From contig CALVIJ010000001.1 of assembly GCA_944329505.1 (NCBI GenBank), positions 1 to 31,204 on the forward strand: a DNA stretch of 31,204 nt. The letters run 5' to 3'. Source of the DNA: an uncultured Bacilli bacterium (GTDB taxonomy: Bacteria > Bacillota_I > Bacilli_A > RF39 > UBA660). The notes beneath the pieces are model-generated. The model made no database searches. It had not been told where the DNA came from and saw nothing but the letters and a program-made list of their open reading frames with translations. A program made the translations under genes and the position numbers. This document shows positions 1 through 31,204 of this stretch, in pieces; position 1 is the first letter of the stretch, and each line of letters opens with the position of its first letter.

Positions 1-1
1 T

Positions 2-145
2 GGTCCTACCGGAGCGACTGGTGCTACTGGTGCAACTGGTGCAACTGGCGCGACTGGTGCTACTGGAGCTACGGGTCCTACCGGTCCTCAAGGTCCTACT
101 GGTGCTACCGGAGCAACTGGTGCGACTGGTCCAGCTGGAACACCT
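2..145 (+). repeat. Gly-X-Y (mostly Gly-Ala-Thr/Gly-Pro-Thr) collagen triplet repeat, 16 triplets visible
   Basis: 9-bp periodic GGN-GCN-ACN repeats are directly visible. Confidence 0.95.
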
Positions 146-592
146 GCAGAAAACTTTAACAGTTATGCAATGGTACATGACGAAACTGATTCAGCCATTC
201 CTGCAGGAAACCCTGTAATGTTCCAAACGACAAACATTTCAAATAAAATAACTTATGATTCAAACACTGGTGACTTCATGATTCCAGAAGAAGGTATTTA
301 TATAGTACACTGGTGGATTAATGTAAGACACAATGATAATCAAAATTCAAACTGTGAACCAAAAACCATCGGTATTGAATTCCACCAATATTGGCCAAGT
401 GATGTTTTAATTGCTCACTCTTCTACTCATAACAAATTAACTTGTTGCGACACTGGAACTGTAAGTGGTAATGCTATCTTTGTTGCCTTACCAGGAGCTA
501 GCTACCGCTTCATTAATACTTCTGACATAGATATTAAATTAGTACCAAATGATTTATATTCAGGTTCTGTATCAATTACTAGAATATTATAA
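2..592 (+). CDS. Collagen-like (BclA/BclB-type) surface protein, 5'-truncated by the window edge
   Basis: The frame starting at nt 2 reads [12 protein letters not shown]...GPQGPTGAT...GPAGTP and continues in frame into ORF 170..592. That C-terminal domain ([26 protein letters not shown]) resembles BclA-C/C1q-like domains. Confidence 0.8.
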
Positions 593-604
593 TCACTAAC
601 ACTT

Positions 605-637
605 AAGTAGTATGTACAACAAATACATACTACTTTT
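605..637 (+). terminator. Intrinsic terminator after collagen-like gene
   Basis: Perfect 12-bp stem AAGTAGTATGTA / TACATACTACTT with a 7-nt loop, ending in a T run. Confidence 0.8.
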
Positions 638-725
638 AGTATAGTAAAAGTAAAATATAATATTTTCTAATTTTTTTTCAATCTCAACAATTTAAAAAAT
701 GATATAATTATAATGGAGGTAAAAT

Positions 726-1754
726 ATGAAAGCTGCAATAATTGAAGATATAAAAAAATTTAAAATAACCGATGTTGAAAAACCAACACCAGATAATGAA
801 AGAGTTATAATTGATGTTTTAAAAACCGGAATATGCGGTTCAGACATCCATAATTGGGACGCAGGACAGCCAAAAGGTCTAATCATGGGTCACGAATTTA
901 CAGGAAAAGTAGTTCATCCTGGAAGTAGAATTGATTTAAAAATTGGAGATAGAGTGACCGCTTTACCAATTTCACCATGTGGACATTGTGAAGCTTGTGA
1001 AACAGGAAATCCACAATATTGTCCAGAAACTTGGACTCATGCGGTAGGATTAGATCTTGATAACCCAGGTGGTTTAACATCTACAATATCTGTAAGACCT
1101 GACATGGTTATAAAATTGCCAGATAATATATCAGATGAAGAGGGAGCAATGGTAGAACCAACAGCCGTTGGTCTTCACGCCGTTCACTTAGCTGACATTA
1201 GAGTTGGCGACAAAGTTTTAGTAGTTGGTGGCGGCATAATTGGTTTAGTATCAGCTATGTTTGCCAAACTAGAGGGAGCTGAATTTGTTGCTATCAGTGA
1301 AACAAATCCTGCAAGAGGTGAAAAATCAGTTAAATTAGGTGTAGCTGATGAATGGTTTGATGCCAAAGATGAAAACTTCTTAACTAACATTTTAACAAAA
1401 GTTCCTGGTGGATTCGATGTTGTTATCGATTGCTCTGGAAATACTAAAGCTGTTGAAAGTGAACTTATGACCGCCAAAGCTGGAGGTACTATAGTTTTAG
1501 CTGGAGTTTCACAAAAACCTATTGAATTCGCGTCAGTAATTGCTGTTATGAAAGAATTAACCATTATAGGTTCAATTGCTTATACAAAAGAAGAATTTAA
1601 AAATTGTATCAGTTTAATAGCTAATAAAAAAATAGATGTCATGAAATTTGTCGATGACATTGTTCCACTAACTGATGTTCAAAAAGCTTATGAAAGATTA
1701 ACTAGTGGTACTGATGATGCTGTAAAAATCATGGTTGAACCAAATAAATATTAA
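726..1754 (+). CDS. Zn-dependent medium-chain alcohol/polyol dehydrogenase (sorbitol/butanediol/threonine dehydrogenase-like)
   Basis: CGSD and GHE catalytic-Zn motifs, CGHCEAC...C structural Zn site, GGGIIG Rossmann motif; SD GGAGGT upstream. Confidence 0.9.
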   Translation: MKAAIIEDIKKFKITDVEKPTPDNERVIIDVLKTGICGSDIHNWDAGQPKGLIMGHEFTGKVVHPGSRIDLKIGDRVTALPISPCGHCEACETGNPQYCPETWTHAVGLDLDNPGGLTSTISVRPDMVIKLPDNISDEEGAMVEPTAVGLHAVHLADIRVGDKVLVVGGGIIGLVSAMFAKLEGAEFVAISETNPARGEKSVKLGVADEWFDAKDENFLTNILTKVPGGFDVVIDCSGNTKAVESELMTAKAGGTIVLAGVSQKPIEFASVIAVMKELTIIGSIAYTKEEFKNCISLIANKKIDVMKFVDDIVPLTDVQKAYERLTSGTDDAVKIMVEPNKY

Positions 1755-1780
1755 AAAAATGGATTTCAAAATCCATTTTT
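1755..1780. terminator. Bidirectional intrinsic terminator
   Basis: AAAAATGGATT-tcaa-AATCCATTTTT between convergent genes. Confidence 0.8.
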
Positions 1781-2234
1781 ATTTTGTCTTCTCGTTTACA
1801 TCATAAATTGTTTCATGTTCAAAACCTTTGTCAATATCAATTCTGTTAGAGTAAATCCACATACATATATCACTAGGTAAACAAGTTAAAGGTAAATTAC
1901 TATTTTTCATTATATCCTTTAAATAACTATCAGTACCTACTCTATCAAAATATTCTCCGTTAGAAGTCCAAAGTGTAATACTGTTATCTTGCTCTGGAAA
2001 AACTTTCACAATATAATTAGTAAAAACTTTTTTAAATTTATCTAATTGCTTATCAGAAACTACAATAATTCCTTTACCCATTTGAAAACTAATTTGATTT
2101 TCTTCTGCATTTTTAATTGCATCTGCCCAATATTCAGCCGCTGTTTCTATAACTTCATCCTTTGTAGAGTCTTTCTTATTATTCATTTCAAATATTCCTA
2201 ATCCTTTTTTATTTTCTACTTTTCCTAATTTCAT
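1779..2234 (-). CDS. Hypothetical protein (151 aa), no family recognised
   Basis: Open ORF with SD AAGGGGG and its own consensus promoter. Confidence 0.75.
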   Translation of the reverse strand: MKLGKVENKKGLGIFEMNNKKDSTKDEVIETAAEYWADAIKNAEENQISFQMGKGIIVVSDKQLDKFKKVFTNYIVKVFPEQDNSITLWTSNGEYFDRVGTDSYLKDIMKNSNLPLTCLPSDICMWIYSNRIDIDKGFEHETIYDVNEKTK

Positions 2235-2261
2235 AATAATTCCCCCTTAAATACGTGAGAT

Positions 2262-2289
2262 ATTATACAGCATAACTAAATTTTGTCAA
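2262..2289 (-). promoter_or_regulatory. SigA-type promoter for the 151-aa orphan
   Basis: TTGACA-16 nt-TATAAT; both hexamers are perfect consensus. Confidence 0.75.
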
Positions 2290-2290
2290 A

Positions 2291-3442
2291 TCAAACCTTT
2301 TCTATTAATTTTTCAAAATTATTATTTACAAAATCATTATCGTTCATAACTTTTTCCACATACTTATTAAAATTTTCCTTATTAATTTCAGCGTTTTTAA
2401 CAACTTTTCCATAGTTAGGATACTTTTCCACAATATTATTTCTATTTACAAGATAAGATGAACCACTAAAATTATAAGTAATACTATCTAAGTTATCAAT
2501 TAAACTAAAAAGAGAAACACTATTATATATCAAAGCTTTATTAACATATAAATCATTGTTATAATACCAATCAGTCATCTGATAATCAATTACTAAATTA
2601 TTATCATCTAATTCAAACACATAGCCATAATTAGAAAGTGGTAAAGCATTAATTAAATTGCCAGTATTACTATTGTCACCTACATACTTACTTTTATATT
2701 TTATCATATTATCAATCCCACTAATACTTCTATTAAAAGGACTCATAGGTACTGTGGAAAAATTATACTCCTTTGAATTATCCACAATATAATATTCATT
2801 AGGTGTATCATGATTTATTCTAAAAACATTATAAAATAAAGTCTCGTATTCTATTATTCCATCGCTAATATAAGTAACAGTTAATCTAAACCTCGGAACA
2901 CTTTTATTTTCCACAACATTCAAATAATCAAAAAATAATAAAAGCCCTAAACATAAAAAAGTAACTCCCAAAGTTAAGATCCATTGCCAAATGATTTTAA
3001 AGTTCTTTAAACATCTATTAAAACCAAATATAAACATTGATAATCCAACCGCACTATAAATAGCACCCCAGCTACTTTCAGGTGAAGTAACAATCAAAGC
3101 AGAAATAATTACAAAAAGTCCAAAAAACATAAATAATAGATATATATTCTTAGAGAGGTTATTTTTAATAACACTAAAATAATCAGTAATATTTTCAATA
3201 TTCTTATCAGCCACATTTTTATAATCATCTTTAATTTCTTCACCACTTAAAAGTTCATTAAGTGTAATACCTAAAGTCTCACTCAAAGGTTTAAGTAAAG
3301 ATAAATCTGGCATATAATTTCCATTTTCCCATCTCGATACCGTCTTATTAGTCACACCCAATATATTCGCAAGCTCTTCCTGTGTCATATTTTTTTCTTT
3401 TCGTTTCTTAGAAATAAATTTTCCAATCTTTAAAGTATCCAA
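2291..3442 (-). CDS. XRE-family HTH regulator fused to 3 TM helices and a C-terminal DUF4825-like domain
   Basis: N-terminal KIGKFISKKRKEKNMTQEELANILGVTNKTVSRWENG (Cro/CI HTH); hydrophobic segments; C-terminal KYKSKYVGDNSNTGNLINALP...NSVSLFSLIDNLDSITYNF typical of DUF4825. Start moved to TTG 3442 (SD GAGGTG). Confidence 0.8.
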   Translation of the reverse strand: MDTLKIGKFISKKRKEKNMTQEELANILGVTNKTVSRWENGNYMPDLSLLKPLSETLGITLNELLSGEEIKDDYKNVADKNIENITDYFSVIKNNLSKNIYLLFMFFGLFVIISALIVTSPESSWGAIYSAVGLSMFIFGFNRCLKNFKIIWQWILTLGVTFLCLGLLLFFDYLNVVENKSVPRFRLTVTYISDGIIEYETLFYNVFRINHDTPNEYYIVDNSKEYNFSTVPMSPFNRSISGIDNMIKYKSKYVGDNSNTGNLINALPLSNYGYVFELDDNNLVIDYQMTDWYYNNDLYVNKALIYNSVSLFSLIDNLDSITYNFSGSSYLVNRNNIVEKYPNYGKVVKNAEINKENFNKYVEKVMNDNDFVNNNFEKLIEKV

Positions 3443-3683
3443 ACTTCTCACCTCAAAAAAAGGATATCAAAATTCATAAAATTTTAATACCCCATAAATA
3501 GCGAATTACTTAAAATAAAACTACATATTTTTACATTTTATTACCTTATAAATCAAAATACCGTATTTTTTTCAAAAATATAAAGTAAATGTTAAGAAAA
3601 AATTGAATTTATTTTAAAATACCAAAAAGTAATATTTTAGAAAAATTACAGATAAAAACGCAAAAATGTAAATCAAGTGTAAA

Positions 3684-4562
3684 TTATTTTTTTCTAATTT
3701 TAATCTCATCATCTTCTTTTAAATATCCCACTAATAAAGATGAATTATCATCATGATTTTTCACATTCTCTAATACTTTTTTTTCATCATAATTCGCATA
3801 ACAATACTTACAAAAGTGTTTGCACGAATTATAAACCCCGATATCTACCATCTCCACACATCCGCAATCACGAGCTTTCCACTTAGGAAACTTCTTACCA
3901 GTTAAATTATAAGCAAGCTCCTTAGATAAACATGGACTAGATATAAAACCATAACTAGATAAATCATTTTTTTCATAGCACGTTTGAACAGTCATTCCAT
4001 TTTCTTTAGCTATCTTACTAAAGTTTTCCCCAATATTTTTTAAAACATCATCATCTATTTTATGTAGCTTTAAAACATTCATATTATTCCTAACATTCTT
4101 ATAATCATCTACAAGAGACACAATAATATGTTTTAAATAACCATTGAGTTTAGTACATAAACTTTCAAACGATTTAATATGATAACTAACATCATACCTA
4201 TCATTAATCAAAATAGGATCATATCTCACATATAAATTATCCACACCAACAATCTCAGATAACCTTTTTATTGTCTCAACTATCTTACCCTTAGGTATAA
4301 CATTAGGTTCGATATCCTTACCATACGGAGTCAAAGTCACATGAAAAATAATCGGTTTTTTTATTTTATCTAAATCATCTAAAATGGGTAGAGGATTTTT
4401 AGTACAAAACACAATCAAATCCACGTCATCAAAATATATTCTACTAACTAGCTTAGGATAAAAAGGATTACGCACATCCACATAACCCTCGTTATATCTA
4501 TTCATAAACCATTTGCTGTAAAAAGCAACAATATCTGTTCTACCACTCACATTTAATATCAT
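3684..4562 (-). CDS. DUF1848-family protein
   Basis: Family-typical start MILNVSGRTDIVAFYSKWF..GYVDVRNPF, FCTKNP, RYDPI, and C-terminal DIGVYNSCKHFCKYCYAN (CxxxCxxC). Confidence 0.85.
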   Translation of the reverse strand: MILNVSGRTDIVAFYSKWFMNRYNEGYVDVRNPFYPKLVSRIYFDDVDLIVFCTKNPLPILDDLDKIKKPIIFHVTLTPYGKDIEPNVIPKGKIVETIKRLSEIVGVDNLYVRYDPILINDRYDVSYHIKSFESLCTKLNGYLKHIIVSLVDDYKNVRNNMNVLKLHKIDDDVLKNIGENFSKIAKENGMTVQTCYEKNDLSSYGFISSPCLSKELAYNLTGKKFPKWKARDCGCVEMVDIGVYNSCKHFCKYCYANYDEKKVLENVKNHDDNSSLLVGYLKEDDEIKIRKK

Positions 4563-4568
4563 AATAAA

Positions 4569-4577
4569 ATTATACCA
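4569..4577 (-). promoter_or_regulatory. Extended -10 promoter (TGgTATAAT) placing +1 at or near the DUF1848 ATG
   Basis: TG-g-TATAAT-tttatt-ATG with no SD upstream of the ATG. Confidence 0.55.
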
Positions 4578-4600
4578 AAAAATTGGGAATTAACCCAATT
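4577..4600 (-). terminator. Intrinsic terminator overlapping the cupin stop codon
   Basis: AATTGGG-ttaatt-CCCAATT followed by TTTT. Confidence 0.6.
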
Positions 4601-5018
4601 TATTATATTCTTCATCACTTACTTCTTCACACCACTCATTAGAAGTATCCTCACCAGGAACCTCAATAGCAATATGACTAAACCAAGAATCTTTTTTTGC
4701 TCCATGCCAATGCTTAACATTGGCTGGAATTGTAATAACTTTACCAGGCTCTAAACTAACAGCATCCTTTCCTTCTTCTTGATACCATCCATATCCTGCA
4801 ATACATATTAATAACTGTCCACCACCTTTAGATGCATGATGAATGTGCCAATTATTTCTACAACCTGGTTCAAAAGTAACATTTGCTAAAAATAAACATG
4901 TCTCTTTTGGATCAGTAAGTGGATTTAAATAACTTTGCCCAATAAAATACTCAGCAAAAGCATCATTAGGTTTACCTAATCCAAAAACATTTGCTTTTTC
5001 AAATTCTTCTTTATTCAT
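4590..5018 (-). CDS. Cupin-domain protein (CMD-associated type)
   Basis: NVTFEPGCRNNWHIH...GGQLL...GWYQEEG...PANVKHWHGA...FSHIAI cupin His motifs. Confidence 0.9.
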   Translation of the reverse strand: MNKEEFEKANVFGLGKPNDAFAEYFIGQSYLNPLTDPKETCLFLANVTFEPGCRNNWHIHHASKGGGQLLICIAGYGWYQEEGKDAVSLEPGKVITIPANVKHWHGAKKDSWFSHIAIEVPGEDTSNEWCEEVSDEEYNKLG

Positions 5019-5037
5019 ATTAATCCCTCCAACATAT

Positions 5038-5068
5038 ATTTTAATACATAGAGTTAATTTCAGGTCAA
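5038..5068 (-). promoter_or_regulatory. MerR-type promoter (19-bp spacer) for the cupin gene
   Basis: TTGACC-19 nt-TAAAAT with a degenerate dyad, alignable to the merR promoter at 7247-7277. Confidence 0.7.
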
Positions 5069-5079
5069 TAATTTCATAA

Positions 5080-5985
5080 TTATTTTATGAACATTTCATG
5101 ATAATAATCATTTAATTCATAATCATATGTCTGAGGATTTTTATTTAATGAATCGCCTTCAAAATAATATCTTTCAAACCTCACAGTATCATCACCAAAA
5201 GGTTTCATAACGCAAAATCCAGGAGCAATAAGTGTTTCATCATCAACTTTATTACCACGTTTTTCATTACTTAACATAGGAATTTTAATATACTTGTCTT
5301 CAAATTGAGCTTTATGAGAGTGTCCAGATAAAATAAAACTATATTGAAGTTTATCATAAACCATCCAACTATAACTCACATCATGTTGCAACAAAAGATT
5401 ATGTCCATTAAAAGTAATAAATGCTTGATTATAACCCAAAGGTATTATTTTCTTTTCTTTAGCTAATTCTCCTAAAATATCAACATTTTTGTCTAAATAC
5501 CAAACATCATGATTACCCGCTAATAACAATTGAGTTACAGATGAATTAGTAGGATAATGTTCTAATAAATAAGCTGCTTCCTTCCTAGCATCATCATGAT
5601 TTCTAAAACTAGTTTGACTACCATTCACAGTTATTGAACCATCACCAATATCACCACAATGTATTAAACCATTTATTTTATTTTGTTCACAAAACTGTAG
5701 CACATAATTTAAATAATCGAGTGCTTGATTTGAATTAGTACTCGATATATGAGTATCAGAAATAAGCATTATATTTTCATTTGTAATATCACAAATACGA
5801 CAATTCTCAGTATACATTTGTTTTAACATCAAAGTTTTATCATCATACTTATTTATTCTTGACAATTTATCCAAAATAATATCAAGCAAAATATATTTAT
5901 GTTTTATATTAAATTGTAAACGTACTTTCTCAAAATTTTTACATTCTACTAATGCATTAATTAATTCTTCTTCACTGTATTCCAT
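5080..5985 (-). CDS. Calcineurin-like metallophosphoesterase with ~70-aa N-terminal extension
   Basis: Motifs LISDTH, HCGDIGDG, LAGNHD, QH and SGHSH appear in canonical order. Confidence 0.85.
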   Translation of the reverse strand: MEYSEEELINALVECKNFEKVRLQFNIKHKYILLDIILDKLSRINKYDDKTLMLKQMYTENCRICDITNENIMLISDTHISSTNSNQALDYLNYVLQFCEQNKINGLIHCGDIGDGSITVNGSQTSFRNHDDARKEAAYLLEHYPTNSSVTQLLLAGNHDVWYLDKNVDILGELAKEKKIIPLGYNQAFITFNGHNLLLQHDVSYSWMVYDKLQYSFILSGHSHKAQFEDKYIKIPMLSNEKRGNKVDDETLIAPGFCVMKPFGDDTVRFERYYFEGDSLNKNPQTYDYELNDYYHEMFIK

Positions 5986-6007
5986 ATTATTCCTCCAATT
6001 ACGTGAT

Positions 6008-6036
6008 ATTCTATATTAAATCTATTTAAAAATCAA
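6008..6036 (-). promoter_or_regulatory. SigA-type promoter for the metallophosphoesterase
   Basis: TTGATT-17 nt-TAGAAT, followed by a 22-nt leader with SD GGAGG. Confidence 0.6.
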
Positions 6037-6046
6037 ATTTACATAT

Positions 6047-6077
6047 AAAAAGATATATAACCAACAAATTATATATC
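6047..6077 (-). terminator. Terminator of the merR-flavodoxin-CMD operon
   Basis: 9-bp stem GATATATAA / TTATATATC with an 8-nt loop, then TTTTT on the minus strand. Confidence 0.65.
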
Positions 6078-6401
6078 CTATTCATCTTTATAAACTTCTT
6101 TAGCCATTCTAAGTGCTGCCCAAGCATTTGGCCAGCCAGCATAAAAAGCCGCATGTGTCAAAATCTCAGCCATTTCATCTTTAGTAATACCATTATTCTT
6201 CGCATTAATTAAATGACTTTGAAAACTAGAATCTAAAATTCCTTTACTCATTAAAGCCACTACTGTTACAAGTGAACGGTCTCTTAAAGAAAGTTTATCC
6301 TCTCTTGACCATACCTCACCAAATAAAACATCATCATTTAGTTCAGCAAACTTTGGAGCAAAATCTCCTAAATTATCTCTACCTGCTGTTTGTTTAACCA
6401 T
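6078..6401 (-). CDS. Carboxymuconolactone decarboxylase (CMD/AhpD-like) family protein
   Basis: QTAGRDNLGDFAPKFAELNDDVLFGEVWSR...LSLRDRSLVT...HAAFYAGWPNA; coupled to flavodoxin via TAATG. Confidence 0.9.
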   Translation of the reverse strand: MVKQTAGRDNLGDFAPKFAELNDDVLFGEVWSREDKLSLRDRSLVTVVALMSKGILDSSFQSHLINAKNNGITKDEMAEILTHAAFYAGWPNAWAALRMAKEVYKDE

Positions 6402-6868
6402 TATTTACCAATCCTTTCTAAAAAACTAACAAACTTATCTTCTTCTAAAAGCTCATCATTATTATATTTTAAACTAAACTCATTTTCTACCTTTGCACCA
6501 CTTACTCTTTCAATATCCTCAAAAGTATGACCTAACCAACCACCATTAGTTGCAATTGGTATAATTGTTTTCTCTTTCAAATCATACTTATGTAAAAAAG
6601 TATTAACTGGTGAAGCAAAAGTATACCACCAAACTGGTGTCATCAATATTATTGTGTCATATTTATCTAAATCAACATTCAAATCTTGTAATTCTGGTTG
6701 ATAGTTCATATTAACTTCTTCTTGAGCATCATTAACAACCTTATCATAATCATCACTATAAGGAGTAACTGGTTTGATTTCACAAATATCATAACCATAT
6801 TTTTCCTTAATTCGATAAGCTAAAGCTCTTGTATTTCCCGTATAAGAATAATAACAAATTAATTTCAT
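6401..6868 (-). CDS. Flavodoxin (Flavodoxin_4-like)
   Basis: YYSYTGNT FMN-binding motif, TPVWWYT, ATNGG; TAATG coupling to merR. Confidence 0.9.
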   Translation of the reverse strand: MKLICYYSYTGNTRALAYRIKEKYGYDICEIKPVTPYSDDYDKVVNDAQEEVNMNYQPELQDLNVDLDKYDTIILMTPVWWYTFASPVNTFLHKYDLKEKTIIPIATNGGWLGHTFEDIERVSGAKVENEFSLKYNNDELLEEDKFVSFLERIGK

Positions 6869-7224
6869 TATTTATCACCTTTCCTTTTCTCATACAAATC
6901 AATCTTATAATTTAAATAATCCAAAGTTTCCTTTTTTTCCTTAATTTCACTTTCTAAAATTTCTCTTTGTTTTTTAAGCATATCTATCCTTACATCTAAA
7001 GTATCATCACCTTTCTCATAATACTTTAAAAATAAACCAATATCTTTTAAAGAAAGTCCAGCCGATTTCATACATAAGATAAATTTTAAATTTTTAATAT
7101 CTTCTTCACTATATTCACGTTTACCATTAATTTTGCTAACTTTTTTAATTAAACCTAACTTTTCATAATACCTTAAAGTATCAATTGATAAATCAAGTTC
7201 CTTAGCTACTTCACCAATACTCAA
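6868..7224 (-). CDS. MerR-family transcriptional regulator (AdhR/NmlR-like, short effector domain)
   Basis: SIGEVAKELDLSIDTLRYYEKLGLI HTH, R.YS, CMKSAGLSL, coiled coil; TTG start. Confidence 0.9.
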   Translation of the reverse strand: MSIGEVAKELDLSIDTLRYYEKLGLIKKVSKINGKREYSEEDIKNLKFILCMKSAGLSLKDIGLFLKYYEKGDDTLDVRIDMLKKQREILESEIKEKKETLDYLNYKIDLYEKRKGDK

Positions 7225-7246
7225 TCAAATCACCATCCTAAAATAT

Positions 7247-7277
7247 ATTATATATCCTAGAGTTTGCTCTAGGTCAA
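7247..7277 (-). promoter_or_regulatory. MerR-type promoter/operator
   Basis: TTGACC-19 nt-TATAAT with a perfect dyad CCTAGAG-N4-CTCTAGG (7256-7273) overlapping the -35 and spacer. Confidence 0.85.
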
Positions 7278-7310
7278 GGCAAAATAAAAAGAAATATCAA
7301 AATAATATTT

Positions 7311-7604
7311 CTAATCACCAAACATATCGAAAATCTCTCCAAAAATAGATTCTTTTTTTCTTCTAGTATGTTTTCCATTTTTTGAATACTTCATATCTTT
7401 ATCGTATTTATCATACTTATCATACTTTTCACGTTCATCATAATCATTATAATTAGAACGTAAACTCTCATTTTCTTTTTCTACTAATTTTTCTAATTCT
7501 CCTCTATCAAGCCAAATTCCACGGCATTCAGGACAGTAATCAATTTCGATACCTTTCTTTTCACTCATAAGTAAAGTCACATCTTTACAAACAGGACATT
7601 TCAT
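7311..7604 (-). CDS. zf-TFIIB-type Zn-ribbon protein
   Basis: MKCPVC...GIEIDYCPECRGIWLDRGELEKL; C-terminal KKESIFGEIFDMFGD typical of the family. Confidence 0.85.
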   Translation of the reverse strand: MKCPVCKDVTLLMSEKKGIEIDYCPECRGIWLDRGELEKLVEKENESLRSNYNDYDEREKYDKYDKYDKDMKYSKNGKHTRRKKESIFGEIFDMFGD

Positions 7605-7662
7605 ATAATTCCTCCAATCTATATTTAATATATCATATTTTTGTGATAATTAGTTGAAAAAT

Positions 7663-8286
7663 TTATAAAAGAACATCTACCTTTATATCACTACTAACCT
7701 TTAATATAAATTGATCTAAATCCTTTTTATCTCCAACTACCATTCCATAATGAATAGGAACTACAGATTTAGGTTTTATCTTATTTACAAAATCAGCGGC
7801 TTCCAAAGCATTCATCGTATAAGTTCCACCGATAGGAACAAAAGCCACATCTACATTTTCAAGCATAGACAAATTTTCATCAAGTGCATCAGTATCACCA
7901 GCCACATAATAACTTTTACCTTCAAAATTAAGTACATAGCCGGTCCAATTATTGTCCTTAGGATGAAATGGCTTATTTATATTATATGCATAAACAGTTT
8001 TAAAATTAATTACCCCAAAATTATATTCTTCCAAAGGTTTTACCTTAAAAATATTATTAGATTTAAAACCCACCTCTATACATTTATCATATATATCATA
8101 AGGACCAACTATAACTGTATTATCATTTTTAATATTCAAAATATCTTCTTTAGAAAAATGATCATAATGAGAGTGAGTTATAAATATATAATCTGCATCG
8201 TGTTTCTTTTCCATTTGAATTGGATCAAAATATATCTTTATATCTCCACTAATCAAAATACTACTTTGTACATTAACTGATATCAT
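7663..8286 (-). CDS. MBL-fold metallo-hydrolase (UlaG/Lactamase_B_3-like)
   Basis: ITHSHYDH, AGDTD, PIGGTYTM, PIHYG motifs. Confidence 0.9.
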   Translation of the reverse strand: MISVNVQSSILISGDIKIYFDPIQMEKKHDADYIFITHSHYDHFSKEDILNIKNDNTVIVGPYDIYDKCIEVGFKSNNIFKVKPLEEYNFGVINFKTVYAYNINKPFHPKDNNWTGYVLNFEGKSYYVAGDTDALDENLSMLENVDVAFVPIGGTYTMNALEAADFVNKIKPKSVVPIHYGMVVGDKKDLDQFILKVSSDIKVDVLL

Positions 8287-8294
8287 AATACCTC

Positions 8295-9860
8295 CTATAT
8301 CAAATTATTTTCCTTTAAAAACTCTTCAGCAACACTCTCAGGATTTTTACCTAATTCATCAACTTCATAATTTAACTCTTGAACACTTTCATTAGTTAAA
8401 TATCTCCCTAAATTATTCATAAGTTCTTCAAGTTCTGGATATTCTTCTAATACTGAATTTCTAATAACTGGGACCGCATAATAAGGTGGAAAGAAATTCT
8501 TATCATCTTCTAAAACAACTAACCCAAACTTTTTAAGTAATCCATCTGTCGTAAAGGCATCAATCACCTGACTATTATCATTCATTAAAGCTGTATATCT
8601 TGGACTACCGTCAATAGCAATCACCTCATTAAAATTAAGTCCATAAGCTTTATTAAGACCACTTAAGCCATCCTCACGATTAACAAACTCTAATGTTGGT
8701 GATATTTTTAACATACTAGAATATGGTACTAAATCAGAAATAGTCTTTAAATTGTATTTACTAGCTGTATCCTGTCTAACCGCCAAAGCATAAGTATTAT
8801 TGAAACTCATTTGCTTTAAAACCGCTAAATCATATTTACTATCAAACTCAGATTTAACCGTTTGATAAACCTTATTAACATCATTGATTGGTGAATAATC
8901 CAAAATATCCGTATAATCAGTTCCTAAATAATCGATATATAAATCTATATCTCCTCTTTGAATTGCTGAAAATACCACTTGCGCTCCTCCTAAATTACAT
9001 TTTCTATTAACCTTAATATCTGTATTTGCTTCTATATAATCAGCCGTCATCTCACATAAAATATTTTGCTCAGTAAAATCTTTACCACTTACAGTAATTG
9101 TTTTTGCATTACTATCACTAATTTCAATTGTACTTAAAAATACAAGACCAATTAAAATCAAAATAATAAATAACATTATCTTTTGTTTCTTACGTTTTTT
9201 CAAAACTTCTTCTCTTGATATTTCTTTCATTTGTAAACTTACAGGTGTTACTAACTTTTCAATCAAACCAAAGAAATAATCGACAACTAAAGCCAAAATA
9301 CAAGCAGGAATAGCTCCGGCTAAAATCTGATAATTATTAACTGTCCTAATACCAGAGAATATCAAATATCCAAGTCCGCCACCACCAATAAAGGCCGACA
9401 TTGTCATAAGTCCAACTGCCGAAACAGCTGAAATTCTAATACCAGCCATAATAACTGGTAGTGTTTGAGGTATTTGAATTTTAAACAAAATTTGTCTTTT
9501 AGTAAGACCAATTCCCTTAGCCGACTCTATCATCGTCTCACCAATACCATTAATTCCAGTATATGTGTTTTTAATAATTGGTAATAACGAATATAAAATA
9601 ACTACAATAATTGCTGGCACAGTTCCAATTCCAACAAAAGGTATCATAAAACCAAGTAAAGCCATCGATGGAACTGCTTGAATAACACTAGATAATCCAA
9701 GTGTCGGTTTAGAAAGTTTTTTAATATAACTAATAATTATTCCAATTGGTACTCCAATTAAAATAGAAAGTCCAACAGCTATAAAAGTCAGTTCAATATG
9801 TTCTAAAAATAAAGAAATAATTTGTTCATGATTTTGAATAACATAATCGATAAATCCCAT
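8295..9860 (-). CDS. Osmoprotectant (glycine betaine/choline/carnitine) ABC transporter, fused permease + substrate-binding protein
   Basis: OpuCB-like TM domain (IIKNTYTGI, ESAKGIGLT..QILFKIQIP, GGGGLG) fused to an OpuCC-like SBP (GKDFTEQ, SFNNTYALAV, FPPYYAVP). Confidence 0.9.
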   Translation of the reverse strand: MGFIDYVIQNHEQIISLFLEHIELTFIAVGLSILIGVPIGIIISYIKKLSKPTLGLSSVIQAVPSMALLGFMIPFVGIGTVPAIIVVILYSLLPIIKNTYTGINGIGETMIESAKGIGLTKRQILFKIQIPQTLPVIMAGIRISAVSAVGLMTMSAFIGGGGLGYLIFSGIRTVNNYQILAGAIPACILALVVDYFFGLIEKLVTPVSLQMKEISREEVLKKRKKQKIMLFIILILIGLVFLSTIEISDSNAKTITVSGKDFTEQNILCEMTADYIEANTDIKVNRKCNLGGAQVVFSAIQRGDIDLYIDYLGTDYTDILDYSPINDVNKVYQTVKSEFDSKYDLAVLKQMSFNNTYALAVRQDTASKYNLKTISDLVPYSSMLKISPTLEFVNREDGLSGLNKAYGLNFNEVIAIDGSPRYTALMNDNSQVIDAFTTDGLLKKFGLVVLEDDKNFFPPYYAVPVIRNSVLEEYPELEELMNNLGRYLTNESVQELNYEVDELGKNPESVAEEFLKENNLI

Positions 9861-9861
9861 A

Positions 9862-10980
9862 TTATTCCTCCTCTTCCAAGAACTGTTGACTTAAAGCCAT
9901 AATCAAACTACTTCTAGTAATTAAACCACATAAATGATTTTCATCGTCTAACACTGGAATATTTGAAAGCCTACTTTCAGTAACCATTTTAGCAAGTGTA
10001 GTAATCGAATCGCCCTTTTTAACTGTCGGTATATCTTTAAGCATATATTCAGAAACTTCTTTCTTCATACTTTCCTTATCAGTTATACTCTCCGCATACA
10101 AAACACCTAAAAAATTTTTATCTTCATCAACAACCATCAAACTATCAACTTTCATCATTTTCATCTTATTAAGACAGTAAAAAACTGAATAATTCGGAAA
10201 ACAAGTAACCGGTTTATCAATCATTATATCTTCTACCTTAATATACTTAGGACTAGTCCAAATTCTCTTCTTACCAACAAATGTCTTAACAAAATCATTT
10301 ACGGGATGTTTCAAAATATTTTCTGGAACATCATACTGTACTAACTGTCCATTATCAAATATAGCAATCTTGTCCGCAAGCTTAATAGCTTCATCCATAT
10401 CATGTGTAACAAAAACTATAGTTTTATGTAATTTACTCTGCAATTTTAAAAGTTCATCTTGTAAAGCAACCCTACTCATCGGATCTAATGCACTAAATGG
10501 CTCATCCATTAAAATAATATTGGGATTAGTAATAAAAGCCCTTGCAATTCCAATACGTTGTTGCTGCCCACCAGAAAGCTCACTAGGATATCTATCTAAT
10601 AAAGATTCATCTAATCCAATCATATCCATCATTTTTAAAGTTTCACTTTCAATCTGTTTCTCTGGCATTTTCAAAACCTTAGGTATAATTGTAATATTTT
10701 CTCTAACTGTCATATGAGGAAATAAACCTGTTTGCTGAATAACATATCCCATACCTCTACGAAGTTTAATTTCATCAATTGTTTTAATATCTTTTTCATC
10801 GATAAAAATATCTCCCTTAGTAGGAGTAATTAACTTATTTATCATTTTTAATAAAGTTGTTTTACCACATCCAGATTCTCCTATTAAAACCGTAAATTTC
10901 CCAGTTTCTATTTGTAATGAAATATCCTTTAAAACAACATTGTTCTTATATGCTTTTGATACTTTTTTAAATTCAATCAT
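9862..10980 (-). CDS. Osmoprotectant ABC transporter ATPase with tandem CBS domains (OpuCA-like)
   Basis: GESGCGKT, LSGGQQQR, LMDEPF, VTHD, C-terminal CBS pair. Start set at ATG 10980 (SD AGAGGT). Confidence 0.9.
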   Translation of the reverse strand: MIEFKKVSKAYKNNVVLKDISLQIETGKFTVLIGESGCGKTTLLKMINKLITPTKGDIFIDEKDIKTIDEIKLRRGMGYVIQQTGLFPHMTVRENITIIPKVLKMPEKQIESETLKMMDMIGLDESLLDRYPSELSGGQQQRIGIARAFITNPNIILMDEPFSALDPMSRVALQDELLKLQSKLHKTIVFVTHDMDEAIKLADKIAIFDNGQLVQYDVPENILKHPVNDFVKTFVGKKRIWTSPKYIKVEDIMIDKPVTCFPNYSVFYCLNKMKMMKVDSLMVVDEDKNFLGVLYAESITDKESMKKEVSEYMLKDIPTVKKGDSITTLAKMVTESRLSNIPVLDDENHLCGLITRSSLIMALSQQFLEEEE

Positions 10981-11039
10981 CGAATCATCTACCTCTATCA
11001 TAATTATATCATGCTTAAACAAACAAAAAACAGTAAATA

Positions 11040-11066
11040 AAAAAAATAGACACTTTAAGGTGTCTA
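11040..11066 (-). terminator. Terminator after dapF
   Basis: TAGACAC-N6-GTGTCTA followed by a T run. Confidence 0.75.
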
Positions 11067-11927
11067 GTCCAAATCAATTTCACCCTCAAAAATAGTTCTT
11101 GCTGGACCTTTCAAATATACATGATTATCTTCAAGTTTCCATTCTATTTCTAACTTACCACCAAGTAAATTAACAACAACATCTCTTTCCGTATAACCAT
11201 TTAAAATGCTGGCAACTACAGAAGCACAGGCTCCAGTACCACAAGCCAAAGTTTCTCCTACACCACGTTCCCAAACACGCATATTTATCTCATGATTACT
11301 AACAATATCAATAAATTCCACATTAGTTCTATTTGGAAAATAACTACTATTCTCAATAACAGACCCAACTTTTTCAATTTCGATTTTCTTAACATCATCT
11401 ATAAAACATATAGCATGCGGATTTCCCATAGAAACACAAGTAAATCTTACCTTATCATTAAAACTAGGTAAATCCATATTAACACTAGCAAACTTTATTC
11501 CATCTTTAATTTCTTCATTAAAATTCACTACCGGTATTTTATCAGCTTCTAATATAGGTTCACCCATATCCACCTTAACTAAAGAAACCTTGTCATTTTC
11601 TATAGTTAATTCTAAAGTTTTAATGCCTGCTAATGTTTCAATTGTAATATCCGTTTTATCGGTAAATCCCTTATCATAAACGAACTTACCAACACAGCGA
11701 ATTCCATTACCACACATCTCAGCTTGTGATCCGTCTGGATTATAAATATTCATTTTAAAATCAGCAATATCACTTTCACTAATTAAAATTAATCCATCAG
11801 AACCAACACCAAAATGTCTATCACTAATTTTTTTAGCAAGTTCACTAGGGTTTTCTATTCTTTGATTAATAGCATCGACATAAATATAATCGTTACCAAT
11901 ACCTTCCATCTTTGTAAATTTAAGCAT
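11064..11927 (-). CDS. dapF: Diaminopimelate epimerase
   Basis: [56 protein letters not shown]. Start ATG 11927 (SD GAGGTG). Confidence 0.95.
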
Positions 11928-11968
11928 ATCAATCACCTCTGATGCTTTTTAATTTTATATTTAAAAAT

Positions 11969-13174
11969 TTATTTTGTCAATTTCTTTAAATATAAATCGA
12001 TATTATAAGCTGCATCCCTACCAGAACGAGCCGCATAAGCCACAGTTCTCTCCTGACGGGATAAATCTCCACCTGCAAAAACTCCAGGTAAAGATGTCAT
12101 CTGCCTCTTGTCAGTTTTAATATATCCATCAACATCTAATTTAAGACCAAGTTTTTTAGTAATTTTTTCATCAGGTTTAGAACCGATTGCAAAAAACACA
12201 TAATCACATGGATAAACAAACTTAAATCCATCATTAGTCATTAAATATACCTTATAAATATTTCCATTTTTTATAATTTGTTTAACATTTGTATTAAAAA
12301 TAAATTCTATATTTTCTTTTTTAGACACCTCTACTTCACTTTTATTAGCTTTCATATCTTTTTCATTTCGGCGATAAACAACTAAAACATTTCCACCATT
12401 TTTCTTAGCTGTTCTAGCCATATCCATAGCTACATCGCCACCACCAACAACAATAACGTTTTTACCTTTAAAATCTAAAACCTTTTTACTTTCTAAAAAT
12501 TCATTAGCTCCATAAACATTATCTAAATTCTTACCTTTTATATTAGGTAATACTGATACATTAGCTCCAAAACCTAAAAATACAGCATCATATTCTTTTT
12601 TCAAATTTTTAAGCGTAATGTTTTTTCCAAGTTCAAAATTAAATTTAACTTCTATTCCTAAATCAATAATTCTTTTAAATGTTTTTTCTGCAATAACTTT
12701 ATCTAATCTAAAATCTGGAATTCCATGACTTATAATTCCACCAACATAATCGTATTTTTCATATATTGTAACACTATAACCTAATTTTCTTAAAAAAGCC
12801 GCACAAGTAAGACCAGCTGGTCCAGCTCCCACAATAGCCACTTTTTTATTATTTTCTTTAATCTCACTAAAAATAGGATAATTCTCATTAATAGCCTTAT
12901 CCCCAATAATTGCTTCAATTTTACCTATTTGAACCGGTTCACCTTTCAATCTTCTAACGCAATTGCCCTCACATTGTCTATCAAAAGGACAAATTCGTCC
13001 ACAAATAGAAGAAAGTACCGTTGTTTCACTAAGCACACTAAAAGCCTCTAGAAAATTATCTTCCTTAGCTAACTTAATTAACTTTGGAATATCATTTTCT
13101 AAAGGACAACCTTTTTTACAAGGTTTAGTAGGACAATTTAAACAATAATTAACTAATTCCTTAAAATCGTTCAT
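11969..13174 (-). CDS. FAD/NAD(P)H Fe-S oxidoreductase of the GltD/NfnB/PreT family
   Basis: CLNCPTKPCKKGCP and ICGRICP...QCEGNC cluster ligands; GAGPAG, GGGDVAMD, YRR, FAGGD motifs. Confidence 0.85.
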   Translation of the reverse strand: MNDFKELVNYCLNCPTKPCKKGCPLENDIPKLIKLAKEDNFLEAFSVLSETTVLSSICGRICPFDRQCEGNCVRRLKGEPVQIGKIEAIIGDKAINENYPIFSEIKENNKKVAIVGAGPAGLTCAAFLRKLGYSVTIYEKYDYVGGIISHGIPDFRLDKVIAEKTFKRIIDLGIEVKFNFELGKNITLKNLKKEYDAVFLGFGANVSVLPNIKGKNLDNVYGANEFLESKKVLDFKGKNVIVVGGGDVAMDMARTAKKNGGNVLVVYRRNEKDMKANKSEVEVSKKENIEFIFNTNVKQIIKNGNIYKVYLMTNDGFKFVYPCDYVFFAIGSKPDEKITKKLGLKLDVDGYIKTDKRQMTSLPGVFAGGDLSRQERTVAYAARSGRDAAYNIDLYLKKLTK

Positions 13175-13177
13175 AAA

Positions 13178-15019
13178 CTATTCCTTATTAATTGTAAATG
13201 TAACCTTATATTGACTACCCAAATCTAATTCATCAACATTTACAAAATATCCGTTTTGTTCTATTTTATCAGCGCAATCTCTAAGCATTTTAACAATTTG
13301 TGCGAAATGAGCAGGATTTGCAACTGGTTTAACATCCTGACTAATTGTACTAGCCATTGTTGGCGCTGGTGTGACTGATGGTTCAGAATGTATTGCATAT
13401 TCATTTAAAGCATCATCAGCAATAATATCAGTACTTGGAATAGATGCCTCTAGTGTAGAAGAACTAGGTTCTACTTCACTAACAGGTTCAGATATATTTG
13501 GAATAGAAGGTTCTGGAATAGGAGTAGGTGCTACCTCATTAACAGGGCTAGATACATTTTGAACTGACTCTACTGGAGTTAAAACATTAGGAGTAACTGG
13601 CTCTACCACTTCTTGTACTGGTGTAACAGTTTGGACAGGTTGAATTACTGGTTGTTCAGCGGGTGCTGAAGAAACCTCATTATTGTTTCTTTTAGCCTTA
13701 TTTTCATTATATCTTTTCAAAGCATCTGCTACCGCACTTGAAATAGCTTGCTTAGTATCATCGGAAATCACCTCAGATACAGCACTAGGTTCTTGAACCA
13801 CTCCTGGATTTTGTACAGGTTCTACTGGAGTTGAAACACTAGGGGCAACTGGCTCTACTGTTTCTTGTACTGGTGTCACTGAAGGTGTAGATTGAGTCAC
13901 CGGTTGCTCAGCAGATTTTACTAGCTCAGGTTGTAACCCAGCATTAGCCGTAGTTTGTAAAGACTCAGGTGTTTGCAAAGATACAGGCTGAGTAAACATA
14001 CTATCAAAAGTCACCACATTATTAGCTGGTTGTTGAACTGGTTTTACTGGTTCAGGTTGTGGTGCTACACTTATAAACTTACTAGGTTCTAAATTTGGAT
14101 TTTGTACAGGCTCTTCCCTAACAATCGGTTCACTTTGAACATCATTTCCTGGTTGCATTAAACCAGAAATATCTTTAGGTGCCTCTTGTGGCATATTAAT
14201 ATCCTTTGCTTCTCTCATAATTTTTTCTATATCCATACTTCCATTTCCCCTTTCTTCTCTTACAGGTTTTATATCTTCTACTACTTCGTCAAATAAACTT
14301 TCAATATCTTCCGGAGAACTTTTAACACTCTTAACCTCATTTGATACAGCATTATTCACTTGAGGTTGAATATCTATAGTTACAGGTTTAACAGGTCTAT
14401 TTTCTATTTTAGTTTCTTCACGTAACTTTTCTATTACTTTATCGGTCTGTTTAACTGTCAATCTCTCCTCGACAATCTTATGAAGCATTTCAACTTGTTT
14501 TTCCTTATCAGGTATTCTAAGTAAACTTCTCGCATGTCTTTCAGAAATCTTATTATTAAGTAAATAACTTTGAACTTCATCATCTAAATTTAATAATCTT
14601 ATTTTATTCGCAATCGTAGATTGAGCCTTACCTATCTTTTTAGCAAGCTCTTCTTGTGTAATATATCCCATGTCTAAAATCCGTTTATAAGAAACGGCTT
14701 CTTCAATAGGACTTAATTGTTGTCTTTGGATATTTTCAAGTAGTGCGATTTCTTCACTATCTTTATCCGATAAATTCACGATAATAGCAGGAATGGTAGA
14801 TTTGTTCGCAAGTTTACTAGCTTTAAAGCGTCGTTCACCCGCAATAATCTCATATTTATTGCTGACAGGTCTTACCACAATTGGCTGAATAACGCCATAC
14901 TTCGTGATCGAATCTGCTAGTTCTTCAAGTTTTTCGCCATCAAATTTAATTCGTGGCTGAAACCTGTTTGGTAAAATATCATTAATATTTAAAACCGTTA
15001 ATTGACCATTTTCGAACAC
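13178..15019 (-). CDS. noc: Noc-like ParB-family CTPase with a ~360-aa Pro/Val/Glu/Ser-rich insert
   Basis: PNRFQPR, IAGERRFKA, LLENIQR; HTH GKAQSTIANKIRLL...ISERHARSL (Noc-type, not ParB-type); C-terminus VDELDLGSQYKVTFTINKE resembles the Noc tail; position directly after rsmG. Confidence 0.75.
   Translation of the reverse strand: MFENGQLTVLNINDILPNRFQPRIKFDGEKLEELADSITKYGVIQPIVVRPVSNKYEIIAGERRFKASKLANKSTIPAIIVNLSDKDSEEIALLENIQRQQLSPIEEAVSYKRILDMGYITQEELAKKIGKAQSTIANKIRLLNLDDEVQSYLLNNKISERHARSLLRIPDKEKQVEMLHKIVEERLTVKQTDKVIEKLREETKIENRPVKPVTIDIQPQVNNAVSNEVKSVKSSPEDIESLFDEVVEDIKPVREERGNGSMDIEKIMREAKDINMPQEAPKDISGLMQPGNDVQSEPIVREEPVQNPNLEPSKFISVAPQPEPVKPVQQPANNVVTFDSMFTQPVSLQTPESLQTTANAGLQPELVKSAEQPVTQSTPSVTPVQETVEPVAPSVSTPVEPVQNPGVVQEPSAVSEVISDDTKQAISSAVADALKRYNENKAKRNNNEVSSAPAEQPVIQPVQTVTPVQEVVEPVTPNVLTPVESVQNVSSPVNEVAPTPIPEPSIPNISEPVSEVEPSSSTLEASIPSTDIIADDALNEYAIHSEPSVTPAPTMASTISQDVKPVANPAHFAQIVKMLRDCADKIEQNGYFVNVDELDLGSQYKVTFTINKE
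13557..13879 (-). repeat. Two 71-bp imperfect direct repeats (13557-13627 and 13809-13879) in the noc linker
   Basis: About 12 mismatches in 71 by manual alignment. They encode VTPVQETVEPVAPSVSTPVEPVQN and VTPVQEVVEPVTPNVLTPVESVQN. Confidence 0.9.
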
Positions 15020-15050
15020 AATCCACCCCTCCCTTCTATTCTTTTACTTT

Positions 15051-15079
15051 ATAATACTATTTTTCGGGAAATAATTCAA
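15051..15079 (-). promoter_or_regulatory. noc promoter containing an NBS-like site (15059-15072) in its spacer
   Basis: TTGAAT-17 nt-TATTAT. The spacer contains ATTTTTCGGGAAAT, 12/14 to the Noc-binding palindrome ATTTCCCGGGAAAT. Confidence 0.6.
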
Positions 15080-15100
15080 CAGTTATACAAAATTTAAAGA

Positions 15101-15131
15101 AAAAACTTTACCAACTACATTTGGTAAAGTT
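15101..15131 (-). terminator. Terminator after mnmG-rsmG
   Basis: 11-bp stem AACTTTACCAA / TTGGTAAAGTT with a 6-nt loop and a T run on the minus strand. Confidence 0.8.
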
Positions 15132-15141
15132 CATAAAATTT

Positions 15142-15840
15142 TTATAAAGGCTTTTTCTTTATTTCTGCATATCTTCTTGGGTATTTAGAATTTGTCTTCT
15201 CCAACTTAATAACATCAACTAAAGTTCTATTACTTTCTTCAAAAGGTAATTTAAACTCTAATATTTTATTAATTTTGGAATTTAATACCTTTAAAGCATT
15301 TATTCCATCAGAACTATCATCTAACCCTCTCATCGCAATCAAATGCCCATTAACTTTTAAAAGTGGTATTCCATATTCAAGTAATACCGGAAAACTAGAT
15401 AAAGCTCTAGCTGTAACCACATCAAAACATTCTCTATGGTCTCTTCCATACTCTTCCGCACGCGCATGCACTAAAGTCACATCTTTCAAACCTAATTCTT
15501 TAACTATAATATCTAAAAATTTAATTCTTTTATTTAATGCATCAACCAAAGTAAGTTTTAACTGTGGAAAAAATATTTTAAGTACAATTCCAGGAAAACC
15601 CGCACCTGTTCCTAAATCACATAAACTATCTATTTTACTTAAATTGGTTATCTTAACTAAAGTTAAACTGTCATAAAAATGTTTTAAAAACACCTCATTT
15701 TTCTCAGTTATTGCTGTTAAATTAATCTTTTCATTCCACTCTTTTAATAAATCCGCATACTTTTCTAATTTAATAATCTCATCATCAGTAACTGAAATAC
15801 CTAATTTTAATACTTCTTCTTTAAATTCTTCTATATTCAT
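15142..15840 (-). CDS. rsmG: 16S rRNA m7G527 methyltransferase
   Basis: WNEKINLTAI, KHFYDSL, DLGTGAGFPG, ARAEE, VTARA; ATGA overlap with mnmG. Confidence 0.95.
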   Translation of the reverse strand: MNIEEFKEEVLKLGISVTDDEIIKLEKYADLLKEWNEKINLTAITEKNEVFLKHFYDSLTLVKITNLSKIDSLCDLGTGAGFPGIVLKIFFPQLKLTLVDALNKRIKFLDIIVKELGLKDVTLVHARAEEYGRDHRECFDVVTARALSSFPVLLEYGIPLLKVNGHLIAMRGLDDSSDGINALKVLNSKINKILEFKLPFEESNRTLVDVIKLEKTNSKYPRRYAEIKKKPL

Positions 15841-17693
15841 GCGTTACCTCTTTTCATATACATTGTTAAAATAGAAATATCAGCCGGATTTACCCCACTA
15901 ATTCTCATTGCTTGTCCAATCGTAAGTGGTCTAACTTCTTTTAACTTTTGCTTAGCTTCACTAGCTAAATTATGCATCGCATCATAATCAATATCTTCTG
16001 GTATTTTCTTATCTTCTAATTTTTTTAACTTCTCAGCTTCAAGTAATGACTTTTTAATATATCCCTCATATTTAGCTGATATAGAAATTTGTTCTAAAAC
16101 CTCAAAGCTATATTCATTATCTAAAAACTGAGTTAAATCAGTAATTTTGATTTCTGGTCTTCTAAGTAAATCATATAAAGAAACACCATCTTTTAATTCT
16201 TTAGTACCTAAACTAACTAAATAATCATTATTTTTAGGAGTTAATCTTTTTTCTTTAAATTCTAATGTTGCCTTTTCTATTTCTTCTTTCTTATTAATAA
16301 ACTTCGCATATTTTTCATCAGATACTAATCCAAACTTATGACCATATTCTCTAAGCCTCAAATCCGCATTATCTGTTCTAAGTAAAAGTCTATATTCCGC
16401 ACGTGAAGTTAACAACCTATAAGGATCTCTTATACCTTTGGTAATTAAATCGTCAATTAATACCCCGATATAAGCCTCATCTCTTCTTAAAATAAATGGT
16501 TCCTTACCCTCTAATTTCAAACAAGCATTAATACCAGCCATTAATCCCTGGCAAGCAGCCTCTTCATATCCACTAGTACCATTAATCTGACCAGCAGTAA
16601 ATAAATTTTCAATTAACTTAGTTTCCAAATTAAATTTAAGTTGCGTTGGATAAATCGCATCATATTCTATCGCATAAGCATACTTTAATATCTTCGCATT
16701 TTCTAATCCAGGCAAACTATGAACCATCTTTTCTTGTACATCATAAGGCATACTTGTTGAAAAACCTTGAACATATATATAATCATAATATAAACTTTCA
16801 GGTTCTAAAAATAACTGATGTCTTTCCTTATCACTAAACCTAACTATCTTGTCCTCAATCGATGGACAATATCTTGGACCAACACCTTTAATATCAGATA
16901 ACCCTCCATACATACTAGATTTATTTAAATTATCTCTAATAATTTTATGTGTATCATCATTAGTATAAATTAAATAACAAGACACCTGTTTATCTATATC
17001 ATACATCGGTTCATTATCAAAACTAAAAGTGTGATAAACATTATCGCCATTTTCCAACTTAGTCTTAGAAAAATCAATACTATCTTTAGCTATTCTAGGT
17101 GGTGTTCCAGTCTTTAATCTTTTAATAATAAAACCTTTTTTAGCCAAATTATCACTTAAATAATTAGATGGCTTCTCACCATGAGGTCCCTCTCTATGAC
17201 GAGTATCACCTACCATAATATCCGCATTCATATAAGTACCAGTTGTTAAAATAACCGCTTTAGCTTTAATCTCTTCTCCACTTTCAAATAATACACCACT
17301 AACCTTATTATTAGGAGTTATTATATCTTTAACTAAAGCTTCCTTAATATCTAAATTATCTGTACTCTTCAAAGTTTCAATCATATTTTTCGGATACGTA
17401 ACTTTATCTGCTTGCGCGCGAAGCGATCTAACTGCTGGACCTTTAGCTGTATTAAGCATCTTTATTTGTAATAAACTCTTATCCGCATTATTTCCCATCT
17501 CTCCACCTAAAGCATCGATTTCTCTAACAACTATACCTTTCGCACTTCCACCAATAGATGGATTACAAGGCATATCTGCAATATTATTAATATTTCCTGT
17601 AACAAGTAATGTTTTGTGTCCCATACGTGCACATGCTAAAGCTGCCTCACATCCCGCATGTCCACCACCTACTACAATAACTTCATATTCCAT
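15837..17693 (-). CDS. mnmG: tRNA U34 modification enzyme MnmG (GidA)
   Basis: VVGGGHAGCEAA, MPCNPSIGG, RLKTGTPPR, GPRYCPSIEDK, AGQINGTSGYEEAA, RLLTSRAEYRL. Start ATG 17693. Confidence 0.97.
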   Translation of the reverse strand: MEYEVIVVGGGHAGCEAALACARMGHKTLLVTGNINNIADMPCNPSIGGSAKGIVVREIDALGGEMGNNADKSLLQIKMLNTAKGPAVRSLRAQADKVTYPKNMIETLKSTDNLDIKEALVKDIITPNNKVSGVLFESGEEIKAKAVILTTGTYMNADIMVGDTRHREGPHGEKPSNYLSDNLAKKGFIIKRLKTGTPPRIAKDSIDFSKTKLENGDNVYHTFSFDNEPMYDIDKQVSCYLIYTNDDTHKIIRDNLNKSSMYGGLSDIKGVGPRYCPSIEDKIVRFSDKERHQLFLEPESLYYDYIYVQGFSTSMPYDVQEKMVHSLPGLENAKILKYAYAIEYDAIYPTQLKFNLETKLIENLFTAGQINGTSGYEEAACQGLMAGINACLKLEGKEPFILRRDEAYIGVLIDDLITKGIRDPYRLLTSRAEYRLLLRTDNADLRLREYGHKFGLVSDEKYAKFINKKEEIEKATLEFKEKRLTPKNNDYLVSLGTKELKDGVSLYDLLRRPEIKITDLTQFLDNEYSFEVLEQISISAKYEGYIKKSLLEAEKLKKLEDKKIPEDIDYDAMHNLASEAKQKLKEVRPLTIGQAMRISGVNPADISILTMYMKRGNA

Positions 17694-17720
17694 ATTTCTC
17701 ACCACCAAATACTAGAGTTA

Positions 17721-17749
17721 ATTCTACATCAGAGAAACACTTTAGTCAA
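17721..17749 (-). promoter_or_regulatory. mnmG promoter
   Basis: TTGACT-17 nt-TAGAAT. Confidence 0.7.
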
Positions 17750-17785
17750 ATAAATAAAACTTTTATTTAAAAATAATAAATCTTA

Positions 17786-17814
17786 TTGTATTTTATATAA
17801 CTATTCGTTATAAT
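17786..17814 (+). promoter_or_regulatory. Promoter of the putative type I toxin mRNA
   Basis: TTGTAT-17 nt-TATAAT; predicted +1 near 17821. Confidence 0.75.
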
Positions 17815-17879
17815 TATATCAAGGAATGTTTAATAGAGTTAGTGCGACCTCTTTTTCAAAAGAAAAGGAGGTGATGGTT

Positions 17880-17957
17880 ATGACCAAAAGAGAAAACTCT
17901 TTCTTTGTTATAATTATCCTCCTATTTATTTTAGTATTTTTAATACTATTTAAATAG
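17880..17957 (+). CDS. Putative type I toxin, 25-aa membrane peptide MTKRENSFFVIIILLFILVFLILFK (not in ORF track)
   Basis: SD AAGGAGGT locked in the 11-bp hairpin ACCTCTTTTTC-aaaa-GAAAAGGAGGT (17847-17872); a 17-residue uninterrupted hydrophobic run; terminal Lys. Confidence 0.8.
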   Translation: MTKRENSFFVIIILLFILVFLILFK

Positions 17958-18070
17958 ACAAAAGCACCTAACTCATTCCATCAATGATTTAGGTGCGAAC
18001 CAAGAATTGGTCGTGCTCAACATTGGCGTATTGAACATTCCTTTTTTATTTTATGAAGTTTCCTTCATCT
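17958..18070 (-). ncRNA. Putative convergent antisense antitoxin RNA (~110 nt)
   Basis: Own promoter at 18077-18105; 5' hairpin ATGAAG-GAAA-CTTCAT; terminator GCACCTAA...TTAGGTGC-TTTT (17996-17960); fully complementary to the toxin 3' UTR; no ORF with a usable SD. Confidence 0.7.
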
Positions 18071-18076
18071 ATATAC

Positions 18077-18105
18077 ATAATATCACAAATTTAACTTTAT
18101 GACAA
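18077..18105 (-). promoter_or_regulatory. Promoter of the putative antitoxin RNA
   Basis: TTGTCA-17 nt-TATTAT with an extended -10 TG. Confidence 0.75.
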
Positions 18106-18157
18106 ATTAATTTTACAGCAAATAAAAGACTAATAGATTAAAACTAACTTTATAATA

Positions 18158-18500
18158 CTAGTGTTTAAAATGTTTCCCAGTCAATGTTGTTTCTGATTGA
18201 AAGCTACCTAAATTAGCATCTAAAAATAACTTTATCACCTTTATTGTATATGTCTTTAACTCTTCTAAATTCAAATCAAACAATTCTTTAGTAATATTTT
18301 TATCACCCATTAAAGAACAAGCATATATAAGTGAAACTTCAGAAGCTACTCTAAAATGTGTATCTTTATTACTCTCATCACTTAAACTACGATAGCATGT
18401 ACTAAGCGTATTAATATAATTTTCACCATACATTATTCTTCTAGCTTTTTCATGTGGCTTTTTATATTTAACGCACTTGTTAACCATAAAAATTAATCAT
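18158..18500 (-). pseudogene. Orphan gene, probably frameshifted near its start
   Basis: SD GGGGAA with ATG at 18500 reads MINFYG*. Deleting one T of the T5 run (18488-18492) fuses it to the 109-aa ORF 18487-18158, whose own ATG has no SD. Confidence 0.5.
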
Positions 18501-18593
18501 ATAATTCCCCATATCAAGAGTTTCTTCTATATCTAACAAATAATTTAATTCATTAACATTATTTCCATTTGTATTTTTAAAACAAAACATCTA

Positions 18594-18828
18594 CATTAAT
18601 TTCTCTAACAACTATACCTTTTGCACTTCCATAAATCGCTGAATTACAAGGCATATCTACAATATTATTAGTATTCCCTATAACAAGTAATTTCTTAATG
18701 CCTATACATGCACATACTTAAGCAACTTCACATCCCGCATAACCACCACCTACTACAATTAACTTCATATCCATATAAATTACCACCAAACACTAAAAAC
18801 AATTTTACAATAAAAAAAAGTTAGTCAA
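18594..18828 (-). pseudogene. mnmG: Degenerate duplicate of the mnmG promoter and first ~60 codons
   Basis: Colinear with 17513-17749; ~84% nt identity over codons 6-60 by manual count (27/165 mismatches). Reads MDMKLIVVGGGYAGCEVA*VCAC...DMPCNSAIYGSAKGIVVREI, with an in-frame TAA and a promoter spacer shrunk to 15 nt. Confidence 0.9.
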
Positions 18829-18880
18829 TTAAACCTAACTAACCTTAAATCTACTTTTTCATAATATTCAACCAATTTAA

Positions 18881-19360
18881 TTATTTAACTTTATTATTAG
18901 AGTTTAAAATATGAGAAATAGAATAATTATACTGCGAAATCACACTATTTATAAAACCTTTAATCACATCTGAACAGCATTCTTCAAAAGAATGACCCAA
19001 AGACATTGCATATTTAAAAATTAATTCAATAAATAAATTACGTTCTTTAACATCACATATAAATTCATGATAAACATCATAGCCATTATATATTTCTGGA
19101 TTTGTAGAAATCAGCCCCAAACCATCTGTTGAACGCAATATCAAAATCCAACTATCCGCATCAAACATCCAACCAGTACATTCAAGAAGCATTGCATTTA
19201 ATTCTTCAATTGAAATTGGTAATTCAATATTATTAGTTGCATTCGACAAATATTTTTTTTAATTGTCAGTAACAACTTCAAACTCTTCATCTTCATCAAA
19301 AAGATTTTCTTCTGTATAACCTAATTGATTTAAAATATTACGAAAATTAACATCAAACAT
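18881..19360 (-). pseudogene. Orphan 159-codon gene interrupted by an in-frame TAA at codon 34
   Basis: Strong SD AAGGAGGT with ATG at 19360 reads MFDVNFRNILNQLGY...VTDN* (TAA 19261-19259). The same frame then continues KKY-LSNATNN as track ORF 19249-18881. Confidence 0.75.
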
Positions 19361-19417
19361 TCTTATAACCTCCTTCGAATAAATTATGAAGTTTTCTTCA
19401 CCCAAATACAGAATATC

Positions 19418-19454
19418 AAAAAAACAAGTAATATTTTCGACAAATCACTTGTTT
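19418..19454 (-). terminator. Likely terminator after mnmE
   Basis: AAACAAGTGAT-N11-ATTACTTGTTT (one G:U pair) followed by TTTT. Confidence 0.5.
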
Positions 19455-19466
19455 TACATTTTTATA

Positions 19467-20816
19467 CTACTTTCCAACACAAAATCTACTAAATAATTGA
19501 TCTAATAATTCATCATCATAACTCTCACCAATTATCTCGCCAAGTAAATTCCATATATCTTTTAAATCAATCTCTACCATATCAATAGGATAATTATCTT
19601 CAATCCCTTTTCTAACCGCTTTAACACTCTCTAAAACCTTTCTTAAAATAGCTTGACTTCTCGCACTAGTTAAATAGGTTAAATCAGTTGTTTCTATCTT
19701 CTCTAAATTGAATAAACTTTTAATTTTATTACCTATTTCATCAATATTTTCATCATTTAAAGCACTCACATATATAGCATTAGATAACTTTTCATCATCA
19801 ATTTTCTTCTCTAAATCAGTCTTATTAACTATTGTAATGTAATTCTTATCCTTTAATTTATTCAAAATAATCAAATCATCTGAACTTAATTTTTCATTAT
19901 AATTAACTACAAATAAAACTAAATCTGCCTCATCTATTAATTTTAAACTTTTCTCTACCCCAATACTTTCAACAACATCATCAGTTTCACGAATTCCAGC
20001 TGTATCAATCAAATTTAAAATCAAATTATCGACTCTCAAAGTAGCCTCAACACTATCACGAGTAGTTCCTTGAATATCTGTAACAATAGCTTTATCTTCA
20101 CCTATCAATCTATTAAGTAAACTACTCTTACCAACATTTGGTTTACCAATAATAGCTGTTTTAATACCATTAGTTAAAACTTCTCCATTTTTACTTTCTT
20201 TCAAAATTTTATCTATTTTGTCTTCAAGTTCACTTAAACTTTCATTTATCTTACCTATTGTCATTTCTTCTATATCTTCATACTCAGGATAATCAATATT
20301 AACTTCAATATTCGCAATTATACCTGCAAGCTCATCTCTAAGCTTACTAATCATTGTAGATACCTTACCACCAACTTGATTTAAAGCTATTTTCCGGGAA
20401 ATATCTGTCTTAGAATTAATCAAATCCATAATACCCTCAGCTTCTGTTAAATCAATTCGCCCATTTAAAAATGCTCTTTTAGTAAACTCTCCAGGTTCAG
20501 CAAGTCTACAACCATTCACAAGTAATAATTCTAAAATCTTATCAGTTGTCATAATTCCACCATGTGCATTAATCTCAACAACATCTTCCTTAGTAAACGT
20601 TTTAGGAGCTCGCATAACAGAAACCAAAACTTCATCTATTTTTTCATCGCCATCCATTATATAACCATAATGAATAGTATGTGTAGGCGCATCTTTAAAA
20701 TTTTTATTAGAAAAAATCTTACTAACTACATTAATAGCTTCATCACCACTAACTCTAATTATCGAAATAGCCCCAATACCTTGAGCTGTCGAAATAGCTG
20801 CTATTGTATCATCCAT
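19467..20816 (-). CDS. mnmE: tRNA modification GTPase MnmE (TrmE)
   Basis: DTIAAIST, PGEFTKRAFLNGRIDLTEAE, GKPNVGKSS, GTTRD, DTAGIR, FSRFCVGK terminus. Confidence 0.97.
   Translation of the reverse strand: MDDTIAAISTAQGIGAISIIRVSGDEAINVVSKIFSNKNFKDAPTHTIHYGYIMDGDEKIDEVLVSVMRAPKTFTKEDVVEINAHGGIMTTDKILELLLVNGCRLAEPGEFTKRAFLNGRIDLTEAEGIMDLINSKTDISRKIALNQVGGKVSTMISKLRDELAGIIANIEVNIDYPEYEDIEEMTIGKINESLSELEDKIDKILKESKNGEVLTNGIKTAIIGKPNVGKSSLLNRLIGEDKAIVTDIQGTTRDSVEATLRVDNLILNLIDTAGIRETDDVVESIGVEKSLKLIDEADLVLFVVNYNEKLSSDDLIILNKLKDKNYITIVNKTDLEKKIDDEKLSNAIYVSALNDENIDEIGNKIKSLFNLEKIETTDLTYLTSARSQAILRKVLESVKAVRKGIEDNYPIDMVEIDLKDIWNLLGEIIGESYDDELLDQLFSRFCVGK
20389..20402. promoter_or_regulatory. Noc-binding-site-like palindrome inside mnmE
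   Basis: ATTTTCCGGGAAAT, 13/14 to ATTTCCCGGGAAAT; it uses a GC-rich CGG Arg codon in an AT-rich gene. Confidence 0.55.
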
Positions 20817-20820
20817 CTAA

Positions 20821-21375
20821 TCACCTCTTTCCAAATTTAAAAAATTTCTTTACCTTATATACCATACGAGCTAAACCAAAATACTTAGGCAAAGCTTTTA
20901 TATTAATCACAACATCCATAGAAAGTCTTTTATCTGCATAAGTAACAACCCAACCTTCTTTATATTTCGGCGGAATTATGTTAAGTGGAAACATATGTCT
21001 TTCTATTATGTTGGCAATCCTCGCATTCATCAGTTCTGGAAAAAACTTATAAGCATTTTCCATTGCCTCATGTGCATGAACAAAACCGTGCTGCTTAAAA
21101 AAAGAAACTTTTTTATCTAAATTATCTTGCCAAGGTTTTGTATAAAAATCATGTAATAAACCACCAATTGCCGCATCATAATAGTTCCACTTTCTTTTTT
21201 TACATATTCTATAAGCTAAATAAGATACAGCTAAACAATGTTCATAAAGTGAGCAACTTTCATGATGAACCCAATCTTTTCTCTTTTGAAATTCTCTTGA
21301 ACCTAAAATAGGAGCTACTATATGTAAAAATTCTTCATCGCTTGCTATTTCTTTAGTAATATCTTTCTTACGCAT
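20821..21375 (-). CDS. HD-domain phosphohydrolase
   Basis: HH..SLYEHC..V, GGLLHDF, HGFVHA, IIERHMFP. Confidence 0.85.
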   Translation of the reverse strand: MRKKDITKEIASDEEFLHIVAPILGSREFQKRKDWVHHESCSLYEHCLAVSYLAYRICKKRKWNYYDAAIGGLLHDFYTKPWQDNLDKKVSFFKQHGFVHAHEAMENAYKFFPELMNARIANIIERHMFPLNIIPPKYKEGWVVTYADKRLSMDVVINIKALPKYFGLARMVYKVKKFFKFGKR

Positions 21376-21425
21376 GTTAAATTTTCCAACTCCTTTTCAT
21401 CACCTGTATTATAGCATACAAATAG

Positions 21426-21448
21426 AAAAAACGATAAATAAATTATCG
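21426..21448 (-). terminator. Weak terminator after DUF1846
   Basis: CGATAA-N5-TTATCG followed by T6 on the minus strand. Confidence 0.55.
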
Positions 21449-21451
21449 CTT

Positions 21452-22933
21452 TCATTCATTCATAAATAAATTATTTGAATAAAATATAGAATCACAGGTT
21501 AAATTAATATTCAATCTTTTTAAAGTATTTAAATCACCATTATAAACCATAAATGAAGCATGGGCTTCCAAACCAGAAAGTTTATTCAAATTTTTAAGGG
21601 CTTCTTTAACTATCGGATTAGTAACTGAACAAATACTTAAAGCAATTAATACTTCCTCCAAATTTAACGACCTAGAAGCATGATTACTTAATGGTTTTAA
21701 TTTCAATATTGGTTCTAACACAGTCTTAGAAAGTAAATCAACATCATCAGGAATATTAGTAAGTTCCTTAATCGCATTTAAAATCAAACTACTAGCTGGA
21801 CTTAAAAGTTCAGTCTTTTTACCAGTAATAATTTTCCCATCAGGTAACTCCAAAGCAATAACTGGAATATCTTCACTATTACTTTTTTCTTGAGCCGCCA
21901 AAATAACTGGTCTTTCCTTTAAAGGATTAATCTCTAACTCATTCATTAAAAGCTTAATTCTCTCACAAACATATTCTTCACTAGTACCAGTCTTATAATC
22001 ACATAAAGCTTTATAATATCTTCTGATTATCTCTTGCCTACTAGCTTCACAAATTACCTCATCATCATCTATCGCATATCCTATCATATTAACACCCATA
22101 TCCGTAGGTGAATAATAAATATTCTTACCTGTAATTTTATGAAGTATTGCTTTTAAAACAGGAAAAACCTCTAAATCACGATTATAATTAACTGACGCAA
22201 CACCATATTTTTCTAAATGAAACGAATCTATCATATTAACATCTTTCAAATCAGCAGTAGCGGCTTCATAAGCCACATTAACTGGATGTTTTAAAGGCAA
22301 ATTCCAAACCGGAAAAGTCTCATACTTCGCATAACCAGCCTTAACTCCTCTTTTATATTCATGATAAAGTTGAGATAAACAAGTAGCCAATTTACCACTA
22401 GATGGTCCAGGGGCTGTAACCACAACTAACTTTTTAGTCGTTTCAATATAAGGATTAGCCCCATATCCCTCATCACTTACAATTACATCAACATCGGTTG
22501 GATAACCTGCAGTCGGAGTATGAACGTAGGTTTTAATATTTCTTTTTTCAAGCTGATTTCTAAACTTTTTACTACTTTCCTTACCACTATATAAAGTAAT
22601 AACCACACTGTTAACAGATAAACCTAAATTTTGAAATTCATCAATTAACCTTAAAACTTCCATATCATAAGTAATTCCATAATCAGCACGAATTTTCTTT
22701 CTTTCAATGTCTTTAGCATTAATACAAATAATTATTTCTGCTATTTCTTTAAGTTCACAAAGCATTTTAATCTTAGAATCAGGTTCAAAACCAGGTAAAA
22801 CCCTACTAGCATGATAATCATCAAATAATTTACCACCAAATTCCAAATAAAGTTTATCAAATTCATTTATTTTTTCTTTAATTCTTTTACTTTGAATTTC
22901 TACATATTTCTTATTATTAAAACCTTTTTTCAT
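21452..22933 (-). CDS. DUF1846 / UPF0371 family protein
   Basis: LYLEFGGKLFDDYHASRVLPGF, VVVTAPGPSSGKLATCLSQLYHE, AKYETFPVWNLPLKHPVN.AYEAATADL, SPTDMGVNM. Confidence 0.9.
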   Translation of the reverse strand: MKKGFNNKKYVEIQSKRIKEKINEFDKLYLEFGGKLFDDYHASRVLPGFEPDSKIKMLCELKEIAEIIICINAKDIERKKIRADYGITYDMEVLRLIDEFQNLGLSVNSVVITLYSGKESSKKFRNQLEKRNIKTYVHTPTAGYPTDVDVIVSDEGYGANPYIETTKKLVVVTAPGPSSGKLATCLSQLYHEYKRGVKAGYAKYETFPVWNLPLKHPVNVAYEAATADLKDVNMIDSFHLEKYGVASVNYNRDLEVFPVLKAILHKITGKNIYYSPTDMGVNMIGYAIDDDEVICEASRQEIIRRYYKALCDYKTGTSEEYVCERIKLLMNELEINPLKERPVILAAQEKSNSEDIPVIALELPDGKIITGKKTELLSPASSLILNAIKELTNIPDDVDLLSKTVLEPILKLKPLSNHASRSLNLEEVLIALSICSVTNPIVKEALKNLNKLSGLEAHASFMVYNGDLNTLKRLNINLTCDSIFYSNNLFMNE

Positions 22934-23003
22934 AACTCACACCACCCTCTACTATAAATAGTAGCACATCTATAAACATATTGAAACACACAAAAAGAAG
23001 AAA

Positions 23004-23615
23004 TTAATCTTCCTTAATCTTAATAACTACATATCTATTAGGAGCTTCGCCTTCACTTTGAGTAGCTAAACCATCATATTCAGCAATTATCGTATGAACA
23101 ATTCTTCTTTCATAAGAATTCATTGGGTCTAATTTAGCTTCTATCTTAGTTTTTAAAACTTCTCTAGCTATTTTTTTAACTTCTCTTTCGATATTCTTTT
23201 CTCTTTTTGCCTTATATCCAGAAATATCTAAATTAACTTTAATATCGAAGTTTCCATATTTTCTAAGTGACTGTCTTAAAACTGTTTGAATAGCATTTAA
23301 GGTTTTACCCTCTTTTCCAATCATAACACCACTATCATCTGTAATAATAATAGCTGATATAACACCATCTTTTTCATTAACTTCAATATTAAATGAAGTA
23401 TTCATTTTAGATGCAAGTTCATTTAAAAACTCTTTAACATATTCCTTAACATCATATTTAGTTACTACATAAGCTGTATATTTTTTCTTTCCAAAAAGTC
23501 CTGATGCTTCTTCAAAATAAGTATAAACCTCATTTGAATTAACATTTAACTCTTCTAAACACTTAGTTAGCGCTTCTTCTTTGTTTTTTGATTCGTTTTT
23601 TACTACCTCTAGCAT
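23004..23615 (-). CDS. jag: Jag/EloR/KhpB RNA-binding protein (KH + R3H)
   Basis: GLFGKK Jag_N motif, MIGKEGKTLNAIQ KH motif, LDPMNSYERRIVH R3H motif; synteny. Confidence 0.92.
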   Translation of the reverse strand: MLEVVKNESKNKEEALTKCLEELNVNSNEVYTYFEEASGLFGKKKYTAYVVTKYDVKEYVKEFLNELASKMNTSFNIEVNEKDGVISAIIITDDSGVMIGKEGKTLNAIQTVLRQSLRKYGNFDIKVNLDISGYKAKREKNIEREVKKIAREVLKTKIEAKLDPMNSYERRIVHTIIAEYDGLATQSEGEAPNRYVVIKIKED

Positions 23616-24579
23616 TCTCTTTCATCCTCCTAATCACTTCAGCTTGAATAATGGTAAATAAACTACCAGTTATCCAATATATTATAATACTTGTTGGCAT
23701 TGTAAATGAAGTAATTACAATAAATACAAGCATTACATTCATCATTATTTTCATTTGGTGTTGTTGTTCTTCACTACCACTACTAACACCTGAATTTAAC
23801 TTGAATGAGAAGAATGTTGTTAATCCTACTAAAATTGGTAATAATAGATAAACCCAGTTACCATTAGTAAAACTATCTAAAAATACTGAAAAATCAAAAC
23901 TTCCTCCAAATAATCCAACAAATGGACTCATTCCTAAATTAAAGCATAAGAATTTACCCTCGAAAATAATTGGTAATCTATTCAAACTTTCCAAGAAAGC
24001 AAAGAATAATGGCATTTGAATAAACGCAAACAAACAACCAGACATTGGGTTAATATCATACTTCTTATAAATTCCCATCATCTCTTGTGCTTTCATCATT
24101 TGATCTTCTTGACTCTCACGTCCACGATATTTTCTTTCTAACTTTTCTAAATCCTTTTGAGCAAACTTCATATTTTCAGATTGCAAAGCTGATTTTTTAC
24201 TAATTGGGAAAATAATCAAACGAATAATTATAGTAACAACAACAATTGCAAAACCATAATTACCAAGTATCTCTCCAACCTTAACAATAAACCAGCTTAA
24301 AGGTTTAATAAATATTGTCTCCCAAATTCCTCCATACTCACCAGAAGCAGGAGTAAACTCAGAACACTCTGGAAGTTTATCAATATCTACTTTATATTTC
24401 TCATATGTTTTTATAACATCTTTATTTGTCGGCTTACAAAGTATATTTTCAGCTAAAGTCTGACCAGTAGTATTTTCTTTTACTGATTTACCATCTTTAT
24501 CTTGAACATACGTAGTACAACCAGACAGCGAAAGTGTTAATAATCCTATTGCCGCAAGCAATCCTATTTTCTTACGCAT
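23563..24579 (-). CDS. yidC: Membrane protein insertase YidC/SpoIIIJ
   Basis: Lipobox LSLSGC, GFAIVVVTIIIRLIIFP, INPMSGCL..FIQMP, IYWITGSLF; synteny. Confidence 0.93.
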   Translation of the reverse strand: MRKKIGLLAAIGLLTLSLSGCTTYVQDKDGKSVKENTTGQTLAENILCKPTNKDVIKTYEKYKVDIDKLPECSEFTPASGEYGGIWETIFIKPLSWFIVKVGEILGNYGFAIVVVTIIIRLIIFPISKKSALQSENMKFAQKDLEKLERKYRGRESQEDQMMKAQEMMGIYKKYDINPMSGCLFAFIQMPLFFAFLESLNRLPIIFEGKFLCFNLGMSPFVGLFGGSFDFSVFLDSFTNGNWVYLLLPILVGLTTFFSFKLNSGVSSGSEEQQHQMKIMMNVMLVFIVITSFTMPTSIIIYWITGSLFTIIQAEVIRRMKENARGSKKRIKKQRRSAN

Positions 24580-24916
24580 CTTTTCGCTCCTTTACTAATT
24601 TTAATTTTTTTAAAGCAAAATTCAAATTCTCACTCATTTCACTAAAGCTTCGATTCAAAATTCCTTTACCAACTATTATAATACAATCAAAATCATTTTG
24701 ATAGTCATTTTGTGAAACTATTGCTTTAATTTGTCTTTTAACTCTATTTCTCGTTACCGCATTTCCTACCTTTTTACCTACCGAAAATCCGAATCTATAA
24801 ATAGAGGGCTCCCTTTTATCTATATATATAATATAATCTTTATATTTAAAAGGTCTATTTTCTTTAATAATTCGGTTATAATCACGATTTTCTTTAACTA
24901 TATTAACTTTTTTCAT
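24572..24916 (-). CDS. rnpA: RNase P protein component
   Basis: RFGFSVGKKVGNAVTRNRVKRQIK (RNR motif). Confidence 0.95.
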   Translation of the reverse strand: MKKVNIVKENRDYNRIIKENRPFKYKDYIIYIDKREPSIYRFGFSVGKKVGNAVTRNRVKRQIKAIVSQNDYQNDFDCIIIVGKGILNRSFSEMSENLNFALKKLKLVKERKDA

Positions 24917-24939
24917 AATTTCACCTATAAATTACTAAT

Positions 24940-24964
24940 AAAGCCACTGCCCGCCAGCAGTGGC
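24940..24964 (-). terminator. Hairpin between rpmH and rnpA
   Basis: GCCACTGC-N6-GCAGTGGC followed by TTT. Confidence 0.7.
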
Positions 24965-24967
24965 AAT

Positions 24968-25093
24968 TTAATGAGATAATACCTTGCGGCCTTTTTTTCT
25001 TCTTCTACTTACTACACCAGATTCCATTCGCGCAAAAAATCCCATTTTCTTACTTCTCTTACGAGTATTTGGTTGAAATGTTCTTTTAGACAT
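24968..25093 (-). CDS. rpmH: 50S ribosomal protein L34 (41 aa; missed by ORF track)
   Basis: [41 protein letters not shown]; SD AGGAGGT. Confidence 0.95.
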
Positions 25094-25131
25094 CTATTAC
25101 ACCTCCTAATTAAATTCACATTGCTTAATAA

Positions 25132-25160
25132 ATTATATAGATAAAAGACCTATTTGTCAA
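25132..25160 (-). promoter_or_regulatory. rpmH operon promoter
   Basis: TTGACA-17 nt-TATAAT, perfect consensus. Confidence 0.85.
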
Positions 25161-25232
25161 TTTATTAAACAAAATTAATTACAAAAATTGCAGACATTAT
25201 ACCAAAAATTTCAAAAAAAAGCAACATTCAAG

Positions 25233-25455
25233 TTTTCCACAGTAAAATTTTTTCTAATTTTATCCACTTTTTATTTCCACACAAAATTGCCATATATTAT
25301 AAACTTTTTTTTCCATTTTTCAACATATGTGTAAAAGAAAAATTTATGCACAAATGTGCAAAAATAATTATCCACAATTTATGTGGAAAGATGACAAAAT
25401 TCGACAAAATTAAACAAAATAAAGGGTGTTAATAACTTTTTTATATTTTTCCACA
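25233..25455. other. oriC, left part (DnaA-box cluster upstream of dnaA)
   Basis: TTATCCACA at 25368-25376, plus near matches at 25233, 25260, 25273, 25328, 25344, 25355, 25382 and 25447. Confidence 0.9.
25390..25420. promoter_or_regulatory. Tandem 10-bp-period Spo0A-box-like array in oriC
   Basis: GATGACA-aaa-TTCGACA-aaa-TTAAACA-aaa. The middle unit is a perfect 0A box (TGTCGAA on the minus strand). Confidence 0.6.
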
Positions 25456-25527
25456 GTTTTTATAGAAAAAAATGTAAATTTATTGTAAAATGTATGTAGA
25501 TTGTTTATTAACTATGGGGGTAGTAGT

Positions 25528-26871
25528 ATGGATTTAGAAAACATGTGGTCCGTTTTTTTGTCTAAAATTGAGATAAAATTAAAGCCTGTTTTATTTCAAA
25601 CTTGGTTTCAAGAAACAAAGTTAATAGATTTAAATAATGAATATGCCATAGTCGAAGTTCCACTAGATGTGCATAAAAAACACTTACAAGAAAACTATGG
25701 TGAAATAATAAAAGAAACCTTTATGGAAGTTACCGGATCTATCTTCAAATTTAAATATGTCACTAAAGACGAGATAACTGAAGATAAACCCCAAACAAAA
25801 GTAGAAGACAATAATGAAGCACTATTTGAAAGCGGACTTGATAGTAAATATACATTTGATAACTTTATTTCAGGAGAAAGTAACAAATTTGCCAAAGCTA
25901 TTGGACTAGCAGTAGCCGAAAAACCAGGCGCTATGTATAATCCTTTATTTATATATGGTAACAGTGGACTTGGAAAAACCCACTTAATGCACGCTATTGG
26001 AAACTACATCATGGCAACATCTAATAAAAAAGTATTATATGTAACCAGCGAAAAATTTGTTGATGACTTTCTTAATATATATAGAAAGAACGAAACAAGT
26101 AATTTTAAAGCTGTGGATAACTTTAAAAGAAAATATCGTGACATCGATGTTTTAATGATTGATGACATCCAATACTTAGAAATTGCTAGTAAAACTCAAC
26201 AAGAGTTTTTCAACACATTTAACGAATTACACACAAAAAATAAACAAATTATTATATCTTCAGACCGTTCACCAGATGATCTAAAAAAACTAGAAGAAAG
26301 ACTTAGAACAAGATTTAACTGGGGATTAACTATCGACATATTACCTCCAGACTTTGAACTAAGAATGGCCATTATAGATAAAAAAATCGAAGCTCATCAC
26401 ATAGGAAGTTTTGTTCCAAGAGAAGTCAAAGAATATATTGCCAACAACTGTACAACAGATATTAGAAAACTAGAAGGAGCTTTGACTAGAGTATTTGCTT
26501 ATGCTACTATAATGAATGGTTCTGAAATAACCTTAGAACTTGCAGTTGAAGCACTAAAAGATTATATTGGAAAAAACATCATATCGAGAAACAAAATAGA
26601 TCAAGTAATTCAATTAGTAGCTAACAATTACAACATTACTGTGGAAGACATAAAATCTAAAAAAAGGTTATCCAAAATAGCCGTTCCAAGACAAATTGGA
26701 ATGTATATATGTAGAGTTCACTTAAAAGAATCTCTACCTAAAATTGGTAGTGAATTCGGTGGAAAAGATCATACAACAGTTATGCACTCAGTTGCAAAAA
26801 TAAAAAGAGAACTAAAAAAAGATAAAAATCTCGAAGTGGAAATCTCTAAAATAATTAACCAAATTAAATAG
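25528..26871 (+). CDS. dnaA: Chromosomal replication initiator DnaA
   Basis: YNPLFIYGNSGLGKTHL, LMIDDIQ, RLRTRF, RQIGMYI, GGKDHTTVMHS. Start set at ATG 25528. Confidence 0.98.
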   Translation: MDLENMWSVFLSKIEIKLKPVLFQTWFQETKLIDLNNEYAIVEVPLDVHKKHLQENYGEIIKETFMEVTGSIFKFKYVTKDEITEDKPQTKVEDNNEALFESGLDSKYTFDNFISGESNKFAKAIGLAVAEKPGAMYNPLFIYGNSGLGKTHLMHAIGNYIMATSNKKVLYVTSEKFVDDFLNIYRKNETSNFKAVDNFKRKYRDIDVLMIDDIQYLEIASKTQQEFFNTFNELHTKNKQIIISSDRSPDDLKKLEERLRTRFNWGLTIDILPPDFELRMAIIDKKIEAHHIGSFVPREVKEYIANNCTTDIRKLEGALTRVFAYATIMNGSEITLELAVEALKDYIGKNIISRNKIDQVIQLVANNYNITVEDIKSKKRLSKIAVPRQIGMYICRVHLKESLPKIGSEFGGKDHTTVMHSVAKIKRELKKDKNLEVEISKIINQIK

Positions 26872-27010
26872 TGGATAATAAAAGTTTTTTCCACAGTTAT
26901 GCACAAAGTGTAAACCAAGAAAAAAGTCTTAAATAACAATGTAAAGTTATACTTTTCCACACTTATCCACATCAATAATAAAAAATAACTTAATTAATAA
27001 TAAAACAAAG
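26870..27010. other. oriC, right part (dnaA-dnaN intergenic DnaA boxes plus AT-rich unwinding element)
   Basis: Boxes at 26870, 26887, 26897, 26953 and a perfect TTATCCACA at 26963-26971, followed by an almost purely A/T tract. Confidence 0.88.
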
Positions 27011-27022
27011 GAGTGATTTTAA

Positions 27023-28144
27023 ATGAAATTAGAAATTAAACAAAACGTACTTTTAGAACATTTAAACTATGTCATAAGAGGTATTTCAACAAAAAACCTA
27101 AGACCTATTTTAAACTGTATAAAATTTGAACTAACTGATGATGGTTTATATTTAATGAGTACTGATAGTGATATTTCAATAAAAACATTTATAGATAAAA
27201 AAGATATTAACAATATAGACACAAAAGGAGAAATCGTTGTATCAGGTAGATATATATATGAAATAATAAGAAAATTACCAGATGAAATAATTAATTTAGA
27301 AGAAGTTATCGATTCTAAACTATATATAACAACTAAAAATTCATCATTTACCTTAAATTGTAGTAATGTTAATGAATTTCCTGATTTAGAATTAGAATTT
27401 AACCAAAATCCTATCATTTTAAATCAAAAACTATTTAAAACAATCATCAGTCAAACATCATTTGCTACATCAACTAGTGAAACAAGACCAGTATTAACCG
27501 GTATTAACTTTAAAATTGAAGGTAATACCTTAGAATGTACAGCAACCGATTCATATAGATTAGCTGTTAAAAAAATCACATTAGATAATAATGCTGTGGA
27601 AAACTCCAATATTATCATTCCAACTAAGAACTTAAATGAATTAGTTAAATTGATGAACGAAGATGAAGAAAACTTAGAAATGCATATATTTGCTAACAAA
27701 GTTGTCTTTAAATTCGGTCAAATAACAATGATGACAAGATTAATTAGTGGTACTTATCCAGATACATCTAAATTAATACCAGAAACATATGAATTAACAA
27801 TGCAAGTAAAATATGATGATTTATATAGTGCCATTGATAGAGCATCCCTATTAACAAACGAAAGTGATAAAAACACAATTAAATTTGAAACAACAAGTGA
27901 TACCGCAATAATTTCTTCAAATATCCCAGAAATAGGAAATGTCGAAGAAAAAATTACTGTGGAAAAAAATAATGATAGTGAAATAAAAATTGCTTTCAAC
28001 TCTAAATTTATGATGGATGCTGTAAAATCATTAGAATCAGAAGAAATAGAACTAATGTTCAATGGAGAAATTAAACCAATAATTCTTAAAAATGTCGAAA
28101 GTGACGCTCTAATTCAATTAATTTTACCAATCAGAACTTACTAA
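27023..28144 (+). CDS. dnaN: DNA polymerase III beta clamp
   Basis: RPILNCIK, STDSDISI, TRPVLTG, ATDSYRLA, RLISGTYPD, AFNSKFMMDA, QLILPIRTY. Confidence 0.97.
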   Translation: MKLEIKQNVLLEHLNYVIRGISTKNLRPILNCIKFELTDDGLYLMSTDSDISIKTFIDKKDINNIDTKGEIVVSGRYIYEIIRKLPDEIINLEEVIDSKLYITTKNSSFTLNCSNVNEFPDLELEFNQNPIILNQKLFKTIISQTSFATSTSETRPVLTGINFKIEGNTLECTATDSYRLAVKKITLDNNAVENSNIIIPTKNLNELVKLMNEDEENLEMHIFANKVVFKFGQITMMTRLISGTYPDTSKLIPETYELTMQVKYDDLYSAIDRASLLTNESDKNTIKFETTSDTAIISSNIPEIGNVEEKITVEKNNDSEIKIAFNSKFMMDAVKSLESEEIELMFNGEIKPIILKNVESDALIQLILPIRTY

Positions 28145-28174
28145 AAAGTTCTTTTTTTTGAAAAAATTACCATT

Positions 28175-28201
28175 ATCGACAAAATCAAACAAAATTCGAC
28201 C
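28175..28201. promoter_or_regulatory. Tandem Spo0A-box-like array upstream of the comK-like gene
   Basis: ATCGACA-aaa-TCAAACA-aaa-TTCGACC; 28176-28195 is 19/20 identical to 25401-25420. Confidence 0.6.
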
Positions 28202-28250
28202 CTCAAAATGAGTATAAGAGAGTTGTCATTTTTTATGACGAGGAGGGTTT

Positions 28251-28712
28251 ATGGTTAAAGAAAGTTATGAAATTAATAGTTCGACATGTGCACTTATACC
28301 AAATAGTAATTTTACAAGTACAATAATAGAAAAACATACTAAGGTAAATTCACCATCCACAGTTTATGAAATTATTAATTATAGTTGTGCATATTATGGT
28401 AGTTCATTTAAAGGAAGGTTAAATGGATCGAAATGTGCTTTAGGTAGTAAATATAAGTTACCTATAATTGTTGAAGAATCTAGAGAAATGATATTTTTTC
28501 CAACTTCTTCTTATGATAGTAATGATTGTATTTGGATCTCGTTAAATAATATAGCCAATTACACAAGAAAGGAAAATCACGTTATTGTGGTTTTCGATAA
28601 CAATCAATCAATAGAACTAAAAATGTCGTACGAATCATTTGAAAATCAAGTATTAAGAGCTACAAAACTACTGTTAATTTTAAAAAGCAGAAAAAAAGAC
28701 ATAAATGTATAA
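28251..28712 (+). CDS. comK: ComK-family (competence transcription factor-like) protein
   Basis: YEINSSTCALIP, IINYSCAYYGSSFKGRLNGSK...KYKLPIIV...IFFPTSS....CIWI...VVFDNNQSIEL.MSYESFENQVLRA follows the ComK family pattern; SD GAGGAGG. Confidence 0.8.
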   Translation: MVKESYEINSSTCALIPNSNFTSTIIEKHTKVNSPSTVYEIINYSCAYYGSSFKGRLNGSKCALGSKYKLPIIVEESREMIFFPTSSYDSNDCIWISLNNIANYTRKENHVIVVFDNNQSIELKMSYESFENQVLRATKLLLILKSRKKDINV

Positions 28713-28713
28713 T

Positions 28714-28740
28714 AAAATAGGCTATAATTCGCCTATTTTT
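28714..28740 (+). terminator. Terminator after the comK-like gene
   Basis: AAAATAGGC-N8-GCCTATTTTT. Confidence 0.75.
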
Positions 28741-28760
28741 GCATTTTTAAGCCCATTTTG

Positions 28761-28769
28761 TGGTATAAT
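28761..28769 (+). promoter_or_regulatory. Extended -10 promoter for recF-gyrB
   Basis: TGgTATAAT immediately after the comK terminator. Confidence 0.6.
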
Positions 28770-28844
28770 GGTTATGAGGTATAGGAGTATGTTAAACACT
28801 ATAAATCAAAAATAATACACTTAAAAATAGGTAGTGAGGTAAAC

Positions 28845-29963
28845 ATGGTCATAAAAACACTTGAAATCCAAAATTTTAGAAACTATGCATCTTTGAAATT
28901 AGAACTAAACGATAAAATAAATATTATATATGGACATAATGGCCAAGGTAAAACCAATCTATTAGAAAGTATTTACCTATTAGGTTTTACAACCTCTCAC
29001 CGCTCTTTTACTTCCGATAATTTAATTAAATCTGGTGAAGACAAAGCCATAATAAAAGGAAAACTTCAAAAAGAGATTTCTTATAATTTGGAAATTAATC
29101 TCACAAAAACCAAAAAACAAGTAAAAATTGATGACAAAGTCGTAAGCAAGCAAGCAGACTACATAGAAAAGATGAATGTCATAATTTTTTCTTCTGAGGA
29201 CTTAGATTTGATTAAAGGAAGCCCTGGTGAAAGACGTAAATACTTTAATTTAGAATTATCTCAGCTATCGATTAATTACTATAGTGCTTTAAATGATTTT
29301 AATAAACTTTTAAAAATACGTAATGAATATTTAAAAGAGTTGAGCTTTGATATGCCTACTGATTTAAACTATTTTCACATTCTAACTGATTATTTAGTCA
29401 GCAAAAGTATCTTTATTTATCAAATGCGAAATAAGTTTGTGGAAAAACTAAATAAAATATGTCCACCAATATTTGAAGAAATAGCTAATATGAAAGGTTT
29501 TAATATTAAATATCATCCATCTATAGAACTGGAAAACTTTGATAAAGAAACCATAAAAAAAGCCTTAGAAGATGCTTATAAAAATCACTTAGAAAAAGAG
29601 ATAAGACTTAAATCGACATTATACGGCCCTCACAGAGACGATTTCACTTTCAACATAGAAAATAACAACCTAAGAGAATTTGGCTCTCAGGGACAGCAAA
29701 AAATGGCTGTAATAGCCCTAAAACTATCTGAGATTGAAGTATTTAAAGATTTCAAACAAACAAGTCCGATTATTTTACTTGATGATGTGTTTAGTGATTT
29801 AGACAATACCAAGAAAAACAACTTGTTAAAACACATCGATAAAGACATGCAAGTAATTATAACGACTACAGATTTAGATAGTATTGATGAGAAACTCCTA
29901 GCCAAAGCTAAACTTATCCATATAGAAAATGGACAAATACAAGGAACAGAGGTGGAAAAATGA
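28845..29963 (+). CDS. recF: DNA repair protein RecF
   Basis: [60 protein letters not shown]. Confidence 0.96.
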
Positions 29964-31204
29964 ACGAAAATAACGAACACTATGACGTATCCGATATTCA
30001 AGTCCTAGAGGGCTTAGAAGCCGTTAGAAAAAGACCTGGAATGTATATCGGAACAACTGATGTTAAAGGTCTACACCATCTTGTGTGGGAAATAGTCGAC
30101 AACAGTATCGACGAAGCCTTAGCCGGTTACTGTGATGCCATTGAAATAGTTATTAATAAAGGTAATTCAATCACTGTAAAAGATAACGGTCGTGGAATCC
30201 CCGTTGGAATGCATCCTAAAACAGGTTTATCAACCGTTGAAACTGTTTATACTGTCTTACATGCCGGTGGTAAGTTCGGTGGTGGCGGATATAAGGTTTC
30301 TGGTGGACTCCACGGTGTTGGAGCATCTGTCGTAAACGCTTTATCTAGCTGGACAACTGTAACAGTTTACCATGGTGGTCAAGTTTATGAAGCCAAATTT
30401 AAAGATGGTGGACATATCGATCAAAAATTAACAGTCATTGGTGAATGCGAACCTAATAGAACAGGTACTACAGTTACATTCAAACCAGATGCTGATATAT
30501 TTGATACAGACATTTTTGATTATGAAACCTTAAAAGTCAGAACAAGAGAACTTGCTTTCTTGAATAAAGGTTTAAAATTAACCTTAAGAGATGACAGAGA
30601 TGAAGAAGATACAACTGGTGAAACATTTCACTACGAGGGTGGTATTAGTGAATACGTTAGATACTTAAATCAAAACAAAACACCAATTCAAAACGATATT
30701 ATTCACCTAGAGGGTGAAGATGAAGGCGTTTTCTTTGAAGTAGCCATGCAATATAACACTGGTTACACCAGCAACATCTACTCTTTCGTTAATAACATAA
30801 ACACTCACGATGGTGGAACTCACGAAGAGGGAGTTAGAAGAGCTTTAACACGTGTTATTAATAATTATGCTAGAAAAACAGGATTATTAAAAGAAAAAGA
30901 TGATTCTCTAAGTGGTGATGACGTTAAAGAGGGTCTAACAATGATTGTCTCTTGTAAACACCCTAACCCACAATTCGAGGGACAAACTAAAGGGCGTTTA
31001 GGAAACTCAGAAGTTAGAAAATTAGCTGATAAAGTTTTCTCTGAGGGATTTGAAAGATATCTTTTAGAAAATCCAGACGAAGCAAAAATAATTGTGGAAA
31101 AAAATATGACAGCTGCTCGTGCTAGAGTTGCGGCTAAAAAAGCAAGAGAACTAACTAGAAGAAAAAGTGATTTAGATGTTATAAATTTTGGTGGAAAACT
31201 AGTA
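29960..31204 (+). CDS. gyrB: DNA gyrase subunit B, runs off the 3' edge (not in ORF track)
   Basis: ATG 29960 overlaps the recF TGA. Reads [31 protein letters not shown]...EIVDNSIDE...DNGRGIP...[29 protein letters not shown]...PQFEGQTK. Confidence 0.97.

Follow-up and report, generated by a model that had tools for sequence, protein, structure and literature searches.

For the type I toxin–antitoxin systems txpA/RatA, bsrE/SR5 and yonT/SR6, RNase III-dependent decay is the known route. These Bacillus subtilis systems, which are reviewed in PMC6562991, each combine a small hydrophobic toxin with an antisense RNA that is convergent and has its overlap at the 3′ end, and the introduction of PMC3834814 also describes RNase III-dependent decay for 3′-overlapping systems of B. 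subtilis. The design of bsrG/SR4, from the B. subtilis SPbeta prophage, has been mapped experimentally (Jahn and Brantl 2013, PMC3834814). Nucleotides 1–35 of the bsrG mRNA pair with nucleotides 232–262 to form helix P1, three stem-loops branch off P1, and the Shine–Dalgarno (SD) sequence is held in a 4-bp helix (PMC3834814). When SR4 binds to the bsrG 3′ region, nucleotides 1–33 become single-stranded, P1 opens and the SD helix extends from 4 to 8 bp, and lowered translation adds to the RNase III-dependent decay (PMC3834814). A 5′–3′ long-distance interaction is also found in aapA/IsoA of Helicobacter and hok/Sok of the Escherichia coli plasmid R1 (PMC5416894, PMC6733600), in which the antitoxin targets an mRNA form activated by 3′ processing and has its overlap in the 5′ part of the message. 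In the par system of Enterococcus faecalis pAD1 (fst/RNA II), RNA II pairs with the fst mRNA at two separate regions, the 3′ end and the 5′ end (PMC3834814, introduction).

Here, we analyze a locus with this kind of layout in a stretch of 31,204 nucleotides (the window, meaning the whole stretch of DNA that was analysed). The module lies at window positions 17786–18105, uses both strands, adjoins mnmG and is a complete copy. A preliminary description of the locus had named five elements: a plus-strand promoter, an SD sequestered in a hairpin, a 25-aa peptide, pairing between the two ends of the mRNA, and a convergent promoter for an antisense RNA with a 5′ hairpin and a terminator. All five were located in the sequence where they had been placed, and the layout as a whole matches in silico the architecture of Firmicute type I systems that had been recognised in it. 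We consider it likely, with a probability of roughly 0.75, that the locus is an intact type I toxin–antitoxin module of an undescribed sequence family, built like bsrG/SR4. The type I reading and the placement in a new sequence family are well supported in silico, and the proposal of a new family agrees with the lack of a match to any named family and with a family that is conserved, covarying and multi-copy. ‘New’ applies to the sequences, as judged against Pfam, NCBIfam, Rfam and the literature searched; the design is already known from bsrG/SR4.

Genomic context and spread of the family

In two genomes of the same genus, mnmE is directly followed by mnmG with a spacer of ~45–85 nt, and because of this short spacer the 1.76 kb between the two genes in the window (17709–19466) is, by comparison with these relatives, an insertion. 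Besides the module, the inserted DNA carries two orphan ORFs and, together with its upstream region, a second, decayed copy of the 5′ end of mnmG (83% column identity). The orphan ORFs, ORF109 and ORF122, match no Pfam family and proved not to be paralogues.

The window genome is a metagenome-assembled genome (MAG) of 0.96 Mb that is 63% complete and has 28.7% G+C. A covariance model of the antisense RNA (R1), which scores the window copy at 123.8 bits, finds eight antisense-gene copies in this MAG; five are full modules, including that of the window, and the others are antisense-only pieces. By covariance model, several related genomes hold 4 to 13 antisense copies, often in tandem. The module is present in some and absent from other close relatives, and toxin-less, antisense-only remnants are seen.

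Searched by BLAST with the 331-nt module, 213 of the 301 genomes in its GTDB family, an uncultured low-GC family of gut Bacilli, give matches, which represent 160 of the 214 genera, and the order consists almost wholly of that one family. No match was obtained by BLAST in 223 genomes from 28 other Bacilli families, nor by the antisense covariance model in 137 genomes of 25 other families. A conserved 21-nt word leads to more than 120 loci, nearly all of them in MAGs labelled uncultured Bacilli, Tenericutes or Mollicutes, with Coprobacillus sp. CAG:605 and Firmicutes bacterium CAG:822 as named matches and with rabbit, human, mouse, ruminant and chicken as gut sources. Going by the record names, we take the lineage of the matching MAGs to be of the RF39 type. 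A few matches lie in MAGs labelled Muribaculaceae or Clostridium sp., which may be mis-binned contigs.

The copies found are chromosomal, and blastn in ‘distant’ mode against phage and plasmid collections returned no match. Whereas txpA/RatA, bsrE/SR5 and yonT/SR6 reside on prophage or prophage-like elements, the phage-collection search gives no such element for the module and, unlike bsrG/SR4, it is chromosomal, reaches up to 13 copies per ~1.2-Mb genome and is found in one uncultured lineage only. For a reduced genome this many copies are a heavy load, which raises the question of what role they have, for example in defence, in the stabilisation of genome islands or in selfish persistence. 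Rfam 15, searched at E values up to 10, yields no family and only four chance-level snoRNA or miRNA hits, and a literature search on type I systems in RF39 or Mollicutes found nothing relevant.

The hydrophobic peptide and its coding signature

The proposed toxin ORF is located at 17880–17957 on the plus strand (ATG at 17880, TAG at 17955–17957, stop included) and translates to exactly the 25-aa peptide of the preliminary description. The peptide is hydrophobic, with a GRAVY value of 1.8 overall and 3.5 across the last 18 residues, and its charged residues are N-terminal, without a charged C-terminal tail. The ORF carries its own translation signals, with the SD AAGGAGGT positioned 7 nt before the start codon.

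From 157 loci we extracted 127 distinct full-length copies, of which 115 keep an ORF behind a spaced SD, with the frame, the start codon and the SD spacing retained. Peptide lengths in these 115 copies mostly cluster at 25, 27 and 30 aa, and three divergent peptide subfamilies share a single RNA scaffold: the dominant subfamily A (27 aa, N-terminus MNKKDF), subfamily B to which the window peptide belongs (25 aa, N-terminus MTKRE), and a third with 30 aa and the N-terminus MKKRTF.

Selection on the coding sequence was evaluated with 56 distinct 27-aa genes in 1,540 pairs. Codon-position entropy is 0.77, 0.24 and 0.89 for positions 1, 2 and 3, respectively, making position 2 nearly invariant. 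In the proposed frame pN/pS is 0.31, with pN below pS in 99.6% of the pairs, and in the remaining two frames it is 0.55 and 2.5. Judged by these substitution patterns, the peptide ORF is clearly under purifying selection and a real coding target.

Four peptides of the family have no match in Pfam, and in NCBIfam they return only chance-level hits (E of at least 1.6) to unrelated families, none of them a type I toxin family, in line with the earlier view that the peptide lies outside any named family. None of the four is present in a collection of 15 billion proteins, so the peptides of the family have apparently never been called as genes.

The toxin mRNA and its end-to-end clamp

The toxin promoter was read from the sequence at 17786–17814 on the plus strand, with the −35 element TTGTAT at 17786–17791, a 17-nt spacer and the −10 element TATAAT at 17809–17814, as had been proposed; from its position, the +1 of the toxin mRNA is placed near 17821. 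A consensus promoter scan did not list this promoter because its −35 element matches the consensus at just three of six positions. Across the family, the −10 element is TATAAT in 96 of 126 copies, the spacer is usually 17 nt, and the −10 element keeps a fixed distance from the RNA 5′ end in the 126 copies. By its sequence the toxin promoter looks weak to moderate, and the TG-extended promoter facing it looks stronger.

The predicted toxin mRNA spans 17821–18050 on the plus strand (~230 nt, from +1 to the U-run, with predicted ends). Its minimum free energy (MFE) is −81.1 kcal/mol, compared with −39.9 ± 4.3 kcal/mol for dinucleotide shuffles, corresponding to a z score of −9.5, and 0 of 200 shuffles fold as well. 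The MFE fold includes the end-to-end pairing that had been claimed, in which 17821–17835 pairs with 18029–18043 over 15 bp (helix H1) and is followed directly by the U-run at 18044–18050. The inner helix that had been proposed between 17838–17849 and 18009–18021 fared differently in the two types of evidence. It is absent from the MFE of the window copy, in which the only long-range pairing within 17838–17849 is that of 17838–17844 with 18021–18027, but it covaries across the family as two helices, H2 and H3. The 3′ part of its 5′ strand (17847–17849) doubles as the start of the arm that pairs with the SD.

Covariation was assessed in an alignment of 65 copies with less than 88% mutual identity. 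H1, the outer clamp, is paired in 96.3% of cells and has both sides changed in 8 of 13 pairs; for H2 these values are 96.3% and 6 of 8 pairs, and for H3 83.5% and 4 of 4 pairs. Overall, both sides are changed in 29 of 42 pairs and 0 of 500 shuffles reach any of the observed measures, a statistic that overstates independence given that the copies share ancestry; the slid-partner controls and the variety of pair types are unaffected by this. When the 3′ partner is slid by 1 to 3 columns, the pairing of H1 and H2 falls to 40–49%, and these controls together with the many different pair types argue that the covariation signal of the clamp helices is real. G-U pairs outnumber A-C mismatches by 76:11 in H1 and 60:8 in H2, an excess by which both helices are to be seen as selected in the sense (plus-strand) RNA and not in the antisense RNA or the DNA. 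In predicted ensembles, the probability of H1 averages 0.96. More than 100 natural variants constitute a covariation data set for the bsrG-type design of clamp and SD helix, which has so far been based on one or two Bacillus loci.

The U-run abuts the 3′ strand of H1 directly and no separate terminator stem-loop lies downstream of the clamp, whereas bsrG has its own terminator stem-loop (nucleotides 263–296) after P1. A local 5-bp hairpin ahead of the U-run is weak (median −5.3 kcal/mol) and does not covary (81.1% paired, compared with 81.5% in shuffles), and its role as an ordinary terminator is neither supported nor excluded by these values. As the U-run directly adjoins the clamp and has no other covarying hairpin ahead of it, we tentatively raise the somewhat doubtful possibility that the toxin mRNA uses the end-to-end clamp as its intrinsic terminator. 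If so, the nascent 3′ end would have to pair with the 5′ end of the same transcript, ~200 nt upstream, for transcription to stop; one folding event would terminate the mRNA, close it and hide the antitoxin target; and the antitoxin, with a 5′ half that copies the 5′ end of the mRNA, would displace a strand at the clamp helix.

The SD is sequestered as had been described. In the MFE fold, an 11-bp hairpin at 17847–17872 pairs the anti-SD arm 17847–17857 with 17862–17872 across an AAAA loop and encloses the SD at 17865–17872. The predicted ensemble of the window copy gives a probability of 1.00 that the SD pairs with this upstream arm, and the outer pairs of the hairpin covary across the family. 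A CCUCCU box within the ORF (17918–17923, family columns 135–140) is a possible second anti-SD. Its columns are paired with the SD in 88% of cells with one-sided variation only, which is consistent with an SD-to-ORF-box helix without proving it. In 60 predicted ensembles, the SD partner is the upstream arm in 33, a CCUCCU-like box of the ORF in 24 and none in 3; the ORF box is not the dominant partner in the window copy. Across the family the SD is unpaired with a median probability of 0.10; the value for 80 ordinary genes from the window genome is 0.42 (p = 1e-11).

Columns 31–33 of the anti-SD arm have two conserved partners, namely columns 64–66 just after the SD and columns 255–257 in the 3′ UTR. 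In the 65 copies, column 31 forms GC 29, AU 12 and GU 9 times with column 66, and GC 30, AU 10, GU 5 and UA 4 times with column 257. Of the joint states, G/C/C (23 copies) and A/U/U (10 copies) are the most common, and either pair can form in 45 of the 65 copies. Since column 31 covaries with both partners, the overlap of the anti-SD arm with the inner long-range helix is, by its substitution pattern, real and under selection.

From this overlap, a processing-dependent switch had been suggested. The overlap and its two covarying partners stand, whereas in predicted ensembles the SD is buried in both states and removing or blocking the 3′ region does not open it consistently. Models of 60 copies in which the 3′ region was blocked or truncated, or in which only nascent 5′ fragments were folded, shifted SD accessibility in no uniform direction; without its last 30 nt, the RNA has a median SD unpaired probability of 0.12 in silico, compared with 0.10 when intact. 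The models support a double lock on translation, with dependence on 3′ processing left unsupported, and, by analogy with bsrG/SR4, a switch set off by antitoxin binding would fit at least as well as processing. No route to a translatable form of the mRNA is visible in the analysis.

The antisense RNA, likely mechanism and alternatives

The convergent promoter claimed for the opposite strand was matched by the promoter scan at 18077–18105 on the minus strand, with 10 of 12 matches plus the TG extension: the −35 element TTGTCA at 18105–18100 is followed by a 17-nt spacer and TGaTATTAT, with the −10 element at 18082–18077. Across the family this promoter reads TGnTAnnAT with a TTGnnA −35 element and a 17-nt spacer, at a constant distance from the mRNA 3′ end. 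The predicted antisense (antitoxin) RNA spans 17952–18070 on the minus strand, about 115 nt between its predicted ends, folds with a z score of −4.4 and is complementary to the entire toxin 3′ UTR, a region that takes in the 3′ strands of H1, H2 and H3. Because it covers these strands, its 5′ half is almost identical in sequence to the 5′ end of the mRNA.

Both structural elements attributed to this RNA, a 5′ hairpin with a GAAA tetraloop and a terminator ending at the toxin stop, are present on the minus strand. The 5′-terminal hairpin (18053–18068) has 6 bp and a GAAA loop in the window; it has at least 4 bp in 59 of 65 family copies and a GAAA or GCAA loop in 42, its stems differ with compensation, and the GNRA loop arises solely when the hairpin is read on the minus strand. 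The terminator stem (17964–17996) is a 13-bp hairpin that, on the other strand, is the stem-loop of the toxin 3′ UTR, and it is likely to be the site of first contact. In the 65 copies it is paired in 86.4% of cells, with both sides changed in 10 of 11 pairs, and a U-rich run follows it on the minus strand only, extending to the toxin stop codon. At the level of gene signals, and at that level only, these features support a cis-encoded RNA gene opposite the toxin mRNA. In RNA libraries only the family-wide conserved stretch 18038–18094 appears, as 31–46-nt contigs from other organisms at a depth of up to 205 and without strand information. These metatranscriptome data comprise four runs, from which the organism of the window is absent, and a second run search gave the same picture; the window DNA itself occurs in chicken-gut metagenomes.

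Among possible mechanisms, that of bsrG/SR4 is the most likely by analogy, because the module has the same logic and its genome encodes RNase III (242.7 bits, cut-off 166). From the sequence signals onwards we infer the transcription of both RNAs, the RNA ends, toxicity and the order of events. The weak-to-moderate promoter would give the ~230-nt mRNA for a 25-aa peptide with a single membrane helix, and this mRNA would close on itself through pairing between its first ~30 nt and the ~35 nt that precede the U-run (H1 to H3). The SD would be buried by the upstream anti-SD arm or, in many relatives, by the CCUCCU-like box of the ORF, so little peptide would be expected from the free mRNA. On the opposite strand, the TG-extended promoter would give the ~115-nt RNA that is fully complementary to the 3′ UTR. 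First contact may be made between the complementary loops of the shared 13-bp hairpin, and the duplex would then spread and displace the mRNA 5′ end from the clamp. The released anti-SD arm would lock the SD, and RNase III would cut the duplex. The translation-control step is an analogy to bsrG/SR4 rather than a result.

The likeness to bsrG/SR4 extends to several features. Both have convergent genes whose antitoxin RNA complements the toxin mRNA at its 3′ end, and in both a long 5′–3′ helix closes the toxin mRNA with stem-loops branching off, the first of which holds the SD in a helix. Also in both, the 3′ strand of the closing helix is part of what the antitoxin targets, so that binding must release the 5′ end and thereby allow it to lengthen the SD helix, and a shared hairpin offers a loop-loop first contact, as the SR4 terminator loop L4 does with bsrG loop 3. 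The differences are also clear: there is no sequence similarity in the peptide or the RNAs in Pfam, NCBIfam and Rfam scans, the antisense RNA of the module starts with a GNRA-loop hairpin unlike SR4, and sizes are smaller throughout (mRNA of ~230 versus 296 nt, antisense RNA of ~115 versus 183 nt, and peptide of 25–30 versus 38 aa). With txpA/RatA, bsrE/SR5 and yonT/SR6, the module shares the small hydrophobic toxin and the convergent, 3′-overlapping antisense RNA, and has no sequence relation to them.

An unlikely alternative is control of the hok/Sok or aapA/IsoA kind, in which the clamped mRNA is an inert store and 3′ trimming yields a translatable refold that is the sole target of the antitoxin. 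The module shares with these systems the 5′–3′ long-distance helix, successive anti-SD partners in the 5′ UTR and then the ORF, and a full-length mRNA that is predicted to be inert; the alternative SD partners resemble those of aapA3 (PMC6733600) and aapA1 (PMC5416894), and the two covarying partners of the anti-SD arm are mutually exclusive. However, in-silico loss of the last 30 nt leaves the SD equally buried. Moreover, the overlap with the antitoxin lies in the 5′ part of the mRNA in hok and aapA, whereas here the antitoxin complements the 3′ UTR, so trimming would remove part of the target instead of exposing it.

The remaining alternatives concern what the module is for. It is rather improbable that the peptide is a non-toxic small membrane protein that, for instance, modulates a membrane complex, and that a cis-antisense RNA tunes its expression outside any addiction system. 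The peptide is conserved under purifying selection yet matches no toxin family, and the chromosomal copies have no counterpart in the phage and plasmid collections, as this reading would have it. The up to 13 copies, the tandem arrays, the antisense-only remnants and the presence or absence in close relatives nevertheless suit a selfish toxin–antitoxin module better, and the three divergent peptide subfamilies on one RNA scaffold and the extreme burial of the SD also speak against it. Far less credible still is a structured mobile or repeated non-coding element with the short ORF and the ‘antisense gene’ as by-products. The non-coding flanks are more conserved than the ORF, there are many copies at many sites and the conserved 3′ piece is also found alone, but 115 of 127 copies retain the frame, the start codon and the SD spacing, their lengths cluster at the three values given above, codon position 2 is nearly invariant with a pN/pS of 0.31 in the proposed frame only, and both promoters hold their position.

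Compact modules of this kind are finding reuse as RNA regulatory devices (PMC12721322). The module also resembles par of E. faecalis pAD1, which is likewise a convergent Firmicute system with a membrane peptide of ~30 aa and a translation-limiting 5′ structure. Unlike Fst, the peptides match no type I toxin family in Pfam or NCBIfam and have their charged residues at the N-terminus in place of a C-terminal tail, and unlike RNA II, the antisense RNA of the module is complementary to the 3′ UTR only and copies the mRNA 5′ end in its 5′ half.

An insertion between mnmE and mnmG

The whole mnmE-mnmG interval (window 17709-19466) is a 1.76-kb insertion; in two genomes of the same genus used for comparison, the spacer from mnmE to mnmG is only ~45-85 nt long. 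Within the insertion, at about 18590-18860, lies a decayed repeat of the mnmG 5' end and its upstream region (about 17530-17790), with a column identity of 83% between the two, and the toxin-antitoxin module together with an ORF at 18158-18487 is flanked on both sides by these mnmG 5'-end repeats. A promoter-like site for mnmG (TTGACT, 17-nt spacer, TAGAAT; 17721-17749, minus strand) and the toxin promoter are 37 nt apart and point in opposite directions, so the two promoters are divergent and close together.

Further copies of the antitoxin promoter-leader and antisense gene

A second antitoxin-type promoter with a 5' hairpin (GTGAAG-AAAA-CTTCAT) is located at 19384-19440 on the minus strand. 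Downstream of this copy there is no antisense RNA; instead, it leads into a Shine-Dalgarno (SD) sequence and an acidic 33-aa ORF (19360-19259), followed by an ORF at 19249-18881. Given this arrangement, the promoter-leader piece of the antitoxin gene seems to have been reused as a portable expression module. The same piece, ~60 nt long, is the sole part covered by many BLAST matches in relatives. Elsewhere in the window's own genome (G000), the antisense gene occurs with neither toxin ORF nor toxin promoter on contigs C26 (10245-10382), C19 (8034-8171) and C52 (927-1080), and these copies could represent modules that have decayed, or antitoxins that stand alone.

The module edge and its conserved stretch

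In many relatives (loci L017, L019, L021, L028, L034 and others), a perfect AAAACGACTT...AAGTCGTTTT hairpin is found at the module edge, immediately past the -35 of the antisense promoter. This -35 (TTGTCA or TTGACA) falls within the loop and stem of the hairpin. The hairpin is absent from the window's copy of the module; possible roles for it are an insulating terminator acting in both directions or a site for recombination. For a family-wide conserved piece of 40-57 nt at 18038-18094, comprising the mRNA 3' end, the antisense 5' end and the antisense -10, word depths add up to several hundred in two RNA runs (X17 and X18), as counted on unstranded, unnormalised chicken-gut metatranscriptome contigs from organisms other than that of the window. 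The rest of the window has no depth in these contigs.

A long ParB homologue

At 13178-15019 on the minus strand, the window also encodes a ParB homologue whose residues 7-200 contain the ParB_N and HTH_ParB domains. Its 613 aa make this an unusually long ParB, and ~400 of the residues form a low-complexity extension in which P, V, Q, E and S are abundant.

Follow-up and report, generated by a model that had tools for sequence, protein, structure and literature searches.

Predicted arrays of Spo0A boxes at the comK promoter and beside oriC in an uncultured gut bacterium of the order RF39

The window analysed in this study is a stretch of 31,204 nucleotides from an uncultured gut bacterium of the order RF39, genus CAG-822/Coprosoma. 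The host has a small genome, and genome sizes in the lineage range from 1 to 1.5 Mb. The cumulative GC-skew minimum of the window lies at 25324. It is followed on the plus strand by dnaA (25528-26871; Pfam Bac_DnaA, 221 bits), dnaN (27023-28144; Pfam beta-clamp domains) and a comK gene encoding 153 amino acids (28251-28712; Pfam ComK, 140 bits). The comK gene is located between dnaN and recF, beside the origin, and ComK is present as a single copy in all 71 of the family genomes sampled. SpoIVA, SpoIIGA, SASP and ComEC were all found in each of the five genomes tested.

Upstream of comK, three phased heptamers resembling the Spo0A-binding (0A) box occupy positions 28175-28201 on the minus strand. 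Read on the plus strand they are ATCGACA (28175-28181), TCAAACA (28185-28191) and TTCGACC (28195-28201), which match 6, 4 and 6 of the 7 positions of the heptamer, so that none is perfect in the window. The genus consensus at this site is TTCGACA, 3 nt, TTTGACA, 3 nt, TTCGACA, with boxes 1 and 3 placed 20 bp apart and 11 nt between the end of the promoter-proximal box and the -10. In 23 congeners the GACA cores, which show 80-90% conservation, keep a constant distance to the -10; the putative array is conserved within the genus and is also common across the family. The -10-like hexamer is TATAAG (28213-28218, plus strand), which is part of an invariant block, GAGTATAAGA. A -35 hexamer is missing at 17 bp from TATAAG, and for this reason a consensus scan calls no sigma-70 promoter for comK at this position. 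A sigma-H reading of GAGTAT or GTCGAAA was also rejected, by eye only, because an AGGA-type -35 with suitable spacing is missing. A terminator-like hairpin extends across the dnaN stop codon (28133-28159, plus strand; AGAACTT, a 6-nt loop, AAGTTCT and eight T); the consensus scan does not call it because of its weak stem, and its AAGTTCTTTTTTTT motif is retained in most congeners. The comK mRNA is predicted to begin with a small stem-loop (28223-28241, plus strand), which stands directly before the ribosome-binding site AGGAGG and folds in 21 congeners with differing stem sequences and G-U pairs.

The second array of three phased 0A-type boxes is found to the left of dnaA at 25390-25416, with TGTCGAA on the minus strand. 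On the plus strand the boxes are GATGACA (25390-25396, placed by hand), the perfect TTCGACA (25400-25406) and TTAAACA (25410-25416). The array adjoins an inverted pair of DnaA boxes (25368-25390), consisting of TTATCCACA at 25368-25376 and TGTGGAAAG at 25382-25390, which is kept across the genus. On the dnaA-proximal side (25427-25455) lie the DnaA-like box TGTTAATAA, whose counterpart in more distant congeners is TGTGGATAx, and the DnaA box TTTTCCACA (25447-25455). One perfect and two weak 0A-type boxes lie within the 36-bp spacer that separates the inverted pair from the DnaA-like box, and the likely dnaA promoter is about 70 bp downstream of them. This candidate promoter, found by consensus scan, consists of TAGAAA, a 17-nt spacer and TAAAAT (25463-25491, plus strand), and the block is kept in the genus. 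The unwinding element would be expected in the dnaA-dnaN spacer, which is without a perfect 0A box.

The sequence-only reading had joined these two sites through a single 20-bp element. The 20-mers at 25401-25420 and 28176-28195 do occur as reported, with one base differing between them (19/20), and the three heptamers around each follow an exact 10-bp period. The proposal of one discrete element common to oriC and comK was not upheld, as the near-identity is peculiar to the genome of the window and insignificant alone. A pair of 20-mers with no more than one mismatch was obtained in 28% of 200 first-order Markov shuffles of the window, and the 19/20 identity was therefore discarded as evidence in itself. 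In addition, the comK-type 20-mer is absent from the oriC sites of relatives. A further near copy of the 20-mer is present in the assembly (G000:C27:4767-4786).

The shorter motif TTCGACAAA is non-random. It has 6 copies in intergenic DNA, which makes up about 10% of the genome, and 4 in coding DNA, and its intergenic enrichment is about 9-fold; 9-mers of equal composition have a mean of 0.7 intergenic matches and only 0.4% of them reach 6. The window contains 7 perfect heptamers versus about 2.6 expected, by hand arithmetic from the genome-wide density. The perfect heptamers listed earlier at 19242, 19436, 27940 and 28093 all exist, and those at 20787 and 28280 had been overlooked. The heptamers within dnaN (27940 and 28093) and comK (28280) were rejected as operators; they are sporadic in relatives and probably a coding coincidence. 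The perfect box at 19436-19442 (minus strand) overlaps a -35-like TTGTCG, with a -10-like TATTCT at a spacing of 22 nt; two ORFs follow, one of 33 aa and an orphan of 122 aa. A second perfect box is located at 19242-19248.

A spo0A gene, whose presence the sequence-only reading had made a check of its proposal, was identified in the genome. Its product has a Spo0A_C domain (Pfam, 142-143 bits) plus a receiver domain, and scores 270 bits against NCBIfam TIGR02875 (cut-off 200). The recognition helix, SRVERAIRHAIEV, is identical to that of the B. subtilis Spo0A of PDB 1LQ1. Of 30 congeners, 27 have a recognisable Spo0A, as do all 12 that are of high quality. Across about 28 species of the genus, a predicted box is near-invariant upstream of spo0A itself, of a spoIIAA-like/sigF-like operon and of a histidine kinase gene. 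In the genome of the window, spo0A is preceded at about 79 bp by TTCGACAAAAYTAGCTA, which is perfect at 28 of 29 loci; for comparison, the spo0A gene of C. difficile has a box at -75 (PMC3485338). The spoIIAA-like/sigF-like operon is preceded by a perfect TGTCGAA in 22 of 28 cases, and the others have TGGCGAA or TGACGAA, which fit TGNCGAA. The kinase gene is preceded, in most of 28 intact regions, by TTCGACA, 3 nt and a second box, which is a perfect TTCGACA in 16 and otherwise xxCGACA or xxTGACA. A -10-like hexamer (TAAAAT in the genome of the window) follows about 12 nt past the second kinase box, and this geometry equals that of the comK promoter. No 0A box was found within about 300 bp upstream of spoIIGA in the genome of the window. 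What would be looked for in 0A operators was thus found in several respects: a TGTCGAA/TGNCGAA core, tandem boxes of the same orientation 3 bp apart in both arrays, an encoded cognate Spo0A with a conserved helix, and the motif at canonical Spo0A targets, both in the genome of the window and in its congeners. Spo0A binds head-to-tail, and both elements are probably arrays of 0A boxes, 7 bp each, 3 bp apart and in one orientation.

The distribution of the comK boxes was compared with that of the Spo0A DNA-binding domain across the family. A strict count of phased pairs caught only 5 of 27 family genomes with intact Spo0A, and single CGACA boxes were scored instead. Of the 36 family genomes that have Spo0A_C, 23 carry a sense-strand CGACA at comK, versus none of the 4 that lack the domain. 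In nine family genomes SpoIVA was not found. Six of these have a Spo0A DNA-binding domain, and the boxes are kept in five (G111, G056, G068, G047 and G050) and altered in the sixth (G062). In the other three (G103, G078 and G105) the domain is lost or decayed and there are no boxes, while ComK and DnaA remain. Three genomes (G082, G081 and G054) have intact Spo0A, yet show no clear comK boxes. The co-loss pattern is nominally significant at best, by a hand calculation that covers few lineages and related genomes that are not independent. The SpoIVA-less genomes that keep the boxes encode Spo0A as a short or stand-alone DNA-binding domain in ORFs of 120-178 aa. The retention of a shortened Spo0A alongside comK boxes, where SpoIVA was not detected, suggests a non-sporulation role for Spo0A. 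A tentative extension, which we consider possible but doubtful, is that the family CAG-822 maintains, as a core circuit and independently of sporulation, a comK that is embedded at the origin and directly controlled by Spo0A, with boxes vanishing only upon loss of the domain.

The sequence-only reading had also named a single regulator, probably Spo0A. For comK this is well supported, since the helix of Spo0A, the other box sites, and the conservation and co-loss of the array all point to it, and we regard the comK array with good confidence as predicted Spo0A boxes. The oriC box is weaker, and an identification of the oriC-side array as Spo0A boxes is favoured only slightly. A perfect TTCGACA is present at a fixed site of the DnaA-box spacer in 13 of 27 anchored congeners, while the spacer is otherwise variable. 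In the window the perfect box is 10 bp off, and the box of its relatives lies one 10-bp step nearer the DnaA-like box; this shift may reflect either selected turnover or mere drift. A family-wide oriC box was not found: of 40 other genera only 4 have a perfect box upstream of dnaA, and these 4 boxes per 15.2 kb compare with an intergenic background of about 1 per 8.6 kb. The oriC-side box is a genus-level feature and is less secure than the comK array.

A rival possibility is that only the comK array works as a Spo0A operator, with the oriC match being non-functional or marginal and the 19/20 identity a coincidence in AT-rich DNA with repeated ACAAAAT. The frequency of such 20-mer pairs among the shuffles, the lack of the comK-type 20-mer at the oriC sites of relatives, and the absence of the box from about half of the congeners and most other genera are in its favor. 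However, TTCGACA is invariant within a variable spacer in the 13 congeners, which include three at just 82-83% DnaA identity, the oriC box of the window is displaced by exactly one helical turn and remains between DnaA boxes, and 0A boxes at the B. subtilis oriC provide a precedent (PMC5295017). We consider a role confined to comK unlikely.

A much less probable explanation is that the boxes serve another factor that was lost along with sporulation, or act mainly through phased A-tract curvature. Every box is followed by AAA(A)T in a 10-bp phase, and the A runs could add function by curvature; also, co-loss with sporulation genes alone cannot tell Spo0A from other sporulation-linked regulators. 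However, the conserved core is GACA after C or T and not an A-tract, and the variants at the spoIIA site fit TGNCGAA. The boxes are kept in SpoIVA-less genomes that retain just the Spo0A DNA-binding domain, and the recognition helix is identical to that of the protein whose site is TGTCGAA (PMC3485338). It is very improbable that the boxes are autoregulatory sites of ComK. The array does sit in the comK promoter, and B. subtilis ComK activates its own promoter (PMC3297582), but there is no pair of AAAA-N5-TTTT motifs at a helical spacing, and none overlaps the array, the sole match near comK being the dnaN terminator. In addition, the motif is found at spo0A, at the spoIIA-like operon and at the kinase gene as well, and the boxes are missing where Spo0A_C is lost although ComK occurs throughout the family. 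Least credible of all is that these are variant DnaA boxes through which DnaA regulates comK: positions 28173-28181 (TTATCGACA) agree with 8 of 9 DnaA-box positions and the 0A and DnaA consensus sequences are alike (PMC5295017), but the comK boxes of relatives hold CGACA or TGACA, G at box position 6 is retained in them and does not alternate with C, true DnaA boxes nearby have CCACA, the TTAT prefix of the comK site is not conserved, and DnaA is universal in the family whereas the boxes vanish with Spo0A_C.

The B. subtilis background given in the sequence-only reading is borne out by the literature. The B. subtilis comK promoter has five 0A-like boxes, which deviate at no more than 2 of their 7 positions and one of which lies over the -35 region (PMC3297582, Mirouze et al. 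2012), and 0A boxes at the B. subtilis oriC are described in PMC5295017 where it cites Boonstra 2013 and Castilla-Llorente 2006. Both comK promoters carry several 0A-like heptamers, and in B. subtilis Spo0A couples competence to the sporulation decision there (PMC3297582). The promoter described here differs in that one head-to-tail array with a strict 10-bp period would itself form the core promoter (about -50 to -24), and in that it has no separate upstream activation cluster, recognisable ComK boxes or -35 at 17 bp. The B. subtilis comK gene is also far from the origin. At oriC, the 0A boxes of both organisms are within the DnaA-box region flanking dnaA, and the expected effect, going by the account in PMC5295017, would be inhibition of initiation on entering sporulation. 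In that account the B. subtilis 0A boxes partly overlap DnaA boxes, whereas here they are interleaved in the DnaA-box spacer, lie upstream of dnaA only, and are conserved in about half of one genus only. The 7+3+7 layout, a footprint of 25-30 bp (here a predicted one) and the overlap with a core promoter are shared with the phi29/Nf A2c promoter, which has two 0A boxes 3 bp apart (PMC2731898), and with the abrB operator and Spo0A-C crystal (PDB 1LQ1). The A2c and abrB sites repress, whereas the comK and kinase arrays are predicted sites for which either sign is possible.

In the Spo0A-activated sigma-A promoters of spoIIG and spoIIE, known from the work of Satola, Baldus and Moran and of Spiegelman, 0A boxes reportedly overlap a -35-like element that is separated from the -10 by about 21-22 nt. 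A similar geometry is seen here: the distance to the -10 is 22 nt for the distal TCGACA of the kinase promoter and about 21 nt (to TATAAG) for the middle comK box, and the orphan promoter at 19436 likewise has a spacer of 22 nt. Unlike spoIIG and spoIIE, the predicted arrays have an extra box within the spacer, at about -30 to -24.

If transcription is assumed to start about 7 nt past TATAAG, the comK boxes would cover about -50 to -24. Since the comK promoter is without a -35 at normal spacing, phosphorylated Spo0A bound at these boxes would decide directly on the access of RNA polymerase to it. We infer, at a little better than even chances, that Spo0A activates comK, because the -35 is missing, a -35-like box lies about 22 nt from the -10, and the kinase promoter has the identical geometry. 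The alternative is that Spo0A represses comK, for which the phi29/Nf A2c core promoter, with tandem boxes across it, provides a precedent. On the oriC array, Spo0A may interfere with DnaA assembly or dnaA autoregulation on entering sporulation, as at the oriC of B. subtilis.

Phased Spo0A boxes at comK and oriC would thus represent a predicted variant of the B. subtilis wiring. Experimental proof of Spo0A control of comK and oriC has so far come mainly from B. subtilis; the present sequence-based predictions extend the comK link to an entire uncultured gut lineage, and the oriC link to a single genus within that lineage. The short DNA fragments concerned are testable with existing Spo0A proteins. 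Apart from a Spo0A array and a -10, the comK promoter seems to contain hardly anything else, and if the prediction is true, this lineage would have a minimal, readable form of the circuit that decides on sporulation, competence and replication.

The window is the chromosomal origin region of a metagenome assembly (958 kb, 63% complete, 28.7% G+C). Up to about 25.3 kb the minus strand carries the genes, among them rnpA, yidC, jag and mnmE; beyond that point the genes are on the plus strand: dnaA (25528-26871), dnaN (27023-28144), a ComK-family gene of 153 aa (28251-28712), recF and gyrB. The cumulative GC skew of the window reaches its minimum at 25324, and dnaA is flanked on both sides by DnaA-box clusters. 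Close relatives, deposited as Firmicutes bacterium CAG:822, Candidatus Coprosoma and uncultured Bacilli, belong to GTDB genus CAG-822, order RF39 (PMC8035907), for which spore formation is predicted, yet without spoIIAB and spoIIE (PMC10868615). Away from the origin, a cluster of five DnaA boxes, none with more than one mismatch, lies within 560 bp (2352-2915) of a 386-aa ORF (2291-3451). A direct repeat at least about 43 bp long is found at 17517 and 18598, 1081 bp apart, with the mnmG 5' region duplicated in the spacer.

The two 20-mers described in the sequence-only reading, at oriC (25401-25420) and upstream of comK (28176-28195), differ at one base, and each belongs to a set of three heptamers with an exact 10-bp period (25390-25416 and 28175-28201). 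Of the oriC-side boxes, the first was assigned manually. The near-identity alone is no evidence, since an equally close or closer match between two 20-mers (no more than one mismatch) arose in 28% of Markov shuffles of the window. In the comparison with congeners, the relatives' oriC sites did not carry the comK-type 20-mer. Thus, the proposed single element is not discrete or shared; there are just two arrays of one short box. A third near copy, TTATCGACAAAATAAGACAAAAT, was seen elsewhere in the window's genome (locus L065, G000:C27:4767-4786); about 200 bp downstream of it come a DUF1292 gene and a 506-aa ORF without a family match.

Spo0A, the regulator proposed to bind both arrays, is encoded in this genome by a full-length gene with receiver and Spo0A_C domains. 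The protein scores 270 bits against a cut-off of 200 for the Spo0A NCBIfam equivalog. In an alignment with B. subtilis Spo0A-C (PDB 1LQ1), its C-terminal domain is covered over the full length, and the SRVERAIRHAIEV helix is the same in both proteins. The similarly conserved Spo0A of C. difficile binds TGTCGAA via G2, C4 and G5 (PMC3485338). In the window's genome, intergenic TTCGACA (the same box on the other strand) is about twice as frequent as heptamers of the same composition, and the 9-mer TTCGACAAA has six intergenic copies (0.7 expected) versus four coding copies. One intergenic copy is at oriC, and another precedes spo0A by 79 bp. A third lies 40 bp ahead of a STAS/SpoIIAA-like gene, after which come a SigF-like sigma factor and spoVAC. 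The others are a perfect box pair 10 bp apart in front of a 414-aa histidine kinase, a site in an orphan-gene promoter inside the window, and one at a contig end.

Several of these sites are conserved in the genus. The box upstream of spo0A is perfect at 28 of 29 loci (about 28 other species), and that of the spoIIA-like operon is perfect in 22 of 28, the remainder having TGGCGAA or TGACGAA, as expected for a degenerate TGNCGAA site. Upstream of the kinase, most of 28 intact regions contain TTCGACA, 3 nt and a second box (perfect in 16), with a -10-like hexamer about 12 nt beyond it (TAAAAT in the window's genome). Judged by sequence, these three sites, which are independent of oriC and comK, identify the motif as the 0A box of this lineage. 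In addition, SpoIVA, SpoIIGA, SASP and ComEC were found in all five genomes tested.

Other features were observed near such boxes. In the spoIIA-like operon (L062, G000:C14:4000-9000) the SigF-like gene directly follows the STAS gene with no spoIIAB between; next come a pseudopilin-like gene, of the N_methyl type, and spoVAC. Another N_methyl gene precedes the kinase (L060). At G000:C15:3170 (L110), three phased boxes (ATCGACA, ATCGACT, TTTGACG) precede a glucosaminidase-domain gene, and TTTGACG doubles as a -35, 17 nt from TAGAAT. On the minus strand at 19259-19442, a box overlaps a -35-like TTGTCG, which 22 nt separate from TATTCT; downstream come a leader hairpin and then a 33-aa ORF (19360-19259) preceded by a strong ribosome-binding site; a second perfect box there overlaps the called start of a 122-aa orphan ORF.

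The comK array is the better conserved of the two. The dnaN-comK-recF adjacency is present in 23 congeners. In the 70 other genomes of the family sample, five exceptions aside, coordinates from the ComK and DnaA searches place comK about 1.3-1.6 kb beyond the dnaA end, with the two genes sharing contig and strand. Upstream of the invariant block GAGTATAAGA, which served as the anchor, the genus consensus reads TTCGACA, AAA, TTTGACA, AAT, TTCGACA, with GACA cores 80-90% conserved; the promoter-proximal box ends 11 nt 5' of TATAAG. No -35 hexamer lies 17 bp from TATAAG, a consensus promoter scan makes no call there, and the kinase promoter has the same layout. A small stem-loop (28223-28241) at the predicted 5' end of the comK mRNA, with a ribosome-binding site right after it, is kept in 21 congeners. 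Since its stem sequences differ, with compensatory changes and G-U pairs, it probably acts at the RNA level, for example by stabilising the 5' end or gating translation.

The family sample comprised 70 genomes from 52 genera plus the window's genome (69 of 71 from its own family, all from the same order). ComK is single-copy in all 71 and Spo0A_C was found in 68. Among 40 comK upstream regions, sense-strand CGACA was present in 23 of 36 genomes with Spo0A_C versus 0 of 4 without, where composition predicts about 0.05 per region. In nine genomes of the sample, the search for SpoIVA found none. In five of these, boxes accompany a Spo0A ORF: G068 (178 aa, helix identical; TTCGACA twice), G111 (120-aa stand-alone domain; TTCGACA and CTCGACA), G056 (125 aa; TTCGACT twice), and G047 and G050 (220 and 210 aa; tandem boxes). 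G062 has a divergent helix and altered boxes (ATCGCCx). No such boxes occur in G103 and G078, where no spo0A gene was found, or in G105, where a remnant has stop codons and a decayed helix (L258); G105 and G111 are congeners and hence a matched pair. All nine keep ComK and DnaA, which speaks for the Spo0A domain as the binding factor and against the other two, in a comparison that is small and uncorrected for phylogeny. The ORFs of G111, G056, G062 and G068 (L254-L257) are short or stand-alone C-terminal domains of 120-178 aa without a receiver domain.

An inverted DnaA-box pair (25368-25390) and a DnaA-like box (25427-25435) flank the oriC array, which is followed about 70 bp downstream by a conserved candidate dnaA promoter (TAGAAA, 17 nt, TAAAAT). 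A perfect TTCGACA occupies a fixed position of an otherwise variable spacer in 13 of 27 anchored congeners, three of them with DnaA identity of just 82-83%; in the window, the distance from the perfect box to the DnaA-like box is greater by exactly 10 bp. Only 4 of 40 other genera have a perfect heptamer within 380 bp of dnaA, not clearly above background. Thus, this site is plausible but genus-limited.

The systems of B. subtilis (PMC5295017, PMC3297582) and of phages phi29 and Nf (PMC2731898) suggest by analogy that phosphorylated Spo0A would bind cooperatively across the comK array and control access of RNA polymerase, and that at oriC-left it would disturb DnaA assembly or dnaA autoregulation. 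On sequence grounds, the sign of regulation at comK may be either. Speaking for activation are the missing -35 hexamer, a -35-like box about 21-22 nt from the -10, and the geometry shared with the kinase gene. Repression has a precedent in A2c, which is repressed by tandem boxes over its core promoter (PMC2731898). The inference that Spo0A links replication initiation with competence is largely right for comK and tentative for oriC. The arrangement is a predicted variant, in an uncultured lineage, of the wiring known from B. subtilis.
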